Assembly (NCBI GenBank): GCA_028818775.1 | Contig: JAPPNE010000054.1 | Location: forward strand, 9,136 to 73,135 | Reading direction: 5' to 3' | Length of the DNA: 64,000 bases | Origin: Deltaproteobacteria bacterium | GTDB taxonomy: Bacteria > Desulfobacterota > Binatia > UBA9968 > JAJDTQ01 | In this document: positions 1 to 64,000 of the stretch, one piece after another | How the letters are laid out: every line of letters begins with the position of its first letter | Position numbering within the stretch: position 1 is the first letter of the stretch | Made by a program: the position numbers and the translations under genes | The notes under the pieces: model-generated | Databases searched by the model: none | Told to the model about the DNA's origin: nothing | The model's input: only the letters and a program-made list of their open reading frames with translations

Positions 1-1
1 T

Positions 2-2320
2 TGGCATGGTCTGGCCGTGGCACAGTCGCTGGTCAGCGAGGTTCGCGTCGCGGGCAACCTGAGGGTGGAGGAGGATGCCATCCGGTTGAGCATCCAGGCC
101 CAGCCGGGGGAACCGTTCGACGCCGAGATGGTGAACCGTGACGTCAAGGCCATCTACCGCATGGGTCTCTTCGATGACGTCAGCGCGGACTTCTCCGCCA
201 CCGGCGTTCTGACCTACACGGTCAAGGAACGCCCGTACGTGAGGGAGGTCCGGATCGCGGGCAACGACAAGGTGTCCACGGAGGACATCGAAGCGGCCCT
301 GGGGGTCCAGTTGCGCACGGCTCTGGACACCGCGCGTTTGCAGGAAGGATTGCAGCGGGTGCTGCGCCTCTACGGCGAGGCCGGCCACGTCAATACCCGG
401 GTCGACTACAACCTGACCCCGGCCGAGAACAACCAGACCATCGTGACCCTGAGCGTCTTCGAGGGCGAGACGCTGCTGATCCACAGGATTGCCTTCGAAG
501 GCAACCGCGCCTTCTCCGACGACGAGTTGAAGGACGTCATGGATACGAAGGAGCGGTGGTTCATTCCCTTCACCAGCCGCGGCCGCCTGGATCCGGACGT
601 CCTTACCAACGACACCGCGCAGTTGTCGTCGTTGTACTACGACAACGGGTTCGTGGACCACAAGATCGACGAGCCCATCGTCCTGCCGCGGGGCGAAGGC
701 CTGGAGGTCGTGATCCGCATCCAGGAAGGCGAACGCTACCGCGTCGGAGAGGTGAAGGTCGGCGGGGATATCGGCCGGACGCCGGAGCGGCTGCTGGAAC
801 GGGTCAGCCTCACCTCGGGGCAGGTTTTTCGCCGGAGCCGTCTGCTCAACGACGTGAACGCGCTGCAGGAACGCTACGCGGACCGCGGCTACGCCTTCGT
901 CGAGGTGACCCCTCGGACACGCTTCAACGTCGAAGAGCGGCTGGTGAACGTCAGCTACGTGGTCAAGCAGGGGCCGCTGGTCTACTTCGACGAGGTGAGG
1001 ATCGCCGGCAACGTCAAGACCCGGGACAAGGTGATCCGGCGGGAGCTCGAAGTGGCGGAGGAGGCACGGTTCTCCTCGGCGAGAGTCCGGGAGAGCCGCA
1101 ACGCCTTGTTGCGCACGGGCTTCTTCAAGGACGTGACCGTGTCCACGGAGAAGGCCGACCGGGATGACCGGATCAACCTGGTGGTGAACGTGGAGGAAGC
1201 GCCCACCGGTACCTTCAGCGTCGGCGCGGGCTACAGCACCGCCAGCGGGTTCTCCTTCCGAACCTCCCTGGAAGAACGCAACCTCTTCGGCACCGGACGG
1301 CGGGTGTCCGCGGACCTCACGCTGAGCAAAACCGACCAGGACATCGTCCTGGGCTTCGTGGAACCGCGCATTTTCGATACCCGCGCGGATCTCGGTTTCG
1401 ACGTTTTCCACACCACCGCGGAGTACGCCACGTGGACGAACCGGCGCAGCGGTTTCTCCACCCGGATCAGCGTTCCGTTGCGATACCTTCGCCTGCCGTA
1501 CCTCGGACGCCGCGCCGATGTCTGGCGCAGCGATGATCCGGACCTGGAGCCCGGGTTCTCCATCCTGGATCACCTTAACGGCGGCATCGGCTACACCTTT
1601 TTTCGTTCCAAGGTAACGGACGTGGACAACGACGCGCCGCTGAGTATCGAGCCGGGAGCATCCACCACGAGCGCGGTCACGCCGAGGCTTTCCTACGACA
1701 CGCGCAATCACTTCTTCTCCCCCACCGCGGGCACGCGCTCCACGCTGTCCGTCAAGCTGGCCGGGCTTGGGGGAGACAACCGCTTCATGCGCAGCGACTT
1801 CTCCATAGCCTGGTACTATCCCATTCTCGCGAATTTCGACTGGGGCAAGAGCTTTGCCCTGATGCTCGGAGGCCGGATCGGCTACGCGGACTCCTGGACG
1901 GAACGGCAATTGCCGCTGTTCGAACGCTACTTCGCCGGCGGCATCAACTCGGTGCGCGGGTACGAGTATCGTACCCTGGGTCCGCGGGAATGCCCGCGGG
2001 ACGATCCCGATTGCGACGACCCCGCGGCCGACGGCGAGGCCGTGGGCGGCAACAAGCAGCTCATCCTCAAGACCGAGCTGCACTTTCCGATCGCGAATCA
2101 ATGGGGTTTCCGGGGCTCCCTCTTCTTCGACCAGGGACAGGCGTTCGGCCCTGCCGAGAACATCCGTATCGAGGAGCTGAAGCGTTCGGTGGGGCTGGCG
2201 ATGCAGTGGCAGTCGCCCATCGGACCGGTCAGACTGAGTTGGGCTTACCCGGTGAACGCGGAGCCGACCGATCAGAAGGAGCTTCTCGGGTTCGCGTTCG
2301 GAGCGCTGGGCGGTTTTTGA
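2..2320 (+). CDS. bamA: Outer membrane protein assembly factor BamA, 5'-partial
   Basis: POTRA repeats (EVRIAGNVKTRDKVIRRE), barrel motifs GTFSVGAGYST and FAGGINSVRGYE, C-terminal Phe. The frame is open from base 2 (W-H-G-L-A-V-A-Q), so the start and signal peptide lie upstream of the window. Confidence 0.97.
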   Translation, partial: WHGLAVAQSLVSEVRVAGNLRVEEDAIRLSIQAQPGEPFDAEMVNRDVKAIYRMGLFDDVSADFSATGVLTYTVKERPYVREVRIAGNDKVSTEDIEAALGVQLRTALDTARLQEGLQRVLRLYGEAGHVNTRVDYNLTPAENNQTIVTLSVFEGETLLIHRIAFEGNRAFSDDELKDVMDTKERWFIPFTSRGRLDPDVLTNDTAQLSSLYYDNGFVDHKIDEPIVLPRGEGLEVVIRIQEGERYRVGEVKVGGDIGRTPERLLERVSLTSGQVFRRSRLLNDVNALQERYADRGYAFVEVTPRTRFNVEERLVNVSYVVKQGPLVYFDEVRIAGNVKTRDKVIRRELEVAEEARFSSARVRESRNALLRTGFFKDVTVSTEKADRDDRINLVVNVEEAPTGTFSVGAGYSTASGFSFRTSLEERNLFGTGRRVSADLTLSKTDQDIVLGFVEPRIFDTRADLGFDVFHTTAEYATWTNRRSGFSTRISVPLRYLRLPYLGRRADVWRSDDPDLEPGFSILDHLNGGIGYTFFRSKVTDVDNDAPLSIEPGASTTSAVTPRLSYDTRNHFFSPTAGTRSTLSVKLAGLGGDNRFMRSDFSIAWYYPILANFDWGKSFALMLGGRIGYADSWTERQLPLFERYFAGGINSVRGYEYRTLGPRECPRDDPDCDDPAADGEAVGGNKQLILKTELHFPIANQWGFRGSLFFDQGQAFGPAENIRIEELKRSVGLAMQWQSPIGPVRLSWAYPVNAEPTDQKELLGFAFGALGGF

Positions 2321-2346
2321 CGGCGCTGGTTGCCGGGCGGTATAAT
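2317..2346 (+). promoter_or_regulatory. sigma70-type internal promoter for skp-lpxD onward
   Basis: TTGACG (2317-2322, overlapping the bamA stop), 18 bp, then perfect TATAAT (2341-2346). Confidence 0.7.
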
Positions 2347-2370
2347 TGAGCTATATTCTTGTTGGAGGTT

Positions 2371-2898
2371 ATGGTGACCCGAGTCTGTGCGGTTCTCTTG
2401 TTGACGCTGCTGCTGACCCCCGCGTGGGGCCAGGAGCTCAAGGTCGGGTTCGTCAATCTACAGAGGGCCATAAGCTTGTCCGAGCGCGGCAAGAGCGCGC
2501 GCGCCCAGTTCCAGGCCTCGGTCAAGGACAAGCAGGATGCATTGCGGAAGGAGCAGCAGGCCATCGAGAAGGAGCAGCGGGACCTGCAGAAGCAAGGCGT
2601 CCTGATGAAGGAGAGCGAGCGGGCCAAGGCACAGCTCCGCTTCCAGCGGCGCGTGCGCGATTACGAGCGCGACAAGCGCGACATGCAGGAGGAATTGGCT
2701 CTCAGGGAACGCGAGATCACCGACGGTATCCTGAAGGACCTGCAAAAGATCATCGCGGAGCTGGGCAAGACCGGGAAGTTCACCATGATCCTTGAACGAA
2801 GCCAGCTTCTCTACACGGACAAGGGTACCGACGTCACCGATGACGTGATCAAGCTTTACGACGAGCGCTTCAAGAAGACGGCCGACAAGGACAGGTGA
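2371..2898 (+). CDS. skp: OmpH/Skp periplasmic chaperone
   Basis: Signal peptide, LKVGFVNLQRAI, coiled-coil body, C-terminal DVTDDVIKLY; GGAGG before ATG 2371; sits after bamA. Confidence 0.93.
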   Translation: MVTRVCAVLLLTLLLTPAWGQELKVGFVNLQRAISLSERGKSARAQFQASVKDKQDALRKEQQAIEKEQRDLQKQGVLMKESERAKAQLRFQRRVRDYERDKRDMQEELALREREITDGILKDLQKIIAELGKTGKFTMILERSQLLYTDKGTDVTDDVIKLYDERFKKTADKDR

Positions 2899-3950
2899 CC
2901 ACCTCAGGCAAATCGCTCGCGGAACTCGCCGAGCTCGTCGGCGGACGGGTGGCCGGTGACGCGGACGTGACCATCCAGAGGGTGTCTTCCATAGAGGACG
3001 CCGGCCCGGACGACATCACTTTTCTGGCCCATCCGCGCTACCGGGCGCATCTGGCCGCGTGCAACGCCGGCGCTGTCATCGTGGCCCACGATCTGCGCGC
3101 GGACGTCGCGCTCAACTTTCTTCACGTCGACGATCCCCACCGGGCGTTCGCGCAAATACACGCGTTGTTCAATCCCCCGGCCGTGCACGCGCCGGGCGTC
3201 AGCCCCTTGGCCGCCGTCGATCCGTCCGCCGTCGTGGAACCGGGCGCCAGCCTCTACCCTCAATGCTGCGTGGGAAAAGACGCCCGGATCGGCGAGAGGA
3301 CGGTGCTCATGCCTGGCGTGTCCGTCGGCGCCGGAGCGCGGCTCGGCCGTGATTGCGTGCTGCATCCCAACGTGACGGTGGCGGATGGCTGCCAGGTCGG
3401 CGACGGCGTCGTTCTTCACGCGGGCGTGGTCATCGGCAGCGACGGCTTCGGCTACGCGGGCCACGGTCCGGGGCGTCTCAAGGTGCCGCAGGCCGGGATC
3501 GTGGAGATCGGCGATCACGTCGAGATCGGCGCCAACACCGCCATCGATCGGGCCACCATCGGCAGCACCCGCATAGGGGCGGGCACGAAGATCGATAATC
3601 TCGTGCAGATAGGGCACAATGTGGTGGTCGGCGAACGGTGCCTGATCATCGCCCAGACGGGCATTGCCGGCAGCGCGGTGGTGGGTGACGACGTGGTGCT
3701 GGCCGGACAGGTGGGCGTCAAGGACCACGTGGAGATCGGCTCCCGGTCGGTGATCGGGCCCAAGAGCACCATCGTGCAATCGGTCCCGCCCGGCTCCGTG
3801 CTCTCCGGCCTGATCTCGGCCGCGCCGCACAAGGAGTGGCTCAGGGTGATACGGCTCCTGCCGAAACTGCCCGCGCTTTGGCGGCGGGTGGCCGAGATCG
3901 AGAGAGCCTTGCGCCTGACGGCCTCTACGGAGGACAAGGAGGTCCGGTAG
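2895..3950 (+). CDS. lpxD: UDP-3-O-acylglucosamine N-acyltransferase
   Basis: Hexapeptide repeats, IGSDGFGY, KIDNLVQIGHN. Confidence 0.97.
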   Translation: MTTSGKSLAELAELVGGRVAGDADVTIQRVSSIEDAGPDDITFLAHPRYRAHLAACNAGAVIVAHDLRADVALNFLHVDDPHRAFAQIHALFNPPAVHAPGVSPLAAVDPSAVVEPGASLYPQCCVGKDARIGERTVLMPGVSVGAGARLGRDCVLHPNVTVADGCQVGDGVVLHAGVVIGSDGFGYAGHGPGRLKVPQAGIVEIGDHVEIGANTAIDRATIGSTRIGAGTKIDNLVQIGHNVVVGERCLIIAQTGIAGSAVVGDDVVLAGQVGVKDHVEIGSRSVIGPKSTIVQSVPPGSVLSGLISAAPHKEWLRVIRLLPKLPALWRRVAEIERALRLTASTEDKEVR

Positions 3951-3954
3951 CGAA

Positions 3955-4398
3955 ATGATGGACGTAATCGAGATACGCAAGCTGATCCCGCATCGCTATC
4001 CGTTCCTTCTGGTGGATCGAATCGTGGAGCTCGAGCCCAACAAGCGCATCGTGGGCATCAAGAACGTCAGCATCAACGAGACCTTCTTCCAGGGCCACTT
4101 CCCGGACAAGCCCGTCATGCCGGGCGTGCTGATCTGCGAGGCCATGGCGCAGGTAGGCGCGGTCTTCGCGCGGTGCAGCGACCCATCTCCGGACAACGAC
4201 CCGTGGGACAAGGTTTTCGTCCTTACGGGTCTCGACCGGGTGAAGTTCAAGCACCTGGTGGTGCCGGGCGATCAGTTGCGCATCGAGTTGGAAATCACGC
4301 GGCGACGCAAGAACTATTGGCGCCTCGCCGGGCATGCGACGGTGGACGGACGGCGCGTGGCGGAGGCGGAATTGTCCGCCATGGAGATGCCTGCGTGA
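3955..4398 (+). CDS. fabZ: 3-hydroxyacyl-ACP dehydratase
   Basis: IPHRYPFLLVDRI, FFQGHFPDKPVMPGVLICEAMAQ. Confidence 0.97.
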   Translation: MMDVIEIRKLIPHRYPFLLVDRIVELEPNKRIVGIKNVSINETFFQGHFPDKPVMPGVLICEAMAQVGAVFARCSDPSPDNDPWDKVFVLTGLDRVKFKHLVVPGDQLRIELEITRRRKNYWRLAGHATVDGRRVAEAELSAMEMPA

Positions 4399-5231
4399 CG
4401 CCGGACGTGCCCGCGGACCGGGTCGGCCTGATCGCCGGCAGCGGCCGCTTTCCATTAATATTCGCCCGCAACGCGCGACAGGCCGGGGTACGCGTCATCG
4501 CGGTGGCTCACCACGGGGAAACGGACCCGGAGATCGAGCAGTTCGCCGCGGAGGTCACCTGGATCCGGGTGGGCCAGTTGGGGCGGATCATCCGGACCTT
4601 CCACAAGGCCGAGGTCCGTCACGCCGTCATGGCGGGCGGCATCCGCAAGGTGCGCATGTTCTCGAACTTCAGGCCCGATCCCAGAGGCTTGGCACTGTTG
4701 GCGCGGATGCGGCGCCGCGACGACGACCACCTGTTGCGCGGGGTCGCCGGGGAGCTCGAGGGCGAGGGCATCCGGGTGGTGCCTTCAACGATTTTCCTCG
4801 AACGCATCATTCCCGGAACGCCGGGCGTGTTGACCCGCACCGAGCCGAGCGAACAGCAATGGCGGGACGTGCGTCAGGGAATCCCCATGGTGAAGACGCT
4901 CGGACGCATGGGCATCGGTCAAACCCTGGTGCTGAAGGAGGGGGTCGTCTTGGCCGTCGAGGCCATCGAGGGCACGGATGCCGCCATCCGTCGCGGTGGC
5001 GACGCTGTGGAAGGCTCCATCGTGGTGGTCAAGATGAGCAAGCCGGACCAGGACCTGCGCTTCGACGTGCCCGCCATCGGCCCGGGGACCATCGAGGTCC
5101 TGCGGGAAGTCGGGGGCGGCGTGCTCGCGGTGGAGTGCGGGCGGTCGATTCTGCTGGACAAGGAGGAGTTGCTGGCGGCCGCCGACGATGCGGGCATCGC
5201 GGTAGTGGCGGCGGCTTCGGAGCCGGAATGA
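4395..5231 (+). CDS. lpxI: UDP-2,3-diacylglucosamine hydrolase LpxI
   Basis: GLIAGSGRFP, GIGQTLV, AVEAIEGTDAAIRR, QDLRFDVPAIG; GTG start overlaps the fabZ stop (GTGA 4395-4398). Confidence 0.92.
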   Translation: MTPDVPADRVGLIAGSGRFPLIFARNARQAGVRVIAVAHHGETDPEIEQFAAEVTWIRVGQLGRIIRTFHKAEVRHAVMAGGIRKVRMFSNFRPDPRGLALLARMRRRDDDHLLRGVAGELEGEGIRVVPSTIFLERIIPGTPGVLTRTEPSEQQWRDVRQGIPMVKTLGRMGIGQTLVLKEGVVLAVEAIEGTDAAIRRGGDAVEGSIVVVKMSKPDQDLRFDVPAIGPGTIEVLREVGGGVLAVECGRSILLDKEELLAAADDAGIAVVAAASEPE

Positions 5232-6160
5232 GCGAGCGGGACCCCATCGCGGTGGGCGTGATCGGCGTGGGCTACGCCGGCAGCCTCCATGCGACCAAGT
5301 ACGCGTCCTTGCCCGCGGCCGAGCTTGTGGCCGTGGCCGACATCGACGAACGGCGCGCGCAAGAGGCCGGGGCACGTTACCAGGTGCACGCGGTCACCGA
5401 TTTCCGGCGGATGCTGGAACGCGTGCGCTGCGTGAGCGTTGCCGTGCCGACGCAGCAGCACTACTCGGTCGCCCGCGCTTGCCTGGAGGCGGGAGTCGAC
5501 GTGCTCGTGGAAAAGCCCATCACTGCGACGGTGTCCGACGGTTGCGAGCTGGTGAAGGCCGCGCGGCGCCACGGACGCGTCCTTCAGGTGGGGCACCTGG
5601 AGCGCTTCAATCCGGTGGTGCGCGCACTCTCCTCGGTGATCTCGGCGCCGCGGTTCGTGGAGTGTCACCGGCTGGCGCCGTTCATTGCCCGGGGCACGGA
5701 CGTCGACGTGGTGCTGGACCTGATGATTCACGACATCGACGTGATCTCCAGCCTGGTGCACGCGCCCGTGGCCCAGATCGACGCCACCGGCGTCACCGTG
5801 CTCACGGAAAGGCCCGATATCGCCAACGCGCGCATTCGTTTCGAGGACGGATGCGTCGCCAACGTAACCGCGAGCCGGGTGTCGATGAAGCGCGAGCGCA
5901 AGATCCGCTTCTTTCAGCACGACGCGTACATATCGCTGGACTACGACGCCAAAAAGGCGCAGGTGTACCGCATGGAGGACCGGAGCCGCGGCTGGGACGG
6001 CATCTCGGGACAGACCATCGTGACCGAGAACGGCGACGCCCTCCGGGACCAGATCGAATCGTTTCTGGAGTCGGTGGCGACCCGCGGGGATCCGGTGGTG
6101 AGCGGGGAGGACGGGTTGCACGCCCTGCGGATCGCCTCCGCGATCAGCGAGCGCTTGTGA
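5228..6160 (+). CDS. Gfo/Idh/MocA NAD(P)-dependent oxidoreductase (GnnA-like)
   Basis: VGVIGVGYAG, VLVEKPI, QVGHLERFNP, DLMIHDID; ATGA overlap with lpxI; position before lpxB matches GnnA-type genes. Confidence 0.88.
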   Translation: MSERDPIAVGVIGVGYAGSLHATKYASLPAAELVAVADIDERRAQEAGARYQVHAVTDFRRMLERVRCVSVAVPTQQHYSVARACLEAGVDVLVEKPITATVSDGCELVKAARRHGRVLQVGHLERFNPVVRALSSVISAPRFVECHRLAPFIARGTDVDVVLDLMIHDIDVISSLVHAPVAQIDATGVTVLTERPDIANARIRFEDGCVANVTASRVSMKRERKIRFFQHDAYISLDYDAKKAQVYRMEDRSRGWDGISGQTIVTENGDALRDQIESFLESVATRGDPVVSGEDGLHALRIASAISERL

Positions 6161-7341
6161 TGACGGACCAGGCGTGCCCGGACGAGCGGCCGGCAGAGGT
6201 GATGCTGGTGTGCGGGGAAGCCTCGGGCGACGCCCGTGGGGCCGAGTTGGTACGGAGCCTGAGGCAGCGCAACCCGACGGTGGAGCTTTTCGGCATGGGC
6301 GGCGCCGGCCTGCGCCAGGCGGGGATGAAGGTGGTCCACGACTTCGCCAAGGTATCAGGCGTCGGGCTGTCGGAAGTGCTGGGCAGCCTGCGCCACGTCT
6401 GGCTGGCTTACCGGCTCCTGCGGCGCCTGCTGCTGCGCACGCGCCCGGCCCTGCTCATCCTCATCGACTTTCCCGAGTTCAACATGCGCCTGGCGCGCCT
6501 CGCCCGGCGCCACGGCATCACCGTGCTCTACTACATCAGTCCGCAGGTGTGGGCCTGGCGCCGCTACCGCATCCGCCAGCTCGCCGCTTGCGTGGACGCC
6601 ATGGCCGTGGTGTTCCCGTTCGAGGAGGACCTGTACAAGTCCTCGGGGGTGCGAACGGTGCACTTCGTCGGACACCCCCTGGTGGACGCCGTCCAGCCCA
6701 GCCGGGATCGCGAGACCAGCCTTCACGGGTTGGGGCTGGAAGGCGCGAAGCTCACCGTGGCGCTCATGCCCGGCAGCCGGCACAAGGAAGTGGCCTCGCT
6801 CATCGGTCCCATGCTGGAGGCGGCGCGGGGTCTGGCGCGTGAGCGCGAGGTCCAGTTCGTTCTGATACGGGCCAGCACCATCGAACCCGGCGCGTTGGAG
6901 CAGGCCGTGGCCGAAGCCCCCTTCACCGTGCGCATCGCCGACGGCGACGCCTACAACATGCTGGCGGCGGCGGACCTCGTGTGGGTGGCCTCCGGGACCG
7001 CGACCCTGGAGGCGGGCCTGCTCAGGAAGCCCATGGTCATCACCTACCGTCTGTCGCCGCTGAGCTATTGGCTCGGGCGTCTGCTCATTCGGGTGGAGCA
7101 TATCGGCATGGTGAACATCATCGCGGGCGAACGGGTGGTGCCCGAGTTGATCCAGAGCGAGGTCACGGCCGAGAGGATTCTGGCCGAAACACGGCGTCTG
7201 CTCCGGCCCGAGGTTCACCGGGCGGTGGTGGCGAAGCTCGAGGCGGTGCGCCGGCGCCTGGGTCCTCCGGGTGCTCCCGGACGGGTCGCGGACATGGCCA
7301 TGCGGTTGCTGGCACGCGAGGGCACGGGAGCGCCGTCATGA
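6160..7341 (+). CDS. lpxB: Lipid-A-disaccharide synthase
   Basis: CGEASGD, IDFPEFN, YISPQVWAWR, FVGHPL, MPGSR, SGTATLE. Confidence 0.96.
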   Translation: MTDQACPDERPAEVMLVCGEASGDARGAELVRSLRQRNPTVELFGMGGAGLRQAGMKVVHDFAKVSGVGLSEVLGSLRHVWLAYRLLRRLLLRTRPALLILIDFPEFNMRLARLARRHGITVLYYISPQVWAWRRYRIRQLAACVDAMAVVFPFEEDLYKSSGVRTVHFVGHPLVDAVQPSRDRETSLHGLGLEGAKLTVALMPGSRHKEVASLIGPMLEAARGLAREREVQFVLIRASTIEPGALEQAVAEAPFTVRIADGDAYNMLAAADLVWVASGTATLEAGLLRKPMVITYRLSPLSYWLGRLLIRVEHIGMVNIIAGERVVPELIQSEVTAERILAETRRLLRPEVHRAVVAKLEAVRRRLGPPGAPGRVADMAMRLLAREGTGAPS

Positions 7342-9089
7342 CACCCTACCGGCGTTTGCTCGGATACCTGCGGCCTTACTCGTGGCCGCACTTCTGCGCC
7401 GCGATCGCGTGCATGCTGCTGTTCAGCGCATCCACGGCCGCGCTCCCCTTCGTCGTGCGGGACATGGTGGACCGGATGTTCGTCAGCAAGGACCCCGGGA
7501 TGCTGATCTACATTCCCCTCATGGTGGTGCTGGTCTTCGCTGTTCGCGGCGCGTCCAACTTCGGCCAGATCTACCTGATGGACTACGTCGGCCATCGGAT
7601 CATTCGCGACCTGCGTTCCGCGCTGTGCGAGAAGCTCCAATGGCTCTCGCTGGCCTATATCCATCGCAATCCAACGGGCACGCTTCTCTCCCGTGTCACC
7701 AGCGATGTGGGTTTGGTTCGGGTCGCGCTCACCAGCGCCGTCGCATCGCTGGCGCGCAACACGACCTCCGTGACCGCGCTGACCCTGGTGGCCTTCTACA
7801 TGGACTGGGTGCTCGCGTCCATCGCCTTCGTGGCCTTTCCCGGCGCCGTCCTCCCCGTGCGGCGGCTCACGAGGCGTGTCCGCACGGCCACCCGGCAAAG
7901 CCAGGCCAGCACCGGAACCCTTGCCGCGATCCTCCAGGAGAGCCTCCAGGGGAGCCCCATCGTGAAGGCCTTCGGCATGGAGCGATACGAGCTGGAGCGC
8001 TTCAACCGCGAGAACCGGGAGGTCCTGCGCCACAGCATGAAGGCGAGTCGCGCCCGCGCCATCATTCCCTCGGTCATGGAAGTGCTGGCGGCCATCGGCA
8101 TCGCCGGCGTGCTGTGGTACGGGGGCGCCTCGGTCATGGCCGGCGGGCGCACCGCCGGCGAATTCTTCGCCTTCATCACCGCCATGCTGCTGGTCTACGA
8201 ACCCTTCAAGCACCTGAGCCGCACGCTGCCGGAGATCCATCAGGGCATTGCCGGGGGCGAGCGGATCTTCGACGTGCTGGACGCGCCGCTGGACATCGCG
8301 GACGATCCGGACGCGGTTCCCGCCGAACCGTTTGCCGATCGCATCTCGTTCCGGCAAGTGAGCTTTGGGTATCGCGAGGGGCCCGTCCTCAAGGGCATCG
8401 ACCTGGAGATACGGCGCGGCGAGACGGTGGCTCTGGTGGGCACAAGCGGCGCGGGCAAGACGACGCTCTCGGCCTTGCTGCCGCGTTTCTACGACGTCAC
8501 CTCGGGCGGCATCGCCCTCGACGGAACGGACGTGCGCAAGCTCACCCTCGCGTCGCTCCGGCGCCAGATCGCCATCGTCACCCAGCATACCTTCCTGTTC
8601 AATGACAGCGTGCGCAACAACATCTCCTACGGCGATCCCTCCAAGGACATGGAAGAGGTGGTCCGCGCCGCCAAGGCGGCTCATGCCCACGACTTCATCA
8701 TGGAGTTGCCCATGGGGTACGATACCGTCATCGGAGAGTTGGGAATGAAGCTGTCCGGAGGACAGCGGCAGCGCATCGCCATCGCCCGGGCGGTGCTCAA
8801 GAACGCGCCGATCCTGATCCTCGACGAAGCCACTTCCGCGTTGGACTCCGAGTCGGAGCGGCTCGTGCAGGATGCCCTCGACGCGCTCATGGAGAACCGC
8901 ACCAGCCTCGTGATCGCCCACCGCCTGTCGACCATTCGCAACGCCACTCGCATCGTGGTCCTCGCCAAGGGCGCCGTCGTGGAGGAGGGCACCCACAAGG
9001 ACCTGCTGGCCCGACGGAAGGAATACAGCCGCCTCTATCATTTGCAGGCCATGGAAGGCAGTGCGACGGAAAGGAAGTACCTGCACTGA
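7338..9089 (+). CDS. msbA: Lipid A export ABC transporter (TMD+NBD)
   Basis: Six-TM N-terminal half, Walker A GTSGAGKT, signature LSGGQRQR, Walker B ILILDEATSALD; lipid A operon context. Confidence 0.9.
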   Translation: MTPYRRLLGYLRPYSWPHFCAAIACMLLFSASTAALPFVVRDMVDRMFVSKDPGMLIYIPLMVVLVFAVRGASNFGQIYLMDYVGHRIIRDLRSALCEKLQWLSLAYIHRNPTGTLLSRVTSDVGLVRVALTSAVASLARNTTSVTALTLVAFYMDWVLASIAFVAFPGAVLPVRRLTRRVRTATRQSQASTGTLAAILQESLQGSPIVKAFGMERYELERFNRENREVLRHSMKASRARAIIPSVMEVLAAIGIAGVLWYGGASVMAGGRTAGEFFAFITAMLLVYEPFKHLSRTLPEIHQGIAGGERIFDVLDAPLDIADDPDAVPAEPFADRISFRQVSFGYREGPVLKGIDLEIRRGETVALVGTSGAGKTTLSALLPRFYDVTSGGIALDGTDVRKLTLASLRRQIAIVTQHTFLFNDSVRNNISYGDPSKDMEEVVRAAKAAHAHDFIMELPMGYDTVIGELGMKLSGGQRQRIAIARAVLKNAPILILDEATSALDSESERLVQDALDALMENRTSLVIAHRLSTIRNATRIVVLAKGAVVEEGTHKDLLARRKEYSRLYHLQAMEGSATERKYLH

Positions 9090-9140
9090 CGCCGGCCGCT
9101 CTCCCACGTAGACCGGCGGCGATCGACGGAGCCGGAACGG

Positions 9141-10436
9141 GTGTTGAGTCTCTACAATACGGTGTGGCACGCAGGCCTCATGCTCGCGCTCTTGGCGTGG
9201 CCCCTGCTGTTGATCCTCCCGCGGCGTCCGTACCGGGGCCTGCGCGAGCGTTTCGCCGCCTATCCGGGTGCGCTGCGCGACTCACTCGCCGGTTCCCGCC
9301 CCATCTGGGTTCATGCCGCTTCCGTGGGCGAGGTACGTTCAGCCGCCGCGCTGCTTCGGCGCATCAAGGCGCGCTGGCCGGAACGCAAGCTGCTGCTCTC
9401 CACGGTCACCGCCACCGGCCGTCAGACCGGATGGGAAAACCTTCCCCACGTGGACGCCGTCACCTACCTGCCGCTGGACCTGCCGTGGCTGGTCTCGCGC
9501 AGCCTTCGGTGCCTCCGTCCGGAGGTGATCATCGTGCTGGAAACGGAGATCTGGCCCAACTTCATCCACGCGGCGCACCGGCAGCGCATCCCGCTGGTGG
9601 TGCTCAGCGGCCGTCTGTCGCCGCGCGGCGCGGCCCTCTTCAAACGGTTCCAGGGACTCTTCCGCCCCGCGCTGGAGCGGGTGTCCGCCTTCGGCATGCA
9701 GGACGACGAGAATGCCGCGCGCCTGCTGGATCTGGGAGTGGACCCTGCCAGGGTGACGGTTACCGGCTCCCTTAAGCACGCGCCGGACGCGGCGGCGGAG
9801 GAGCCGCCCGCGGACCTGTCAGGCTTCGGCCCGGGCCCCGTGGTGGTGGCGGGCAGCACGCACCGGGGAGAGGAAGAGGTGCTGCTGGATGTCCTGCCTG
9901 GCTTGCGCCGCCGTTTCCCGGGCCTGTTGATGGTCCTCGCTCCGAGGCATCCCGAGCGGTTCGCCGAGGTGGAACGCCTGCTGCGGCAACGCGAGCTGCG
10001 TTACCAGAAGCGGACTGAATTCACCGGCGTCGGGTCCGAGGAGGTCGGCGTGCTGCTGCTGGATACGCTGGGCGAGCTGCCGCGCGTGTACGGCCGCGCG
10101 GACGTCGCGTTCGTGGGCGGCACCCTGGTCCCGGCGGGAGGACACAATCTCCTGGAACCGGCGCGTTGCGCCAAACCGGTGCTGTTCGGTCCCCATCACG
10201 CCAACGTCGCCGGCATCGCCCGCGCTCTCCTGGAAGGAGGCGGCGGCGTCGAGGTGCGCGGCCCCGAGGACCTCCAGGCGGAGATCAGCGGCCTGTTGGA
10301 AGATCCCGGTCGGGCGGCGGCGGTGGGCCGCGCCGCCGCCCGGGCCGCGGCGGCGGACGCGGACGTCCTGCCGCGGAGCCTGAAACTGGTGTGCCGCCAA
10401 ATTCGGCACGCCGCCTCCCGGGGTGCCCTTGGCTAG
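9141..10436 (+). CDS. waaA: Kdo transferase
   Basis: IWVHAASVGE, ETEIWPN, APRHPERF, LDTLGEL, GGHNLLEPA. Confidence 0.95.
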   Translation: MLSLYNTVWHAGLMLALLAWPLLLILPRRPYRGLRERFAAYPGALRDSLAGSRPIWVHAASVGEVRSAAALLRRIKARWPERKLLLSTVTATGRQTGWENLPHVDAVTYLPLDLPWLVSRSLRCLRPEVIIVLETEIWPNFIHAAHRQRIPLVVLSGRLSPRGAALFKRFQGLFRPALERVSAFGMQDDENAARLLDLGVDPARVTVTGSLKHAPDAAAEEPPADLSGFGPGPVVVAGSTHRGEEEVLLDVLPGLRRRFPGLLMVLAPRHPERFAEVERLLRQRELRYQKRTEFTGVGSEEVGVLLLDTLGELPRVYGRADVAFVGGTLVPAGGHNLLEPARCAKPVLFGPHHANVAGIARALLEGGGGVEVRGPEDLQAEISGLLEDPGRAAAVGRAAARAAAADADVLPRSLKLVCRQIRHAASRGALG

Positions 10437-11520
10437 TGGGCCGGCACGATGGGTGCGCGACGCCTGGCAAGGGCGCGGCGCGGCGGCCCGCATCCTGTGG
10501 CTGCTGCTGTGGCCGTGGAGCCTGGTCTACCGTGCCGTGATTGGGCTGCGAAACCTGCTGTACGACGTCGGGGTGCTGCGTTCCCGGAGACTCCCGGTTC
10601 CGGTGGTGTGCGTGGGCAACCTCACCGTGGGCGGCACCGGCAAGACCCCCACGGTCCTGTGGCTGTCCCAGGCCCTGCGGCAGCGCGGCCTCGGGACGAC
10701 GATCCTGACCCGAGGTTACGGCGGCGCCGGCACGGCCGCCGTGATCGAGCCCGAGGATGCCGGGAAATGGCTTGACGAGGCCGCCGGCAGGCTTCTGGTC
10801 TACGGCGACGAACCGGCCATGATGAGCGCCCTGTACGGCCAGAGGGTGGGTGTGGGCGCGGACCGCTACCGTGTCGGCCTGGAGTCGGGCCGGGACCCGC
10901 TGAAAGCGCACCTCTTCGTGCTGGACGATGGATTCCAGCACCGGCGGCTCGAGCGGGACCTCGACATCGTCCTCGTGGGGTCCGACTGCGAGGGGTCGCT
11001 CCTGCCGGCGGGGCCGTTTCGAGAGCCGGTCCGGGCGTTGCGCCGCGCCCGTGTCGTCGTGGTGACCGGGGCGCACGACCGCTGGCGGAAACGGCTCGAG
11101 CGCCGTTTCGACTCTTCCAGGGTCTTCTTTGGAAACCGGCGGCCGCGCGCCGTGCTCATGCGCACCGAGAGCGGCCACCGGGAGCTGACGCTGGCCGCTC
11201 TCGCCGGCGCCCGGGTCCTGGCGGTGGCCGCGATAGGCGACCCGGCGCCTTTCTACGCCATGCTCCGCGAGTGCGAGGCGGTCGTGGTGGACACGCTGGA
11301 GTATCCCGATCACCACACGTACACGGAAGGAGACTGGCGCGAGATCAACCGCCGCCCGGCGGAGAAGATCGTCACGACCGAGAAGGACTACGTCAAGTTG
11401 GCGCGGTTCCCCTTTTCCACCGGACGTTTGCTGGCCCTGAGAATCGAAATGGTCGTGGACCGGCCGGAGGAATTGCTGGATTACGTCGTCGAGGCGGTGC
11501 GTCCGGCGGCGCATGAATGA
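10423..11520 (+). CDS. lpxK: Tetraacyldisaccharide 4'-kinase
   Basis: VGNLTVGGTGKTP, TRGYGG, GDEP, LDDGFQH, TTEKDYVK. Exact start uncertain. Confidence 0.95.
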   Translation: MPLASGPARWVRDAWQGRGAAARILWLLLWPWSLVYRAVIGLRNLLYDVGVLRSRRLPVPVVCVGNLTVGGTGKTPTVLWLSQALRQRGLGTTILTRGYGGAGTAAVIEPEDAGKWLDEAAGRLLVYGDEPAMMSALYGQRVGVGADRYRVGLESGRDPLKAHLFVLDDGFQHRRLERDLDIVLVGSDCEGSLLPAGPFREPVRALRRARVVVVTGAHDRWRKRLERRFDSSRVFFGNRRPRAVLMRTESGHRELTLAALAGARVLAVAAIGDPAPFYAMLRECEAVVVDTLEYPDHHTYTEGDWREINRRPAEKIVTTEKDYVKLARFPFSTGRLLALRIEMVVDRPEELLDYVVEAVRPAAHE

Positions 11521-11535
11521 CCGTGCGTACCACGT

Positions 11536-11564
11536 TTGCATTGCAGGGTGCATGAAGATAAGAT
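11536..11564 (+). promoter_or_regulatory. sigma70-type promoter of first RRM gene
   Basis: TTGCAT (11536-11541), 17 bp, TAAGAT (11559-11564). Confidence 0.6.
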
Positions 11565-11630
11565 CGGGCCGGTTGCCGTGCTGATGTCACGTTCGAACGC
11601 CGTGTTCGGACCTCGAAGAGGGGGTGTGCC

Positions 11631-11894
11631 ATGGGTGACAGACTTTACGTGAGTGGACTGCCCTACGCCGTGACCGAAGCCCAGTTGCAGGAGCTTTTCG
11701 CGGCACACGGCACGGTTGCTTCGGCCAGGATCGTGACCGACCGCTTTACCGGCCGGTCGCGCGGTTTCGGGTTCGTCGAGATGGGCTCGGACGCCGAGGC
11801 CCAGGCAGCCATGGAAGCCTTGAACGGAACGGAGCTTCAGGGGCGTGTGCTCAAGGTGAACGAGGCGCACGAACGGCGGACACGGGACTCCTGA
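11631..11894 (+). CDS. Single-RRM RNA-binding protein
   Basis: RNP2 LYVSGL and RNP1 RGFGFVEM. Confidence 0.95.
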   Translation: MGDRLYVSGLPYAVTEAQLQELFAAHGTVASARIVTDRFTGRSRGFGFVEMGSDAEAQAAMEALNGTELQGRVLKVNEAHERRTRDS

Positions 11895-11922
11895 ACGGCC
11901 CTTGCCGGCAAGACTGCAACCA

Positions 11923-11956
11923 CGAAGGGGCGGCGGATGCGCCGCCCCTTCGTTTT
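11923..11956 (+). terminator. Intrinsic terminator
   Basis: CGAAGGGGCGGCG-gatg-CGCCGCCCCTTCG perfect 13-bp stem followed by TTTT. Confidence 0.8.
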
Positions 11957-11964
11957 GGAGAGCC

Positions 11965-13314
11965 ATGGAAACAACAACGATCACGGACTGTACGATCCTG
12001 CCCATGACCGGTCGCGGCGCGGTCATCGAATCAGGTTACGTGACCGCCGTGGACGGCAACATCACCGCGGTGGACAAGGGCGAAGCGCCGGCAAGGGAAG
12101 GGGAGACACGCATCGACGGCCACGGCAAGGTGCTCCTGCCCGGGCTGGTCAATGCCCACACGCATCTCTACCAGGTGCTCCTGCGGGCGGTGTGGGAGGA
12201 CATGCCGTTTCTCGACTGGCTTGAGCGCATCTACGGCGTGGCGCGTGTGCTGAACCCGGAGCATGCGGCGGCGGGCGCCCTGCTGGGCTGTCTCGAGAAT
12301 CTCAAGGGCGGCGTCACTACCGTCTGCGAGCACAATTTCCTGAACCCCGGTCCGGAGTGCGCCGTGGCCACGGTGGACGCCATCACCGGGTCGGGTCTGC
12401 GCGGCGTGTTCGCGCGCACGGTCATGGACACCGGGGAGATCGTACCGGACTGCACCAAGGAGACCCCCGAGACCGCCTTCGGGCGCATCGAGGATCTAAT
12501 GGCGCGTCAGGGCGGCGGCGACCCGCGGTTGACCTTCCGCACCGGACCCAACACGCCGCCCATCAACGCCTCCCCCGACCTCCTGCGGGAGATCCGCCGG
12601 TTCGCGGACGCCCATTCCATCGGCATCAGCGCCCACGTGGCGGAATCGGCCTCCGTGGTGGAGGTGACGCGCCGGACGCTGGACCGCGCCGGCGTGGTCG
12701 AGCACCTGAAGGACTTCGGCATTCCCGGCGAGGACGCGATCTTCGCCCACAGCGTCCACCTGTCCGCCGACGAGATCCGCCATCTGGCGGGGACCCGCAC
12801 GGCGGTGTCGCACAACCCCGTGAGCAACATGATGCTTGGGGACGGCATCGCGCCCGTGGTGGAGATGCTGGAGGCCGGCGTCCGGGTCGGCCTGGGCACG
12901 GACGGCGCGGCGAGCAACCACGGCCAGGACCTGTTCGAGACCATGAAGGCCGCGTCGCTGCTGCAGAAAGTCAAGCACCAGGACGCCGGCGTCATCGATC
13001 CTTACAGCGTTCTGTGCATGGGCACGATCGACGGCGCCCACGCGCTGGGCCTCGGGTCGGTCTGCGGCACGGTGGAGGTTGGCAAGCGCGCGGACCTGAT
13101 CCTGGTGGACGTGGACAAGCCGCATTTCCAGCCGGTGAACGACCTGGTGAGCCAGTTGGTGCATTGCGCCAAGGCCACCGACGTGGACACGGTGGTGGCC
13201 GACGGCAAGGTGCTGATGCGCGAGCGCCGCTGCACCCTGTTCGACGAGGAGGCCGTGGTACGGCGCGCGCAGGCCGCGCGCCGCGACCTCATGGTGCGCA
13301 TGTCCGCCGCTTGA
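11965..13314 (+). CDS. Metal-dependent amidohydrolase (MtaD/AtzA-like deaminase family)
   Basis: PGLVNAHTHL, SAHVAES, LGTDG, GKRADL; GGAG before ATG 11965. Confidence 0.88.
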   Translation: METTTITDCTILPMTGRGAVIESGYVTAVDGNITAVDKGEAPAREGETRIDGHGKVLLPGLVNAHTHLYQVLLRAVWEDMPFLDWLERIYGVARVLNPEHAAAGALLGCLENLKGGVTTVCEHNFLNPGPECAVATVDAITGSGLRGVFARTVMDTGEIVPDCTKETPETAFGRIEDLMARQGGGDPRLTFRTGPNTPPINASPDLLREIRRFADAHSIGISAHVAESASVVEVTRRTLDRAGVVEHLKDFGIPGEDAIFAHSVHLSADEIRHLAGTRTAVSHNPVSNMMLGDGIAPVVEMLEAGVRVGLGTDGAASNHGQDLFETMKAASLLQKVKHQDAGVIDPYSVLCMGTIDGAHALGLGSVCGTVEVGKRADLILVDVDKPHFQPVNDLVSQLVHCAKATDVDTVVADGKVLMRERRCTLFDEEAVVRRAQAARRDLMVRMSAA

Positions 13315-13333
13315 GGCTGTTCCTTTTCCGGTC

Positions 13334-13370
13334 GCGCACGCGGGACGCCGGCGCGGGCGTTCGTGTGCGC
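13334..13370. terminator. GC-rich hairpin between convergent genes (possible terminator)
   Basis: About 15-bp stem GCGCACGCG-g-GACGCC / GGCGTT-CGTGTGCGC with G:U pairs; no clear U tract. Confidence 0.45.
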
Positions 13371-13377
13371 CGATGGG

Positions 13378-13599
13378 TCAGTTGCGGTGCCGGTAGGTAA
13401 TCCGGCCTCGGGTCAGGTCATAGGGCGACAGCTCGAGCGTCACCCGGTCTCCGGGCAGGATCTTGATGTAGAACTTGCGCATCTTGCCCGCGGTGTACGC
13501 AAGGACGTTGTGCTTGTTGTCCAGTTCGACCTTGAACATGGCGTTGGGAAGGCTCTCCATCACCGTGCCCGTAACCTCGATATTGTCCTGCTTGCTCAT
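13378..13599 (-). CDS. infA: Translation initiation factor IF-1
   Basis: [28 protein letters not shown]...[33 protein letters not shown]. Confidence 0.98.
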
Positions 13600-13619
13600 A
13601 GCTCTCGTGCTGGTTGCAC
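13596..13619 (-). other. Candidate 7-codon uORF (GTG, MQPAREL) whose stop overlaps the infA start
   Basis: Minus strand reads AAGGAGG-ttcg-GTG CAA CCA GCA CGA GAG CTA TGA; this TGA overlaps the infA ATG as ATGA. Confidence 0.4.
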
Positions 13620-13667
13620 CGAACCTCCTTTCGCGAAGCCCTCGTGGGCTCCCCTCACTGTTGCGAT

Positions 13668-13696
13668 AGAGTAGCCCAAGGGGGGCGAATTGTCCA
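13668..13696 (-). promoter_or_regulatory. sigma70-type promoter of infA
   Basis: Minus strand TGGACA, 17 bp, TACTCT. Confidence 0.5.
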
Positions 13697-13769
13697 TCCC
13701 GGCCGCGTCCGTGCCTGCCCGCGGCTACACGTTGCATTCGCGCAGTCCGTGTGAAAGACTACGCGGGTC

Positions 13770-14144
13770 GTGGGCGCCGATCGTCTTTTCCTGCTTCTGG
13801 GTTCCCTGTCCGGGTTTGCCGGGGTCGCGCTGGGTGCGTTCGCCGCTCACGGTCTGCGCGGCAGACTGTCGCCGGAGATGCTCGACATCTTCGAGGTGGG
13901 CGTGCGCTATCAGATGTACCATGCCTTGGGGCTGGTGGCGGTGGCGCTGGCATTCGAGCGCTGGCCCCGCCCCGAGTTCCTGGTGGCGGGCTGGTTCTTC
14001 GTCGCCGGCACGCTGGTGTTCTCGGGGAGCCTTTACCTCCTGAGCCTTTCGGGCATCCGTTGGCTGGGCGCGATCACCCCCATCGGAGGGCTCGCGTTCC
14101 TGTTGGGGTGGCTCAGCCTGGCGTGGGGCGCCTGGAAGGGATAG
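13770..14144 (+). CDS. DUF423 (YgdD/TMEM256) membrane protein
   Basis: GAFAAHGL, RYQMYHALGL, VFSGSLY, GAITPIGG. Confidence 0.93.
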   Translation: MGADRLFLLLGSLSGFAGVALGAFAAHGLRGRLSPEMLDIFEVGVRYQMYHALGLVAVALAFERWPRPEFLVAGWFFVAGTLVFSGSLYLLSLSGIRWLGAITPIGGLAFLLGWLSLAWGAWKG

Positions 14145-14167
14145 TCCGAGTCCCGCGGGAGAAACAG

Positions 14168-15304
14168 ATGGCCAAGAACGGATACCGAATTCTCGACAGC
14201 GACATGCACATCATGGAGCCGCCGGACTTGTGGGAGACGTACCTGGAGCCCGAGTTCAGGCCGCAGGCCCCGCGCGGGGTCACCAGCGAGAACGTGCGCG
14301 ACCTGCGCATGGTCCATCCGGACGGGAGGCTCTGGGGTCTTCCCGAGATCCATGCCGGCAACGTCACGCAAGGGCACAACTTCAAGAAGAACCAGGGTAT
14401 CTACGGCACCCACGCGGAGCGGGGCTGGACCCCGGAGGTGCAACTGGAAGCCATGGATATCGAGGGCATCGACGTGGCGGTGCTCTATCCCACGCGCGGG
14501 CTCCAGGCCCTGAGCGAGGCGGACATGGAGCCGCGTTTCGCCGCCGCCGTGGCGCGGGCCTACAACAACTGGCTTCACGATTTCTGCGCCGCCGACCCCG
14601 CCCGCCTGCTGGGCGCGGGCATGCTGTCTCCCTTCGACGTCGACGCTGCGGTCGAAGAGGCTACCCGTTGCGCCCGCGAACTCGGGTTCCGGGGCATCTT
14701 CATGCGCTCGAATCCCGTCAACGACCGCAACTTTCACGACCCCTGCTACGAGCCCCTGTGGAGCGCCCTGGAGGAACTTCACATGCCCCTGGGGCTGCAC
14801 GAATCCTCGTCTTCCGGCGTACGCCAGGTGGGTGATCAGTTCGAGCCCAACTTCATGCTGCGGCGGGTGTTCGCCCAGCCGGTGGAGCAGATGCTCGCCA
14901 TGGGCAGCCTGTGCGCGGGCGGCGTGCTGGCGCGGCATCCGAATCTGAGGGTGGCCTTTCTGGAGGCCAACTGCGGCTGGTTGCCGTGGCTCCTCTGGCG
15001 CATGGACGAGGCATGCGAGAGGGAGGCCGACGTCTGGTCGCCGGACTTGGCGATGCTGCCGAGCGAGTACTTCAAGCGGCAGTGTTTCGTGTCCGTGGAA
15101 CCGGATGAGGAGCCGGTGAAGTACGTCATCGACTACCTCGGGAACGAGCGCATCGTGTTCTCCACGGACTATCCCCACGGCGACTCCAAGTTTCCCCACG
15201 CGGTGGAAAGCTTCCTCGAACTCGCCACCATCAGCGCGGAAGACAAGCACAAGATCCTGTGGGACAACTGCGCCGCCTACTACGCCCTGGACCGGGACGC
15301 ATGA
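14168..15304 (+). CDS. Amidohydrolase_2 family protein
   Basis: ILDSDMHIMEP, LGLHES, FLEANCGW, FSTDYPHGD. Confidence 0.88.
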   Translation: MAKNGYRILDSDMHIMEPPDLWETYLEPEFRPQAPRGVTSENVRDLRMVHPDGRLWGLPEIHAGNVTQGHNFKKNQGIYGTHAERGWTPEVQLEAMDIEGIDVAVLYPTRGLQALSEADMEPRFAAAVARAYNNWLHDFCAADPARLLGAGMLSPFDVDAAVEEATRCARELGFRGIFMRSNPVNDRNFHDPCYEPLWSALEELHMPLGLHESSSSGVRQVGDQFEPNFMLRRVFAQPVEQMLAMGSLCAGGVLARHPNLRVAFLEANCGWLPWLLWRMDEACEREADVWSPDLAMLPSEYFKRQCFVSVEPDEEPVKYVIDYLGNERIVFSTDYPHGDSKFPHAVESFLELATISAEDKHKILWDNCAAYYALDRDA

Positions 15305-15338
15305 GGGCGCGGCGGATTCCCGCACGCTCCCCCTCTCG

Positions 15339-16499
15339 ATGAACGATACGGGCCGCATCCGACCGGCGCGCGGGATTCTCTTCGCGGGCGCGCTGCTGTG
15401 GAACATGTGCAACGGCATGTTGTTCGTGCTCACGCCGCTTTTCGGCGTGACCCTGGGGCTTTCCGTGCTCGACATCGGCTCCCTGGTGGGGCTTCCGTAC
15501 CTGCTGACCATCGTCATGCGCTTCGTCGGCGGCGCCCTGGCCGACCGCTACGGCGAGCACCGCATGCTCCAGGCGTGCTATTCGCTGAACGTGCTCGCCG
15601 CCGTCACGCTGGCCCTGGCGGGCGGGTTCCTCTCGCTGATGCTGTCCAGTACCCTGGCGAACCTGTCGCGCAGCATGTTCTGGGTGCCGGCCCAGTCCAT
15701 GGCGAGCCAGCTTTCCAGCCGCTATCCCGGCAGGATGCTCGGGCAGTTGTCGGCGGCCAACTACACCGGCCAGCTTTTGGGCCTGGCACTGGGCGGCGTT
15801 CTCGCGGGGTGGCTGGGATACGGCTACACGTTCGCCCTCGTGACCGCGGCGTCGGTCGCCGGCATGTTGCTGGGCTTCGTCCTCCCGCCCATCCGCGTGC
15901 ATGGCGGACGCACCGTGTGGGAGACCACCGTGGGGATGAGCCGCCGCCTGCTCCGGGGACGCACCTGGCTGCTCATTTCCAGTTCGTGCGCGGCGGCCGT
16001 CCCCTTCGGCATCACCCAGTCCATCTACCCTGTCTACATGAGCGACCTTGCCTTTCCCGAGGGCTGGATCAGCGTGATCATCGCCGTGCGCTCCATCGGT
16101 CCGGTGGCCATCGGACTGGCCATGGGCTCGGAGATCACCATCGAACGCGAGAAGGGGTTCTACGCGCTCAGCATGGCGGGGTTGGGCCTCTGTATCCTGG
16201 CCAGCACATGGACGCAGGGGTGGCTGCTTCTGGGGCTCTGCATCGCCGGCCTGGGCATGGCCGGGGCGGTGGCGGACCTGCTCAACCAGGTCCAGGCGGT
16301 GGACCTCAGCCGCGCCAGCGACCGGTCGGCGGTCATGGCCGCGACCGGACTCGGCTGGAACATCTCGCCCATGGCCCTTCCGCTGGTCCTGGGCTGGGCG
16401 GCGGACACGTGGGGTTTCGCGCTGATGTTCGCCGGAGCCGGCGTCTTCTTCCTGCTCGTGGCCCTGGGGACGCCCATTTGGTACCGCTTGTTGCGTTAA
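15339..16499 (+). CDS. MFS transporter
   Basis: About 12 hydrophobic segments, motif A-like GGALADRYGEHR. Confidence 0.85.
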   Translation: MNDTGRIRPARGILFAGALLWNMCNGMLFVLTPLFGVTLGLSVLDIGSLVGLPYLLTIVMRFVGGALADRYGEHRMLQACYSLNVLAAVTLALAGGFLSLMLSSTLANLSRSMFWVPAQSMASQLSSRYPGRMLGQLSAANYTGQLLGLALGGVLAGWLGYGYTFALVTAASVAGMLLGFVLPPIRVHGGRTVWETTVGMSRRLLRGRTWLLISSSCAAAVPFGITQSIYPVYMSDLAFPEGWISVIIAVRSIGPVAIGLAMGSEITIEREKGFYALSMAGLGLCILASTWTQGWLLLGLCIAGLGMAGAVADLLNQVQAVDLSRASDRSAVMAATGLGWNISPMALPLVLGWAADTWGFALMFAGAGVFFLLVALGTPIWYRLLR

Positions 16500-16541
16500 T
16501 GACATCAGCGGTTATCGATTCGCGAATATTAGGTAAGCCAG

Positions 16542-16571
16542 TTGACAAAGAGGCCAGCGGGTCAATATAAG
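16542..16571 (+). promoter_or_regulatory. sigma70-type promoter of second RRM gene
   Basis: TTGACA (16542-16547), 18 bp, TATAAG (16566-16571) in a lower-GC intergenic stretch. Confidence 0.7.
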
Positions 16572-16723
16572 GGAGTCCGGGTCTACAATTGAACGATATC
16601 TTTTTTGCCTTCTGAGAGACCGCGTAAGACCCAAGCCGGTTCGAGAGCCTCGATCGTCCCGCATGCGTTCGGCTTTCACCGTGTACTGTCGCGGGGTTGA
16701 AAAGAAGAAGGACGGAGGAAAGC

Positions 16724-17026
16724 ATGAACGAAAAGCTGTACGTGGGCGGTCTGCCCTATGCGACAACGGAAGATCAACTACAGGACGTGTTTGCCGAGCA
16801 CGGCACCGTCGTGTCCGCCAGGATCATCACCGACAAGTTCACGGGCCGTTCGCGCGGATTCGGTTTCGTGGAGATGGGGTCGGCGGACGAGGCGCAACGG
16901 GCCATCGACGCCCTGCACGAAACGGAACTGGGCGGCCGCAAGCTCACGGTCAGCGAGGCCCGACCTCAGGAACGCCGTGGGGGATTCGGAGACAACCGCG
17001 GCGGCGGAAACCGGAACCGCTGGTAG
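16724..17026 (+). CDS. Single-RRM RNA-binding protein with Gly/Arg-rich tail
   Basis: KLYVGGL, RGFGFVEM, tail ERRGGFGDNRGGGNRNRW; GGAGG SD. Confidence 0.95.
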   Translation: MNEKLYVGGLPYATTEDQLQDVFAEHGTVVSARIITDKFTGRSRGFGFVEMGSADEAQRAIDALHETELGGRKLTVSEARPQERRGGFGDNRGGGNRNRW

Positions 17027-17035
17027 CCGGTCCCG

Positions 17036-17728
17036 TCAGGCGAGCATCTCCGGCTCCGCCCGCTCCTCCAGGCTCCCGTCGGACTTGCCGATGATGATCC
17101 GGGTGGCGAGCCCGCTGAAGATCCCGCAATCCACGACACCGCAGGTCCCGACGATCTCGCGCTCCAGCGCGGGCGGATCCTCGATGACGCCGAACGAGCA
17201 GTCCAGGATGTAGTTGCCGTTATCGGTCACGAAGGGGGTGCTGTCCGACGAGCGGAAGCGCGCGTCGCAGCCGAGGTCCCGCAGGCGCTCGCGTGTCATC
17301 TGCCAGCCGAACGGCACCACCTCCACGGGCAGGGGAAAGGCGCCGAGGCGCTGCTTCAGCTTGCTCTCATCGACGATGATCAACTCGGTGTCGCTCGCGG
17401 AGGCGACGAACTTCTCGCGCAGCAGCGCCCCGCCGCCGCCCTTGATGAGGTTGAACGCGGGATCCACCTCGTCGGCGCCGTCGATGGTCACATCGACGTG
17501 AAGCACCTCCGCGAAGCTGGTGAGGGGAATGCCCAGTTCCCGCGCCAGTGTGGCCGAACGCTCGGACGTGGAGATGCAGCGGATACGCAGCGACTCTTCG
17601 CGGATCCTCTCGGCCAGCCGGACGATGGCGAAATAGGCCGTCGAGCCCGTTCCCAGACCTACGATCATGTCGTGCGCGACATAATCCGTGGCGCGCTCAC
17701 CGGCGATCTTCTTTGGATTGGGTGCCAT
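17036..17728 (-). CDS. rpiA: Ribose-5-phosphate isomerase A
   Basis: VGLGTGSTA, DVTIDGADEVD, IKGGGGALLREK, VTDNGNYILD. Confidence 0.96.
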   Translation of the reverse strand: MAPNPKKIAGERATDYVAHDMIVGLGTGSTAYFAIVRLAERIREESLRIRCISTSERSATLARELGIPLTSFAEVLHVDVTIDGADEVDPAFNLIKGGGGALLREKFVASASDTELIIVDESKLKQRLGAFPLPVEVVPFGWQMTRERLRDLGCDARFRSSDSTPFVTDNGNYILDCSFGVIEDPPALEREIVGTCGVVDCGIFSGLATRIIIGKSDGSLEERAEPEMLA

Positions 17729-17860
17729 GAGGGTGGATTGTAACGCACCAAAGGGCCCTGAGAAACCGCTTGGCGGCGAGCCGCCCGGCCCCCTCCGATC
17801 CCGAGCCGCGCCGGCGCCGCAACGCTTGAAAGGGAAGGTGGCGACGGCTAATCTTAGGCG

Positions 17861-18679
17861 ATGCGTTTCCCCGGTTTTCTCCGGTCGGCCGCGGGCGCGC
17901 TGCTGCTGGCGGCCCTGGGGGCTTGCGCTCCCTTGAGCGTCGATGACGAGCGCAGCCTGGGCGCCGACTTCGCACGCAACTTCGAGCACCGCACCGAATT
18001 GGTTCGCGACCCCACCGTTACCCGGTACGTATCCGCCATCGGTACGAGGCTTCTTGAACGGGTCGGCCCCCAGCCCTTCACCTACTATTTCAAGGTCATC
18101 CCCAACAACGACGTCAATGCGTTCGCCGCGCCCGCGGGCCACATCTACCTTTACACCGGCACCATTCTCAGGGCGCGCAATGTGAGCGAGCTGGCCGGGG
18201 TCATCGCCCACGAGATCGGGCATGTGGTCAAGCGCCACGTCGCCCGCAACTTCAACCGCGCCATCGCCACCAACATCCTGCGTCAGGCGGGCACGGCCGC
18301 CGCCGAGATTGCCGTGGGCACCGACGCCGGGCGGGCTACCGCGGTTCTCGGGGGGATTGCGGCCATGGGGTACCTCAACACCTTCAGCCGCGAAGCCGAG
18401 CATGAAGCCGACGCCTTTGCCGTAGGACTCATGTACCGGGCGGGCTATGATCCGCGCGGGCTTGTCAGCTTCTTCGAAACGCTGCAAAGAGAGAAGGGCC
18501 GCTCCACGCCGACCTTTCTGTCGAGCCACCCGAAGACCACGGTCCGTATCGCCAATGCGCGGAAGCTGATCGAGCGGCTGCCCCAGGGAGTTCGCCTTGA
18601 AGCCGAGGACGGGGGCCGGCTGCGGGAGGTCCAGCGCATTCTGCGCCAAGGCGCCGGGAAACGAGGGAGAAACTCGTGA
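17861..18679 (+). CDS. M48 family Zn metallopeptidase, lipoprotein
   Basis: Lipobox LGAC, VNAFAAPAG, AHEIGHV, FSREAEHEAD, FLSSHP. Confidence 0.9.
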   Translation: MRFPGFLRSAAGALLLAALGACAPLSVDDERSLGADFARNFEHRTELVRDPTVTRYVSAIGTRLLERVGPQPFTYYFKVIPNNDVNAFAAPAGHIYLYTGTILRARNVSELAGVIAHEIGHVVKRHVARNFNRAIATNILRQAGTAAAEIAVGTDAGRATAVLGGIAAMGYLNTFSREAEHEADAFAVGLMYRAGYDPRGLVSFFETLQREKGRSTPTFLSSHPKTTVRIANARKLIERLPQGVRLEAEDGGRLREVQRILRQGAGKRGRNS

Positions 18680-19909
<1,230 letters not shown>

Positions 19910-19931
19910 GGCCGGACGCGCATCCACGGCC

Positions 19932-22199
19932 ATGGAGGTCGTCGGCACGCCACGGAACCGCATCGAGGGCGTCGACAAGGTCACGGGCGCGGCCCGATAC
20001 GCGGGCGACCTGGACATCCCCGGCGCCCTCGAGGCGCGGGTGCTGCGCAGCACCCATGCCCACGCCCGGCTTCGTTCCATCGACGTGAGCGCGGCGCTGC
20101 GCGTGCCCGGCGTGGTGGCGGTGTTGTCCCGGGAAGACCTGCGCGACATGGACCCCTACTACGGCCACTGCCTGCGCGACCGTCCGATCGTGGCCATGGA
20201 GCGGGTGCGCCACGTGGGCGAACCCGTGGCCGCGGTGGCCGCGCACAGCGCGCTGGCGGCCGAGGAGGCGGTCTCGCGCATCGAGGTCGAGTACGAAGAG
20301 CTGCCCTGCGTCACCTCGCTGGACGAGGCACTGGCGGACGGCGCGCCGGTGCTGCACGAGCGCGCGGCGGGTTCGGGCGACTTCCACGACGTGAACCTCT
20401 CGGACGCGCGCGAGCACCCCAACATCTGCCACCACGAGCACATCGAGCTGGGCGACGCGGAGCGGGGCTTCGCGCGGTCCGACGAAATCTTCGAGGACGT
20501 GTTCCATTTCCCCATGGTGTGCCACTACTCCATGGAGCCCCACGCCACCACCGCGCTGGTACAGGGCAGGCAGGTCATGCTGTGGTCCGCCTCGGCGCAT
20601 CCCTTCCTCATCCGCTCGGAACTGGCGAAGCTCTTCGGCCTTTCCATGACCGACGTGCAGGTGGTGGTGCCCTACGTCGGCGGCGCCTTCGGCGGAAAAT
20701 CGTATCTCAAGATCGAACCCTTGGTGGTGGCGCTGGCGCGGAAGACCCGGGGGCAGCCGGTGCGCCTGCAGCACTCCGTCACCGAGTCCATGCTCACCGC
20801 CCGGCGCCATTCGGCACGCTGTCACATCAAGACCGGCGTGAAGCGCGACGGCACCATCATGGCGCGCGAAGTGAAGATGTACCTGGACACGGGCGCCTAT
20901 GCCGACAACGGGCCCCGGGTGGTGGCGCGGGCGGTCCTTCGTGTGCACGGCGCCTACCGCTGCGCCAACTTCCGCTCCGACAGCTACGGCATCTACACCA
21001 ACTCCGTGCCGGCCGGTTCCATGCGCTCCATCGGCGGCCCCCAGTCGGTCTGGCCGGTGGAGGCGCAGATGGACCGCATCGCCGAAGCGCTGGGACTGGA
21101 TCCTTTGCAGTACCGCCTGCGCCACCTGCTGGGCCGTGACGAGGCAATCCGCCCGAACTCCCGCGGTGTCGACGGCGACCTGCGCGAGGGGCTTACCCGG
21201 GTGGCGGAAATGGTCCGGCAGGCGGGAGCGCCCGCGGCCGGCAGCGGCACTGGTTACGCCGTGGGGATTACCGACAGCGAGGCCAACCCGGTGTCCACGG
21301 CCATCGTGCGTCTGCTGAGCGACGGCGACGTCGTGGTCATGGCCGGCAGCACCGAGGTGGGGCAGGGCGCGCGCACGGTGCTGAGCCAGATCGTGGCCGA
21401 GGAGTTGTGCGTCCCGTTCGAGCGGGTGATGCTGCGCGGCACCGATACCCACACGACGCCGTTCGACCGCTCCACCGGCGCCAGCCGCTCCACCACGGTG
21501 ATGGGCACCGCGGTCAAGTTCGCCGCCGCCGACGTCCACCGCCAGGTCAAGGCCATTGCCGCGGAGCAGTTCGGGGTCGATCCGGAGCGGGTGATGCTCA
21601 AGGGTGGCGCGGCCTGGTGCGGCGAGGCCCGGCGGGATTTCTCGGAGGTGGTGTCAGGCTACTTCGGCATGCCCGGCGGCGAGCTCATCGGCCGCGGCTA
21701 CGTGCGCGCCGGCGGCGGCATCTCGCCGATCCTGCCGATCTTCTGGGAGGTGGGCATCGGCGGCGCCGTGGTGGCGGTGGACCGGGACACCGGCGAGCTG
21801 ACGGTGGAGCGCTACAGCAGCGTCGCGGACGTGGGCCGCGCCATCAACCCGCGTCAGGCCGAGGGCCAGGACGAGGGCGCCGCGGTCATGGCCATGGGCC
21901 ACACCCTGTTCGAGTCGTTGATCTACGCGGACGGACAGCCGCTCAATCCCAACCTCGTGGACTACCGGGTGCCGGGCTTTCGGGACATTCCCGCGACCTT
22001 CGAGTCGTGCCTGCTGGAGAACGGCGACGGCCCCGGTCCCTACGGCGCCAAGGGCATGGGCGAGGGCGGCATCATCCCGGTGGCGCCGGCCATCTGCAAC
22101 GCCCTGGCCCAGGCCACGGGCGTGCGTATCCACGAGTTGCCGCTGACGCCGGAACGCGTGTGGCGCGCGCTCCGGAAGGCGGACGCCGAACCGGCCTGA
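19932..22199 (+). CDS. Xanthine dehydrogenase family molybdopterin-binding (large) subunit
   Basis: DKVTGAARYAGD, VGGAFGGK, DTGAYA, EVGQGA, GAKGMGEGG. Alternative start 19902 overlaps the frmA stop. Confidence 0.9.
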   Translation: MEVVGTPRNRIEGVDKVTGAARYAGDLDIPGALEARVLRSTHAHARLRSIDVSAALRVPGVVAVLSREDLRDMDPYYGHCLRDRPIVAMERVRHVGEPVAAVAAHSALAAEEAVSRIEVEYEELPCVTSLDEALADGAPVLHERAAGSGDFHDVNLSDAREHPNICHHEHIELGDAERGFARSDEIFEDVFHFPMVCHYSMEPHATTALVQGRQVMLWSASAHPFLIRSELAKLFGLSMTDVQVVVPYVGGAFGGKSYLKIEPLVVALARKTRGQPVRLQHSVTESMLTARRHSARCHIKTGVKRDGTIMAREVKMYLDTGAYADNGPRVVARAVLRVHGAYRCANFRSDSYGIYTNSVPAGSMRSIGGPQSVWPVEAQMDRIAEALGLDPLQYRLRHLLGRDEAIRPNSRGVDGDLREGLTRVAEMVRQAGAPAAGSGTGYAVGITDSEANPVSTAIVRLLSDGDVVVMAGSTEVGQGARTVLSQIVAEELCVPFERVMLRGTDTHTTPFDRSTGASRSTTVMGTAVKFAAADVHRQVKAIAAEQFGVDPERVMLKGGAAWCGEARRDFSEVVSGYFGMPGGELIGRGYVRAGGGISPILPIFWEVGIGGAVVAVDRDTGELTVERYSSVADVGRAINPRQAEGQDEGAAVMAMGHTLFESLIYADGQPLNPNLVDYRVPGFRDIPATFESCLLENGDGPGPYGAKGMGEGGIIPVAPAICNALAQATGVRIHELPLTPERVWRALRKADAEPA

Positions 22200-22231
22200 A
22201 AGCGAAGGCCGGTCCCTCCCTCTCCAAGCCC

Positions 22232-22519
22232 ATGCGCTCCGCCATCGTGCTCCTGTGGCTCAGCCTCGGCTGGACCGTGCTCTGTTTCCTGCTTTACCGC
22301 GACCGGGAAGTGATCCTCCAGGCCAGCGCCCCGGTGTGGATCGCCGCCGTGGCCGGATGGATCGTCTACAGGACGGGCAGGGCTCTGGTGCGGCGGCGGC
22401 GCACCGCAGGCAAACCCCGGACAAGGAAGCGCGCCACATCCGCGACCGACTCCCGTGTCGGCGGCGCACGCCGAACTACGCGATCAACCACGCCCAGACC
22501 GCGAAAACGGACATCGTAA
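22232..22519 (+). CDS. Hypothetical small membrane protein with basic tail
   Basis: Two hydrophobic segments then an Arg/Thr-rich tail; fills the gap between genes; no family recognised. Confidence 0.4.
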   Translation: MRSAIVLLWLSLGWTVLCFLLYRDREVILQASAPVWIAAVAGWIVYRTGRALVRRRRTAGKPRTRKRATSATDSRVGGARRTTRSTTPRPRKRTS

Positions 22520-22531
22520 CGGACGTCGATA

Positions 22532-22966
22532 CTACCGGCTGATCATCCCGTCGATGGACAGCGCCCCCGCGCCGCCTATCAGCAGTGCAAATGCCATCAG
22601 GAACAGGGCGAGGCAGTATTCGATGCCCATGCCCTTGCGGCCGCCGCCGGAGAGGAAGAAGCCGAACTCCACGTGGCTCTTCCAGGTGGCCACCGCGAGA
22701 AAGATCATCAACCCCAGCGCCAGCGGGCGGGTGAAGAAGCCCAGGATCATTCCGGGCACGCTGAGCGCTTCCGTGAGGATGCCGATGACGCCGATCCAGA
22801 CGGGGATGTTGTACTTGTCGCGCCAGTTGCCCGTCTGCCCCTTGATGCCCCTGCCTCCGAACCAGCCGAAGAGGTGCATTGAAGCGTGGGCGAAAAAGGT
22901 CACCGCCAGCCCCAGGCGCAGGACGATGAAGGCCATGTTCGGTTCCGTTTGAAAGATCGCGTTCAT
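22532..22966 (-). CDS. DoxX family membrane protein
   Basis: LRLGLAVTFFAH...LFGWFGG, GFFTRP, GIEY, GAGALSID; GGAGG upstream. Confidence 0.9.
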   Translation of the reverse strand: MNAIFQTEPNMAFIVLRLGLAVTFFAHASMHLFGWFGGRGIKGQTGNWRDKYNIPVWIGVIGILTEALSVPGMILGFFTRPLALGLMIFLAVATWKSHVEFGFFLSGGGRKGMGIEYCLALFLMAFALLIGGAGALSIDGMISR

Positions 22967-22989
22967 CCTTGTCCTCCTTCGGGCCGCGT

Positions 22990-23793
22990 TCAACAGGCCA
23001 GAAACCTCCGGACCGCGGCGTGGGCCGCGTCGGGGTTCACGAAAAAGTAGCTGTGCCTCTCAGCCTTGAGCTCGACGAATTCCGCTCCCGGGATTCCGCC
23101 GGCCAGCACGTCCGCGGCTTGCCGCAGCGAGGTGTCGCTGGTGACGTTGTGCTCGTCCGAGCCCACCAGGATCAGCGCGGGCATGCGGATCTCTCCGAGG
23201 CGATCCTTCACGTCGTGCGCCTGGCGTGCGATGACGTGCCGGAAATACTGTTCCACCGGGTTGAGGTGTGCCATCCGCACCGCCAGGTAGCCTTCCACGC
23301 GATGGGGATGCTTCTTGACGAACGCGTCGGTGAAGCCCACGAGGATGCCGTGGTCGCGCAGGTACTTCTTGTAGCCCCATTCCACCATCTCCTTGGCGAT
23401 GCGCAGGGGGATGCCCGGCGTCGGGTTGACGGCGCGTCCCGAGGCGCAGATCATGGCGGAGACCCGGTCGGAATGATCAAGGGCCATGACCTGGGCCACC
23501 GAGCCGCCCATGGAATGGCCGCATACCACCGCGTCGCGCGCACCCAGGTGCTCCAGGATCGCCGCCGCGTCGTCTGCGAAGTCCTTGATACCGTAAGGCT
23601 CGGAGGGCCAGGTCGAACGCCCGGTGCCGCGGTAGTCGTACAGGATCACCTGGTGGTCCCGGGAGAACTCTGGCACTTGATGGAGCTTCCAAACGTCGCA
23701 GTGGCACGCCGTCTCGCTCAGGAACAGGAACGGACGCCCGGTGCCGTGGGTCTCGTAGTAGAGGGTAACGCCTTGTCTCTGGATGGTCGGCAC
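22990..23793 (-). CDS. Alpha/beta hydrolase
   Basis: YDYRGTGRS, nucleophile GHSMGG, candidate Asp (GSDEH) and His (ERHS). Confidence 0.88.
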   Translation of the reverse strand: MPTIQRQGVTLYYETHGTGRPFLFLSETACHCDVWKLHQVPEFSRDHQVILYDYRGTGRSTWPSEPYGIKDFADDAAAILEHLGARDAVVCGHSMGGSVAQVMALDHSDRVSAMICASGRAVNPTPGIPLRIAKEMVEWGYKKYLRDHGILVGFTDAFVKKHPHRVEGYLAVRMAHLNPVEQYFRHVIARQAHDVKDRLGEIRMPALILVGSDEHNVTSDTSLRQAADVLAGGIPGAEFVELKAERHSYFFVNPDAAHAAVRRFLAC

Positions 23794-23812
23794 GGCGGCC
23801 TCCGCGGACGCT

Positions 23813-25261
23813 TCAACGCGGCCGCACCGGGTAGCTCATGGGAGCCACGTCATCGATGGTTTCCCCCAGGGCGCGCCATTCGGGGACCGAGTCCCACAGG
23901 GGCCGGGCGCCTTCCTGGATCTGCGCCAGCAGCTCGGCTTCATCGAAACGCGTGGGACGGCCGCCTTCCAGCAGCGTCTCTCCGTCCACGATGATGGTCT
24001 CGATGTCGCTGCCGCTGCCGCCTTCCACCAGGGACTTGATGGGGTCGCGCACGGCGCCGAAGTGGGTGCGGCGCAGGTCCACGAGGATCATGTCGGCCTT
24101 GGCGCCCGGCGCCAGCCGTCCCAGGTCGTCGCGCCGCAGGGCCTTGGCGGCTCCCAGGGTGGCGGCGTTGTACACGTCGTAGGGTTTGCCGGCGCGGAAG
24201 CTTCCTTCCACAAGACGGCAGGCGAGGCCGGCCAGGCGCATCTCGTGCACCATGTCCTGCGGAAACGTGTCCGTCCCCAGCACCACGTTGATGCCGCGCT
24301 GCCGGTAGGCGTCGAAGGACTCCAGCGCGATGCCCATCTTGGCGTACTTGTACGGGGCGTGGGCTACCGAGGCGCCGCTGTCCGCCAGCATCGCCAGATC
24401 GTCGACGTATGGGTAGTGGCACCACGAGTGCCGGCCGTGAAAGACGCAGTGCCCCAGGATCACTTCCTCGCCCAGGAAACCCAGGTCGTGCAGGTACTGG
24501 ATCGGCGTCACCCCGCGCTGGCGCAAGGTCGACTGGAACTCCACGATGTTCATGGCCGTGTGGAGCTGAATGCCGATGCCGAGCTCTCCAGCGGCGCGCT
24601 TCGTGGCCTGGAGCAGCTCGGTCGTGCAGGTGTCCAGTTGGCCTGGGTACAGCATGGCGCGGATGCGGCCGTTGTGGGCGCCGTCGTGCTTCTTGGCGTA
24701 CTCCACGGCCTGCGCCAGTCCCTGCTCGCCGTTGGCCTCGTTCCAGTCCCACTGAATGCGTCCCTGGTCGTCGAGCACATAGGCGGCGCTGCGATAGCCG
24801 GCGCCGAGGTAGGCGCGCGCACCCAGTTCGCCGATCATATCCGTGAAGCCCTCGATCATGGTGCCACGGGTGCCCACGTCCAGGATGGTGGTGGCGCCGC
24901 CGCGCATGGCGGCCCACACGCCGAACTTCCCTTCGACCCCGGCCCGCGGCGGCGGCCCCATGCCCTTGGCGCCGCGTCGCATGGCCCCGTAGGAGAGGAA
25001 GTTCATCCCCAGGTAGTCACTCTTGCTGGCGTCGTTCAGCATGACGTGACGGGCGTTGGTGCCGGCGTGGATGTGGCAGTTGATGAGTCCCGGGCCGATC
25101 AGCCGGCCGCGCGCGTTGATGGTGCGGTCCACCGGTCCGTCAAAGGCGTAGCCCACGTGGACGATGCGGTTGTCCTCGTAGACCACCACGCCGTCGGGCA
25201 GCAGTTCATGGCCGCGGCCGTCGTAACCGACGACCCAGCCGCCCTGAATGAGTGTTTTCAT
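23813..25261 (-). CDS. Metal-dependent amidohydrolase (chlorohydrolase/deaminase family)
   Basis: PGLINCHIH, QLHTA, LGTDT, GAKADMILVD. Confidence 0.88.
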   Translation of the reverse strand: MKTLIQGGWVVGYDGRGHELLPDGVVVYEDNRIVHVGYAFDGPVDRTINARGRLIGPGLINCHIHAGTNARHVMLNDASKSDYLGMNFLSYGAMRRGAKGMGPPPRAGVEGKFGVWAAMRGGATTILDVGTRGTMIEGFTDMIGELGARAYLGAGYRSAAYVLDDQGRIQWDWNEANGEQGLAQAVEYAKKHDGAHNGRIRAMLYPGQLDTCTTELLQATKRAAGELGIGIQLHTAMNIVEFQSTLRQRGVTPIQYLHDLGFLGEEVILGHCVFHGRHSWCHYPYVDDLAMLADSGASVAHAPYKYAKMGIALESFDAYRQRGINVVLGTDTFPQDMVHEMRLAGLACRLVEGSFRAGKPYDVYNAATLGAAKALRRDDLGRLAPGAKADMILVDLRRTHFGAVRDPIKSLVEGGSGSDIETIIVDGETLLEGGRPTRFDEAELLAQIQEGARPLWDSVPEWRALGETIDDVAPMSYPVRPR

Positions 25262-25356
25262 GGTTGGTTCACCTCGTGATGCCGTCCCGTTGTGCTGTAC
25301 TCAAAAGACCCGCGGACTGTCAAATACAGTGTTCCGGCCGACGTGTACCCGCCGCC

Positions 25357-27594
25357 TCACCCGGCTTCGTCCCCGAAAAGGGAAGGGGGCGGAGGGGGAG
25401 CGGCGCTGCCGGCGAGCCGGGCCGCGAGGTTCGTGAGGCGGCGGGTGGAGCGGGCGTTCCTCACCGCCATGCCCAGGGCGCGGGGCTGGCCGATGATGAC
25501 CACCAGGCGCTTGCCGCGTGTCACCGCCGTGTAGATCAGGTTGCGCTGCAGCAGCAGGTAGTGCTGCATGGCCAGCGGAATCACCACCGCCGGGTACTCG
25601 GAGCCCTGGCTCTTGTGCACCGAGGTGGCGTAGGCCAGGGCGATCTCGTCCAGCTCGGTGAAGTCGTAGGATACGGTGCGTTCGTCGAAGACAACATGAA
25701 GCTGGCCCTCGTCCAGGTCCACCCGCGCCACCTGCCCGATGTCGCCGTTGAAGACCTCCTTGTCGTAGTTGTTGACGGTCTGGATGACCTTGTCCCGCGG
25801 CGCGTAGCTCCAGCCGAAGCGGCTTACCTGGGGTTCGGCGCCGGCGTTCAGGCGTTTCTGCAGCTCCACGTTGAGCGAGCGCGTGCCCAGACTGCCGCGG
25901 TTCATGGGGGTCAGCACCTGGATGTCCCGGATGGGGCTCAGGCCGAAACGCTTGGGAATGCGCTCGGTGACCACCTGGAACAGCTTGTCGTGAATCTCTT
26001 CCGGGGACTCGGCCGGAATGAAGTAAAAGTCCTGCAGCTCGCCGCTCCCGTCCGGGCTCTCGATGGGCAGGCCGTCGTTGATGCGGTGGGCGTTGACCAC
26101 GATGCTGGAGGATGCTGCCTGCCGGAAGATCTCCGTGAGCCGCACCGTCGGCACTTGTCCCGACTCGATGACGTCCTGCAGCACCGCGCCCGGCCCCACC
26201 GAGGGGAGCTGGTCCACATCGCCTACGAACAGCACCGCGGCGTGGGCGGGCACGGCCTTGAGAAGCTGGTTCATCAGCAGCACGTCGACCATGGATGCTT
26301 CGTCCACCACCAGCAGGTCCACGTCCAGGGGGTCGGCTTCATCCTTGCGAAAGCCCATTTGCCTGGGATCGAACTCCAGCAGCCGGTGGATGGTCCGCGC
26401 TTCGGCCCCGGCGGACTCCGACAGGCGCTTGGCCGCGCGCCCGGTGGGCGCGCACAGCAGCACCTGAGCGCGCCGCGCCTCCACCAGCTTGAGGATGCTG
26501 TTGACGATGGTCGTCTTGCCCACCCCCGGGCCGCCGGTCAGCACCGTGACCTTGCCGTCGAGCACGGTTTCCACGGCTCGGCGCTGCGACTCCGACAGGC
26601 TCAGGCCGGTGGCCTGTTCCACCCATGGAATCGCCCGTGCGCAGTCGATCCTGCCCCAGGGCGGGGTGCCGCGCACAAGCCGCTGCAGGTGTCCGGCCAC
26701 TCCGGCCTCGGCGCGGTAGAGCGGAGCAAGAAAGAGCGCCGGCTCGCCATTCACCGGCTCCGCCACGAGGTTCTCCGCCGCCACCTCAAGCCCGATGGCC
26801 TGCTCCACCAGCGCGGGCGCCACTTCGAGAAGCTCCACCGTGCGCTCCATCAGCTCCGGCCGGGCGCCCGCGCAATGGCCTTCGGCCGATAGCTCCCAGA
26901 GCACGTGGCGCAGGGCCGCGCGGATGCGGATCACCGAATCCTGCGGGATGCCCAGCTTGCGCGCGATGACGTCCGCGGTGAGGAAGCCGATGCCGTGGAT
27001 GTCCAGGGCCAGGCGGTAAGGGTTCTCGCGGATGTGCTCGATGGCGTCGTCGCCGTACACCCGGTAGATGCGCGCAGCGCGCGCGTTGCCGATGCCGTGG
27101 GAGTGCAGGAAGACCATGATCTCCCGGATGGCCTTCTGCTCGCGCCACGCCTCGACCACGCGCTCCTGCCGTTTGGCGCCGATGCCCTCCAGCGTGCGCA
27201 GCCGGTCCGGGTCCTGCTCGATGACGTCGAACACCTCGGCGCCGAACTCCTTGACGAGCTGGTGAGCGAAATGCGGGCCGATGCCCTTGATCAGCCCGGA
27301 GCTCAGGTATTTCTCGACTCCTTCGAGGGTGGTGGGGGGAATGACTCGCAGGGTCGCCGCGCGGAACTGGAGGCCGTAGGTGGCGTCGTTCACCCAGCCC
27401 CCCTGGCAGTCGATCTCCTCGCCCGCGTTCACCGCCCCCGCGTTGCCCACCACGGTCACCAGGTCCCTTTGGCCGCGGGCCTTTACCTGCAGGACGCAGA
27501 AGCCGCTGTCCTCGCTATGGAAGGTGACCCGCTCGACGAACCCCTGGAGCTGCTCGGTGGTGGTCGGGGGCTGCCTGACTGCCTTGTCCCACAT
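25357..27594 (-). CDS. recD2: ATP-dependent RecD-like DNA helicase
   Basis: N-terminal OB and HhH (IKGIGPHFA, LEGIGAK), GGPGVGKT, VVDEASM, GDVDQLPSVGPG, SVHKSQGSEY, RNLIYTAVTRG. Confidence 0.96.
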   Translation of the reverse strand: MWDKAVRQPPTTTEQLQGFVERVTFHSEDSGFCVLQVKARGQRDLVTVVGNAGAVNAGEEIDCQGGWVNDATYGLQFRAATLRVIPPTTLEGVEKYLSSGLIKGIGPHFAHQLVKEFGAEVFDVIEQDPDRLRTLEGIGAKRQERVVEAWREQKAIREIMVFLHSHGIGNARAARIYRVYGDDAIEHIRENPYRLALDIHGIGFLTADVIARKLGIPQDSVIRIRAALRHVLWELSAEGHCAGARPELMERTVELLEVAPALVEQAIGLEVAAENLVAEPVNGEPALFLAPLYRAEAGVAGHLQRLVRGTPPWGRIDCARAIPWVEQATGLSLSESQRRAVETVLDGKVTVLTGGPGVGKTTIVNSILKLVEARRAQVLLCAPTGRAAKRLSESAGAEARTIHRLLEFDPRQMGFRKDEADPLDVDLLVVDEASMVDVLLMNQLLKAVPAHAAVLFVGDVDQLPSVGPGAVLQDVIESGQVPTVRLTEIFRQAASSSIVVNAHRINDGLPIESPDGSGELQDFYFIPAESPEEIHDKLFQVVTERIPKRFGLSPIRDIQVLTPMNRGSLGTRSLNVELQKRLNAGAEPQVSRFGWSYAPRDKVIQTVNNYDKEVFNGDIGQVARVDLDEGQLHVVFDERTVSYDFTELDEIALAYATSVHKSQGSEYPAVVIPLAMQHYLLLQRNLIYTAVTRGKRLVVIIGQPRALGMAVRNARSTRRLTNLAARLAGSAAPPPPPSLFGDEAG

Positions 27595-27631
27595 CGGGTC
27601 GATTCCGGACCTTGCGCCTCTGCTCGCGCGC

Positions 27632-28840
27632 TCAATCGTTGCCGCGGAATATCCTGAGTCCGCGGTTGATGAGCTGCTCGATCGGGTCGTCGTCCAGCAG
27701 CCTTCCCAGGCGCGCGCCCCCGCCTCCCTGAAGCAGGCGGGCCACGAGTTGGCTCCCCGGCCTCACCCGGACATCCGGCAACGTGCCGTCGACGGCGAAG
27801 GGCAACTCGACCTCGCCTTTGCCGTTGGTGAGGATGCCGAGCCGGGAAGGGGGCACCACGTCGGCGGACAGTTCCCGCGAGAGGGTCAGTACCCCGTTGC
27901 CCTCGGTGACGCCGTCGAGGTCCACCGAGCCCCGACCCACCACGCCGTAGTCCTTGGTCCTGAGGGTGATGCGCCCGATTGTCGCTTTGCCGTCCTTGGC
28001 TTCGAATTCCCCGTCGAGTTGCTCCAGGGCGGTGGTGCCGCGCGCGAAGATGTGCGGATAGCGGTCTTTCAGGCCGCGACTGAAGAGCCCGCTCAGGCCC
28101 TGGATCCCGGTAATGCCTTCGAGTGCCCGTTCGGCCAGATTGAACTCCAGCACCCGACCGCCAACGACCGCGGCCTTGCCGGTTCCGGCGAGCGTGGGCT
28201 TGACGGCGTCCCAGGTGCGCCCTTCTCCGGTGACGCTCAGATCACCGTCCAGAGTCCCCTCCACCGGAGGGATGCCTGCGGCGCCTTCAAGGTAGGCGCC
28301 GATGTCGATGCCGCGCACACGCAACGCCGCCTCGAACGGGAAAGGGGCGTCCCGCAGTTGCGCGCGTCCATTGGCTTCCACCGTACCGTCGAGAGTCTTG
28401 AGGCGCAGGGATTTCAATACGAGCCACGGTTCCGCCGCCTCGACGGTGGCCGCGAGATCGGTGAAATCGAGTCCCGGAAGCTTTCCCCGCGACCGGTAGT
28501 GAAGAACGGCGCCGGCAACCTCGACGCGCGTGACGGTGACCTCCCGGCGCAGAAGATGGAGCTTGAGCGCGACTTGCACCTCCGGAGCCTCGAAAAAGCG
28601 TCCGGAGCCCGAGGCGGTGTCTTCGGAAACGGCGAGGCCGAGGATGCGAACACGAATGCCGCCTCTCAGCTTGACGTGCACACGATCAAAGTCGACGGTG
28701 CGGCCGGTGCGCCGTGCGGCCGCGGCGATGATCCGGTCCTTGTTCCAGGCGATGATCGTGTCGATATTGTAAAGCGCCCAACCTAGCAATGCGGCGGCAA
28801 CTATAATAAGGACCATCAACGCGATGATGAGTCTGCGCAT
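27632..28840 (-). CDS. AsmA family protein (compact)
   Basis: N-terminal TM anchor, beta-rich body, C-terminal ELPFAVDGTLPDVRVRP. Confidence 0.75.
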   Translation of the reverse strand: MRRLIIALMVLIIVAAALLGWALYNIDTIIAWNKDRIIAAAARRTGRTVDFDRVHVKLRGGIRVRILGLAVSEDTASGSGRFFEAPEVQVALKLHLLRREVTVTRVEVAGAVLHYRSRGKLPGLDFTDLAATVEAAEPWLVLKSLRLKTLDGTVEANGRAQLRDAPFPFEAALRVRGIDIGAYLEGAAGIPPVEGTLDGDLSVTGEGRTWDAVKPTLAGTGKAAVVGGRVLEFNLAERALEGITGIQGLSGLFSRGLKDRYPHIFARGTTALEQLDGEFEAKDGKATIGRITLRTKDYGVVGRGSVDLDGVTEGNGVLTLSRELSADVVPPSRLGILTNGKGEVELPFAVDGTLPDVRVRPGSQLVARLLQGGGGARLGRLLDDDPIEQLINRGLRIFRGND

Positions 28841-28966
28841 GAACGGCGTCCGGTTTCTTGGACGGGCAATCTACACCATCGCGCCGCGGAACTGAAGGCA
28901 GGTTTTTCGGCGCGTAGCCGGAACACTCATGATGCCGCGTGGTTGCGCCGGGACGGAGGCTGGCCC

Positions 28967-29380
28967 TTGAAACGCTTTGTATCCGAACGCCGGGTGGAGT
29001 TCGCCGACTGTGACTCCGCGCGAATCGTGTTCTATCCCAACTTCTACAAGTGGTTCGATCGCGCCACGGAACGGCTGTTCGCCTCGGTGGGACTGACGTA
29101 CCGCGCCATGGAAGAGCGCCACAGCGTCATCGGCCTGCCCCTCCTGGAAACCGGCGCCAAGTACCTGCGTCCCTGCCGGCATGGAGAGCGGGTGCGGTTG
29201 GAGAGCTGGGTGGACTCCTGGCGCGAGAAGGTGTTCGTGGTCCAGCACCGCATCGAGTGCGAGGGCGAGTTGGCGGTGGAGGGCTACGAGACCCGCGCCT
29301 GGGCGGCCCTCGCCGAGACCGAGCCTCGGTCCATGCGCGCCGTCGCCATCCCCGCGTCCGTCCGGGAACTGTTTTTGTAG
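28967..29380 (+). CDS. 4HBT-like acyl-CoA thioesterase (hot-dog fold)
   Basis: VEFADCDSARIVFYPNFYKWFD; TTG start after GGAGG. Confidence 0.88.
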   Translation: MKRFVSERRVEFADCDSARIVFYPNFYKWFDRATERLFASVGLTYRAMEERHSVIGLPLLETGAKYLRPCRHGERVRLESWVDSWREKVFVVQHRIECEGELAVEGYETRAWAALAETEPRSMRAVAIPASVRELFL

Positions 29381-30582
29381 TGGAACCCAGCGGCTCCCGG
29401 AGCAGTGAGCGTTGGGCGCGGCGGCTCAACTATCTGGCCGGTGCCTGCGTCTCCAGTTCCATGAGCGCGGCCGTCACCTACGTGCCGCTCTACATGAAGA
29501 GCCTGGGCTCTTCGTACTTCCTCAGCGGGCTCCCCCTGGGAGTGCGGGCCATCGGCCGCTTCGCCTTCGACGCCGCGGCCATCGTCGTGGCCGGGCGAGG
29601 GGTTCGCCCGCAGATGGTCCTTGCGCTGGGGGTCACCTTCACCGGTCTGGCGCTGCTGGCTTGTGCTTTGTTCCCCAGCGCCTATCCCGTCACCGCGGCG
29701 TTCTTTTTCATCGGCGCCGGCGTGGCGTGGGTGCAGATTGCGCTGCGGCAGATCGTGTTCGAGGGCGCGCCGGCGGGCCGGCGAGGACGCGCCCTTGGAA
29801 TTCTGAGCCTCTTCCTCGCCTCGGGCCCCATCGTGGGCATAGCGCTCGGCGGCTTCGTCTCCGAGCATCTGGGATACCGCGTGCTGTTCGCCTTGGGGGC
29901 GGGTGCCGTTCTGTGGCTGCCGCTGCTGCTGGTGCGGCTCACGCCGCGCGAGAAGAAGCCCGAAGGCCGGGAGGGGTCGCTGCACGGGCGCGTGATCCGG
30001 GAGATCCTGCGCACCCCCGGCGCGGGGCTGCTGTGCGCCTCGAGTTTCTTCTCCCTCTTCTACCAGCCGGCGCGGGCGCTGGCGCTGGCGTTCTACGCCA
30101 CCGAGTCCCTGGGCCTGTCGCTCAGCTCCTACGGCATCATGCGCGGCATCAGCCAGCTCGGCAACGTGAACGGGCGTTTCTTCGGCGGACTGTGGACCGA
30201 CCGCTCGGGCGTCGGCGCGTGCCTGGCCGCCGGCTACTTCATCTCGGCGGCGGGCTACGCGCTGGTGCCGTGGACGACGGACTTCTGGTCGCTCCTGGTC
30301 GTGCACACCGCCGTGGGTGCCGGCGCCGGCATGGTGAACCTCGCGGGCCAGGTGGGGATACTGTCGCTGTTCCCGTCTTCCATGCGCGGGCAGGCCATGG
30401 CGCTCCACCGCGCGGTGGGGGACGTGGGACTGTTCCTGGGCCCCATGGTCGTCACCGCCGGCCTGGACGCCTTCGGCTTCTTCCCGGTGTTCATGGGCCT
30501 GGCGGCGGCGCCGCTGGTGTTCGGACTGTGGACGGTGCTGGGAAGGGCGCTGCCGCGCGCGAATGCGTTGCCGGACCCTTAA
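29380..30582 (+). CDS. MFS transporter
   Basis: About 12 hydrophobic segments, GGLWTDRSG, RGQAMAL; GTG overlaps the thioesterase stop. Confidence 0.83.
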   Translation: MEPSGSRSSERWARRLNYLAGACVSSSMSAAVTYVPLYMKSLGSSYFLSGLPLGVRAIGRFAFDAAAIVVAGRGVRPQMVLALGVTFTGLALLACALFPSAYPVTAAFFFIGAGVAWVQIALRQIVFEGAPAGRRGRALGILSLFLASGPIVGIALGGFVSEHLGYRVLFALGAGAVLWLPLLLVRLTPREKKPEGREGSLHGRVIREILRTPGAGLLCASSFFSLFYQPARALALAFYATESLGLSLSSYGIMRGISQLGNVNGRFFGGLWTDRSGVGACLAAGYFISAAGYALVPWTTDFWSLLVVHTAVGAGAGMVNLAGQVGILSLFPSSMRGQAMALHRAVGDVGLFLGPMVVTAGLDAFGFFPVFMGLAAAPLVFGLWTVLGRALPRANALPDP

Positions 30583-30587
30583 GGCGG

Positions 30588-31529
30588 CTAGCCGAGGTGG
30601 GGCACCACGTCTTCGGCGAGCAGGTCCAGGTGCTCCATCTCGTCGAAGGCGGGGTTCAGCAGCAGGTGCCGGGCGCCGTATCCCACCACCTCGTTGAGCT
30701 TGTCGATGACCTCCTGGCGCCCGCCCCACACACACACCTGGGAAGCCATGTCGGCGTTGCGGTAGCGTACGCCAAAGAACTCGCGCAGGCGCCGTTCCGC
30801 CCGGTCGCGGTCGTCGTCCACGGCGAGGTAGACGCGCTTGGAGATGGCGAAGGTGGCCGGGTCCCGCTTGGCCTCGTCCAGCAGGCGCACGATGCGTCCG
30901 TGCTCCTTGACGAAGCGGTCGGTGCCCGAGGACCCCGCGCCCATCCAGCCGGCGCCGTAGGTCACGGCCCGGCGCAGCGCGGGCTCGGCGTGGCCGCCGA
31001 ACCAGAGCGGAAAGGGCTGCTGCAGCGGCTTGGGCTCCATGGCCACGTCGGTGAAGTTCCAGAACCGCCCTTCGAAGGTGACCCGCTCCTGGCTCCACAG
31101 CGCCTGCATGACCTTGATGCCTTCCACGAAGCGGGTGACGCGGTGCTCGGAAGGGTAGCCGAAGACCGTCTCGGGCTCCGGCCACATGCGCCCGCGCACC
31201 CCTCCGAGGCCGATGCCGGGCACGATGCGCCCGCCGCTCAACTGGTCCAGGCTCGCCAGGCTCTTGGCGAGCTGCAACGGGTTGCGCAGCACGGTGAGCA
31301 GCACCGAGGCGCCGATCCTGAGGCGGGAGGTGGCCGCGGCCACATAGGTCATCAGGGTGACCGGCTCCAGCATGGAGAAGTTGCTGAGGATGCGCTCCTG
31401 GGTCCACAGGCTGTCGTAGTCCAGTTGCTCCGCCCGGGCCACGAACTTCTTGATGTGGTCGGTGTCCACGGGGCCGCCGATGAACACCTGGGGGATCTCG
31501 ATGCCGCAGGGGATGTGGCCGTCTGCCAT
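30588..31529 (-). CDS. LLM-class flavin/F420-dependent oxidoreductase
   Basis: AEQLDYDSLWTQE, LEPVTLMTYVAAATSRLRIG, LDQLSGGR, PKPLQQPFPLWFGG. Confidence 0.9.
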   Translation of the reverse strand: MADGHIPCGIEIPQVFIGGPVDTDHIKKFVARAEQLDYDSLWTQERILSNFSMLEPVTLMTYVAAATSRLRIGASVLLTVLRNPLQLAKSLASLDQLSGGRIVPGIGLGGVRGRMWPEPETVFGYPSEHRVTRFVEGIKVMQALWSQERVTFEGRFWNFTDVAMEPKPLQQPFPLWFGGHAEPALRRAVTYGAGWMGAGSSGTDRFVKEHGRIVRLLDEAKRDPATFAISKRVYLAVDDDRDRAERRLREFFGVRYRNADMASQVCVWGGRQEVIDKLNEVVGYGARHLLLNPAFDEMEHLDLLAEDVVPHLG

Positions 31530-31533
31530 GTCG

Positions 31534-32502
31534 TTACCTCGCGGCTTCCCGGATGGCGCGGGCGATACGGTCTTCCGATGGGCCGATGTATTCCTCGAGC
31601 GGTTGACTGTAGGGGACCGGCACGTCCAGCGTCGCCACCCGGCGAATCGGTCCCTTGAGCTTGTCGAAGCCGCTCTCGGCGATGCGCGCGGCGATCTCCG
31701 CGGCCACACCGCAACTCTGATGGGTCTCGTCCGCGATCACCACGCGGCCGGTCTTCTCCACCGAGACCATGACGGTGTCGAGGTCGAAAGGCACCAGGGT
31801 GCGCGGGTCCACCACCTCCACGTCGATGCCCTCGGTTGCAAGAGCTTCGGCCACGGCGAGGGCGCGCTGGACCGTGAAGGAAGTGGCGATCAGGGTCACG
31901 TCGGCGCCGGGTCGCTTCACGTCCGCCTGCCCGAGGGGCATGCGTTCGCCCTCCGGTACCGGTCCTTCCGTCTCGAAGAGGTTCGAGTGGTCGACGAAGA
32001 CCGTGGGGTTGTCGCTGGCCACCGCGGCCTTGAGGAGGCCCTTCACGTCGCGCGGGGACGACGGCAGCACGATCTCCAGGCCGGGACAGTTCCACAGCAT
32101 CGCCTGGGGGCTGGCGGAGTGCTGCGCCGCGCCGCCGCCTCTGAGGCCGTGCAGCATGTGGAACACGACGGGCGCGCGCACCTGGCCGCCGGACATGTAC
32201 AGGACGTTGGCCGCCTCGTTCACCACCTGGGGCCAGGCTTCGAAAAGGAAGCTGCCCGTGGTCACGTCCACCACCGGCCGCAGCCCGGCCATGGCCGCAC
32301 CGGTGGCCAGCCCGCAGAAGCCGAGCTCGGAGATGGGCGGCGCCGCCACGCGATCGGGCCAGGCCTTCTCGATGGCCGCGAACTTGAGCCGGTGCGGACT
32401 CAGGCTGAAAAACGTTCCGCCGATGAGGTGGACGCGCTCGTCCTCCTCCATCAGCTCGCGCAGAGCTTCGAGTTTCGCCTCGTGGTACTTCAGGTTTCGC
32501 AT
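31534..32502 (-). CDS. TPP-dependent dehydrogenase E1 beta-like subunit (AcoB/PdhB family)
   Basis: PISELGFCG, GGAAQHS, PRDVKG, VVDPRTLVPFD, DVPVPYS. Confidence 0.92.
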   Translation of the reverse strand: MRNLKYHEAKLEALRELMEEDERVHLIGGTFFSLSPHRLKFAAIEKAWPDRVAAPPISELGFCGLATGAAMAGLRPVVDVTTGSFLFEAWPQVVNEAANVLYMSGGQVRAPVVFHMLHGLRGGGAAQHSASPQAMLWNCPGLEIVLPSSPRDVKGLLKAAVASDNPTVFVDHSNLFETEGPVPEGERMPLGQADVKRPGADVTLIATSFTVQRALAVAEALATEGIDVEVVDPRTLVPFDLDTVMVSVEKTGRVVIADETHQSCGVAAEIAARIAESGFDKLKGPIRRVATLDVPVPYSQPLEEYIGPSEDRIARAIREAAR

Positions 32503-32526
32503 TTCCCTAATTCCGGTTCCTTTACC

Positions 32527-32553
32527 CGTCATTCCCGCGAAAGCGGGAATCCA
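32527..32553 (+). repeat. CGTC-tagged REP-like palindrome (ATTCCC-N8-GGGAAT core)
   Basis: CGTCATTCCCGCGAAAGCGGGAATCCA in the E1 alpha/beta gap. Confidence 0.8.
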
Positions 32554-32586
32554 TGGCGGGGTGGGGAGGGGAATCGTCGTCGTGAT

Positions 32587-33606
32587 TTACACGAACACGT
32601 CGGTCTCGGCTTCAGCAAGATCGGGGTAGGGGCTGTCGAAAGCGAAGTCCACGGCCTCGGCGATCTGCTCTACCACCGACCGGTTGATTGCCTCCAGTTC
32701 ATCCCGGCTCGCCTGCCCGTTCTCCACCAGTTCGCGCATGAACCGGAGCACAGGATCGCTGTCTCGATACCAGCCGCGCACGTCCTCGGGCGCGCCGGAC
32801 ACGTCCCAGGCCAAATCCACCGTGGTGGGTGCCTTCACCACCGGCCAGTTGGTCTCGCTGCCCGGCCAGCGCACCGTCAGGGTCTCGATGAAGCGCGGGC
32901 CCTCGCCGGAACGGATCGCGTCGATGTTCTCGCGCAGTGTTTCGTGCACCACGCCGGCGTCGGTGCCATCCACCTGTACCGCGGGAATCTTGTAGGCCTT
33001 GGGCAGATCGGTGAGCGGGTAGGCCGCCATGGTGGACGACTGGGCCGCGCCCACGGCGTTGCCCGCGCCGTACTTGCCGTTGTTCTCGCACAGGAACAGC
33101 ACCGGCAGTTTCCACAACGACGCCAGGTTGAAGGTTTCCGGGATGGCGCCTTCCTCCAGCGCGCCGTCGCCGAACAGGCACACGGCGACCTGTCCGGCGC
33201 CCCGGCTCTTGGCCGCGTAGGCGGCACCGGCCCCCAGCGGCAGGATGCCGCCCACCACTCCCGAACACTGGAGGAATCCCAACTCGCGCGGGCTCGTGTG
33301 GAACGAGCCGCCTTTGCCCCGGTTGTAGCCGTCGCGCCGTCCCAGGATCTCCGCCAGGAGCCGCCCGGGGTCGCCGCCCCGCGCCAGGATGTGGCCGTGG
33401 TTCCGGTGGGTGGAGAACAAGAGGTCGTCGGCTCGGAGCAGCGATATCGCCGGCACCCCGGTGGCTTCCTGGCCGATGTAGACGTGGTAGTGGCCGCGGA
33501 AGCGCCCCTCGTGGTGCAGTCCGATGAGCCGTTCCTCGAAGTGCCGGATGAGCAGCATCCTCCGGCACTGGTCCAACAATGGTTCCTTGGGTATGGCGGG
33601 GAGCAT
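32587..33606 (-). CDS. TPP-dependent dehydrogenase E1 alpha-like subunit (AcoA/PdhA family)
   Basis: YIGQEA, STHRNHGH, GKGGSFH, TPP motif GDGA...CENN. Start could be TTG 33645. Confidence 0.92.
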   Translation of the reverse strand: MLPAIPKEPLLDQCRRMLLIRHFEERLIGLHHEGRFRGHYHVYIGQEATGVPAISLLRADDLLFSTHRNHGHILARGGDPGRLLAEILGRRDGYNRGKGGSFHTSPRELGFLQCSGVVGGILPLGAGAAYAAKSRGAGQVAVCLFGDGALEEGAIPETFNLASLWKLPVLFLCENNGKYGAGNAVGAAQSSTMAAYPLTDLPKAYKIPAVQVDGTDAGVVHETLRENIDAIRSGEGPRFIETLTVRWPGSETNWPVVKAPTTVDLAWDVSGAPEDVRGWYRDSDPVLRFMRELVENGQASRDELEAINRSVVEQIAEAVDFAFDSPYPDLAEAETDVFV

Positions 33607-33750
33607 TTCGGCAACCGGTATAGGCCATCGGGCGGCGTATGCCAACCCCTCTTCAACACGGCGTGAGAAGGGTCGCCCACGGCGGCGGCGCTGTTTGACA
33701 AGCCTACCGGGGCGGGCTAATCACGGTGCGAGCAGCGAGAGGAACGCATT

Positions 33751-34497
33751 ATGACGCTTGAGGAGAAGGTCGCCGTCATTACGGGCGGCGGACAGGGCCT
33801 GGGCCGGGCCATCACTCTGGCGCTGGCGCGCGCGGGTGCGAAGGCGGTCGTGGCCGACATGAACCCGGACACCGCCGAGGCGGTTGCCGCCGAGGTCGCG
33901 GACGCCGGCGGTCAGGCGCTGGCGGTACAGGTGGACGTGGCCGACGAAAGCTCGGTGGCCGCGTTGCGGGAACGCGCCCTGGACCGCTTCGGACGCGTGG
34001 ACATCCTGGCGGCCAACGCCGGCCTGTATCCGCGTTCCATGGTGGTGGACATGCCCGAGGAAGAGTGGGACCGGGTGCTGGACGTCAACGTGGGCGGTCA
34101 GTTCCTGTGCGCCCGGGCGTTCGCGCCGGGGATGAAGCAGCAGGGCAGCGGGCGGATCATCTGCACGGCGTCGTCCATCGCCTACAAGGGCGCCGCCGGC
34201 CACTCCCACTACGCCGCGTCCAAGGCCGCCACGCTCGGTTTCGTGCGCGGGCTGGCCCGTGAGCTGGCGCCCCACGGCATCACCGTGAACGCGGTGGCGC
34301 CGGGGACCGCCAACACCGCCATGCCGCGCCAGCACCGCTCCGAGGAATCACTGCGGCAGCGGGGCGCCCAAACGCCGCTGGGCCGCATCGCGGAACCGGA
34401 GGACATCGCCAACACGGTAGCTTTTCTCGCAAGCGACGCGGCCGCCTACATCACCGGACAGACCCTGGTCGTCAACGGCGGAGACTTCATGATTTGA
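33751..34497 (+). CDS. SDR family oxidoreductase (FabG-like)
   Basis: TGGGQGLG, NAG, YAASK, NAVAPG. Confidence 0.92.
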   Translation: MTLEEKVAVITGGGQGLGRAITLALARAGAKAVVADMNPDTAEAVAAEVADAGGQALAVQVDVADESSVAALRERALDRFGRVDILAANAGLYPRSMVVDMPEEEWDRVLDVNVGGQFLCARAFAPGMKQQGSGRIICTASSIAYKGAAGHSHYAASKAATLGFVRGLARELAPHGITVNAVAPGTANTAMPRQHRSEESLRQRGAQTPLGRIAEPEDIANTVAFLASDAAAYITGQTLVVNGGDFMI

Positions 34498-34544
34498 TCT
34501 CCGGACCTGCCTCCGGAGCACCCTGACCTGGAAGGAACGCCCCT

Positions 34545-35696
34545 ATGCTGAGAAGGAAGGTATGTCTCGTCGGCTACGGCTCGACGGAATACTCGCGCAA
34601 GTCCGACCGGCCGCTGTTGTCGTACTACGCCGAGGCCATGCAGAACGCCATGGCCCAGACCGGTGTCACCAAGAAGGAGATCCACGGCTTCTCCATGGTG
34701 ACCCAGGCGAGTCCCGACTACTCGCCGTACGTGGCCGAGCAGTTGGGTCTGGAGCTCGACTGGGTGCTCAATGGCGACTGCGGCGGCGCCGGCGCCGTGT
34801 GCGCCATCCGGCGCGCGGCGGACGCCATCGAGGCCGGTTACCTGGATCTGGCTTTCATCGTCGCCGGCAACGCCTTCGACAAGAACGTCGCCCATCAGCG
34901 GGTGCTGGAATACCAGCGGGCCAACTACGTGGACGTGTACGGCTACGGCGGCCCCAACACGCTGTTCGCGCTGGTGCAGCGCCGCCACATGGAGGAATAC
35001 GGCACCACCCTGGAGCAGATCGGCAAGATCGCCGTGAGCCAGCGCTTCAACGCCGGCCCCAATCCCCAAGCGCTCCTGCGCACTCCCATGACCATCGAGG
35101 ACTACCTGAACTCGCGCCTGATCTCCGATCCCATACGGCTGTTCGATTGCGTGATGCCGTGCTCCGGCGGCGAGTGCGTCGTGGTTGCTTCCGAGGAGCG
35201 CGCCAAGCAGATCACCGACAAGCCGGTGTACCTGGTGACGGACGCCGAGAAGATCGGCTTTCAGGCCTCGAACATGCTGCCGGACAAGACCGTCACCGGC
35301 ATGAGCGTGGTGGGCGAGCGCCTGTTCTCGGAGATGAGCCGGGACAACATCGACCTCCTGGCCATCTACGACGACTATCCCATCGCGGTCATGATGCAGC
35401 TCGAGGACCTGGGCTACTGCGCCAAGGGGCAGGGCGGCCCGTTCGTCGACGATCACGACCTCACCTTCGCCGGCGACTTTCCCGTCAACACCGGCGGCGG
35501 CGAGATCTCGGTGGGGCAGGCGGGGTTGGCCGGCGGCATGCTGCACGTGGTGGAAGCGCTGCGGCAGTTGCGCGGCGAGGCCGGCGACCGGCAGGTCAAC
35601 GCGGCGCAGACCGCGCTGGTCACGGGCATCGGCTGGCTGTCCTACGCGCGCAATCTCAACACCACCGCGGCGCTGATCCTGGAGAGGAGGTCCTGA
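34545..35696 (+). CDS. Non-canonical thiolase-family protein (SCP2/Ltp2-like)
   Basis: LVGYGST, MEEYGTT, PIRLFDC...GG, IYDDY, NTGGG; paired with DUF35. Confidence 0.88.
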   Translation: MLRRKVCLVGYGSTEYSRKSDRPLLSYYAEAMQNAMAQTGVTKKEIHGFSMVTQASPDYSPYVAEQLGLELDWVLNGDCGGAGAVCAIRRAADAIEAGYLDLAFIVAGNAFDKNVAHQRVLEYQRANYVDVYGYGGPNTLFALVQRRHMEEYGTTLEQIGKIAVSQRFNAGPNPQALLRTPMTIEDYLNSRLISDPIRLFDCVMPCSGGECVVVASEERAKQITDKPVYLVTDAEKIGFQASNMLPDKTVTGMSVVGERLFSEMSRDNIDLLAIYDDYPIAVMMQLEDLGYCAKGQGGPFVDDHDLTFAGDFPVNTGGGEISVGQAGLAGGMLHVVEALRQLRGEAGDRQVNAAQTALVTGIGWLSYARNLNTTAALILERRS

Positions 35697-36103
35697 TGGC
35701 CGGCAAGAGTCTTCCCGCCGTAAACTCCATTGACCGCGAGTTCTGGGAGGGGGCCGCCAAGGGCGAGTTGCGCCTCCAGAAATGCCGCGCCTGTGGCAAG
35801 ATGCAGTTCTTCCCGCGCATCGCCTGCACAGGCTGCCTCGGTGGCGACCTGGAGTGGGTGCCGGTGAGCGGCAGGGGCAAGGTGCACACCTTCTCCCTCT
35901 GCCGGGTGCCCCGGAACCGCGCCTTCATGGACGAGGTGCCCATCTACGTGGCCGAGGTGGAGCTGGAGGAGGGCGTGCGCATGATCACGCGCATCGTCGG
36001 CGACAACCGCGACCAGGTGACCCTGGGCGCCCCGGTCACGGTTTCCTTCCTGGAGACCGAAGACCCCGACATCAAGCTGCCGGTATTCGAACTCGTATCA
36101 TGA
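35696..36103 (+). CDS. DUF35/ChsH2-like Zn-ribbon OB-fold protein
   Basis: FWEGAAKGELRLQKCRACG...FFPRIACTGC, SGRGKVHTFS, VELEEGVRM. Confidence 0.92.
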   Translation: MAGKSLPAVNSIDREFWEGAAKGELRLQKCRACGKMQFFPRIACTGCLGGDLEWVPVSGRGKVHTFSLCRVPRNRAFMDEVPIYVAEVELEEGVRMITRIVGDNRDQVTLGAPVTVSFLETEDPDIKLPVFELVS

Positions 36104-36504
36104 GCAAACCCGTACTCGAGGATCTGTTTGCATTCTCGGGTCGCAGGAACAGGAAGAGTTACAACCTGTACCAAGTCGCTATGGCGTTGATCGGCGGCCT
36201 CGGCGAGTTGATGGTGGCGTCGGGCGAGGTCGCTTTGGTAGTTATAGGCGTACTCGTTCTCTTTGCTCTCGGGTTATCGCAGATTGCCGTGGTAACTCAG
36301 AGGTTCAGGGATTTCGGCTGGACGGGTTGGACTATCCTTGTTTTCCCTGGACTCGTTCTCCTCGTTGTCCTTGCGTTTTCGTTCGACTGGGGTATCGGTT
36401 TGGTGTGGCTGGCTATTGCGGCGAGCATCGTTGTCACACTGGCGCTCATGTGCGTACCGGGCAATCGGGGCGACAACGACTACGGTCCTGATCCGCTCAG
36501 ATGA
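36100..36504 (+). CDS. DUF805 membrane protein
   Basis: LFAFSGRRNRKSY, QRFRDFGWTGW, PGNRGDNDYGPDP; lower GC than its neighbours. Confidence 0.85.
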   Translation: MSKPVLEDLFAFSGRRNRKSYNLYQVAMALIGGLGELMVASGEVALVVIGVLVLFALGLSQIAVVTQRFRDFGWTGWTILVFPGLVLLVVLAFSFDWGIGLVWLAIAASIVVTLALMCVPGNRGDNDYGPDPLR

Positions 36505-36567
36505 GACACGGCAGCGCGCCGTGGAATGGTCACGGGAGTAGGCGCGCAGGTCGAACGTATATCCCGT

Positions 36568-36825
36568 ATGGCAACCATCGAAATCTATAGCAAGTCCTGG
36601 TGCCCGTTCTGCCGCATGGCCAAGCGGCTGCTGGAGGAGAAGGGGCAGGAGTTCGTCGAGTTCGACGTGGAGTTGGACGCCGGCAAATACGACGAGATGC
36701 TGGAGCGCTCCCAAGGCAGATGGACCGTCCCGGAAGTCTTCATCGACGGCGAACTGATCGGCGGCTTCGACGAGTTGCGGGCGCTGGAAGCCAGCGGCGA
36801 GCTCGATGAGATGCTTGGGTCGTGA
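36568..36825 (+). CDS. grxC: Glutaredoxin 3
   Basis: IYSKSWCPFC, TVPEVFIDG, IGGFDEL. Confidence 0.92.
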   Translation: MATIEIYSKSWCPFCRMAKRLLEEKGQEFVEFDVELDAGKYDEMLERSQGRWTVPEVFIDGELIGGFDELRALEASGELDEMLGS

Positions 36826-36904
36826 AACGATTGTCGCCGTCCGTCGTGTTCGTGTCCTACTAGTCGCCTGCAACAACCCTGACGTGGCACCGCCGGTATC
36901 CGGC

Positions 36905-37423
36905 CTATTTCTTTGCCTTGACGCGTTCGACTGCCTGGCCGATCAGGGTGGCGCGGTCTCCGGTTTCCCAGAGGGCGTGCATGGACAGCGAGGTGACGAT
37001 CCACCCCGAGTCGGATTTGCCGAGTCGATAACTGTAGCGACCGCCGAGAACCCAGAGGGCGTCGCCGATCCGATGTGTCGCGGTGAAATCCGCCTCGGCG
37101 GTTGCCGTGCCGGCGGCGGCGCTGGTGACGGTGTGGTTCGTGACCATGTGATGGGTGCTGTCGAATCCGGGCAGGAAACCGGCCCAACTCTTGACCAGAG
37201 CATCCGCCGGCTGGGTCACCGGCTCGCCGCCGAAGAGGCTCGTATAGTCGGTGGTGATCTCGTCGGCCATCGCCGAGCGGACACGGCCCCAGTCATGCCG
37301 GTCCGCGCCGGCGGCGATGCTGGTGATCGCCTTGACGATCTCGACATGGAGCGTGGGTTCCGCGGCGGCGACGGTAGTGGCCATCAGAAAGCCTCCGAAT
37401 GCCAGTGCGAGTAGATTTTTCAT
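36905..37423 (-). CDS. Secreted SnoaL/NTF2-like protein
   Basis: Signal peptide; ADRHDW, DYTSLFGG, GFDSTHHMVTNH. Confidence 0.8.
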   Translation of the reverse strand: MKNLLALAFGGFLMATTVAAAEPTLHVEIVKAITSIAAGADRHDWGRVRSAMADEITTDYTSLFGGEPVTQPADALVKSWAGFLPGFDSTHHMVTNHTVTSAAAGTATAEADFTATHRIGDALWVLGGRYSYRLGKSDSGWIVTSLSMHALWETGDRATLIGQAVERVKAKK

Positions 37424-37500
37424 GATCTCTCTCCCTTCCGGCCCAGACCTGGCGGAAGCGCCGGCGGAAGGTCCGCTGGTGCATCCGCCGGTGCCGGGTA

Positions 37501-38457
37501 TCAGCCCTTGCTGAAATGCTCGGCAACGACGTCGGCGGCGCGCCGGACGTCCTCGGGATTGTCATAGAAGTCGAACTGCGTGACGGCCTCGAGCCATTGC
37601 ATCGTCGCCTCGCCGGTGAACCCCTTGATGAAGGTCTTGACGCCATCGGGGATCGCGGCGGCCTCGGAATGGACGACGGCCAGCGGCTTGTCCAGACGCT
37701 GGGGATTGTCGGCCGGATGATAGGTCAGCCAGCCTTCCCAGGACGCCTGATTCCACTTGTTGTCGTATTCGGGAATGGCGCCGCGCTTGGGATCGTAGTA
37801 GTAGCCGCCGATGGGCATCAGGACGCCCTCCGCGCCTTCGGGACCTGCCGCCCCAATGATCTCGCCACCCTTGGCCTCGGCCGCGCGGCTCATCGAGATC
37901 AATCCCGCGACACCCTTGGGGCCCCCATAGACGGCCTTGACCAGGGTGTCATTCTGCAGCCAGGGCGCGACCAGGCCGACGCGGTTGACCAGCGGATTGC
38001 CCGAGGCGGCATCGACCATGTAGCCCGAGGAGGCGCAGATGCCGAGCCCGTTGATATTCGCGGCATCGACTTCGGGCAGCCTCGAAACGAACCGGAAGGC
38101 CGCGCGTATGTCCGAGATCTTGGCGTCGGGATCTTCCTTGTAGCGGACCTGGTTGGCCAAGTCGCCGGACTTGCCCCAGCCGCGGAAGTCGAAGGTGAAA
38201 GCGGCAAAGCCCCGCTCGACCATCTCCCGGGCATAGACCCGCGGCATCTGTTCCTGGACGCTGGTCCAGGCGCCGGTCACGACCACCATCGGCAGAGGCT
38301 TGCCGGGTGCCGCCGCCGGCAGATAGAGCGTGCCGGACAGAGTTGCGCCCTCGTTCTCGAAGGTGACGGCGCGCGTCGTGATGTCGGCCAACGCCTGCGA
38401 GGCGGCCAGGCTTGCGGCGACCGTGATCGCTGTCAGAATTGCCGTAAGAATTTTCAT
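37501..38457 (-). CDS. Secreted alpha/beta hydrolase, dienelactone-hydrolase-like
   Basis: Signal peptide; GTLYLP, FDFRGWGKS, elbow GICAS, C-terminal TQFDFYD. Confidence 0.8.
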   Translation of the reverse strand: MKILTAILTAITVAASLAASQALADITTRAVTFENEGATLSGTLYLPAAAPGKPLPMVVVTGAWTSVQEQMPRVYAREMVERGFAAFTFDFRGWGKSGDLANQVRYKEDPDAKISDIRAAFRFVSRLPEVDAANINGLGICASSGYMVDAASGNPLVNRVGLVAPWLQNDTLVKAVYGGPKGVAGLISMSRAAEAKGGEIIGAAGPEGAEGVLMPIGGYYYDPKRGAIPEYDNKWNQASWEGWLTYHPADNPQRLDKPLAVVHSEAAAIPDGVKTFIKGFTGEATMQWLEAVTQFDFYDNPEDVRRAADVVAEHFSKG

Positions 38458-38564
38458 TTTGCGGTCCTCCTGTCTTGATTCGTTGACAGGAAGATAGCGC
38501 CCCGCCGGAAGGATTACACCGGCGATTCTTGCGCAATGAGAGGTGATTCGTGCGGTTTTTCGGG

Positions 38565-39323
38565 TCAGCCCTGGCGAAACGCGCCTGGCGTCACCCCGAC
38601 CCGATTCCTGAAGTGCCGGCCGAAGCAGCCGGGATCCGCGTATCCCGTGCGAAAGGCGATCTCGGAAACGGTCAGCCTGGTAGTCTTGAGCAGAACCTTG
38701 GCCCGGTCGATTCTGGCGTTGATCACGTATTGCAAAGGCGACGCACCCGTGGCCGCCTTGAACGCCCGGGCGAAATGGTAAGGGCTCATTGCCGCGACAC
38801 GGGCCAGGTCCTTCAAGGACAGATCTTCACCAAGATTGTCCTCGAGATGGGCAATCACCCGCTTCAGACGCCGGTCCTCGATATCCGCCACCGCTGATCG
38901 CTCGGGGTTGAGCGATCGCGCCAACTGGGCGGCCAGCGCCCGCGACATCGTCTCTCGGTAGAGTGTTCCCGCCGCAAGGAAAGTCTCGGCACCCAGGATC
39001 AGCTGCAGGGTGAGCGGATCGAACGATCCGGTGGTCGGCTCGATAAGTTCCGGTCTTTCCAGGCCGACCTCGGCGAGCAGCGTTTCCTCGAACGCGATCG
39101 TCATCACATCGAGCGCCTCGTCGTACTCGCAGATGCCCGCGCTGCCCGCGGGGAGCACCCAGCCCTGGTGCGTCGTCAGCGGGCGATGGGATCGGCGGTC
39201 CGAGCCGACAGCAATCCGGTGCGTCGGCTGGTCGTTCAGGAACACGCCCAGCGTGAGACGCGGAAGATGGAAGCCTCCTCCGCCCGCCGCCAGTGACAAC
39301 TTTTCCAGGAGGACGTCGGGCAT
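38565..39323 (-). CDS. AraC family transcriptional regulator
   Basis: C-terminal double HTH (LSLKDLARVAAMSPYHFARAFK...IAFRTGYADPGCFGRHF). Confidence 0.92.
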   Translation of the reverse strand: MPDVLLEKLSLAAGGGGFHLPRLTLGVFLNDQPTHRIAVGSDRRSHRPLTTHQGWVLPAGSAGICEYDEALDVMTIAFEETLLAEVGLERPELIEPTTGSFDPLTLQLILGAETFLAAGTLYRETMSRALAAQLARSLNPERSAVADIEDRRLKRVIAHLEDNLGEDLSLKDLARVAAMSPYHFARAFKAATGASPLQYVINARIDRAKVLLKTTRLTVSEIAFRTGYADPGCFGRHFRNRVGVTPGAFRQG

Positions 39324-39377
39324 TGCGTTACCCCGGGTTCAGTGTCCGGCTCCGGTGTCGTGTCCGGCAAATTGGCG

Positions 39378-40883
39378 TCAGCTCCCCTTGATGAAATCCG
39401 CCACTCGCTCGCCGATCATCATGCAGGTGACGTTGGTGTTTGCATGGGTGACCGTGGGCATGATGGAGGCGTCGGCCACCCGCAGGTTGTCGATGCCGTG
39501 AACCCGTAGCTGCTCGTCCACCACGGTCATGGGGTCGGACGCGGGACCCATGAGACAGGTGCCGGCGGCGTGGTGGTAGCTGTCGAGCGTCGAGCGCGCC
39601 CACCGGCCCCAGTCCTCGCCGCGCTTGGGTTGAATCGGCGGACCGTAGAACTCGGGCATGTCGCCGGTCTGGGTCAGCAAGTCCAGGAACTCCATGGTCG
39701 CCACCACGGCCGCGACATCGTCCGGATGCTCCAGCATCCGTGCGTCCACCCCCGGCAACTCATGCGGGTCCGCGCTCTGGAGGAAGACCCGGCCGCGGTT
39801 GCGCTGCTCCAGCAACGCCGCGGAGATGTTCACCGTCCGGCCCACACCCTCCAGCACGGTGGGCGGCCGCATGAAGACGTGGAAATCGCCGGTCTCCCGT
39901 GACGGGTCGCTCTTGGTGATCAGCCGGAAGGGCGGCACCACCCAGTCCACGTCGAAGCCGCCGCGCCCCTCGAAGCTCATGTGCAGCATGGCGTGGTCCT
40001 GGTAGTTCTCGCCCACGCCGGGGCGGTCGTGGAGCACCTCGATGCCGTGCCGCTCCAGCTCCGCCGCCGGTCCGATGCCGGAGAGCATCATGATGTGGGG
40101 GCTGTGGAACGCGCCGGCGGTAAGCACCACCTCGGTGCCCGCCGCGGTGTGCCGCTGTCCGTCCTTCTCGTAGTTCACCCCCGTGACGCGGTTGCCCGAC
40201 AGGGAAAGCGAGACCACCGGAGCCTCGGCGATGACGGTGAGATTGGGCCGGCCCCGGGCTGCCTCCAGGTATGCAACCGTGGTGGACTGCCGCATGCCGT
40301 CCTTGATGTTGTAGGGGGACGTGCAAAGTCCCCAGGGATTGGGGTCGTTGACGTCGCCTTGCGGCAGCCCGAGTTCGCGGGCCGCATCCATGAACACCTG
40401 CACCGCCCTGGGGACCTCCTGGCCGAAGAGGTAGTGTCGCTCGAAGTAGAGCGGCCCGCCGTGACCGTGATCGGAGCTGTCCGGGTTGTCCTGGTCGTTC
40501 TCGAGGCGTTTCAGGACCGGCAGGACGTGCTCCCACGACCACGAAGGGTTCCCGGCCGCGGCCCACGCGTCCATGTCCGCCTTGATGGGGCGGATGACCG
40601 ACATCACGTTCACCGAGGAACCGCCGCCCATGATCTTCCCGGCCAGGGAATAGAAGGTGCTGCCGTCGACCCTGCGTTCCGAGGGATACATGTTGATGTA
40701 GGGCGTCTCCAGCAGCAGCCGCACCCTCCCGGCCGCCTGCGCCACCAACTCCGGGATGGGCAGCGGATCGGGACCCGCTTCCAGCAGGAGCACCTTCCGG
40801 TTCGGATCCTCCGAAAGACGCGCCGCCGCCGCACAGCCCGCCGAGCCGCCGCCTACCAGAATCACATCGTATTCGTTTGCCAT
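39378..40883 (-). CDS. GMC family oxidoreductase (choline dehydrogenase-like)
   Basis: VGGGSAG, LLEAG, GGGSSVN, GENYQDH, HAAGTC, RVADASIMP, ANTN. Confidence 0.92.
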   Translation of the reverse strand: MANEYDVILVGGGSAGCAAAARLSEDPNRKVLLLEAGPDPLPIPELVAQAAGRVRLLLETPYINMYPSERRVDGSTFYSLAGKIMGGGSSVNVMSVIRPIKADMDAWAAAGNPSWSWEHVLPVLKRLENDQDNPDSSDHGHGGPLYFERHYLFGQEVPRAVQVFMDAARELGLPQGDVNDPNPWGLCTSPYNIKDGMRQSTTVAYLEAARGRPNLTVIAEAPVVSLSLSGNRVTGVNYEKDGQRHTAAGTEVVLTAGAFHSPHIMMLSGIGPAAELERHGIEVLHDRPGVGENYQDHAMLHMSFEGRGGFDVDWVVPPFRLITKSDPSRETGDFHVFMRPPTVLEGVGRTVNISAALLEQRNRGRVFLQSADPHELPGVDARMLEHPDDVAAVVATMEFLDLLTQTGDMPEFYGPPIQPKRGEDWGRWARSTLDSYHHAAGTCLMGPASDPMTVVDEQLRVHGIDNLRVADASIMPTVTHANTNVTCMMIGERVADFIKGS

Positions 40884-40972
40884 GACATTCCCTTCCCGTT
40901 CCGCGCCGTTGATCCCTTTCCGTATCAACTCCGCGGTTGCCGTTCAACAACACGTGTTGCGCGTCTTTTTTC

Positions 40973-41001
40973 TTGACACCGGCTCGCGGCGGACCTAGAC
41001 T
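40973..41001 (+). promoter_or_regulatory. Strong sigma70 promoter of candidate ncRNA
   Basis: T-tract, TTGACA (40973-40978), 17 bp, TAGACT (40996-41001). Confidence 0.8.
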
Positions 41002-41006
41002 CGTAT

Positions 41007-41377
41007 TGTCTCGTTCGCGAACGGACAAGAGCCCGAAACCCCGCGCGACGGTTGCGGGCTCGGTCATCAAACCACCAGGAGGTGTCAGATGACGAAAAAC
41101 AATCCGCCCGACACGGGACGCCCGCTCTAAGCGGGCAGGCGGGGTTTCCCCGGAGGTTTGCCGAAAACGGCTACCGGCTGACCGTCCCGACTCAGGTGTT
41201 GGACAACACGGCTTTAACGCCGTAATACGTGAGGGGAAAAGGCAGCACAGGACAGCAATCCCGGAAGCCCGGCAACGGCAACCCGCGGCAGGGGAGCCGG
41301 ACAAGAATGATACGCATCGACCGGCGTGGATGAACGCCGGGAGCGGGCTCTCTCGGGAGGGGAGCCCGCTTTTCTTT
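41007..41377 (+). ncRNA. Candidate ~370-nt structured RNA of unassigned family
   Basis: Bounded by the promoter and an intrinsic terminator, no credible long CDS, many hairpins and a long-range helical domain. Family could not be assigned by eye. Confidence 0.6.
41342..41377 (+). terminator. Intrinsic terminator
   Basis: AGCGGGCTC / GAGCCCGCT 9-bp perfect stem followed by TTTCTTT. Confidence 0.85.
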
Positions 41378-41412
41378 GTGAGGTGGGTTCAGGACTTCAA
41401 CGAGGCAGAAAC

Positions 41413-41754
41413 ATGGCGCAAGAGGCAACCGAAATCTCCGGCTATCACGCCCACGTCTACTACGACCCCGACACCAGGGAGGTGGCGGGGCGTGTCCGCG
41501 AAGGGCTTGGCGACCGTTTCGACGTCGTCCTGGGCCGCTGGCACGACGTCCCCGTGGGTCCCCATCCCAAGGCCATGTACCAGGTCGCCTTCGCCCCCGG
41601 CGAGTTCGCCAGGGTGGTCCCGTGGCTCTTGCTCAACCGCGAAGGCCTCGACATCCTGATCCACCCCAGCACCGGCGAGCACGTGGGCGACCACCGTGAC
41701 AGGTCGCTGTGGCTGGGAACACGGCTGCCGCTGCGGCTGGGGAAGCTGAGCTGA
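41413..41754 (+). CDS. DOPA 4,5-dioxygenase family protein
   Basis: GYHAHVYY, VGPHPKAMYQ, WLLLNREGLDILIHP, DH...WLG. Confidence 0.9.
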   Translation: MAQEATEISGYHAHVYYDPDTREVAGRVREGLGDRFDVVLGRWHDVPVGPHPKAMYQVAFAPGEFARVVPWLLLNREGLDILIHPSTGEHVGDHRDRSLWLGTRLPLRLGKLS

Positions 41755-41771
41755 ACGAAGAGAACGCGCGG

Positions 41772-42236
41772 CTACTGGAGTCCGCCGTCCCGCACCCGCA
41801 GCTTCGCTTCGATGAATTCCTTGTGCGAGACGCCGATGAGGTTGGCGATCTTGCGGACCAGGTACTCCTCGTGCTTGTCGACGTTGGCGTCGGCGTAGGC
41901 GACGGCCCAGAGGTACTCCACGACCTTCCGCTTCTGCTCCTCGGAGAAGCCGGTCTTGATGAGCGAGGTGAACTGGTAGTGGTCGATGGCGTCGTCGGCC
42001 TCCGCCTCGGCCAGTTCCATCAACTGGCGGGTTTCCTCTTCGGTGAGATCGAATTTGTCCCGGAGGGCGCCGAGAACGACGGCGCGCTCGCCCTCCGTGC
42101 ACTCGACGTCGGTGCGCATCATCTCCACGAGAAGGGCGCCGGTGGCCACCTGGAGCCGGTGCTGGTCCGACTCGCGCACATCGCGGTGCCCTGGGTCGAT
42201 CTGGTTCACGAAGAACCGCTGGATGGCCGCGAGCAT
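41772..42236 (-). CDS. TerB family protein
   Basis: ATGALLVEMMRTD, DHYQFTSLI, WAVAYAD...HEEYLVRKIANLIGV. Confidence 0.88.
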   Translation of the reverse strand: MLAAIQRFFVNQIDPGHRDVRESDQHRLQVATGALLVEMMRTDVECTEGERAVVLGALRDKFDLTEEETRQLMELAEAEADDAIDHYQFTSLIKTGFSEEQKRKVVEYLWAVAYADANVDKHEEYLVRKIANLIGVSHKEFIEAKLRVRDGGLQ

Positions 42237-42820
42237 CAGCCGCCGTTCCCGTTGAGATACCGCACCTGGTAGTCCCTCCACTTGTTCGCCGGACGGGTGA
42301 TGTCGCCCGTGTAGGTGCCGAAGCGGCCGCGCCGGCGGTCGCGGAAATAGAGCTTCAGGGTCTGCTCGACCACGGGAAACGCGATCTCGTCCCAGGGAAT
42401 GTCTTCCTCCCGGCACAGGCGCACCTCGAGGCTCTCTTCGCCGGCGCCGAACTTGCGCTCCCGCAGGCTGCCGCGGAACATCACGTAGACCTGGTTGATC
42501 TGGGGCAGGTTGATGAGGGTGTAGAGTTCCGCGATGTCGACGTCCGCCAACGCTTCCTCGCGGGTCTCGCGGGCGGCGCCCTCGATGGTGGTCTCGTAGT
42601 CCTCGAGGAAGCCCGCGGGCAGGGTCCAGTAGCCGTAGCGGGGCTCGATGGCGCGCCGGCACAGCAGGATGGTGTCGCCCCACTCGGGGATGCAGCCCAC
42701 CACGATTTTCGGATTCGTGTAATGGATGGTGTTGCAGGAGCCGCACACGTGACGGGGCATGTTGTCCCCATCCGGAATGCGGAACTCCACGGGGGCGGCA
42801 CAGGCACTGCAATAGTTCAT
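42236..42820 (-). CDS. Zn-ribbon NUDIX hydrolase
   Basis: MNYCSAC...CGSC..IHYTNP, Nudix box AGFLEDYETTIEGAARETREEA. Confidence 0.92.
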   Translation of the reverse strand: MNYCSACAAPVEFRIPDGDNMPRHVCGSCNTIHYTNPKIVVGCIPEWGDTILLCRRAIEPRYGYWTLPAGFLEDYETTIEGAARETREEALADVDIAELYTLINLPQINQVYVMFRGSLRERKFGAGEESLEVRLCREEDIPWDEIAFPVVEQTLKLYFRDRRRGRFGTYTGDITRPANKWRDYQVRYLNGNGG

Positions 42821-42973
42821 CACCCACCCTCTCGCCGGCTTTGCCGGCAGACGCCGCGGGGCTGGTGTCCGCGCGGGTTGCCGGCACCCGGTTACTATAG
42901 GGTCATACCCCGGCAGCGTCAAACTTCGGCAGAGCAGCGCTTTCGTGCTATACACGGTCCCACGGGAGACGCC

Positions 42974-44422
42974 GTGTCCACTTCGATTGAACGCCTTGAA
43001 GCATGGTTCCGGGAGGCCGCGCCCGCGGTGAGTTTCTGCTCGCTGCGCTACGTGAGCGAACGTTCCGAGCACGTTTCCGTGCGGCGCGGGGTGGTGGAGC
43101 CCATCGCGTCGGGAGATGACGCCGGCGTCATGATCACGGTGGCGGACGGCGGGGGCCTGGGCTACGCGGGCACGTGCGACCTGAGCCGCGCGGGGCTCCA
43201 ACGCGCCCTGGAACGAGCCCGCGAATGGGCGCGGCGGACCGAGGCATGCGCCGTGACGGACTTCTCCGCCGCGACGCTTCAGGAGGTGCGCCGCGGTGAG
43301 TACCGCACGCCGGTGGCGTTTCCCTGGGACTCCATGCCGTTGCCCGAAAAGATCGATCTTTTGCGCGAACAAAGCGAGCGGCTGCACGCGGACCCGCGCA
43401 TCGTCGACTGGGACGCCTCCCTGTGGCACACGGAGACCGAGACCCTTTACCTGACCGCGGACGGAACGCGCGTGCACCAGGTCCTGAGCCACATGATCCC
43501 GGGCCTGGGCTGCACGGCCAACGACGGCTCGGAGACCGCCAGCCGCACTTTCGGCGGCCGGGGCTTCTGCCGCCAGGGCGGCCTGGAGGTGCTGGAGCAG
43601 ACGGGTTTCTCCGAGGCCGCGCCGGTGCTGGCGCGGGAAGCCCTGGAGTTGCTGGCGGCGCCCAACTGTCCCACGGACACCATGGACCTCCTGCTGGCCC
43701 CCGACCAGCTCATCCTCCAGATCCACGAGTCCATCGGCCATCCCCTGGAACTGGACCGCATCCTGGGCGACGAGCGCAACTACGCGGGCACGAGCTTCGT
43801 CACCCCGGACATGTTCGGGCGCTACCGCTACGGCTCGGATCTGTTGAACGTCACCTACGACCCCAGCGATCCGGGACAGTTCGCGAGCTACGGCTTCGAC
43901 GACGAAGGGCTCGCGGCGCGGCGCGAGCACATCATCAAGGACGGCATCCTCATGCGTGGCCTGGGCGGCCACCTGTCCCAGCAGCGCACCGGGCTTGCGG
44001 GCGTGGCCAACTCCCGCGCCACGAGCTGGAACCGCCCGCCCATCGACCGCATGGCCAATCTCAACCTGGAGCCCGGTGACGCGACCTTCGACGACATGGT
44101 GCGTTCCATCGAGCACGGCGTCTACATGCAGACCAACTGTTCGTGGTCCATCGACGACTCGCGCAACAAGTTCCAGTTCGGCTGCGAGCGCGGCACCCTG
44201 ATCCGTGACGGCGAACTGCGCGAGGTGGTGAAGAAGCCCAACTACCGCGGCATCTCCGCCACGTTCTGGCGCAACCTCACCCACGTGGGCCGGCCCGAGA
44301 CCCGCGAGGTGCTGGGAACGCCGTTCTGCGGCAAAGGGGAGCCCAACCAGGTGATCCGGGTGGGCCATGCCGCGCCCGCGTGCGTGTTCGCCGGCGTGCA
44401 GGTGTTCGGCGGCGAAGGCTGA
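42974..44422 (+). CDS. tldD: TldD-type metalloprotease
   Basis: HESIGHPLELDRILG (HExxxH), GFDDEG, IDRMAN, C-terminal CGKGEP. Confidence 0.88.
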   Translation: MSTSIERLEAWFREAAPAVSFCSLRYVSERSEHVSVRRGVVEPIASGDDAGVMITVADGGGLGYAGTCDLSRAGLQRALERAREWARRTEACAVTDFSAATLQEVRRGEYRTPVAFPWDSMPLPEKIDLLREQSERLHADPRIVDWDASLWHTETETLYLTADGTRVHQVLSHMIPGLGCTANDGSETASRTFGGRGFCRQGGLEVLEQTGFSEAAPVLAREALELLAAPNCPTDTMDLLLAPDQLILQIHESIGHPLELDRILGDERNYAGTSFVTPDMFGRYRYGSDLLNVTYDPSDPGQFASYGFDDEGLAARREHIIKDGILMRGLGGHLSQQRTGLAGVANSRATSWNRPPIDRMANLNLEPGDATFDDMVRSIEHGVYMQTNCSWSIDDSRNKFQFGCERGTLIRDGELREVVKKPNYRGISATFWRNLTHVGRPETREVLGTPFCGKGEPNQVIRVGHAAPACVFAGVQVFGGEG

Positions 44423-44486
44423 ACGGTGGCGCGGCTGTTCGTGCGGGTCTGAAACGCGTTCCGGCGACAGGACGCTCTCATTCGCG

Positions 44487-45812
44487 ATGCAGGATTACTT
44501 CTACGAACTGGCGGATTTCGCCGAAACGCTGCTGCCGGCCCAGGAGGTGCTGCTCCTGGGTTTCTCCGGGGAGGAGTCGAGCTTCGTGCGCTTCAACCGG
44601 AGCGCGGTGCGCCAGGCCGGAGCAGTGGAACAGCGCCAGCTTGCGCTCCATCTGATCGGCGAGGGACGGAGAGTCGGCACGCACCTTACGGCGTCCGGCG
44701 ACGCCGCGCTTGACCGGGAACGCGTGCGCAAGGCGCTGGACGCCGCGCGCGAGCGGCTGGCCGTCGTTCCGGAAGATCCCTACCTGCACTACGCGACGAA
44801 GGTCCGTTCCACGGAGAGCGTGCAGCCCAACCGCCTGCCCGAGGACGAGGGGCAGGTGGTGGACGCCATCGTGAAGGCGGGGGAGGGGCGGGACCTGGTG
44901 GGCATCTACATGGCCGGGGGGATTCACCGGGGTTTCGCCAACTCGTTGGGCCAGCGCAACTGGTTCTCCACCTACAGCCATCACTTCGACTGGAGCTTCC
45001 ATCTGGACGGCGACAAGGCTGTCAAGTGCGCCTACGCCGGGTTCGTGTGGAATCCCGCGGAGTTCGAGGAAAAGATGGCGCAGGCCAAGGCCGAGCTGGA
45101 GGCCTTGCGCCGGCCCCCGCGGACTCTGGAGCCCGGACGCTACCGCGTGTACCTGGCGCCCCAGGCACTGGAGGAGGTGGTCGGCCTGCTGCGCTGGGGC
45201 GGTTTCGGGCTGGGCGCCCGGCGCACGCGCCGGACGCCGCTGTTGCGCATGGTCACGGACGGCGCCGTCCTCGACCCTTCGGTGCGCATGGTGGAGGACA
45301 CGCGCGGAGGACTGAGCGCGGGGTTCGACGAGGCCGGCTTCCTCAAGCCGGACCGGGTGACCCTCATCGAGGGGGGAGAGCTGCGCGATCCGCTGGTGTC
45401 GGCGCGGGCGGCGAAAGAATACGACGTTCCGGCCAATGGAGCGAGCCGGCGCGAGTCGCCGGAGTCCCTGGCCATGGCAGGCGGCACGATCCCGCGCCGG
45501 GACGTGCTCGCCGCGCTGGGCACCGGCATCTTCATCAACAACCTGTGGTACCTGAACTACTCCGACAGGGACGCCTGCCGCATGACCGGCATGACCCGCT
45601 TCGCCGCCTTCTGGGTGGAGAACGGGGAACTGCGGGCCCCGGTCAATGTCATGCGTTTCGACGAGACGCTTTACCGGATGCTGGGCGACAACCTCGTGGG
45701 CCTGACCCGTGAAGTGGAGTTGCTTCCCGATGTCAACTCCTACGGCGGCCGCTCCACCCGGAGCCTGCGCCTGCCCGGGGCGGTGGTGGACGACTTCGCG
45801 TTGACGCTGTAG
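44487..45812 (+). CDS. TldD/PmbA family partner subunit (TldE-like)
   Basis: FVRFNRSAVRQ, FDEAG, NNLWYLN, TGMTR; no HExxxH. Confidence 0.85.
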   Translation: MQDYFYELADFAETLLPAQEVLLLGFSGEESSFVRFNRSAVRQAGAVEQRQLALHLIGEGRRVGTHLTASGDAALDRERVRKALDAARERLAVVPEDPYLHYATKVRSTESVQPNRLPEDEGQVVDAIVKAGEGRDLVGIYMAGGIHRGFANSLGQRNWFSTYSHHFDWSFHLDGDKAVKCAYAGFVWNPAEFEEKMAQAKAELEALRRPPRTLEPGRYRVYLAPQALEEVVGLLRWGGFGLGARRTRRTPLLRMVTDGAVLDPSVRMVEDTRGGLSAGFDEAGFLKPDRVTLIEGGELRDPLVSARAAKEYDVPANGASRRESPESLAMAGGTIPRRDVLAALGTGIFINNLWYLNYSDRDACRMTGMTRFAAFWVENGELRAPVNVMRFDETLYRMLGDNLVGLTREVELLPDVNSYGGRSTRSLRLPGAVVDDFALTL

Positions 45813-45936
45813 GCGGCCGGAAGACGGAGGGTGGCCCGGTCGTGCTTGCGGTGGCTCACTCGCCTGTGCTTCGAGGCGTTGCAGCCGTCGAAGCCAAGTG
45901 TTTTATTGATCCGAAGCGACTCGCAGGGAGGTAAAG

Positions 45937-46788
45937 ATGAAGAGCAACGGTTACGATCGCAAGGCGGACGACCTCGGCAACATCGTCGGGCTTGAACACG
46001 TGAACGTTACCATACCCGACCAGTCCACGGCCGTGACGTTCTACGTCCTGGGCCTCGGCCTGACCCGCGACCCCTACATGAACGTCGGTCTGAACAACAT
46101 GTGGGTCAACGTCGGCGGCCAGCAGTTCCATCTGCCCACCCGCGGGACCCAGAAGATTCCCGGCTACATCGGACTGGTCCTCTCCGACCTGGAGGCGCTG
46201 AAGCGCCGCCTGGCTGTGGTGGAGCCGGACCTCAAGGGGACCCGCTTCAAGTGGCGCGAGGCTGCCGACCACGTGGCGGTGACCGGTCCTTGGGGCAACC
46301 GGTTCCGTTGCCATGCCCCCGGACCGGAGTTCGGCGACATGACCATCGGCATGCCCTACTTGGAGTTTCTCACCCGCCCGGGCACCGCCCGCTCCATCGG
46401 CAAGTTCTACAAGACCGTGCTGCAGGCCCCGGTGGTCTACAAGACCGGCAGGGCGCGGGTGAAAGTAGGCCGCAACCAGAGCCTGATCTTCACCGAGACC
46501 GACGGCAGGATCCCCAAGTTCGACGGCCACCACATCGCCATCTACATCGCGAACCATTCTCGCGCCCATGAGTTCCTGCTGCGACGGGACCTCATCATGG
46601 AAGAGAGCAACGCGCACCAGTACCGCTTCAAGGACATCGTCGACCCGACGACGGGCGAGAAGGCCTTCGAGCTGGAGCACGAAGTGCGGAGCCTCTACCA
46701 CCCCATGGTCGGCCGCGTCATGGTGAACCGGAACGCCGGGCAGACCCAGCGGAACTACATGCCCGGACAGGACGCGTATTACCCATAG
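45937..46788 (+). CDS. VOC/glyoxalase superfamily protein
   Basis: LEHVNVTIPD, QFHLP, GHHIAIY, ELEHEVRS. Confidence 0.7.
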   Translation: MKSNGYDRKADDLGNIVGLEHVNVTIPDQSTAVTFYVLGLGLTRDPYMNVGLNNMWVNVGGQQFHLPTRGTQKIPGYIGLVLSDLEALKRRLAVVEPDLKGTRFKWREAADHVAVTGPWGNRFRCHAPGPEFGDMTIGMPYLEFLTRPGTARSIGKFYKTVLQAPVVYKTGRARVKVGRNQSLIFTETDGRIPKFDGHHIAIYIANHSRAHEFLLRRDLIMEESNAHQYRFKDIVDPTTGEKAFELEHEVRSLYHPMVGRVMVNRNAGQTQRNYMPGQDAYYP

Positions 46789-46803
46789 GCGGCGTCCGTT
46801 TTC

Positions 46804-49344
46804 CTACGCCTTCTTGCCAAAAAGCTTTTCCATGCGTCCGAGGGCTGCGGCGATGTCGATCCCGGGTCCGTCCACTACCGGCAGAAGCGGGTCGGCTTTG
46901 CGCGCGAATCGTTGTACTGCCGTCTTGATCGTGAAGCGTCCGGGATCGAGCCTTGCGGTCACCTCGGTCCAACGGAGCGGGCAGGAGACGGGCGCGCCCG
47001 GCAGCGGCCGCAGCGAGAACGGCGCGGCGATGGTGCGGCCGTAGCCGTTCTGGCCGAAGTCGATGTAGACCTTGCCGTCGCGGGCGCGGAGCGGCCTTTG
47101 CACGGTGGCGATGTCGGGGAGCGCCTGCTCGCCGGCCATGGCCAGGAGGCGGGCGAAGGTGCGGCATTGCTCGTAGAGGTACCGCCGTCCCATGGGCACC
47201 AGCAGATGGAGCCCGGTGGCGCCCGATGTCTTGACCCACGCGCTCACTCCCAGTCTGTCCAGGATGCGTTTGATCTCGCGCGCGACCCGCACCACGTGTG
47301 TGAACGGGGCTCCCTTGGGGTCCAGGTCCAGTACCAGCCAGTCGGGGTATTCGAGTGAATCGAGCCGGCTGCCCCAGATATGCAGCGGGATCGTGCCGAG
47401 GTTGGCCACGTAGCGCAGGCTGTCCGTGTCGTTGACGATGAAGAAGTCGATGTCGCGCTCGGCGTCCTTGGAGTAGATGCGACGGGTGGCGATCCAGTCG
47501 GGCACGAAATCGGGCGCGTCCTTCTGGAAGAACGACTTGCCGTGAATGCCGTCCGGGAAACGCGTCAGCACCAGCGGACGGTCCCGGAGGTACGGCAGCA
47601 GCAACGGCGCGATGGCCGTGTAATAGTCGATGAGGTCGCTCTTGGTGTAGCCGTCCTCGGGCCAGAACACCTTGTCCGGGTTGGTGAGAGCCAGTTTGGG
47701 CGGGGCGGGACGGCGCCGCGGAGCGGTGGTTGCCGCCGGCGCTTCGGCCGGTCGTTCGGCGGGCGCGCCGGCCGGTGTTTCCGGCGGGTCTTCCCGGCGG
47801 CAATCCTCCGGCGCCTTGTCGTCGCGCAGGCCCATGAACGACGGGTGGCGCAGGCCACCATCATCCGTCCAATCGGCAAACTCCACCTCGCAGACGAGCC
47901 GCGGCCGCACCCAGCGGTGTCCGGTGCCCGCGGGCGATCCCGCGGCAAAAGGGGAGTCGTCACGCTCGAGCGCTATGAGCCTCTGGTGCACGGCGCGGAG
48001 AGTTCCCTGGTCGAAGCCCGTGCCCACCTTGGAGACGTACTCCAGCGCGCCTTGGCGGTAGAGCCCCAGGTGGAGTGCGCCGAAGTGCGGCCGAGAGCCG
48101 CCCGGCCTGGTGTAGCCGCCGATGACGAACTCCTGGCGTTTTCGGCACTTGAACTTCAGCCAATCGCGCGAGCGGCCGGCACTGTAACGGCTGTCCGCGC
48201 GCTTGGCGATGATCCCTTCCACGCGGTTCGCCGAGGCGGCGTGATAGAAATCCTCACCGCGCTCCGGGATGTGCTCCGTGTACACGACCACGCCGCGCTC
48301 CGGCACGAACATCGAAAGGCACTGTTTCCTCTGAGTCAAGGGGAGGGCGCGCAAGTCCCTGCCGGCGGCCTCCAGGCAATCGAAGAAGAAACCGCGCACG
48401 GGCACCGTCCGCGCCCCCTGCTCGATGTCGAACCGGTTGGTCAGGTGCATGCGCGGTTGCAGGCGCTGGAAGCTCGGCCGGCCGTTCTCGCCCATGGCGA
48501 CGACCTCGCCGTCGATCAGGAAGTCGGTGGGAGCGGTCTTGCTCAATGCGTGGACGATCTCCGGATAGCGCCGCGTCACGTCGTCGCCCTTGCGGCCGAA
48601 GAGCGTAACCGCGCCGTCGCGGCGCCGGGCGAGGATGCGGACGCCGTCGTACTTGATCTCGAAGACCCATCCGGGATCCGAGAAAGGGGCCGTGCCGAGG
48701 GAGGCCAGCATCGGTCTCGGCTTGCGCGCGTTCCCTGCCGCCGGCGCCTTGAAACGCTTCAGTGTCCGATCAAGGCGCGCAAGCCGCGAACGCGGGTCCT
48801 TCCGTTCCTCCACGGTGAGGCCGGACAGGATGGAGGCGGGCAACGCCTCCACCGGCTCCACGCCCGCCTCGGCTCCATCCTTGCTGAACAGCAGCCACTC
48901 CTTGTCGCCGCGTCCCATGCGCACGAGCATCCACACCCCGCGCAGCTTGTAGCCCCGGAGCTCGAACTCCAACGTGCCTTGGGCGAGCTGGTCGAGGGGA
49001 TCGGACGCGTGCAGGAGGCGGTAGGTGCCCTGGTCCCACAGGATGACGGCGCCGGCGCCGTAGTTGTCCCTGGGGATCACACCCTCGAAGTCGGCGTACT
49101 CGATGGGGTGGTCTTCCACATGCACCGCGAGGCGCTTCTCGTGGGAACGCACCGACGGGCCCTTGGGAACGGCCCAGCTCTTGAGGACGCCGCCCATCTC
49201 CAGGCGCAGGTCGTAGTGCATCGCCCGGGCGGCGTGCTGCTGCACCACGAACAGGCCGCCGCGGGAGACGCCTTGGCCGCCGAAGGCCTCCGGGGTGCGC
49301 TCGGGATCGCGCTTGCGCCGGTATTCATCCAGCGGCGCGGCCAT
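46804..49344 (-). CDS. ligD: Multifunctional NHEJ DNA ligase D (phosphoesterase-ligase-polymerase)
   Basis: PE: YRRKRD...QQHAARAMHYDLRLE...SWAVPKGP; ligase: EIKYDG, EGIIAK, WLKFK; polymerase: KTSGATGLH, DFGQNG, PFSLR. Start at 49344 or 49350. Confidence 0.97.
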   Translation of the reverse strand: MAAPLDEYRRKRDPERTPEAFGGQGVSRGGLFVVQQHAARAMHYDLRLEMGGVLKSWAVPKGPSVRSHEKRLAVHVEDHPIEYADFEGVIPRDNYGAGAVILWDQGTYRLLHASDPLDQLAQGTLEFELRGYKLRGVWMLVRMGRGDKEWLLFSKDGAEAGVEPVEALPASILSGLTVEERKDPRSRLARLDRTLKRFKAPAAGNARKPRPMLASLGTAPFSDPGWVFEIKYDGVRILARRRDGAVTLFGRKGDDVTRRYPEIVHALSKTAPTDFLIDGEVVAMGENGRPSFQRLQPRMHLTNRFDIEQGARTVPVRGFFFDCLEAAGRDLRALPLTQRKQCLSMFVPERGVVVYTEHIPERGEDFYHAASANRVEGIIAKRADSRYSAGRSRDWLKFKCRKRQEFVIGGYTRPGGSRPHFGALHLGLYRQGALEYVSKVGTGFDQGTLRAVHQRLIALERDDSPFAAGSPAGTGHRWVRPRLVCEVEFADWTDDGGLRHPSFMGLRDDKAPEDCRREDPPETPAGAPAERPAEAPAATTAPRRRPAPPKLALTNPDKVFWPEDGYTKSDLIDYYTAIAPLLLPYLRDRPLVLTRFPDGIHGKSFFQKDAPDFVPDWIATRRIYSKDAERDIDFFIVNDTDSLRYVANLGTIPLHIWGSRLDSLEYPDWLVLDLDPKGAPFTHVVRVAREIKRILDRLGVSAWVKTSGATGLHLLVPMGRRYLYEQCRTFARLLAMAGEQALPDIATVQRPLRARDGKVYIDFGQNGYGRTIAAPFSLRPLPGAPVSCPLRWTEVTARLDPGRFTIKTAVQRFARKADPLLPVVDGPGIDIAAALGRMEKLFGKKA

Positions 49345-49442
49345 GGCCATTCTCCGGACTGTGCATAACGTATGGAATTCTAAGGGTATTGCGTGGTAAA
49401 CTCCAACGCATCCAAACGTGCGCGGATCACGGAGGCCCTATC

Positions 49443-50552
49443 ATGGCAGCACGCGCCATCAGTTCCGGGACAATTTCCTTCGGCTTGGTATCGATCCCCA
49501 TCAAGCTCTACACCGCGGCGTCGTCCGGCGGCATCGCGTTCAACTTCCTGCACAACAAGTGCGGATCGCGCATGAAGCAGCAGCAGTTCTGCCCGGTGTG
49601 CGAGGAGGTGGTGCAACGTTCGGACCTGGTGCGCGGCTACGAGTTCACCAAGAACCAGTACGTGCGCTTCGAGAACGACGAGCTCAAGGCCCTCGAGGAA
49701 GAGACCTCCAAGGTCATCGAGCTGGAAGAGTTCGTGCCGCTGGCAAAGGTCGACCCGGTCTACTTCGAGAAGACCTACTACCTCGGCCCCGACAAGGGCG
49801 GCGACAAGCCCTACCGCCTGCTGGCCGACGCCATGGCTGAGTCCAACCACGTGGCGCTCGCCAAGTACGTGATGCGCGGCAAGGAGGGGCTGGTGCTGAT
49901 CCGCGCGGTGCGGGGCGGGCTCATGCTGCACACCATGTATTACGCGGACGAGGTGCGCGACTTCGACGAGATCGACCGGGGCCAGACGGTGCAGATCAAG
50001 GACGGCGAGCGGGATCTGGCGGTGCGCCTCATCAACGAACTGGTGCGCAAGGAGTTCCATCCGGAGAACTACCACGACGAGTACAAGGAACGGGTGCTGC
50101 GCCTGGTGGAGCAGAAGGTGGAGGGGAAGGAAGTCACGGCGCTGGAGCCGCAGGTGCGCCAGAGCCAGGTGGTGGACCTGATGGAAGCCCTCAAAGCGAG
50201 CCTGGAGCAGCACGACGGTGCGGCCAAGTCCAAGGCCAGGCCGGCGCGCGCGGCCGCGCGGACGCCCAAGGCGCCGGCGGCGGAGGCCGGAATCACTTTC
50301 GAGGAGTTCCAGACGGCGGTGGGCGAGTCCGGTCTGGAGGTGGGGGCCGCCGAGTTGAAACGCAGCTTCAACGGTCTCGCATCCCTCAAGAAGCGCAAGA
50401 AGCTTGCCGCCGGCGACGTGCGCGCCAAGGTGGTGAACCTGCGCAAGGACCTGGAGGTCGTCCGCTCCGACCCGGACCTCTTCGGCAGCGCGCCCAAGAA
50501 GCTCAAGGCCGCCCGCATCCCTCTGACCGGGCGCGACTGGGAACGCTACTGA
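49443..50552 (+). CDS. ku: NHEJ Ku protein with extra C-terminal domain
   Basis: SGTISFGLVSIPIKLY, VRGYE, YFEKTYYLGP, VVDLMEALKASL, then a basic linker and ~85 extra residues; GGAGG SD. Confidence 0.96.
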   Translation: MAARAISSGTISFGLVSIPIKLYTAASSGGIAFNFLHNKCGSRMKQQQFCPVCEEVVQRSDLVRGYEFTKNQYVRFENDELKALEEETSKVIELEEFVPLAKVDPVYFEKTYYLGPDKGGDKPYRLLADAMAESNHVALAKYVMRGKEGLVLIRAVRGGLMLHTMYYADEVRDFDEIDRGQTVQIKDGERDLAVRLINELVRKEFHPENYHDEYKERVLRLVEQKVEGKEVTALEPQVRQSQVVDLMEALKASLEQHDGAAKSKARPARAAARTPKAPAAEAGITFEEFQTAVGESGLEVGAAELKRSFNGLASLKKRKKLAAGDVRAKVVNLRKDLEVVRSDPDLFGSAPKKLKAARIPLTGRDWERY

Positions 50553-50586
50553 CGGGCCGCGCGCCGTCCGGCCCGCACTCGCCCAC

Positions 50587-51399
50587 ATGAGCGCCGAGAC
50601 CAAAGGCCGGGCGCACCCTGTCCTGGAGGCGGCCCGCCGGCTTCTCGATGACTGCGCCATCGAGCGCGCGCCGGTGGACTTGGTGCGCCTGGCGCGGCAC
50701 GTGGGCATCGGACGCATACGCGAACTGGACATTCGACTGGACGGCCAACTCCTGGAACACGGGGACGGCGACTACGAGGTCATCCTCAGCCGCAACGCGC
50801 CCCATACGCGCCGGCGCTTCACCCTGGCCCACGAAATCGGCCACATTCTCGTTGCCGATCACGAGAACGGCTCCATGAGCTGCGGCGACGGCCCCACCGA
50901 GGAGCTGTGCAACCGGGTGGCGGCGGAGTTGCTCATGCCCGACCGTTTCGTGCACGCGGCGATCACGGCGGACATGGACGTGTCGGGCTTCCGGCGATTG
51001 GCCACTCAGTTCCAGTGCTCCTTGGAGGCCACTGGCTGGCGCGTGCTCAATCTGGGGAAGATCACGGGCGCGTTGCTGGTCTGGCGGCAGCAGGACGGCG
51101 GCGGCCTGGAGTTGACCGCCGCGCCGCGCACGTTCGGCTTCGACCTTCCGTTCGACCCCGGCCATGTCCTTGAAGGCAACCTGCCGTTCGTGCGACAGTT
51201 GGCGCAACGAAGCGACGGGCCGCTCACCTACACGCATCCGGCGAGCGGGAAGCTCTACCGTGGCGACTATGTCCATTTGAACAAGGTGCTGTTGATGTTC
51301 TTCAAGACAGCAGGGGCCGCCGTCTCGAACCGCCGGCGGCGGGCGGCCGCGGCACCGGAGCAACGCGAGTTGTTCGGCCCGCGGGAGGTGGGTGAGTAG
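50587..51399 (+). CDS. ImmA/IrrE family (DUF955) Zn metallopeptidase
   Basis: APVDL, RRRFTLAHEIGH, EELCNRVAAELLMP, HTH-like LATQFQCSLEAT, further C-terminal domain. Confidence 0.9.
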   Translation: MSAETKGRAHPVLEAARRLLDDCAIERAPVDLVRLARHVGIGRIRELDIRLDGQLLEHGDGDYEVILSRNAPHTRRRFTLAHEIGHILVADHENGSMSCGDGPTEELCNRVAAELLMPDRFVHAAITADMDVSGFRRLATQFQCSLEATGWRVLNLGKITGALLVWRQQDGGGLELTAAPRTFGFDLPFDPGHVLEGNLPFVRQLAQRSDGPLTYTHPASGKLYRGDYVHLNKVLLMFFKTAGAAVSNRRRRAAAAPEQRELFGPREVGE

Positions 51400-51497
51400 C
51401 GTCCTTCGACTTCGCGCCGCTGACGCAGCGCTACGCTCAGGACGAACGGAGTTATTCCCGTTCGTCCTGAGCGTAGCGAAGCGAAGTCGAAGGACGC
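51399..51497. repeat. REP/MITE-like long inverted repeat
   Basis: Perfect 17-bp outer arms (51399-51415 / 51481-51497) and perfect 20-bp inner arms (51430-51449 / 51458-51477). Confidence 0.9.
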
Positions 51498-51536
51498 GAT
51501 TTTCCCACGGAAAAGCCGTACGGAGAAGGAGTTGTC

Positions 51537-52049
51537 ATGAAGCCAATGGAGACCATCGATCTCACGGCTCTGATGGAGAAGACCGAAGCCGAGGGCAACG
51601 GCCGCACGGTGGTGTGGCAGGACTCGGAGTCCATCGCGTTCCTGAGCAGCGGGCGCAAGCGCCGCATGGACTTCCACGTGGACCCGAGCGACGAGGTGAC
51701 GCTGGTGCTGAAAGGTGAACAGCGCCTCCATTGCCTCACCGGTGACGGCGAGGAAAAGGTCGTGACCATGGGTGCGGGGCAGATGACCCTGTGTCCGGGC
51801 GGCGTGCCGCATTCGCCGCGCGTCGACCCGGGGACTTGGTTCCTCGTTTTCGAGCGGGTGCGCAAGCCGGGCGAGCAGGACCGGTTCATGTGGTTCTGCG
51901 AGAGCTGCGGCAAGAAGGTGTACGAGGTGGACGTCACCGTGGGGAACTACAGCGACGACCCCGTGGGGCAGGTTCACCGGGAGTTCTACGGAGACGACAA
52001 GCTTCGTACCTGCGGTGACTGCGGCAGCGTCGTTCCCAAGCCGGAGTAG
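51537..52049 (+). CDS. 3-hydroxyanthranilate 3,4-dioxygenase-like cupin with rubredoxin-type site
   Basis: VWQDSE, RMDFHVDPSDE, PHSPR, FERVR, CESC...RTCGDC. Confidence 0.8.
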   Translation: MKPMETIDLTALMEKTEAEGNGRTVVWQDSESIAFLSSGRKRRMDFHVDPSDEVTLVLKGEQRLHCLTGDGEEKVVTMGAGQMTLCPGGVPHSPRVDPGTWFLVFERVRKPGEQDRFMWFCESCGKKVYEVDVTVGNYSDDPVGQVHREFYGDDKLRTCGDCGSVVPKPE

Positions 52050-52109
52050 GCGCGCAAAAGGGCAGGGACGGCGGCACGCAACGGAACGGCATATTCCCGG
52101 GACGCACGC

Positions 52110-52871
52110 ATGATGGATTACGGCAAGGCATTGGAACGGCTGGCCGAGGGCTATGGCAAGGCCGAACGGGAAGTCGTCGCCAGCTACTTCGGCACACCGC
52201 ACGCGCCCGAAGACCACATCCCGTGGCTCAAGGCCCAGGCCTTCAAGGAATACTCGGCCATCCAGCCGCTGGTGCATGCCCTCGATAAGCTCTACCCGCA
52301 GCTCGACCGGCAGGTGGACCGCCACGACTACGAAGAGCTGTGCCACAAGCTCGGCGACGAGATGAGCCACGCCCGGCTGATCATGGATTTCCTGGAGGAG
52401 TTGACCGGGAAGCGGCTGACGCAGAAGGACCTGACGTGGCTGCCGGAGGACCGCAATCTCGCCGAGGTGCGGGCGCGCTACTCGCGCAGCTACGCCGGGC
52501 TGCTGCACGGCTCCGAGCGCATCACCACGAGTGAGATCCAGCGGCGCGACGAGGCCCTGGAGCGCGCCGCCATCACCCTGACCGAGGGAGGCGGGGGCGC
52601 CCTGTACGAGGTGTGCCGCCACCTCAAGGGGAACCGCACCAACCGACGCATCGCGTCCATCTTCGGACACATCCATCGCGACGAGACCAAGCACAGCGAC
52701 GCCAACGAGCTGGAGGTGCTGGTCAAGACCCGCAAGCATCACGACCGCGCCCGGCGCATCATCGCGGACGTGTCATCCCAGCGTCTGCGCATGCGCAACG
52801 AGCAGTTCGGGTTCCCACTGAATCGTGGCGAGCTGCGCACGCTGGAGCGGGAGTGTACACGGGCGGCCTAG
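52110..52871 (+). CDS. Ferritin-like (di-iron carboxylate) protein
   Basis: Helical; ligand pattern KEYS ... DEMSH ... TEGGG ... DETKH. Confidence 0.65.
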   Translation: MMDYGKALERLAEGYGKAEREVVASYFGTPHAPEDHIPWLKAQAFKEYSAIQPLVHALDKLYPQLDRQVDRHDYEELCHKLGDEMSHARLIMDFLEELTGKRLTQKDLTWLPEDRNLAEVRARYSRSYAGLLHGSERITTSEIQRRDEALERAAITLTEGGGGALYEVCRHLKGNRTNRRIASIFGHIHRDETKHSDANELEVLVKTRKHHDRARRIIADVSSQRLRMRNEQFGFPLNRGELRTLERECTRAA

Positions 52872-52938
52872 CCGGGAGTGTAGGGCGCAAGGCAGGGTGG
52901 GCCTGACCCGGCCCGCGCAAATCAACCAGGAGGTTACC

Positions 52939-54057
52939 GTGAACACGGATGCAATGCCGGTCATCGACATGGACTCGCACGTCGAGGAACCCAAGGAGGC
53001 CTGGGAGCACCTCGACTCGAAATACGCGGATCGGAAACCCTTTCCGGTGGTGGCCAAGGACCTGCCGGTGTTGGGCGGCATCAACGCCTTCTGGTACATC
53101 GACGGCACCGTTTACCCCAAGCCCGTGGGCCGGGGAAACCTCGTGTACGGCACGCCGATCGAGATGCGCTTTGCCACCCAGAAGGAGTTTACCATCGGCT
53201 CCCAGACCATGACCGACATCCCCGCGCGCCTCAAGGACATGGACGCGGTGGGCATCGACGTCCAGGTGGTGTTCTCCACGGTCTTTCTCCAACCGGTCAC
53301 CGACGACCTCCTGTTCGAGGCCGCGCTCATGCGCAGCTACAACACCTGGATGGCGTCGGCCTGCGCGGAAGCCCCGGACCGCATGAAGTGGGGCGCCATC
53401 CTGCCCATGCGGGACCCGCGACTGGCCCTGGACGAGCTCGAACACAGCCTGAAGCTGGGCGCCTCGGTAGCGGGGATCTACGGCACCGTGGGCGAGACCA
53501 TGCTGCACGACCGCTACTACGATGACTTCTTCGCCGAGGTGGAGCGGTTGGGCGTGCCGCTGGCCATCCATGCCGGCTGGAGCCATCCAGGCATCACCCG
53601 CAGCATGGATGACGTCTCGGGCTCCCGCGCCATCGGCTTTACCCTCCCCGTGATGATGGGATTCTACAGCTTCCTGGGCGGCGGCATCCTGGAACGGCAC
53701 CCGCGCCTCCGGGTCGCGTTCATGGAGATCGGCGTGCAGTGGGTGCCCTATCTGGTGCAGCGGATCGACCACTACCACTACGCGGACGGTGCCTTGGGAA
53801 TGCCGCTGCCCGTCAAGCAGCCGGTGTCCGAGACCCTCAAGCAGAGCGACGTGTACTTCACCCCGGAAGCGGACGAGATCTACCTGCCTCAGGTGGCCGA
53901 GTACATCGGCGAGGACCGGCTGCTGTTCGAGGGCGACATGCCCCACGCCGAGGCCCGGGAAGGCGCCAAGCAGGAGATCCTGGAAAGGGACGACATCTCG
54001 GAAGAGCTAAAGTGGAAGATCCTGAGCGTCAACGGCAAGCGCTTCCTCAACCTGTGA
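52939..54057 (+). CDS. Amidohydrolase_2 family protein (decarboxylase/hydratase-like)
   Basis: IDMDSHVEEP, LAIHAG, FMEIGVQW, EGDMPHAE; AGGAGG before GTG. Confidence 0.88.
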   Translation: MNTDAMPVIDMDSHVEEPKEAWEHLDSKYADRKPFPVVAKDLPVLGGINAFWYIDGTVYPKPVGRGNLVYGTPIEMRFATQKEFTIGSQTMTDIPARLKDMDAVGIDVQVVFSTVFLQPVTDDLLFEAALMRSYNTWMASACAEAPDRMKWGAILPMRDPRLALDELEHSLKLGASVAGIYGTVGETMLHDRYYDDFFAEVERLGVPLAIHAGWSHPGITRSMDDVSGSRAIGFTLPVMMGFYSFLGGGILERHPRLRVAFMEIGVQWVPYLVQRIDHYHYADGALGMPLPVKQPVSETLKQSDVYFTPEADEIYLPQVAEYIGEDRLLFEGDMPHAEAREGAKQEILERDDISEELKWKILSVNGKRFLNL

Positions 54058-54068
54058 CGGATACCCGC

Positions 54069-54260
54069 ATGACCCCCGAGGCGCTGGCCGACAAGATTCT
54101 GGAGCGGCTGAAGGACGGCCCGCTCCACTTCGAGGACATCCTGCTGCAGTTCCCGGAGGCGCCCTACCGGGTGGTGCTCCAGGCCTGGGGCCGTCTGCGC
54201 GAAGCAGGCTCGCTCGGGCGCGAGATCGAGACCGGGAAATATGTAGCCAACGAGGACTGA
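54069..54260 (+). CDS. Small hypothetical protein, winged-helix-like
   Basis: 63 aa, MTPEALADKILERLKDGPLHFEDI...WGRLREAG; tightly spaced (11 and 2 bp gaps) in the operon. Confidence 0.6.
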   Translation: MTPEALADKILERLKDGPLHFEDILLQFPEAPYRVVLQAWGRLREAGSLGREIETGKYVANED

Positions 54261-54262
54261 CT

Positions 54263-55027
54263 ATGGCTCAAGACTTCGACGGCAAGGTCATCATCGTTAC
54301 CGGCGGCGCCCGCGGCATCGGCCAGGTGTACTCCCAGGAGCTGGCCAAGGCCGGCGCCAGGGTGGTGGTATCGGACATCCTGGACGGCGAGCCCTGCGCC
54401 TCCGGGATACGCGAGGACGGCGACGAAGCCTTCTTCGTCAAGGCCGACGTCACCAGCGAGGACAGCGTCAAGGAGCTGGCCGGGGCGGCCCACGACCGCT
54501 ACGGCCGCATCGACGGGCTGGTGAACAACGCGGCGATATTCGCCGACGTCCGCTACGCGCCGTTCGACGAGATCAGCGTGGCCGAGTGGGACCAGGTGAT
54601 GGACGTGAACGTCAAGGGCGTGTGGCTGGCGTCGCGGGCGGTGTACCCGTACATGAAGGAGCAGGGCTCCGGCAAGATCGTCAACATCGCCTCCGGCGTG
54701 CCCTTCAAGGGCATTCCGGTCTACGTCCACTACACGGTGTCCAAGGGAGCGGTGGTGGCGCTCACACGCGTGCTCGCGCGGGGCACCGGCAAGGACGGCA
54801 TCTGCGTCAACGCCGTGGCCCCGGGCCTCACCCGCAGCGAGAGCCTGCTGGCGATGCGCGGCGGGCTGGTGGACGAGGACGACGTGCCGCAGATCCAGAG
54901 CCGCGCCATCCCCCGGAGCCAATACCCCGAGGACATCGTCGGCGCCGTCATGTTCTTCCTCTCGGACGCCGCCAACTTCATCACCGGACAGACGCTGCTG
55001 GTGGACGGCGGCTCCTACATGCACTGA
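54263..55027 (+). CDS. SDR family oxidoreductase
   Basis: TGGARGIG, NNAA, YTVSK, NAVAPG. Confidence 0.92.
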   Translation: MAQDFDGKVIIVTGGARGIGQVYSQELAKAGARVVVSDILDGEPCASGIREDGDEAFFVKADVTSEDSVKELAGAAHDRYGRIDGLVNNAAIFADVRYAPFDEISVAEWDQVMDVNVKGVWLASRAVYPYMKEQGSGKIVNIASGVPFKGIPVYVHYTVSKGAVVALTRVLARGTGKDGICVNAVAPGLTRSESLLAMRGGLVDEDDVPQIQSRAIPRSQYPEDIVGAVMFFLSDAANFITGQTLLVDGGSYMH

Positions 55028-55034
55028 GATTGCC

Positions 55035-56402
55035 ATGAGCCAAGCGGACAGATTGCCGTACCGCGACATGCGCGGCCTGGTGGCGCTGCTGGAAGCCGAG
55101 GGACAGCTCCGGCGCATCACCAAGCCGGTGGAAGCCCGCTATCTCAACACACTGCTGGCTCAGGCCGACACCGCGCTCCTCATGGAAAACGTCGAGGGCT
55201 ACTCCATGCCCGTGGTGGGCGGGCTGGTGGGTTCCCGCCAGCGGGTGGCGCTGGGGCTGGGCTGCGACCAGAGGACCCTCGGGCGCACCTTCATGGACGC
55301 CCTGGACAATCCCATCGCGGCCGAGGTGGTGGCCGAGGGCACGGCCCAGGAAGTGGTCAAGACCGGTGACGAGATAGACCTCACCGAGTTGCCGATACCA
55401 TTCCAGCACCGGAAGGACGGCGGCCCCTACCTTTCGGCGGGCATCTCGGTCTCAAAGGACGACGCCGGACGGCGCAACGCCGGCTGCTACCGGCTCATGT
55501 ACCGCACGCCGCGGGAGACCAGCATCGACCTGGTGTCGCCGTCGGACATGCGCTTCAGCTACGAGGCCGCCCTCAAGCGCAACGAGCCGCTGCCCCTGGC
55601 CGTCGCCTTCGGCACCGGCACTCCGGAGCTCATCGCCGCCGCCTACAAGGCTCCGCCGGGCTACGACGAGTTCGCCGTGGCGGGCGCGCTGTACGGGCGG
55701 CCGGTTCCCCTGGTCAAGTGCAAGACCGTGGACCTGGAGGTGCCCGCCGACGCCGAGCTCGTCCTGGAAGGGGAGATCTCAACCGATGGCTGGACCATCG
55801 ACGAGGGGCGCTACGGCGACTTCACCGGACACCAGTGCTCGATCCGCTGGAACCCGGTGTTCAAGGTGAAGGCGGTGACCCACCGCAGGAACCCGATCCT
55901 CCACACCATCCTGATGCCGTGGGAGAACGACTGGCTGGAGGCGCCGCCGCTGGAGGCCGCGGGATGGCGCGCGCTGCGCGAGGCCAGCATCAAGACCGTG
56001 GCGGTCTACGCCACCCCCGGAAGCGCCTGTTACTGGCACCTCTACGCTTCCATCGACAAGCGCCCGGGCGAAGGCAAGAACGCCCTGATGGCGCTGATGT
56101 CGCTGCACGCCCTCAAGCTCGTGGTGGTCACCGACGGCGACGTCGAGCTCACCGACCCCATGGCGGTGGAGCGCGCCATGGCCTTCCGGGTCCAGCCCGA
56201 CGAGGACGTCATCATCGTCTCCGGCGCCCGCGGCAAGCACCTCGACCCCACCCTCAAAGCCTCCCGGCTGCCCAAGGGCGCCCTCCCCACCACCTCCAAG
56301 ATGGGCATCGACGCCACCATCCCCGACGACGTCGACCCGGCGGAGTACGAGCTGCTGGAGTATCCCTTCATGGACGAGGTCAAGCTGGAAGACTACTTCT
56401 AA
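55035..56402 (+). CDS. UbiD family prFMN-dependent (de)carboxylase
   Basis: KDGGPYLSAG, NAGCYR, VPADAELVLEG, EGRYGDFTGH, SKMGIDAT. Confidence 0.92.
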   Translation: MSQADRLPYRDMRGLVALLEAEGQLRRITKPVEARYLNTLLAQADTALLMENVEGYSMPVVGGLVGSRQRVALGLGCDQRTLGRTFMDALDNPIAAEVVAEGTAQEVVKTGDEIDLTELPIPFQHRKDGGPYLSAGISVSKDDAGRRNAGCYRLMYRTPRETSIDLVSPSDMRFSYEAALKRNEPLPLAVAFGTGTPELIAAAYKAPPGYDEFAVAGALYGRPVPLVKCKTVDLEVPADAELVLEGEISTDGWTIDEGRYGDFTGHQCSIRWNPVFKVKAVTHRRNPILHTILMPWENDWLEAPPLEAAGWRALREASIKTVAVYATPGSACYWHLYASIDKRPGEGKNALMALMSLHALKLVVVTDGDVELTDPMAVERAMAFRVQPDEDVIIVSGARGKHLDPTLKASRLPKGALPTTSKMGIDATIPDDVDPAEYELLEYPFMDEVKLEDYF

Positions 56403-56453
56403 CACCTGCGTGGCAGCGTTAAGGAATCCCATCGGGACGCCGATTCCGTCTAT

Positions 56454-57245
56454 GTGGACAAGGCAGATTCGCGTGACCCCGGGTGGCCGGCAAGATGGGT
56501 CCGGCAGGTGTTCGAGGCGGTCCTGGACGTTGTCTTCCCACCCTGTTGCATTGCCTGCGAGGCGTGGCTCCCGGCCAACTCACCCGGCGCGTTTTGCCCT
56601 TTGTGCCATGACAGAATCCAATTGGTCCGGCCGCCGTTCTGTCCGCACTGCGGTCGACCGTATCTGCACGATTGGCAGGCCGACCACCTGTGCGGCGGCT
56701 GCCTGTTGCAGCCGCCGGCCTTTTCCATGGCTCGAAGCTGGGGCTGCTATCCGCGGGAATCGGATGTGACGCACCCACTGCGACAGGTGATCCACCGGTT
56801 CAAGTACGGCCGGCAGGCGTCTCTGGGGAAGCCCCTGGGGCGGCTCATGGCGCAGGCGTGCCAGCCGCCGTGGGAACCGGCTTCCAGGTTCGATCTCATC
56901 ATTCCGGTGCCGTTGCATCCACGGCGGCTGCGCTGGCGCGGCTTCAACCAGTCCGTCCTGTTGGGGCGGGAAGTAGGCCGCGCGTGGGGTATCTCCATCG
57001 ATCCCTTCATCCTGACGCGAAAGACGGAGACGGCACCACAGAGCACGTTGAGTCTCCGGGAACGCGGGCCGAACGTAAGAAGCGCCTTCGCCATCGCACC
57101 AGGCCGTGCCGTCGCGCGGATGGGTGTCTTGCTGGTGGACGACATCTACACCTCCGGAGCCACCCTCAACGAGTGCACACGGGTGCTGTTGCGCGCGGGC
57201 GCGGGTGAGGTGCGGGCGCTCACCCTGGCGCGGACGGTTTCCTGA
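56454..57245 (+). CDS. comF: ComF family protein (double Zn ribbon + PRTase)
   Basis: VFPPCCIAC..CPLC..CPHC..CGGC, IHRFKY, PVPLH...RGFNQS, LLVDDIYTSGATL. Confidence 0.92.
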   Translation: MDKADSRDPGWPARWVRQVFEAVLDVVFPPCCIACEAWLPANSPGAFCPLCHDRIQLVRPPFCPHCGRPYLHDWQADHLCGGCLLQPPAFSMARSWGCYPRESDVTHPLRQVIHRFKYGRQASLGKPLGRLMAQACQPPWEPASRFDLIIPVPLHPRRLRWRGFNQSVLLGREVGRAWGISIDPFILTRKTETAPQSTLSLRERGPNVRSAFAIAPGRAVARMGVLLVDDIYTSGATLNECTRVLLRAGAGEVRALTLARTVS

Positions 57246-58611
57246 GTCGAATTGACGGCCGCCGGTTCAACGTGGCCAGAATGCCGTAACGCGGCCTCAG
57301 GGTGACCTTGCCCGTGGTCTCGATGGGGTGGTCGGGGACCATCCGGACCTTGAAGCGCTGGAGGATCTGCGCCAGCACCAGTTGGGTTTCGAGCATGGCC
57401 ATGCCGGCGCCGATGCAGGTGCGCGGTCCGGCGGCGAAGGGCAGGTAGGAGAAGGCATGGCGCCCCTCGCTGGCGTTGGGGTCGAAGCGGCCGGGGTCGA
57501 AGCGCTCGGGGTCGGGCCAGAACTCCGGGTGCCGGTGCAGGGAGTAGGGCACCACGACGACATGGGCACCGGCGGGCAATAGACAGCCGTTGAACTCCTC
57601 CTGTCGCTCCGCCCGCCGCACATAGCTCCACACCGGGGGATAGATGCGCATGGATTCCTGCACCACCTGTTTCAGATAAGGGATCCGGGGCAGGTCGTCG
57701 GCGGTGGCGGGGGCGCCGTTCAGGGTCGCGTCCAGGCTTTCGGTCAGTCGTGCTTCAACGTCGGGATGCGCGGACAGCAGATACAGAGTCCAGGCCAGGG
57801 CGTTGGCCGAGGTTTCGTGGCCGGCCAGCATCAGCGTCACCACCTCGTCGCGCATCTGCTTCACGTCCATTCCCTCGTAGTCACTCTCGTCGAGCGCGTG
57901 GATCAGGTGGTCGAGGATGTCGTCGTGGCCCACGCCGCGGCGCCGGCGCGCCTGGATCAATCCGTACACGATTTCGTCGAGCCGCCGGACCGCGCGGCGC
58001 CACTTCAGGTTGTGGGGCGTGGGGACCCACGAGCACAGGGTCATCAGCGCGCGGGTCTCCAAGGGGTTCAGGTTGGCTACTTCGAGGATCTCCGCGATTT
58101 CGTCGCCGTGACGCTTGAGGTCGCTGCCGAACAGCGTTGCGCCGACGATCCGGAATGTCAGCCGGCTCATCTCGCGGTCGATTCGCAGAGTCTCTCCTCC
58201 CGCGCGTGTTTCCCACTCATCCATCAACGAGGACGTGAGCGTATTGATGGTCCCGTCGAAACCGTTGACGCGGTGGTTGCCGAACATGGGCTGAATGAGT
58301 TTGCGCTGTTGAACCCAGTGGGGGCCGTCGTTGGTGACGAGCCCGTTGCCCATGACCTGTGCCAGCACGCGATAGTCGATGGTGCGCTTGGAGAAATGCC
58401 GGTAGTCGCGTGTCAGGACCGGGCGTATGAAATCGGGGTGGTTGACCAAGTAGACATCGTGGAATCCACGCCAGCGCACGAAGTCCCCGTACGTCCGAAG
58501 CAACCCGTGCAACAGGACGTGCAGTTCCGCGCCCACGTGGAGCATCTGGTGGAACCGGGGCGTTGAAGGCGGGGGCCTGAGCGGTTCGTCTGTTTTTCCG
58601 TTCGTGGACAC
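57220..58611 (-). CDS. Cytochrome P450
   Basis: AGHETS, ESMR, PERFDP, heme motif FAAGPRTCIG. Start uncertain. Confidence 0.95.
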   Translation of the reverse strand: MSTNGKTDEPLRPPPSTPRFHQMLHVGAELHVLLHGLLRTYGDFVRWRGFHDVYLVNHPDFIRPVLTRDYRHFSKRTIDYRVLAQVMGNGLVTNDGPHWVQQRKLIQPMFGNHRVNGFDGTINTLTSSLMDEWETRAGGETLRIDREMSRLTFRIVGATLFGSDLKRHGDEIAEILEVANLNPLETRALMTLCSWVPTPHNLKWRRAVRRLDEIVYGLIQARRRRGVGHDDILDHLIHALDESDYEGMDVKQMRDEVVTLMLAGHETSANALAWTLYLLSAHPDVEARLTESLDATLNGAPATADDLPRIPYLKQVVQESMRIYPPVWSYVRRAERQEEFNGCLLPAGAHVVVVPYSLHRHPEFWPDPERFDPGRFDPNASEGRHAFSYLPFAAGPRTCIGAGMAMLETQLVLAQILQRFKVRMVPDHPIETTGKVTLRPRYGILATLNRRPSIRLRKPSAPG

Positions 58612-58762
58612 AAGAACAGTTTAGGAGACGGCGAGGGCTTCATCAACGGGATGGCTCCGTCCCTACTTGCACTATGCCGCATTTCCGATAAAAGAGGGTA
58701 AACGTTCTGTAACTCGCGCTGAACTCGGCGCACCCAAGCGCATCTCTGGAGAGGAAACTCTG

Positions 58763-59365
58763 ATGGCCGAGTATCCCGTCGAGCCCGTATCCCACACCGA
58801 GCCCACCACCAGCCGGAAGACCTACATCGGCGCCCAGTCGCTGCTCGAGGACTCTTTTCGGCTCGGGATGCAGATCCTGGAGAGCGGCTTCCGGCCGAGC
58901 TTCATCGTCGGCATCTGGCGCGGCGGCACGCCGGTGGGCATCGCGGTGCAGGAGCTGCTCGACTACTTCGGCGTCGAGACCGACCACATCGCCATCCGCA
59001 CCTCCTTCTACAAGGGCATCGGACAGACGGATTCCCGGATCCGCGTCCACGGCATGCAGTACATCATCGACAACGTCGAGGCCGATCAGGGCCTGCTCAT
59101 CGTCGACGACGTGTTCGATACCGGTCTCAGCATCGAGGCGGTGCTCGCGCATCTCAAGCGCAAGTCCCGCCGCAACGCCCCCGTGGACACCCGCGTGGCC
59201 ACGGTCTACTACAAGCCGGGCAACAACCGCACCGAGCGCGAACCCGACTACTACGTGCACGAGACCGATCACTGGCTGGTGTTCCCGCACGAGCTTCACG
59301 GGTTGACGCGGGACGAGATCATCAAGCACAAGCTCGGCGTCACGCCCTTCATGCCGCGGCTGTGA
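58763..59365 (+). CDS. Purine phosphoribosyltransferase (Gpt/Hpt-like)
   Basis: GIWRGG, PRPP loop LIVDDVFDTGLS, YYKP, WLVFPHE. Confidence 0.85.
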   Translation: MAEYPVEPVSHTEPTTSRKTYIGAQSLLEDSFRLGMQILESGFRPSFIVGIWRGGTPVGIAVQELLDYFGVETDHIAIRTSFYKGIGQTDSRIRVHGMQYIIDNVEADQGLLIVDDVFDTGLSIEAVLAHLKRKSRRNAPVDTRVATVYYKPGNNRTEREPDYYVHETDHWLVFPHELHGLTRDEIIKHKLGVTPFMPRL

Positions 59366-59374
59366 CGCGTGCAT

Positions 59375-59410
59375 TTCGGGGTTGCATCCCCGAACGACAC
59401 CATATATAGT
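59375..59410 (+). promoter_or_regulatory. sigma70 promoter of nucleoside ABC operon, -35 enclosed by an inverted repeat
   Basis: TTCGGGG-[TTGCAT]-CCCCGAA; TTGCAT (59382-59387), 17 bp, TATAGT (59405-59410). Confidence 0.7.
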
Positions 59411-59463
59411 GCGTGCCCGTTTCGGGTAGCGCTTCATATAGTAGGACCTGACAGACCGCGATC

Positions 59464-61029
59464 ATGGGAACCACGGACCACGGCGGCCGCGGCGGCTATC
59501 TTCTTGAAGCCGAGGAGATCGTCAAGCGTTTCGGCGACTTCACGGCCAACGACCGGGTGTCGCTGCGTGTGCGTCCGGGCGAGATCCACGCCCTCCTGGG
59601 GGAGAACGGGGCGGGCAAGTCGACCCTGGTGAAGATCGTCTACGGCTCGCTCCAGCCCACCGAGGGCCGGCTGCGCTGGGGCGGCGAAGCGCTCACCGTG
59701 CCGAACCCGGCGGCGGCGCGCCGTCTCGGCATCGGCATGGTCTTCCAGCACTTCTCGCTCTTCGACGCGCTGACGGTGGTGGAGAACATCGCCCTGGCGA
59801 TGCCCGGCCCGTTCGATCGGGACGCATTGGCCGAACGTGTCGCGCGCGTGTCCGAGCAGTACGGACTGCCTCTGGATCCCACGGCGCTGGTGGCGGACCT
59901 GTCCGTCGGAGTGCGCCAGCGCATCGAGGTGGTGCGCTGCCTGCTCCAGGAGCCGCGACTCCTGATCATGGACGAACCCACCGCGGTCCTGACTCCCCAG
60001 GAGGCGCGGCAGCTCTTCGTCACCCTGCGGCGGCTGGCGCACGAGGGTTGCGCGGTGCTCTACATCTCGCATCGGCTGGAAGAGGTGCGGGAGCTTTGTC
60101 ATCACGCCACCATCCTGCGCCAGGGCAGGGTGGTAGCCGACGTGGACCCGCGGTCCGAAACCGTATCGTCGCTCGCGCGCCTCATGGTCGGGGCGGACGT
60201 GCAGTCGGTGAACGTCGCGGCGCGGGAAACGCCCGGGCCGGCGGCTCTCACCGTCAAGGGTCTTTCGCTTCCGGCCGACGGGCCTTTCGGAGTACCGTTG
60301 CGCGACGTGTCGCTTCAGGTGCGGAGCGGCGAGGTGACGGCGGTGGCCGGCGTGGCCGGCAACGGCCAGTCGGAGCTGTTCGAGGTGCTGTCCGGAGAAC
60401 GGCTCGCGCCCAGGCCCGAGTCCGTCACCATCGCCGGACAGCCGTGCGGCGAGCGGGACATCACCGAACGGAGGCGCCTGGGCGCGGCCTTCGTGCCGGA
60501 GGAGCGGCTCGGACACAGTGCCGTGCCCGGCTTCGGCCTGTCGGAGAACGTGCTGCTCACCCGCCATGCCGCCAACGACCACTTGGTTCACACCGGCTTC
60601 GTCAACGGCGGCCGCGTCCGCGCCCTGGCGGATCGGATCAGCGCGCGCTTCGACGTCCGCTTCAGCCGCCGGGACCAGGAGGCCGGAGCGCTGTCCGGCG
60701 GCAATCTTCAGAAGTTCGTGGTCGGGCGCGAACTGGACCGGAACCCCCGGGTGCTGGTGATCAACCAGCCCACCTGGGGCGTGGACGCCGGCGCCGCCGC
60801 GCTCATCCGGCAGGCCCTGGTGGATCGGGCCCGGGACGGCGCCGCGGTGCTGGTCATCAGTCAGGATCTCGACGAGATCTTCGAGATCGCCGACCGCATC
60901 ACGGTCATCTCCCGCGGCGCCCTTTCGGACAGCTACCCGGCGCACACCATCGACCGGGAACGCATCGGCATGCTGATGGCCGGTGCGCGCGAAGCCGGCC
61001 CGGGGCCGGAGCGGGACGCACGCGCGTGA
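59464..61029 (+). CDS. CUT2-type ABC ATP-binding protein (nucleoside uptake)
   Basis: LLGENGAGKSTL, DEPT, LSGGNLQK, QPTWGVD. Confidence 0.92.
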   Translation: MGTTDHGGRGGYLLEAEEIVKRFGDFTANDRVSLRVRPGEIHALLGENGAGKSTLVKIVYGSLQPTEGRLRWGGEALTVPNPAAARRLGIGMVFQHFSLFDALTVVENIALAMPGPFDRDALAERVARVSEQYGLPLDPTALVADLSVGVRQRIEVVRCLLQEPRLLIMDEPTAVLTPQEARQLFVTLRRLAHEGCAVLYISHRLEEVRELCHHATILRQGRVVADVDPRSETVSSLARLMVGADVQSVNVAARETPGPAALTVKGLSLPADGPFGVPLRDVSLQVRSGEVTAVAGVAGNGQSELFEVLSGERLAPRPESVTIAGQPCGERDITERRRLGAAFVPEERLGHSAVPGFGLSENVLLTRHAANDHLVHTGFVNGGRVRALADRISARFDVRFSRRDQEAGALSGGNLQKFVVGRELDRNPRVLVINQPTWGVDAGAAALIRQALVDRARDGAAVLVISQDLDEIFEIADRITVISRGALSDSYPAHTIDRERIGMLMAGAREAGPGPERDARA

Positions 61030-62156
61030 AGCTGGTGCTGGAGAAGCGCGCGGAGCGCAGCCGGACCATGCAGGTGGCCTCTCCGCTCCTCGCGGTGGCC
61101 CTCACCATGCTGCTCGGAAGCATCCTCTTCGCCGCCCGCGGCATCGATCCGCTGCACGCCATCCATGTCTACTTCATCAGTCCCCTGACCACGCTTTGGT
61201 CGGTGGAGGAGCTCATCGTCAAGGCCACCCCGCTGGTCCTGATCGGCGCGGGTCTAGCCATCTGCTTTCGCGCCAACCTCTGGAACATCGGCGCGGAAGG
61301 CCAGCTCATCGCCGGCGCTCTTGCCGGCGCCTCCATACCCATCCTGGCGCCCCAGTGGGACTCGGCTCTGGCGATCCCCGCCATGCTGCTGCTGGGGATG
61401 CTCGGCGGCATGGCGTGGGCGGGGGTCCCCGCGCTCCTGCGCAACCGCTTCGGAGCCAACGAGATCCTCACCAGCCTCATGCTGGTGTACGTGGCGCAGT
61501 ATCTCCTGGACTGGCTCGTGCGCGGACCGTGGCGCGACCCCCAGGGATTCAACTTCCCCAAGTCCATCGGTTTCAACGACTGGCATCTGCTGGCCACCTT
61601 CGGCGACGGGCGGGTGCATCTCGGCGCCGTTTTCGCGCTCATCGCGGCGGCGCTGCTGGCCGTGTTCATGGCGCGCACGCTCATGGGCTTCGAGATCCGG
61701 GTAAGGGGAGAGGCCCCGCGCGCCAGCACCTTCGGCGGCTTTTCGGTTCCCGGGACCACTTGGTTCTGCTTCGGCATCTCCGGCGCCCTGGCCGGACTGG
61801 CGGGCATCTGCGAGGTCGCCGGTCCCGTCGGCCAACTCCAGCCCACCATCTCGCCGGGCTACGGCTTCACCGCCATCATCGTGGCCTTTCTCGGGCGGCT
61901 CAATCCACTGGGCGCGGTTTTCGGCGGACTGGTCCTGGCTATCTGCTACCTTGGCGGCGAGGCCGCCCAGGTAGAGCTGTCCATATCCGAGAAGATGGCG
62001 CAGGTGTTCCAGGGCATGCTGTTGTTCTTCATCCTGACCTGCGACACGCTGGTCCGTTGCCGCGTCCGAGTGGAGTGGACGGCCGCAACCCCGTTCGCCC
62101 TGAGCGTAGCGAAGCGAAGTCGAAGGGCGCACGTTCCCAGCGGAGTAGCCCCATGA
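61026..62156 (+). CDS. ABC permease 1 (nucleoside uptake)
   Basis: WNIGAEGQ, GANEILTSLML, GYGFTAIIVAFLGR. Confidence 0.92.
   Translation: MKLVLEKRAERSRTMQVASPLLAVALTMLLGSILFAARGIDPLHAIHVYFISPLTTLWSVEELIVKATPLVLIGAGLAICFRANLWNIGAEGQLIAGALAGASIPILAPQWDSALAIPAMLLLGMLGGMAWAGVPALLRNRFGANEILTSLMLVYVAQYLLDWLVRGPWRDPQGFNFPKSIGFNDWHLLATFGDGRVHLGAVFALIAAALLAVFMARTLMGFEIRVRGEAPRASTFGGFSVPGTTWFCFGISGALAGLAGICEVAGPVGQLQPTISPGYGFTAIIVAFLGRLNPLGAVFGGLVLAICYLGGEAAQVELSISEKMAQVFQGMLLFFILTCDTLVRCRVRVEWTAATPFALSVAKRSRRAHVPSGVAP
62091..62130. repeat. Half copy of the 51399-51497 REP-like element, inside the permease CDS
   Basis: 38/40 identical to 51458-51497 by direct comparison. Confidence 0.9.
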
Positions 62157-63073
62157 GCGCCCTGGAAGCGGTCCTTTTGACCATCATCACGGCGTCGACG
62201 CCGCTGCTGCTGGCGGCCGTCGGCGAGCTGGTGGTGGAGCGGTCGGGCGTGCTCAACCTCGGGGTCGAGGGCATGATGATCATGGGGGCGATCACCGGCT
62301 TCGCGGCCGCGTACACCACCGGTTCAGCCGCGATCGGCGTGGCCGCGGCTGTCGGCACCGGCGTCGCCATGGCGCTCCTCTTCGCCTTCCTGACCCAGAC
62401 GCTGGCGGCCAACCAGATGGCCACGGGCTTGGCGCTGACGCTGTTCGGCATCGGTCTCTCGGGGCTCATCGGCCAGACCTTCACCGGCCTTCCGGGTGTG
62501 AAGCTCGGCGCCGTTCACATTCCGGGGCTGAGCGATCTGCCGCTCATCGGCCCGGTGCTGTTCGCCCAGGACGTTCTCGTGTACGCCTCCATCGCCATCA
62601 CCGCCGGTGTCGCGTGGACGTTCACCCGGACGCGCGCGGGACTGGTCATCCGCGCCGTCGGCAGCAACCATCATTCGGCCCACGCGCTGGGGTATGACGT
62701 GGCCGGGGTTCGCTATCGCTGCATCGCCTTCGGCGGTGCCTGCGCCGGGCTGGCCGGCGGCTACCTGTCCCTGGTCTACACGCCGCAGTGGATCGAGAAC
62801 ATGACCGCCGGGCGCGGCTGGATCGCACTGGCCCTGGTGGTGTTCGCCACCTGGACGCCGATCCGCGTGGCCGTGGGCGCTTATCTGTTCGGCACGGTAT
62901 GGATCATGGGCCTCTACGCCCAGGGGATCGGCGTCACCATCCCGTCCCAGTTCCTGTCGTCGCTGCCGTACCTGGTCACCATCGCCGCGCTTCTGGCCAT
63001 CTCGGGCAACCGTATCTTGACGAAAGTGAATACACCTGCTTGTATCGGTCAAACCTTCGTGCCCGACCGTTGA
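62153..63073 (+). CDS. ABC permease 2 (nucleoside uptake)
   Basis: ERSGVLNLGVEG, GRGWIALALV, LPYLVTI. Confidence 0.92.
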   Translation: MSALEAVLLTIITASTPLLLAAVGELVVERSGVLNLGVEGMMIMGAITGFAAAYTTGSAAIGVAAAVGTGVAMALLFAFLTQTLAANQMATGLALTLFGIGLSGLIGQTFTGLPGVKLGAVHIPGLSDLPLIGPVLFAQDVLVYASIAITAGVAWTFTRTRAGLVIRAVGSNHHSAHALGYDVAGVRYRCIAFGGACAGLAGGYLSLVYTPQWIENMTAGRGWIALALVVFATWTPIRVAVGAYLFGTVWIMGLYAQGIGVTIPSQFLSSLPYLVTIAALLAISGNRILTKVNTPACIGQTFVPDR

Positions 63074-63111
63074 ATCAACCGTACCTTTCACCTATCCGGA
63101 GGAGGAAAAAA

Positions 63112-64000
63112 ATGAGAAAACTCATCGTGCTGGCGGCCGTTCTTGCCCTGTCCCTCGTCACCGCATCCGCGTTCGGGGCAGACCCCTTGAAGGTCGGCTT
63201 CATCTACGTCGGCCCCATCGGCGACCACGGCTGGAGCTACCAGCACGACCAGGGCCGGTTGGCCGTCGAGAAGGCCCTGGGCAACAAGGTGAAGACCCTC
63301 TACATCGAGAAGGTCGCCGAGGGCCCGGACACCGAGCGCGCCATCACGCGTCTGGCCCGCCAGGGCGCCGGCCTGATCTTCACCACCTCCTTCGGCTTCA
63401 TGGACCCCACCATCAAGGTGGCCAAGCGTTTCCCGAAGGTCATGTTCGAGCACGCCACCGGTTTCAAGCGCGCCAAGAACGTCGCCACCTACTCGTCGCG
63501 CTTCTACGAGGGCCGCTACGTCATCGGCCAGATTGCCGCCAGGCTGTCCAAGAACGGCGTCGCCGGGTACATCGCCTCGTTCCCGATCCCGGAGGTGGTG
63601 CGCGGCATCAACGCCTTCATGCTCGGCGCCCAGTCCGTCAACCCCGACTTCAAGATCAAGACCGTGTGGGTGAACTCCTGGTTCGACCCCGGCAAGGAGG
63701 CCGACGCCGCCAAGGTGCTCATCGGCCAGGGAGCAGACATCCTCACCCAGCACACCGACTCCACGGCGCCCATGCAGATCGCCGGCGAAAAGGGCATCAA
63801 GGCCTTCGGCCAGGCGTCGGACATGATCAAGTTCGGCCCCAAGACCCAGCTCACCTCGATCATCGACGACTGGAACCCCTACTACATCCGGCGCACCAAG
63901 GCCGTGCTCGACGGCACCTGGAAGTCCACCGACACCTGGGGCGGCATGGACACCGGCATGGTCGGCATGGCCCCCTACACCAACATGCCCGCCGACGTCG
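63112..64000 (+). CDS. BMP family ABC substrate-binding protein, 3'-partial (absent from the ORF track)
   Basis: GGAGGAGG SD, ATG 63112; manual translation gives a signal peptide, LKVGFIYVGPIGDHGWSYQHDQGR, TTSFGFM, SRFYEGRY, NSWFDPGKE, QHTDS; runs off the window. Confidence 0.93.
   Translation, partial: MRKLIVLAAVLALSLVTASAFGADPLKVGFIYVGPIGDHGWSYQHDQGRLAVEKALGNKVKTLYIEKVAEGPDTERAITRLARQGAGLIFTTSFGFMDPTIKVAKRFPKVMFEHATGFKRAKNVATYSSRFYEGRYVIGQIAARLSKNGVAGYIASFPIPEVVRGINAFMLGAQSVNPDFKIKTVWVNSWFDPGKEADAAKVLIGQGADILTQHTDSTAPMQIAGEKGIKAFGQASDMIKFGPKTQLTSIIDDWNPYYIRRTKAVLDGTWKSTDTWGGMDTGMVGMAPYTNMPADV

Follow-up and report, generated by a model that had tools for sequence, protein, structure and literature searches.

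In Escherichia coli K-12 the lipid A cluster lpxD-fabZ-lpxA-lpxB (NC_000913.3, b0179-b0182) continues from bamA and skp, with lpxA directly after fabZ. Some genomes encode two LpxA proteins. Capnocytophaga canimorsus has lpxA and lpxA' along with gnnA and gnnB, and the two copies, which lie in one operon and are both kept, have been linked to a hybrid GlcN3N-GlcN backbone carrying different acyl chains (PMC3342949). Likewise, in Segatella copri and other Bacteroidota there are two LpxA homologues, about 45% identical and with their catalytic residues kept, and this pair has been proposed to broaden lipid A acyl diversity (PMC12643348). A further point of reference is the GnnA of Acidithiobacillus ferrooxidans (7BVJ/7BVK), encoded in a lipid A operon and accompanied by an adjacent gnnB.

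The window analysed here, a stretch of 64,000 nucleotides from contig JAPPNE010000054.1, belongs to a bacterium of the class Binatia, from a reportedly sponge-associated genus; in the literature searched we found no paper on lipid A in Binatia. Its genome, coded G000, is a draft of 189 contigs with a completeness of 97.5%. Families were assigned to the window's genes by NCBIfam and Pfam, with most matches above curated cut-offs and all of them full length (Table 1), which bears out the statement of the first-pass annotation that lpxD, lpxI, lpxB, msbA, waaA and lpxK are intact. The cluster resembles that of E. coli K-12 in its bamA-skp-lpxD-fabZ order followed by later lipid A genes, but it has LpxI instead of LpxH, carries a gnnA-like gene between lpxI and lpxB, and continues with msbA, waaA and lpxK. 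It differs further in that the slot directly after fabZ, filled by lpxA in both E. coli and relatives of G000, is empty. We retrieved the lpxI locus from 30 relatives for comparison of gene order, and 19 of these loci read lpxD-fabZ-lpxA-lpxI and then gfo, in keeping with the first-pass statement that the operon usually runs fabZ-lpxA-lpxI. In the window this canonical order is broken, fabZ and lpxI overlapping by 4 bases: fabZ ends in GCG TGA, and the GTG at 4395-4397 starts the lpxI frame. The GTGA overlap reported at first pass is thus seen directly in the sequence, as is the lack of any lpxA remnant, since a 4-base overlap leaves no space and there is neither an ORF nor a spacer at the junction. 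The fabZ-lpxI slot is contiguous in G000, and a sister genome (G017) is concordant.

Table 1. Genes and features of the lipid A cluster in the window (positions of the 64,000-nucleotide stretch)
Feature	Position	Strand	Basis
bamA	17..2320	+	TIGR03303 635.9 bits, cut-off 297; heads the envelope cluster
skp-like chaperone gene	2359..2898	+	weak NF008047 match, E 3.5e-7; position as expected
lpxD	2895..3950	+	TIGR01853 344 bits, cut-off 242.5
fabZ	3955..4398	+	TIGR01750 187.5 bits, cut-off 155
GTGA overlap of fabZ stop and lpxI start	4395..4398	+	sequence; alignment with sisters G001, G015 and G021
lpxI	4395..5231	+	Pfam LpxI_N and LpxI_C full length; NF047836 143 bits; alternative start GTG 4407
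gnnA-like Gfo/Idh/MocA dehydrogenase gene	5228..6160	+	7BVJ 183.8 bits; NF040723 (UDP-GlcNAc 3-dehydrogenase) 209 bits, below cut-off
lpxB	6157..7341	+	TIGR00215 277.5 bits, cut-off 190
msbA	7338..9089	+	TIGR02203 594.7 bits, just under cut-off 602; full length
waaA (Kdo transferase)	9141..10436	+	NF004388 335 bits; Pfam Glycos_transf_N (PF04413)
lpxK	10423..11520	+	TIGR00682 201.7 bits, cut-off 92

The first-pass annotation had asked whether lpxA and lpxC lie elsewhere in this genome and its relatives. We searched all 189 contigs with the TIGR01852 profile, the draft status of the assembly making a second lpxA in a gap conceivable, and recovered one LpxA over the cut-off, on the minus strand of contig C23 (34583-35341; 299.6-299.9 bits against a cut-off of 231). 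Its product also passes the NF003657 model (308.2 bits against 226, positions 1-254 of 254), and its Pfam domains, Hexapep (78 bits) and Acetyltransf_11 (76 bits, positions 1-82 of 82), correspond to a left-handed beta-helix of hexapeptide repeats and a C-terminal helical domain. We refer to this stand-alone type as LpxA2 and to the operonic type, encoded between fabZ and lpxI, as LpxA1. The only other notable match to the profile in G000 is LpxD, at a weak 71-78 bits; two remaining matches have E values of about 1e-5, and this profile search returned no further LpxA- or LpxD-like gene. A gene for LpxC is present on contig C41 (246.7-248 bits). When 41 genomes of the same order, 25 of them from the window's genus, were queried with the LpxA2 protein, every one yielded an LpxA2-type gene (identity 60-98%). 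Judged by gene content, the Raetz pathway of G000 is complete, with LpxA2 on C23, LpxC on C41, and LpxD, LpxI, LpxB, LpxK, WaaA and MsbA in the window. The intact lpxA on C23 refutes the reading of a pathway running without LpxA, on the very terms in which the first-pass annotation had put it. Taking the lines of evidence below together, we propose that the redundant operonic lpxA1 has very probably been deleted, that the stand-alone LpxA2 would serve the pathway, and that the spare copy has been lost repeatedly in the genus.

The lpxC gene has a layout of its own. It lies on the minus strand (G000:C41:33001-34347, equivalent to L072:7999-9348) and its product carries a response-regulator receiver domain fused at the N-terminus, with the receiver at residues 9-147 and LpxC at residues 160-430 (246.7 bits). 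It directly follows a gene for a 759-aa sensor histidine kinase (L072:9390-11669). The receiver-LpxC fusion is full length in all 41 genomes of the order and stop-free in 39 of these. In the relative G016 the end of one contig gives an additional, partial match to LpxC (G016:C28:3-623, 42% identity).

We then considered copy number across the class, using an evenly drawn sample of 81 Binatia genomes. LpxA is found over the cut-off in 80, as two copies in 62 and as one in 18. Operonic and stand-alone genes were told apart class-wide by adjacency to gnnA (within about 1 kb); sorting by identity to LpxA1 was tried and dropped, as the ranges overlap (43-47%) in family f10. In 13 of the 18 single-copy genomes the only lpxA is no more than about 1 kb away from the gnnA-like gene, which corresponds to the operon slot, and the other five, comprising G000, G023 and three genomes merely 74-79% complete, have the stand-alone type only. 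The retention of different copies by different lineages suggests that either may be enough for viability. Binatia as a class carry two deeply diverged LpxA paralogues, of which lineages keep one, the other, or both, and they are a further example of the already known two-LpxA genomes, with recurrent and reciprocal paralogue loss as the added feature. Like Capnocytophaga, Binatia combine two lpxA genes and a GnnA homologue in one genome (PMC3342949), but one lpxA is operonic and the other stand-alone, and one or the other is often lost. The Binatia pair, from a different phylum, is about 40% identical, against about 45% for that of Segatella copri, and recurrent, reciprocal loss has not been reported for the Bacteroidota pair (PMC12643348). 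A separate observation concerns one class relative, G105, which is 94% complete and has no LpxA at E<=1e-40.

Within the order sample both types co-occur in 30 of the 41 genomes, and the 11 with LpxA2 only all come from the window's genus. Apart from G000 and G017, fabZ and lpxI are separated by 28 to 270 bp in the lpxA1-less genomes, and seven of these nine spacers hold lpxA1 remnants that differ from one another. The spacer of G022 preserves both ends of lpxA1, about 110 bases on the 5' side and about 60 on the 3' side; those of G023 and G005 have 3' pieces; those of G007, G019 and G024 have the last codons only; and in G020 the lpxA1 start is retained. In G008 and G018 no piece of lpxA1 could be made out in the spacer. 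A maximum-likelihood tree of the flanking DNA, which covers three neighbouring genes (lpxI and gfo in full, lpxB at its 5' end) rather than whole genomes, requires at least five changes of lpxA1 presence or absence and nests G000 and G017 among lpxA1-retaining sisters. Forcing all 11 lpxA1-less genomes into one clade is rejected (delta lnL 1942, AU p 1.25e-5). This, together with the differing end points and remnants, establishes that the losses are independent: several separate deletions struck the same gene.

To compare the active sites we aligned 30 LpxA2 sequences to E. coli LpxA, whose residue numbers are used here. LpxA2 retains His122, the catalytic base His125, His160 and Gln161, all invariant in the 30 sequences, plus Gln73, Asp74, Asn198 and Arg204. 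It departs from the E. coli type at Lys76 (Ser or Ala), Asp126 (Asn), His144 (Tyr in 27 of the 30), Glu200 (Val) and Arg205 (Ala), whereas LpxA1 is E. coli-like at every one of these positions. Many of the nearest database clusters, which represent natural LpxA proteins, show this pattern too, and we therefore read it as the mark of a subfamily and not as a defect. LpxA2 is predicted to transfer an R-3-hydroxyacyl chain from ACP to the 3-position of UDP-GlcNAc or UDP-GlcNAc3N, although sequence does not prove activity or substrate.

Which of the two substrates might be used bears on the gnnA-like gene of the window. Among solved structures this gene matches the characterised GnnA of A. ferrooxidans specifically, the next match reaching just 65.5 bits; the likeness extends over nearly the full length, and the lipid A operon context is shared. 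A difference is that no gnnB adjoins the window gene, the sole DegT gene of G000 being on another contig. That gene, encoding the genome's single DegT/DnrJ/EryC1 aminotransferase (C70:24373-25425, minus strand, equivalent to L071:8353-9489; PF01041 375 bits), adjoins a FadD11-like acyl-CoA ligase gene and efp, reaches the cut-off of no named NCBIfam model, and has a conserved counterpart in 39 of the 41 relatives; where genomes of the genus are complete, 40-60 kb separate it from the lipid A operon. We consider it a possible GnnB candidate. Across the class a gnnA-like gene is present in 78 of the 81 genomes, including all 13 with operonic lpxA only as well as genomes with the stand-alone gene only, and this breadth suggests that GlcN3N-containing lipid A may be a class-wide trait.

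The alternative that survives best is that LpxA1 and LpxA2 have become specialists, one using UDP-GlcNAc and the other UDP-GlcNAc3N, or each using acyl chains of a different length, and that the LpxA1 losses were adaptive and not neutral. The Leptospira interrogans LpxA (3HSQ) is selective for UDP-GlcNAc3N. Among solved structures it matches LpxA2 best (221 bits), and at 188 bits it is the lowest of the 17 matches listed for LpxA1; like LpxA2 it has a residue other than Lys at 76, Val200 and Ala205. The presence of a GnnA homologue within the operon, the recurrence of lpxA1 loss, and the precedent of C. canimorsus, where two lpxA genes and gnnA/gnnB accompany a hybrid GlcN3N-GlcN backbone (PMC3342949), point the same way. 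However, Burkholderia LpxA matches LpxA2 almost equally well (219 bits), and since the likeness to Leptospira barely exceeds it we draw no substrate inference from it; moreover, the Leptospira enzyme has Asp126 and His144 where LpxA2 has Asn and Tyr. Val200/Ala205 was rejected as a marker of UDP-GlcNAc3N use, as 142 of the 143 nearest cluster representatives are without Glu200 and the residues shared with Leptospira are not diagnostic. The idea that gnnA tracks LpxA2 in phylogenetic profile was likewise rejected: gnnA is nearly universal, occurs with either single copy, and tracks neither paralogue. Furthermore, reciprocal loss suggests that the copies are interchangeable. On balance we regard specialisation of the two enzymes as unlikely. 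We attach a similarly low probability to its structural corollary, in which two-copy Binatia would make mixed or hybrid lipid A and the repeated, independent lpxA1 deletions would be adaptive changes towards a uniform lipid A, for instance one with all amide-linked GlcN3N; were it true, the losses would amount to a natural experiment in endotoxin remodelling through paralogue loss. More generally, if the specificities of LpxA1 and LpxA2 differ, lpxA1 losses would alter lipid A structure.

Far less probable still is that the C23 gene does not work and that LpxD or another hexapeptide acyltransferase carries out the first acylation, as the first-pass annotation had suggested with LpxD as its example. 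The non-canonical residues of LpxA2 at positions 76, 126, 144, 200 and 205 and the weak match of LpxD to the LpxA model could be taken to favour such a substitution, but LpxA2 is full length, scores over the cut-offs of two LpxA equivalog models, retains His125 together with most of the residues that bind ligand, and occurs in every one of the order's 41 genomes; its residue pattern is also seen in many of its nearest clusters. The LpxD of this genome is ordinary, and the profile search of G000 offers no other candidate. Furthermore, 11 genomes with otherwise complete pathways have LpxA2 as their sole lpxA. Another enzyme is consequently unnecessary, and we infer that LpxA2 would be catalytically sufficient by itself.

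Returning to the deletion of lpxA1 as the preferred reading, we next weighed where the C23 gene came from. Had the operonic lpxA simply been excised and re-inserted on C23, an intact copy elsewhere in G000 is what one would find, and it is found. Yet the operonic LpxA1 proteins of the relatives (from the 19 loci among 30) are only 38-43% identical to the C23 protein, although FabZ, LpxI and Gfo match the window's proteins at 85-98% identity in the nearest sisters. A C23-type gene occupies this locus in sisters that retain an operonic copy as well, and the neighbours of lpxA2, a CinA-like gene and two ORFs of 242 and 341 aa, are constant throughout the 25 genomes of the genus, whether lpxA1 is there or not; beyond the genus the neighbours are not conserved, and none of them has a Pfam or NCBIfam annotation that relates to lipid A. 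This constancy implies that the gene did not move. Moreover, LpxA1 and LpxA2 each form one group, in different halves of a tree that also includes E. coli LpxA and 143 nearest-cluster representatives. We therefore hold relocation to be scarcely credible: LpxA1 and LpxA2 are old paralogues, of which G000 lost the former and kept the latter. The first-pass annotation had left open whether lpxA was moved or lost; loss stands, the operonic lpxA1 having been deleted, while the move does not, as the C23 gene is a diverged paralogue at its own conserved locus. An attempt to place the nearest relatives of LpxA2 outside Binatia through cluster names was uninformative, these being mostly metagenome proteins with one Planctomycetota MAG. 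In one relative, G036, the LpxA1-type copy (G036:C1:99101-99874) and lpxI are on different contigs.

The deletion itself can be read from an alignment of G000 and G017, a separate sister genome at 98% identity, with G001, G015 and G021. It shows a single gap of 810-819 bases over exactly lpxA1 and its leader, beginning right after the fabZ TGA and ending within the first lpxI codons, and the junction in G017 is base-for-base the same as in G000. A mis-join at 4395 that dropped lpxA from the assembly, the artefact allowed for at first pass and one to which a fragmented draft of 189 contigs might be prone, is ruled out for all practical purposes by the identical junction in the separate G017, by the nine other lpxA1-less genomes, of which three (G022, G023 and G024) consist of a single contig and seven have remnants, and by a junction without any repeat able to cause collapse. 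In G001 the bases GTGACC occur at both the fabZ stop and the lpxI start, and in G021 GCGG stands on both sides; as the sisters vary in these few junction bases, the exact end points of the deletion cannot be fixed. Deletion between such short direct repeats would yield exactly the observed GTGA overlap, and a microhomology-mediated event is thus a plausible mechanism. Based on these observations we posit that the Binatia ancestor would have had two LpxA paralogues, LpxA1 in the operon between fabZ and lpxI and LpxA2 stand-alone elsewhere, and that in the lineage of G000 and G017 an 810-819-bp deletion, probably between GTGAC-type short direct repeats, took out lpxA1 and its leader. This would have left lpxI translationally coupled to fabZ via the GTGA overlap, with a GGAG 8 nt upstream; LpxA2 would now perform the first lipid A step, and the same spare copy would have been lost repeatedly across the genus. 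The case of G000 is, in short, an ordinary loss of a redundant paralogue by a tidy deletion that keeps the operon coupling.

The start of lpxI is itself ambiguous. The GTG at 4395, which lies on the fabZ stop and has the GGAG upstream, competes with an in-frame GTG at 4407 that corresponds to the ATG of M-P-A-D-R-V in relatives; LpxI_N homology begins at residue 9.

These results remove the apparent anomaly of a Gram-negative-type pathway without its first enzyme, and the lesson is that gaps in lipid A operons need a whole-genome check before non-orthologous replacement is proposed. They also make Binatia a ready natural set of one- and two-copy genomes for asking what the second LpxA does, a question already raised for Bacteroidota.

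Another of the emptied lpxA slots has an occupant. In G008 it contains a 189-bp insert (L021:2332-2520, on G008:C138) that resembles a miniature transposable element, its ends being perfect 27-nt terminal inverted repeats, TGTCCTGTCTCACCAATAGCGTTATGA and its reverse complement. In G018, a close relative of G008, the spacer is just 28 bp.

Follow-up and report, generated by a model that had tools for sequence, protein, structure and literature searches.

A clade-restricted structured RNA gene with a Pro-Pro mini-ORF upstream of a DOPA 4,5-dioxygenase family gene in Candidatus Binatia

The window (the whole stretch of 64,000 nucleotides that was analysed) possesses a gap of 529 bp between a GMC oxidoreductase gene (39381-40883, minus strand) and a gene of the DOPA 4,5-dioxygenase family (41413-41754, plus strand, 113 aa; Pfam PF08883, E = 4e-32), and this gap holds an undescribed, clade-restricted RNA gene of a subclade of Candidatus Binatia, here a sponge symbiont. 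Transcription from a near-consensus sigma-70 promoter yields a primary RNA of ~370 nt which ends at a strong intrinsic terminator, and a minority of the transcripts run through this terminator into the DOPA-family gene. Covariation among homologs supports a conserved fold comprising the hairpins P1 to P4, a branched core of 156 nt, the hairpin P6 and the terminator. Within it lies a very short ORF, led by a Shine-Dalgarno (SD) sequence, whose two adjacent proline codons stand at a fixed distance from P4. The preferred reading, to which a probability of about 45% is given, is that of a stable structured RNA with a pause mini-ORF which doubles as a terminator-limited leader. The original prediction, made from the letters of the window, had offered four identities for the element, namely a Csr-type sponge, a divergent 6S-like RNA, a large attenuator for the DOPA-dioxygenase gene or a new class. 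The last is the best fit of the four. No Rfam family matches the RNA, its helices covary and it forms a discrete abundant transcript.

Distribution and genomic context of the element

The nearest relatives of the DOPA-family protein are found in MAGs labelled Candidatus Binatia and the DNA runs with the window sequence are sponge metagenomes, so the organism is considered to be a sponge-associated member of the Binatia. A comparison with Rfam 15, one of the checks that the original prediction had proposed, gave no match at the gathering score over the whole window and none even at E ≤ 10 over 40850-41450, while ARAGORN found no tmRNA or tRNA. Transfer-messenger RNA combines a tRNA-like domain with a tag ORF lacking an SD and an AUG. 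It was rejected as an identity on the absence of ARAGORN and Rfam matches and on the SD and AUG that the mini-ORF possesses here. The literature search retrieved no publication describing this RNA and no description of RNA biology in the Binatia, and the terms non-coding, ncRNA and small RNA are absent from the sponge metatranscriptome paper PMC12879404.

The element recurs in 20 further contigs, these being Binatia-labelled MAGs and unlabelled metagenome contigs, and its copies form two divergent subgroups, A and B. All 20 further copies sit directly upstream of a DOPA-dioxygenase-family gene; relatives were gathered mainly through the flanking DOPA-family protein, and gene order there is generally conserved. 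In ten GTDB species representatives, whose DOPA-family proteins are 78-88% identical, the element is directly upstream and 70-86% identical. Searching JGI metagenomes with 22 bases of the RNA core as a pattern located three more loci, with a DOPA-family gene behind the element in all three; the pattern was absent from viral contigs. Protein-cluster look-ups added L084, L085, and L096. Group B (L086, L088, L089, and L093) is much more divergent, with nhmmer E-values of 1e-10 to 1e-23 and scores of 23-48 bits with the covariance model of the core (R1), compared to 144-186 bits for group A. No nhmmer match was obtained with 70 other DOPA-family loci, other Binatia included, nor any match in the 11 that were scanned with R1, and with this model the scores of L090 and L091 did not exceed 12.6 bits (E about 0.05). 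Between the window and its relatives, identity is 0.55-0.82 at the four-fold degenerate sites of the flanking genes and 0.69-0.87 over the RNA. The RNA is a mosaic, with ~40% of its columns invariant among 11 species beside freely varying loops and linkers.

Neighbours of the RNA include, besides the GMC oxidoreductase, an AraC-type regulator, TerB and NUDIX, and the gene order GMC, RNA, DOPA, TerB, NUDIX, TldD is mostly kept among the homolog loci. Some genomes have a HigBA pair or an MFS transporter in the upstream position, with the RNA still next to the DOPA gene. Given the generally conserved gene order, this linkage may be merely historical.

A number of side observations concern the same loci. 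L085 has a second, truncated copy of the RNA (3021-3209; P4 and core only, 150 bits), which forms a fusion with the end of a higA-like gene and is without promoter, mini-ORF, P6, and terminator. A called HigBA pair also lies just upstream of the RNA promoter of L085, and the stretch immediately preceding this promoter in L009, L010, and L085 resembles the same higA-like gene end, which suggests rearrangements by a mobile toxin-antitoxin cassette. At L092 (1027-1390), where the DOPA-family protein is 79% identical and a promoter-like TCGACA-17-TAGATT is kept together with the motif on the GMC side, an unrelated leader of lower GC content and ~230 nt replaces the RNA. There is a scaffold gap of 10 N at this position, and the element may have been replaced or lost. 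The GMC-side motif lies in the window at 40915-40972 on the minus strand, upstream of the RNA promoter, and is conserved (GTTGCCGTTCAACAA, TACCCATAnCAAGT in relatives). Its minus-strand reading of TTGAAC, ~17 nt and TATGGG is probably that of a divergent GMC oxidoreductase promoter, placed back to back with that of the RNA. When the window is compared with L004, L005, and L006, the GMC oxidoreductase protein is 96-97% identical (four-fold-site identity 0.72-0.82). Divergence is far greater for the adjacent RNA (identity 0.73-0.74) and for the DOPA gene (0.55-0.62 at four-fold sites), which hints at an intergenic recombination boundary.

Promoter, terminator and fold of the RNA

The promoter of the original prediction is present on the plus strand at 40973-41001, with TTGACA at 40973-78, a 17-nt spacer and TAGACT at 40996-41001. 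A T-rich tract precedes the -35 hexamer and transcription is predicted to start at ~41008. This is the sole promoter-like site in 1.5 kb (mean of 0.1 in shuffled sequences), and in all homologs the -35 hexamer is invariant with the -10 hexamer being TAGACT, TAGAAT or TAAAAT. The predicted terminator with its U tract (41341-41377, plus strand) is likewise present in the minimum free energy (MFE) fold, though a simple terminator scan did not list it. It possesses a stem of 12-13 bp (41343-41369) followed by UUUUCUUU (41370-77), is kept in all homologs and has 98.5% of its stem cells paired. The plus strand has an MFE of -174.9 kcal/mol (z = -4.86), which none of 100 shuffles equalled, compared to z = -3.23 for the minus strand; many of the pairs are U-G, so the fold fits only the plus strand. 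That the region has no long CDS, as had been claimed, also held in the relatives. A frame of 57 aa (41052-41225) is closed early by stops in seven of the ten relatives checked, and longer ORFs on either strand are closed or frame-shifted.

All features of the fold lie on the plus strand and follow in the order P1, P2, P3, mini-ORF with P4, the H1-H4 stack with its junction (H5/H6, Pa, Pb, and Pc), linker, P6, and terminator. The four hairpins noted from the sequence, namely P1, P2, P3, and P6, are all in the MFE fold. P1 (41007-41027) is the 5′-terminal hairpin, with 94% of its cells paired, and P2 (41029-41061) has a tip of variable length, six of its nine pairs being compensatory in a structure-blind MAFFT alignment. 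P3 (41063-41093) has the stem GUCAUC/GAUGAC and holds the SD in its loop region and the AUG in its 3′ arm; as this stem does not vary within group A, covariation speaks neither for nor against it. The branched core (41143-41298), described by R1, begins with the stacked helices H1 (41143-51/41291-98), H2 (41155-63/41276-83), and H3/H4 (41169-76/41262-69), which lead to a junction. From this arise the arm H5/H6 (41177-88/41234-46), carrying the hairpins Pa (41196-41209) and Pb (41210-21), and the side hairpin Pc (41250-61). An A-rich single-stranded linker of variable length and sequence (41299-41320) separates the core from P6 (41321-41340), a hairpin with one compensatory pair which abuts the terminator. 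The original prediction had described the region of the core as a long-range rod; its four pairings are in the MFE fold, but the rod is not unbranched, as the stacked helices lead to a three-way junction.

Covariation, which the original prediction had named as a test, supports this fold. The structure-blind MAFFT alignment, made with 11 full-length copies, has 96.3% of its cells paired and compensatory changes at 12 of the 93 pairs, compared to 38-49% of cells pairing when the partners were slid by 1-3 columns. For the core, an R1-based alignment of 20 copies, including group B, has 94.8% of cells paired and 25 compensatory pairs out of 48, though an alignment fitted to a covariance model leans towards structure. 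None of 500 shuffles scored as high, and slid controls gave 30-51% paired cells and 7-12 compensatory pairs. Invariant across both groups are P4, the segment GUCCC.A paired with GGGGACA, and the stem of Pa, while the nucleotides of the junction differ strongly between subgroup A and subgroup B.

These features bear on the possibility of a protein-sequestering RNA, either of the 6S/Ms1 type with RNA polymerase as its target or of the CsrB/RsmZ type with CsrA. Such a function would suit the very high abundance described below and the long, largely helical domain. The RNA is also co-transcribed with a downstream gene, as is E. coli 6S RNA with ygfA, and it shares with the ssrS-ygfA transcript the character of a highly abundant stable RNA with possible 3′ processing. 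However, nothing in Rfam of the 6S, CsrB, RsmY or RsmZ families matches even at E ≤ 10, the mini-ORF here is led by an SD, and the covariation-supported three-way junctions of the core are not the rod with one central bubble expected for 6S RNA. There are two or three GGA-in-loop sites at most, and one of them, CACC-AGGA-GGTG, is the SD site of a conserved mini-ORF which the original prediction had missed. The pattern of GGA in loops is not conserved among the homologs either, as the loop of Pa is GGAY in group A only (group B loops being CGA, UGAA, and AAG) and that of P6 is mostly UGAUGA. A CsrA sponge was rejected for the lack of conserved GGA loops and 6S RNA for its branched topology and lack of a model match, leaving the sequestering of a protein as a very unlikely role.

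The mini-ORF and its distance to P4

The mini-ORF MTKNNPPDTGRPL* occupies 41089-41130 on the plus strand, with its ATG at 41089, Pro-Pro codons at 41104-41109 and TAA at 41128. Its SD AGGAGGTG (RNA: AGGAGGUG) is located at 41077-84, 6 nt before the ATG. P4 (41120-41136, plus strand; GCCCGC/GCGGGC) has 99% of its cells paired and begins exactly 10 nt past the Pro-Pro codons. The whole arrangement, this being SD, AUG, exactly 12 nt, CCR-CCN, exactly 10 nt and the GCCYG arm of P4, is found in 21 of 21 homologs, with the prolines always at codons 6 and 7. Substitutions in their codons are confined to the third base (CCA in 12 and CCG in 9 for the first; CCC in 15, CCG in 3, and CCT in 3 for the second). 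In contrast, the four codons before them are wholly different between group A (T-K/T/Q-x-x) and group B (G-E/D-x-S), and the only peptide residues conserved across both subgroups are M1, Pro6, and Pro7. Peptide length is 9-13 aa, with the exception of two homologs with 16 and 30 aa. In most of group A the frame closes with a UGA inside the loop of P4 (12 aa). The group B stop codon precedes P4, separated from it by a single base (9 aa), and three copies closely related to that of the window have a later stop (13, 16, and 30 aa). Selection appears to have acted on translation as far as Pro-Pro and on the distance to P4, but not on the peptide as a product.

Another possibility is that the transcript is the mRNA of a very small abundant peptide (9-13 aa, with a core of xSPPx), whose structured 3′ part is a stabiliser and whose leaky terminator precedes the enzyme gene, on the model of mccA, which encodes the microcin C precursor, and of other strongly transcribed genes for precursor peptides. 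The perfect SD, the conserved AUG and Pro-Pro, and the far higher level of the transcript than of the gene beyond its leaky terminator would agree with this. It is nevertheless highly improbable, as nothing of the peptide except M1, Pro6, and Pro7 is conserved and its length and C-terminus vary (9, 12, 13, 16, and 30 aa). In addition, a covarying core of 156 nt with invariant blocks far exceeds the needs of a stabiliser, and no modification or export genes were found among the neighbouring genes. Dual-function sRNAs, examples being RNAIII/hld, SgrS/SgrT, SR1/SR1P, and Spot 42/SpfP, are similar in having their own promoter and terminator, an abundant discrete transcript and a small SD-led ORF. 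They differ in that the ORF here has 9-13 codons of which only Pro-Pro is conserved, and in that the RNA is also the leader of the next gene. In the microcin C operon, a terminator lies between mccA and mccB, and the short transcript varies in amount with ribosome binding. The likeness to this system is a tiny ORF and, behind it, a terminator which part of the transcription passes to reach enzyme genes; unlike mccA, a conserved branched domain of 156 nt lies between ORF and terminator here and the peptide product is not conserved.

The preferred reading, that of a stable RNA with a pause mini-ORF, is supported by the identical spacing of SD, AUG, Pro-Pro, and P4 in 21 of 21 homologs despite the differing codons between AUG and Pro-Pro. 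Given the usual extent of a ribosome footprint, a pause at Pro-Pro would place the front of the ribosome at the base of P4, and a ribosome which continued to the stop codon would melt this hairpin. In this reading, a ribosome would load at the perfect SD, translate five codons and pause at the invariant Pro-Pro, where the fixed 10 nt would bring it up against P4. Its engagement would stabilise the RNA and/or set the folding of the downstream part. The branched core would be the functional part of the stable RNA, providing a binding surface for a protein or a small ligand, and the terminator would let only a small share of the promoter's output, possibly a conditional one, reach the downstream enzyme gene. 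In principle, the SD and AUG could be conserved for reasons at the RNA level. The mini-ORF abuts or overlaps P4, and ~240 nt of stable structure lie between P4 and the terminator; no chain of alternative pairings was found leading from the mini-ORF and P4 to the terminator.

It is also observed that in group B (L086, L089, and L093) an invariant GAUCCUCCAACGGG occurs near the 5′ end, its CCUCC being complementary to the SD of the mini-ORF. The group A counterpart, GCCUC or GUCUC inside P1, is weaker. The CCUCC of GAUCCUCCAACGGG may be an anti-SD element of group B, judging from this complementarity.

Transcript abundance and read-through into the DOPA-family gene

The discrete transcript expected by the original prediction is seen in four sponge metatranscriptome assemblies as RNA-only contigs of 299-340 nt spanning 41019-41351, with depths of 7-61 compared to ~2-4 where contigs represent the coding sequence downstream. 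In three runs, the 634-bp bin with the RNA has depths of 17703, 1485, and 185, most other bins over 19 kb being at 0-21. The exceptions are the bin at 41510-42143, which has most of the DOPA gene (6-171), and a repeat near 32523-32553 (99-1285). Depending on the run, RNA contig depths are ~10-1000 times those of neighbouring genes, ratios that are rough as the data are assembled contigs whose depths are contig means with a ceiling of 25000. Contig depth rises from 0 to a high level at ~41010, in agreement with the predicted start. With regard to the second exception, the intergenic palindromic repeat at 32523-32553 (CGTCATTCCCGCGAAAGCGGGAATCC), to which the summed depth of 99-1285 in the RNA runs belongs, has many different flanks and looks like a REP- or MITE-like dispersed hairpin common to many loci or organisms.

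The abundant species has no firmly placed 3′ end; it stops in or before the linker in two runs (X34 and X36) and reaches the terminator in four. A contig of X36 with a depth of 3751 ends at ~41313. In X34, the summed depth is >16000 at 41264-71, ~700-800 at 41272-41303, 444 at 41304-11, and 85.6 from 41312 onwards. The very abundant fraction of these two runs therefore ends at or before the linker (~41272-41313), without P6 and the terminator, and this shortening could be due to 3′ processing or library bias. Contigs which cross the terminator into the gene are present in X33 (904 nt) and X34 (666 nt, depth 85.6), so read-through transcripts exist. In X34 and X36, the RNA is more than 100-fold above the contigs of the gene; one contig of X33 spans both, so that this run gives no separate ratio. 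For 13 of the 17 homologs listed, 28-48 nt separate the terminator stem from the ATG of the DOPA gene, which leaves no room for a separate gene promoter. The spacer of three of the four group B copies is longer (70 to ~290 nt), and here it is possible that the DOPA gene has a promoter of its own.

An attenuator for the DOPA-dioxygenase gene, as one option of the original prediction had it, is favoured by the read-through contigs and the lack of promoter room in most homologs, but the conserved antiterminator of such a device was not found. RNAduplex partners of the 5′ arm of the terminator in 19 homologs gave no consistent site, the best one varying among P2, P4, H1, and the SD region from sequence to sequence. 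P2 and H1 (including the H1 3′ strand) covary within themselves and not with the terminator. A constitutive or leaky terminator is favoured over a classic switch on account of this absence. P4 and the terminator share GCGGGC/GCCCGC, invariant in both, and strand exchange between them, which is sterically possible once the core closes, is a matter of speculation.

In its strict form, the RNA would be a purely cis-acting riboswitch or attenuator, with the core as an aptamer (e.g., for a catechol or an aromatic amino-acid derivative) or with Pro-Pro as a translation sensor, and with the abundant RNA as a terminated by-product. Promoter, leader ORF, structured domain, terminator, and gene form a classic leader layout, and a different upstream neighbour does not part the RNA from the gene behind it. 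Further points for this are the read-through contigs, the short spacers and the >100-fold excess of RNA over gene contigs in X34 and X36. However, besides the lack of an antiterminator or alternative terminator pairing, a variable linker and the independent P6 lie between core and terminator. A level of up to ~1000 times neighbouring mRNAs is unusual for the terminated leader of a small accessory gene, the junction nucleotides diverge between groups A and B unlike those of typical aptamer cores, and other DOPA-family loci, other Binatia included, lack the element. A purely cis role is a serious rival to the preferred reading, though the less probable of the two.

The leaders of mgtA and mgtCBR in Salmonella (mgtL and mgtP; Rfam Mg_sensor RF01056) use proline codons to couple ribosome progress to folding and transcription. 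They resemble the RNA in being long structured 5′ leaders (~260-300 nt) with a short ORF containing proline codons. They differ in that there is no sequence or structure match and that termination is Rho-dependent there and intrinsic here. In addition, no alternative stem-loops linking ORF and terminator were found here, the RNA accumulates massively, and both the phylum and the gene are different. These leaders, the dual-function sRNAs, ssrS-ygfA, and mccA are the closest functional analogies, none being a family match.

A wider proposal, quite unlikely as it stands, is that the RNA represents a new class of ribosome-engaging regulatory RNAs. Its module of SD, AUG, Pro-Pro, and hairpin would read the capacity for Pro-Pro elongation (EF-P activity or proline supply), and the core, which may bind a protein or an aromatic metabolite, would couple this to the fate of the RNA and to the expression of the DOPA-type dioxygenase.

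With its complex fold and no Rfam counterpart, the RNA joins a short list of abundant orphan structured RNAs. Those known include IMES-1 to IMES-4, GOLLD, and the raiA motif, with which it shares a complex covarying fold, a narrow range, and very high environmental expression. It has no Rfam match to any of them and, to our knowledge, none of them has a conserved SD-led mini-ORF. The Binatia (Binatota) are uncultured, and in these sponge-symbiont transcriptomes the depth of the RNA bin reaches ~10^4 compared to ~10 for neighbouring genes. Annotation of the Binatia MAGs concerned misses a major transcript, from whose promoter the adjacent DOPA-dioxygenase-family gene is expressed. The geometry of SD, AUG, 12 nt, Pro-Pro, 10 nt, and hairpin provides a concrete hypothesis, namely that ribosome pausing may be programmed on an RNA that is not an mRNA.

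Follow-up and report, generated by a model that had tools for sequence, protein, structure and literature searches.

IrrE/PprI of Deinococcus and CapP, a regulator of CBASS and other defence operons, are zinc peptidases of the M78 (COG2856, ImmA/IrrE) family that act on the repressors DdrO and CapH, respectively. IrrE cuts DdrO at L106/R107 of its 129 residues, removing a short C-terminal piece (PMC10904395, PMC12828697). Both PprI (R85) and CapP (R90) possess an arginine in an ssDNA patch, and CapP also has a loop cysteine (PMC10904395, PMC13228613), which belongs to a cysteine switch formed by C114/D117/D118 (PMC13228613). In ImmR-ImmA and other COG2856-Xre pairs, the gene of the substrate adjoins that of the protease (PMC2701414). 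As for Ku, the C-terminal extensions of the B. subtilis and M. tuberculosis proteins modulate DNA binding, threading and LigD recruitment (PMC4889933, PMC9638933). Our literature search returned no paper joining M78 peptidases to Ku or LigD, and no folded Ku tail domain coupled to a protease in a comparable way.

Here, we analysed a stretch of 64,000 nucleotides (hereafter, the window) in which such genes lie side by side. The ligD gene (46804-49350, minus strand) encodes an 848-aa protein with LigD_N (phosphoesterase), ligase and Prim-Pol domains (PF13298, PF01068, PF04679 and PF21686), scoring 565.6 bits against TIGR02776 (cutoff 373.2). The divergent ku gene (49443-50552, plus strand; ATG at 49443, stop codon at 50550-50552) encodes 369 residues; its ATG is preceded at 7 nt by a GGAGG Shine-Dalgarno sequence and lies 92 bp from the ligD start. 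The window thus holds the NHEJ signature of a Ku_bact protein and a multidomain LigD encoded by genetically linked, divergent genes. After a spacer of 34 bp (50553-50586, plus strand), ku is followed by the gene of a 270-aa IrrE/PprI/CapP-like M78 metallopeptidase (50587-51399, plus strand; ATG at 50587), and a REP/MITE-like long palindrome with inverted repeats (~51399-51497), which begins at the peptidase stop codon, closes the unit. The other neighbours in the window are two TldD/PmbA genes, a gene for a conserved unknown 283-aa protein and a 3-HAO/amidohydrolase/SDR/UbiD operon. No XRE, HTH_3, phage or defence gene adjoins the unit in the window, none of the window neighbours submitted to PADLOC was recognised as a defence protein, and the neighbourhood contains no Xre, RelE or PIN gene of the kind found in type II toxin-antitoxin-like COG2856-Xre loci.

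The spacer between ku and the peptidase gene contains a weak GGGCCG/CGGCCC hairpin with no T tract, and a terminator scan of these 34 bp found no terminator-like site. In relatives the spacer measures 3-75 bp, with both genes on the same strand. Moreover, a 773-nt metatranscriptome contig from a relative (~91% identical) covers positions 50339-51087 and therefore crosses the ku-peptidase junction, with contaminating DNA as a possible source of this contig. Co-transcription of the two genes is thus likely. Upstream of ku, the sole well-conserved stretch of the aligned ku upstream regions (window, L001-L004, L084 and L081) is the block GGAATTCTAAGGGTATTGCGTGGTAAACT (49374-49402, plus strand), located in the ligD-ku intergenic region, which ends in a -10-like TAAACT (49397-49402). 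A sigma-70 scan found no canonical promoter. The block is probably the ku promoter and may also hold an operator.

The peptidase consists of a catalytic domain (approximately residues 1-130), HTH-like helices (~131-156), a GAF-like domain (~157-243) and a disordered basic tail (residues 244-270, pLDDT <50). PF06114 matches it with an E-value of 5.4e-14 and 52.5 bits (cutoff 22), which places it in the M78/COG2856 (ImmA/IrrE) family. The HEIGH motif occupies residues 82-86 (50830-50844), E105 is the third zinc ligand and a loop cysteine is found at position 99. A profile of the peptidase retrieved IrrE (5.8e-11) and CapP (3.6e-8) from the PDB sequences, and the PADLOC capP model, the best PADLOC profile match, recognised it at 2e-24; the NCBIfam spr1629 repressor/antitoxin model gave 28.6 bits against a cutoff of 335. 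The AF2 model (pLDDT 84, pTM 0.80) has PprI (8sln), IrrE (3dti) and CapP (7t5t) as top full-length Foldseek matches, with E-values from 2e-11 to 7e-10 over 243-279 columns (8sln and 3dti at 2e-11, TM 0.63-0.72), and GAF domains among the lower matches. The model thus points to the three-domain architecture of IrrE/PprI and CapP (peptidase, HTH-like, GAF-like), with only ~20% identity to IrrE/PprI; ImmA shares the M78 catalytic domain and lacks the HTH-like and GAF-like domains.

The protease belongs to a distinct M78 subfamily of ~65 clusters, in which R75, H82, E83, H86, E105 and W166 are invariant (65 of 65 members), W166 being situated in the first GAF strand. The active-site positions H82/E83/H86 are identical to those of IrrE/PprI, and R75 is the counterpart of the ssDNA-patch residues R85 of D. 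geothermalis PprI and R90 of CapP. In 53 of the 65 members, a loop cysteine 13 residues past the second histidine is followed by an acidic residue, as in the CapP switch; this Cys-switch-like loop distinguishes the protein from IrrE/PprI. Together with a dN/dS of 0.18-0.35, these features make the protease look functional and IrrE/CapP-like, and by analogy we infer that ssDNA lying in the peptidase/GAF-like groove would activate it. The sequence-only reading had described this layout correctly, from the three-domain ligD divergent from ku across ~95 bp and the 34-bp gap with a hairpin devoid of a U tract to the intact HEIGH with its downstream glutamate, the HTH-like middle, the further C-terminal domain, the REP hairpin at the stop codon and the lack of an adjoining XRE/HTH repressor, phage or defence gene.

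The Ku protein is unusual in its C-terminus. Its core (residues 1-254; 49443-50204, plus strand) matches PF02735 at 2.5e-49 and TIGR02772 over residues 4-254 at 296.6 bits (cutoff 150), and Foldseek matches it to B. subtilis and M. tuberculosis Ku. It ends in the conserved arm helix QVVDLMEALKASL, which corresponds to the 'minimal' arm that precedes the variable basic extension in these two species. Here, ~115 residues extend beyond the TIGR02772 match. They comprise a low-complexity, basic Ala/Lys/Arg/Pro linker (residues 255-283; 50205-50291, plus strand), differing in length and sequence between relatives and with pLDDT <50 at residues 258-282, and an uncharacterised C-terminal domain of ~85 aa that we name KTD (residues 284-369; 50292-50549, plus strand). 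KTD has three helices, a loop and the terminal motif KAARIPLTGRDWERY, is kept in every Ku of the window's Ku lineage, and matched nothing among Pfam and PDB sequences. In contrast to the known Ku extensions, the one seen here closes with a folded, conserved domain, which non-Ku proteins carry as well and which is linked at the gene level to a protease. A KTD profile searched against 1.84 billion representatives gave 37 matches, in Ku, REC, HAD-like, CV_2116-domain and stand-alone proteins.

We examined all loci with a full-length subfamily member (HMM score of at least 210 bits over positions 1-264) and visible upstream DNA. There were 16 such loci (window, L001-L004, L081-L085, L166-L169, L174 and L175), and in every one of them a gene ending in KTD lies directly upstream of the protease gene, on the same strand and 3-75 bp away. 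The carriers are of three kinds, namely Ku (13 loci), a HAD-like PDC-S34 defence candidate and an HD-domain dNTPase-like protein. In L169, KTD is borne by the HAD-like PDC-S34 protein and the protease gene begins 3 bp further on, its product sharing 36% identity along the entire length (E 3e-45); in L174, it is borne by the HD-domain dNTPase-like protein, followed again by the protease. KTD, Ku and LigD were found in none of ~155 generic M78 loci. The protease tree has three clades, matching the three carrier kinds; all Ku-linked proteases form a single clade, indicating that the Ku linkage arose once, and two non-Ku contexts independent of each other were seen (L169; L174/L175).

Divergent ligD accompanies ku in the window, L001-L004, L081, L084, L085 and L166-L168, and is not beside the pair in L082. 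In L082 and L083, which represent one Ku lineage, Ku and the protease are kept in a wholly different neighbourhood with no LigD. LigD is thus the functional partner of Ku and is not obligatory for the Ku-protease pair. On these comparisons of gene order, the ku-peptidase adjacency is not a matter of chance, the protease subfamily is tied to KTD rather than to Ku or LigD, and the unit is wider than NHEJ, a module made of a KTD-tagged protein plus an M78 protease. The earlier suggestion of a protease wired to end-joining is supported, the predicted fold also being the one expected from it, with two corrections: the pairing with Ku recurs in 13 loci, where Ku ends in KTD, but LigD is not obligatory and the module reaches beyond NHEJ. 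The concern raised with that suggestion, that the pairing might be unique to this genome, is not borne out, since it is conserved down to ~40% protease identity. Two further objections named there do not hold either, as an XRE partner adjoins the protease in none of the relatives and the junction between ku and the peptidase gene is crossed by the metatranscriptome contig.

The adjacency could also be read as inherited synteny of one lineage with no functional meaning, as synteny extends beyond 10 kb in most loci (window, L001-L004 and L166-L168). The pair, however, outlives the full loss of surrounding synteny in L082, the pairing of KTD with the protease is seen again with two unrelated carrier kinds, and KTD is found in 0 of ~155 control M78 loci; this reading is highly improbable and effectively refuted.

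The preceding observations bear on the partner of the protease. Since the same protease family follows two further, unrelated KTD-bearing proteins, KTD is probably the protease target, in which case proteolysis would act as a switch for end-joining repair. We consider that ku and the downstream protease gene form a conserved two-gene module in which an ssDNA-sensing protease would clip the Ku tail and thereby switch Ku post-translationally (probability of roughly 0.55). The cognate partner would then be KTD, fused to Ku via a flexible basic linker, instead of an XRE repressor, and we predict from the linkage that KTD is the recognition and substrate domain of the protease. The position of the KTD gene beside the protease gene parallels that of the XRE substrate genes in ImmR-ImmA and COG2856-Xre pairs. 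Those partners are XRE repressors and ImmA is associated with mobile elements, whereas here the predicted partner is a new helical domain borne by Ku and other enzymes.

A classical circuit of the IrrE-DdrO type offers another account: the protease would cleave an unlinked XRE repressor of the ligD/ku promoters, perhaps of a wider damage regulon, and its position after ku would serve co-expression only. In Deinococcus, irrE and ddrO lie apart, which makes a distant XRE substrate conceivable here; the fold and conserved residues agree with repressor-cleaving enzymes, and the ~29-nt conserved intergenic block could contain an operator. This account nonetheless leaves unexplained why the protease follows KTD-ending HAD-like and HD-domain proteins and why KTD turns up in 16 of 16 cases. 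A gene for an XRE-family repressor, the cognate substrate of IrrE/PprI (DdrO) and CapP (CapH), adjoins the protease in none of the 16 loci; moreover, the intergenic palindrome between ligD and ku is not conserved in the aligned upstream regions of relatives. We regard it as quite unlikely. Of the two targets that the sequence-only reading had left side by side, the Ku tail is thus favoured over a distant repressor, KTD being upstream at all 16 loci on three unrelated carriers. Unlike in the IrrE/PprI-DdrO system, the partner gene adjoins the protease gene and the predicted output is post-translational, not transcriptional.

Under the preferred reading, that of a protease acting on KTD, ssDNA arising from DNA damage or end resection would bind the peptidase/GAF-like groove, including the invariant R75, by analogy with PprI and CapP, and would free the CapP-like cysteine-switch loop (C99-G-D101). 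The active protease could then cut the exposed KTD loop near SDPDLF (Ku residues 342-349), or the linker. This would remove the highly conserved terminal peptide KAARIPLTxRDWERY, much as IrrE takes the last 23 residues off DdrO. Ku activity would shift post-translationally, either through release of an autoinhibited Ku or because Ku is disabled or unloaded once resection has begun. The pair would then be a post-translational counterpart of IrrE-DdrO and CapP-CapH. As in CapP-CapH, the partner genes adjoin, and two KTD carriers look defence-related (PDC-S34, dNTPase-like); in contrast, a CapH-like HTH partner is missing, the effector itself carries the predicted substrate domain, and no defence operon is present in the window, only the distant relative L169 being tied to a candidate defence protein (PDC-S34).

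The loop SDPDLFGS (50466-50489, plus strand; Ku residues 342-349) is part of a flexible, low-confidence segment that leads from helix 3 to the terminal motif. An insert of the [ST]xP[DE]LFxG type is present in most protease-linked KTDs (Ku lineage, P0129 and L174), and the same alignment has a gap at this place in KTDs with no adjoining protease (P0110-P0128 and P0122), making the loop a candidate cleavage or recognition site. It should be noted that one Ku-linked subclade (L082 and L085 types) retains the pair even though the ELF loop, Cys loop and QxxLF motif are all missing, so the loop is not universally required. KTD also occurs with no adjoining protease, on Ku in L164, on CV_2116-domain proteins in L165 and L170-L172, and in a REC fusion; it must thus have a role independent of the protease and may be more than a handle for it.

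These last observations bring in the possibility that protease and KTD interact with no cleavage of Ku, by stoichiometric binding or with KTD as a sensor or inhibitor of a protease that has other substrates, in which case Ku loaded at a DNA end would serve to activate the protease or to recruit it. Strict adjacency indicates functional coupling without giving its direction, the stand-alone and REC-linked KTDs suggest an interaction or output module, and there is a precedent in the M78 protein Rir, which binds the repressor Crh with no demonstrable cleavage (PMC12828697). On the other hand, the catalytic residues are invariant in 65 members, which indicates that selection maintains proteolysis; the insert confined to protease-linked KTDs has the look of a site offered to the active site, and the characterised GAF-like homologues of IrrE type (IrrE/PprI and CapP) do cleave the product of their partner gene. 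We therefore hold this possibility to be unlikely.

The disordered basic tail of the peptidase carries a short C-terminal motif, QRELF (51361-51375, plus strand; residues 259-263), which IrrE/PprI does not have. Qxx[LM][FL] or QxxLx[FL] occurs within the last 20 residues in 53 of 67 subfamily members versus 2 of 23 generic M78 proteins. It resembles the C-terminal clamp-binding consensus QL(S/D)LF (PMC9690074), but position 2 is G or R, not L. The motif would probably hold the protease at the beta sliding clamp on DNA, a pseudo-substrate that mimics the KTD loop being the other option.

A clamp-bound protease recalls SPRTN/Wss1, with which the analogy is functional only: an HExxH protease, here predicted to be DNA-activated, with a putative sliding-clamp-binding peptide, that could strip protein off DNA. 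The enzyme could accordingly be a general DNA-associated clean-up protease for which Ku is simply the commonest client, either trapped as a ring once ligation is complete or held by an AP-lyase crosslink. The clamp-like motif of 53 of 67 members, the predicted ssDNA-activated HExxH fold and the AP/dRP-lyase activity of bacterial Ku, which is reported to go via covalent intermediates (PMC4245934), fit this idea. Yet a general clean-up protease would have no need of a ~85-aa domain dedicated to it in the adjacent gene product, the HAD-like and HD-domain partners do not obviously become trapped on DNA, and the motif is missing from one Ku-linked subclade. There is no homology with SPRTN, which is a general DNA-protein-crosslink protease, while the present subfamily appears dedicated to KTD-bearing partners; we consider the clean-up role very unlikely.

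More tentatively, as something possible rather than probable, KTD and its protease could constitute a portable post-translational switch sensing DNA damage or phage, in which an ssDNA-activated, clamp-tethered protease would clip a removable C-terminal domain off its carrier, be it Ku, HD-type dNTPases, PDC-S34 defence proteins or possibly response regulators. On Ku, such a switch would provide bacteria with a way to license NHEJ or to unload Ku rings after resection or repair synthesis starts. Eukaryotes solve Ku ring removal by ubiquitin/p97 extraction; to our knowledge, no bacterial solution has been described.

Two minor observations concern the surroundings of the locus. The palindrome at 51399-51497 has another copy near 62091, reaches a contig depth of 460-1800 versus 10-25 in its flanks in three metagenomic runs, and has flanks that differ from copy to copy; it is a dispersed high-copy repeat and not a system-specific part. 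The host of the ku-peptidase locus is a sponge-associated bacterium.

In the window, ligD and ku are divergent, and ku is followed by a peptidase gene. On the minus strand, ligD (46804-49350) encodes a protein of 848 aa with 3'-phosphoesterase, ATP-dependent ligase and primase-polymerase modules. A distance of 92 bp separates the start of ligD from the ATG of ku. The ku gene, on the plus strand (ATG at 49443, stop codon at 50550-50552), is preceded at 7 nt by a GGAGG Shine-Dalgarno sequence and encodes 369 aa, of which residues 4-254 are spanned by the NCBIfam Ku_bact model, leaving ~115 extra residues. After a gap of 34 bp, which contains a weak GC hairpin alone and no T tract, comes an ORF of the same strand (50587-51399) encoding a 270-aa protein with a Peptidase_M78 (IrrE N-terminal-like) domain and the HEIGH motif at residues 82-86. 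One flank of the locus carries two TldD/PmbA genes and the gene for a conserved unknown 283-aa protein, the other a 3-HAO/amidohydrolase/SDR/UbiD operon, and no XRE, phage or known defence gene was found among the neighbour genes checked. The sequence-only reading, which had described a three-domain LigD separated from ku by ~95 bp, a metallopeptidase 34 bp behind ku, an unusual Ku tail and no XRE, phage or defence gene alongside, thus holds on each of these points. The window sequence is contained in sponge and coral metagenomes; among genomes, it is closest to MAGs that carry the labels Candidatus Binatia, Thermodesulfobacteriota or Syntrophobacterales.

Between ligD and ku, a conserved block of ~29 nt (49374-49402) ends in TAAACT (TAGACT or TACACT in relatives); from its sequence it is likely to be the promoter of ku, and an operator might lie within it. 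The idea of a palindromic operator conserved in this interval found no support, as the palindrome TAACACG-N17-CGTGTTA of three related loci (L002-L004) is unconserved in the window and in L001.

The C-terminal part of Ku consists of an arm helix (QVVDLMEALKASL), a variable basic linker, three predicted helices, a flexible loop and a terminus, KAARIPLTxRDWERY, rich in invariant residues. Its last ~85 aa form a domain, here called KTD, for which no meaningful match was obtained in Pfam (E up to 10) or in a profile search of PDB sequences, including HTH_3 and SAP; a Foldseek search with the Ku model returned Ku cores only. The Ku C-termini studied in B. subtilis and M. tuberculosis are unstructured basic extensions. 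An exhaustive comparison of the KTD profile with 1.84 billion representative proteins gave only 37 matches, namely Ku proteins (of the window lineage and one more), a receiver fusion, CV_2116-like proteins, HAD-like proteins and short stand-alone forms, and no relatives were found in plasmid and viral collections. This distribution rules out a KTD confined to protease-linked Ku. Several KTD proteins have no adjoining protease where the context is visible (L164, L165, L170-L172).

Two of these other carriers deserve description. In P0110, a response-regulator receiver domain is joined directly to the KTD, suggesting that the KTD can serve as an output or interaction module. The CV_2116-like family (P0117, P0119, P0124, P0130, P0134 and P0140; L165, L170-L172) comprises proteins of ~195 aa with a CV_2116-like N-terminal domain, a motif resembling the Ku arm (VIDxxxALKxSL), a linker and the KTD, again with no protease adjoining; here the whole Ku C-terminal arm and tail seems, from sequence, to have been transplanted onto another domain. 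At L165, the gene next to the CV_2116-like one encodes a response-regulator receiver.

The window peptidase belongs to a distinct subfamily, found by database searches, whose members score at least 210 bits with the full-length HMM over positions 1-264, ordinary M78 proteins reaching at most 126 bits over the peptidase domain only. The one named member is called merely "ImmA/IrrE family metallo-endopeptidase" by NCBI. A profile of relatives matched IrrE (5.8e-11), a PprI orthologue and CapP (3.6e-8) among PDB sequences, and the PADLOC capP model matches the window protease with an E-value of 2e-24. An AlphaFold2 model built from 26 relatives (pLDDT 84, pTM 0.80) aligned over its whole folded length with PprI (8sln, 8slm), IrrE (3dti, 3dte) and CapP (7t5t), with 243-279 columns, E-values of 2e-11 to 7e-10 and TM scores of 0.61-0.72; the next matches were M. 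tuberculosis transcriptional-regulator entries (6cyj and related) and isolated GAF domains. Given this full-length alignment, the protein is predicted to combine a peptidase, an HTH-like and a GAF-like domain, in agreement with the HTH-like middle and further C-terminal domain proposed previously.

The residues H82, E83, H86, E105, R75 and W166 are invariant in 65 subfamily members. By alignment with IrrE, E105 is the third zinc ligand; the intact HEIGH and downstream Glu read from the sequence are confirmed. R75 sits seven residues ahead of the first His, where the ssDNA-binding patch has R85 in PprI and R90 in CapP (PMC10904395, PMC13228613). In 53 of the 65 members a loop Cys lies 13 residues past the second His, with an acidic residue after it (C99-G-D101), mirroring the "cysteine switch" of CapP (C114, D117/D118). 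The protease evolves faster than Ku (dN/dS of 0.18-0.35 versus 0.10-0.16), values which indicate that its gene is under purifying selection.

As the sequence-only reading had proposed, the co-occurrence of protease and Ku tail was surveyed. A KTD-ending gene lies directly upstream, on the same strand, in 16/16 subfamily loci with visible upstream DNA, the Ku-linked ones being mostly of one syntenic lineage and the independent non-Ku contexts only two. The KTD carrier is Ku at 13 of the 16 (the window, L001-L004, L081-L085 and L166-L168). The neighbourhoods of L082 and L083 are wholly different, with LysR and Fe-S cluster genes as flanks and no LigD, and there Ku and a ~40% identical protease are 8 bp apart. 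At L169, the carrier is a 438-aa HAD-like protein (P0129; 1864-3180) with the KTD at its C-terminus; the protease starts 3 bp past this gene and is 36% identical to the window protease over its full length (E 3e-45). P0129 matches PDC-S34 (E 1e-55), a candidate, unvalidated PADLOC defence family, and some PDC-S34 proteins may therefore be under the control of CapP-like proteases. At L174 and L175, the KTD terminates an HD-domain, dNTPase-like protein, frameshifted in the assembly; the L174 gene (3536-5953; ADLLDYAHRD motif) appears to be split by frameshifts in a long-read assembly. The protease lies 47 bp downstream in L174, and the two genes overlap in L175. Two CopG-antitoxin-like genes are found just upstream of the HD-domain gene of L174.

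No KTD, Ku or LigD was detected in ~155 generic M78 loci from genomes and metagenomes, and the plasmid collection held no subfamily protease. In a maximum-likelihood tree, the proteases form three clades, one for each kind of carrier; the clade linked to Ku comprises 52 clusters and has a stem support of 94/100. Chance or pure synteny was ruled out, since the pair is kept in the different neighbourhood of L082 and the KTD-protease pairing recurs on other carriers. The linkage in all 16 loci and the carrier-matched clades indicate that the conserved partner of the protease is the KTD, rather than Ku itself or LigD. A truncated subfamily-type M78 gene of 156 aa (L086, 3093-3563), probably a decayed copy, has no KTD gene upstream; the gene found there instead encodes an HTH protein that resembles excisionases and, as judged by eye, may have a PAS domain.

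Co-transcription of ku and the protease gene is supported by the spacers between KTD genes and proteases, which measure 3-75 bp and lack terminators, and by a coral metatranscriptome contig of 773 nt from a ~91% identical relative, running from the KTD part of ku through the spacer into the protease (50339-51087), in a library in which DNA carry-over is possible.

When the KTDs are aligned, most of those linked to a protease show an additional loop segment of the form [ST]xP[DE]LFxG, such as SDPDLFGS in the window, STPDLFNG in P0129 and RSADLFEG in L174, whereas unlinked KTDs show a gap at this place. The exposed insert is the site that we propose for recognition or cleavage. On the simplest interpretation, this IrrE/CapP-type protease has the KTD as its cognate substrate or recognition domain, in which case Ku activity in this lineage would be switched by tail proteolysis. 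A protease-KTD interaction of a non-proteolytic kind is a rival explanation of the same pairing. The protease is probably activated by ssDNA, by analogy with PprI and CapP. If the KTD is the substrate, a cut at the loop insert would free the last ~20 residues of Ku, which can be likened to the removal by IrrE of the final 23 residues of DdrO (cut at L106/R107 of 129). The cut might either release an autoinhibited Ku or disable or unload Ku after resection yields ssDNA.

The two-gene logic of this pair is common to ImmR-ImmA, DdrO-IrrE and CapH-CapP (PMC2701414), in which the partner is an XRE repressor; here, a domain fused to the effector itself would take its place, so that the output would be post-translational. 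Under a rival view, the protease acts on an XRE substrate encoded at a distance.

The final 27 residues of the protease are basic and predicted to be disordered. A Qxx[LM][FL] or QxxLx[FL] motif occurs within the last 20 residues of 53/67 subfamily members versus 2/23 generic M78 proteins, for example as QRELF, QGELF, QGKLF, QGKLAF, QTSLF, QSALF and QPDLF. By form and position, it fits the bacterial beta-clamp-binding motif QL(S/D)LF (PMC9690074). A general clean-up protease tethered to the clamp is a third rival to the KTD-substrate reading, and since the motif resembles the KTD loop ([DE]LF), a pseudo-substrate role is an alternative to clamp binding. A 9-member Ku-linked subclade (L082 and L085 types) is devoid of the tail motif, of the loop with the Cys and of the "ELF" loop in the KTD. 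This joint loss suggests that they are coupled, but it is a single evolutionary event: the KTD loop and QxxLF had at first been taken to have disappeared together twice, independently, and this was downgraded to one loss, as the tree shows a single subclade. Two M78 proteins outside the subfamily, P0166 and P0055, end in the clamp-binding-like QQTLF and QLRLL, and tethering to the clamp might thus extend to further M78 proteases.

Bacterial NHEJ is regarded as a minimal two-protein system, with regulation mainly via transcription or growth phase. We know of no dedicated protease for Ku, and to our knowledge the described partners of M78/COG2856/IrrE-type proteases are XRE repressors. The sequence-only reading knew of no description of the linkage, and our full-text literature searches found no papers connecting such proteases with Ku or LigD. 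What is new here is the substrate class, the domain and the protease subfamily, the mechanism being inferential. Should the KTD-substrate reading hold, the IrrE/CapP model of a damage-sensing protease that cuts a repressor would be widened to direct effector proteolysis via a portable tag domain; it would define a protein domain and a protease subfamily, both new, the latter bearing a probable clamp-binding motif, and offer a testable handle on the bacterial choice between NHEJ and recombination and on how Ku rings come off DNA. That the module is found again on dNTPase-like and PDC-S34 proteins links it to the regulation of anti-phage defence.

Other elements surround the locus. The REP hairpin noted at the peptidase stop codon is a palindromic REP/MITE-like element of ~100 nt starting at that codon (51399-51497), with another copy at ~62091-62111. 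In sponge and coral metagenome assemblies its depth is 460-1800 versus 10-25 in the flanks, with many different flanking sequences; the element forms a high-copy repeat family dispersed in this lineage. The co-oriented downstream operon (51537-56402), encoding a 3-HAO-like cupin, an unknown 253-aa protein, amidohydrolase_2, SDR and UbiD, is syntenic in close relatives, though L081 and L082 do not share this synteny; it has no relation to the pair of Ku and protease. The 283-aa protein (45937-46788, plus strand) belongs to no Pfam or NCBIfam family, with a weak Glyoxalase match (E 0.018), and is 84-86% identical in L001-L003; in L166-L168, a gene for 283 aa is annotated in the corresponding position, with the TldD/PmbA pair on one side and ligD on the other. 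The minus-strand ORF overlapping the window gene (45856-46701) shows less conservation and is probably spurious.
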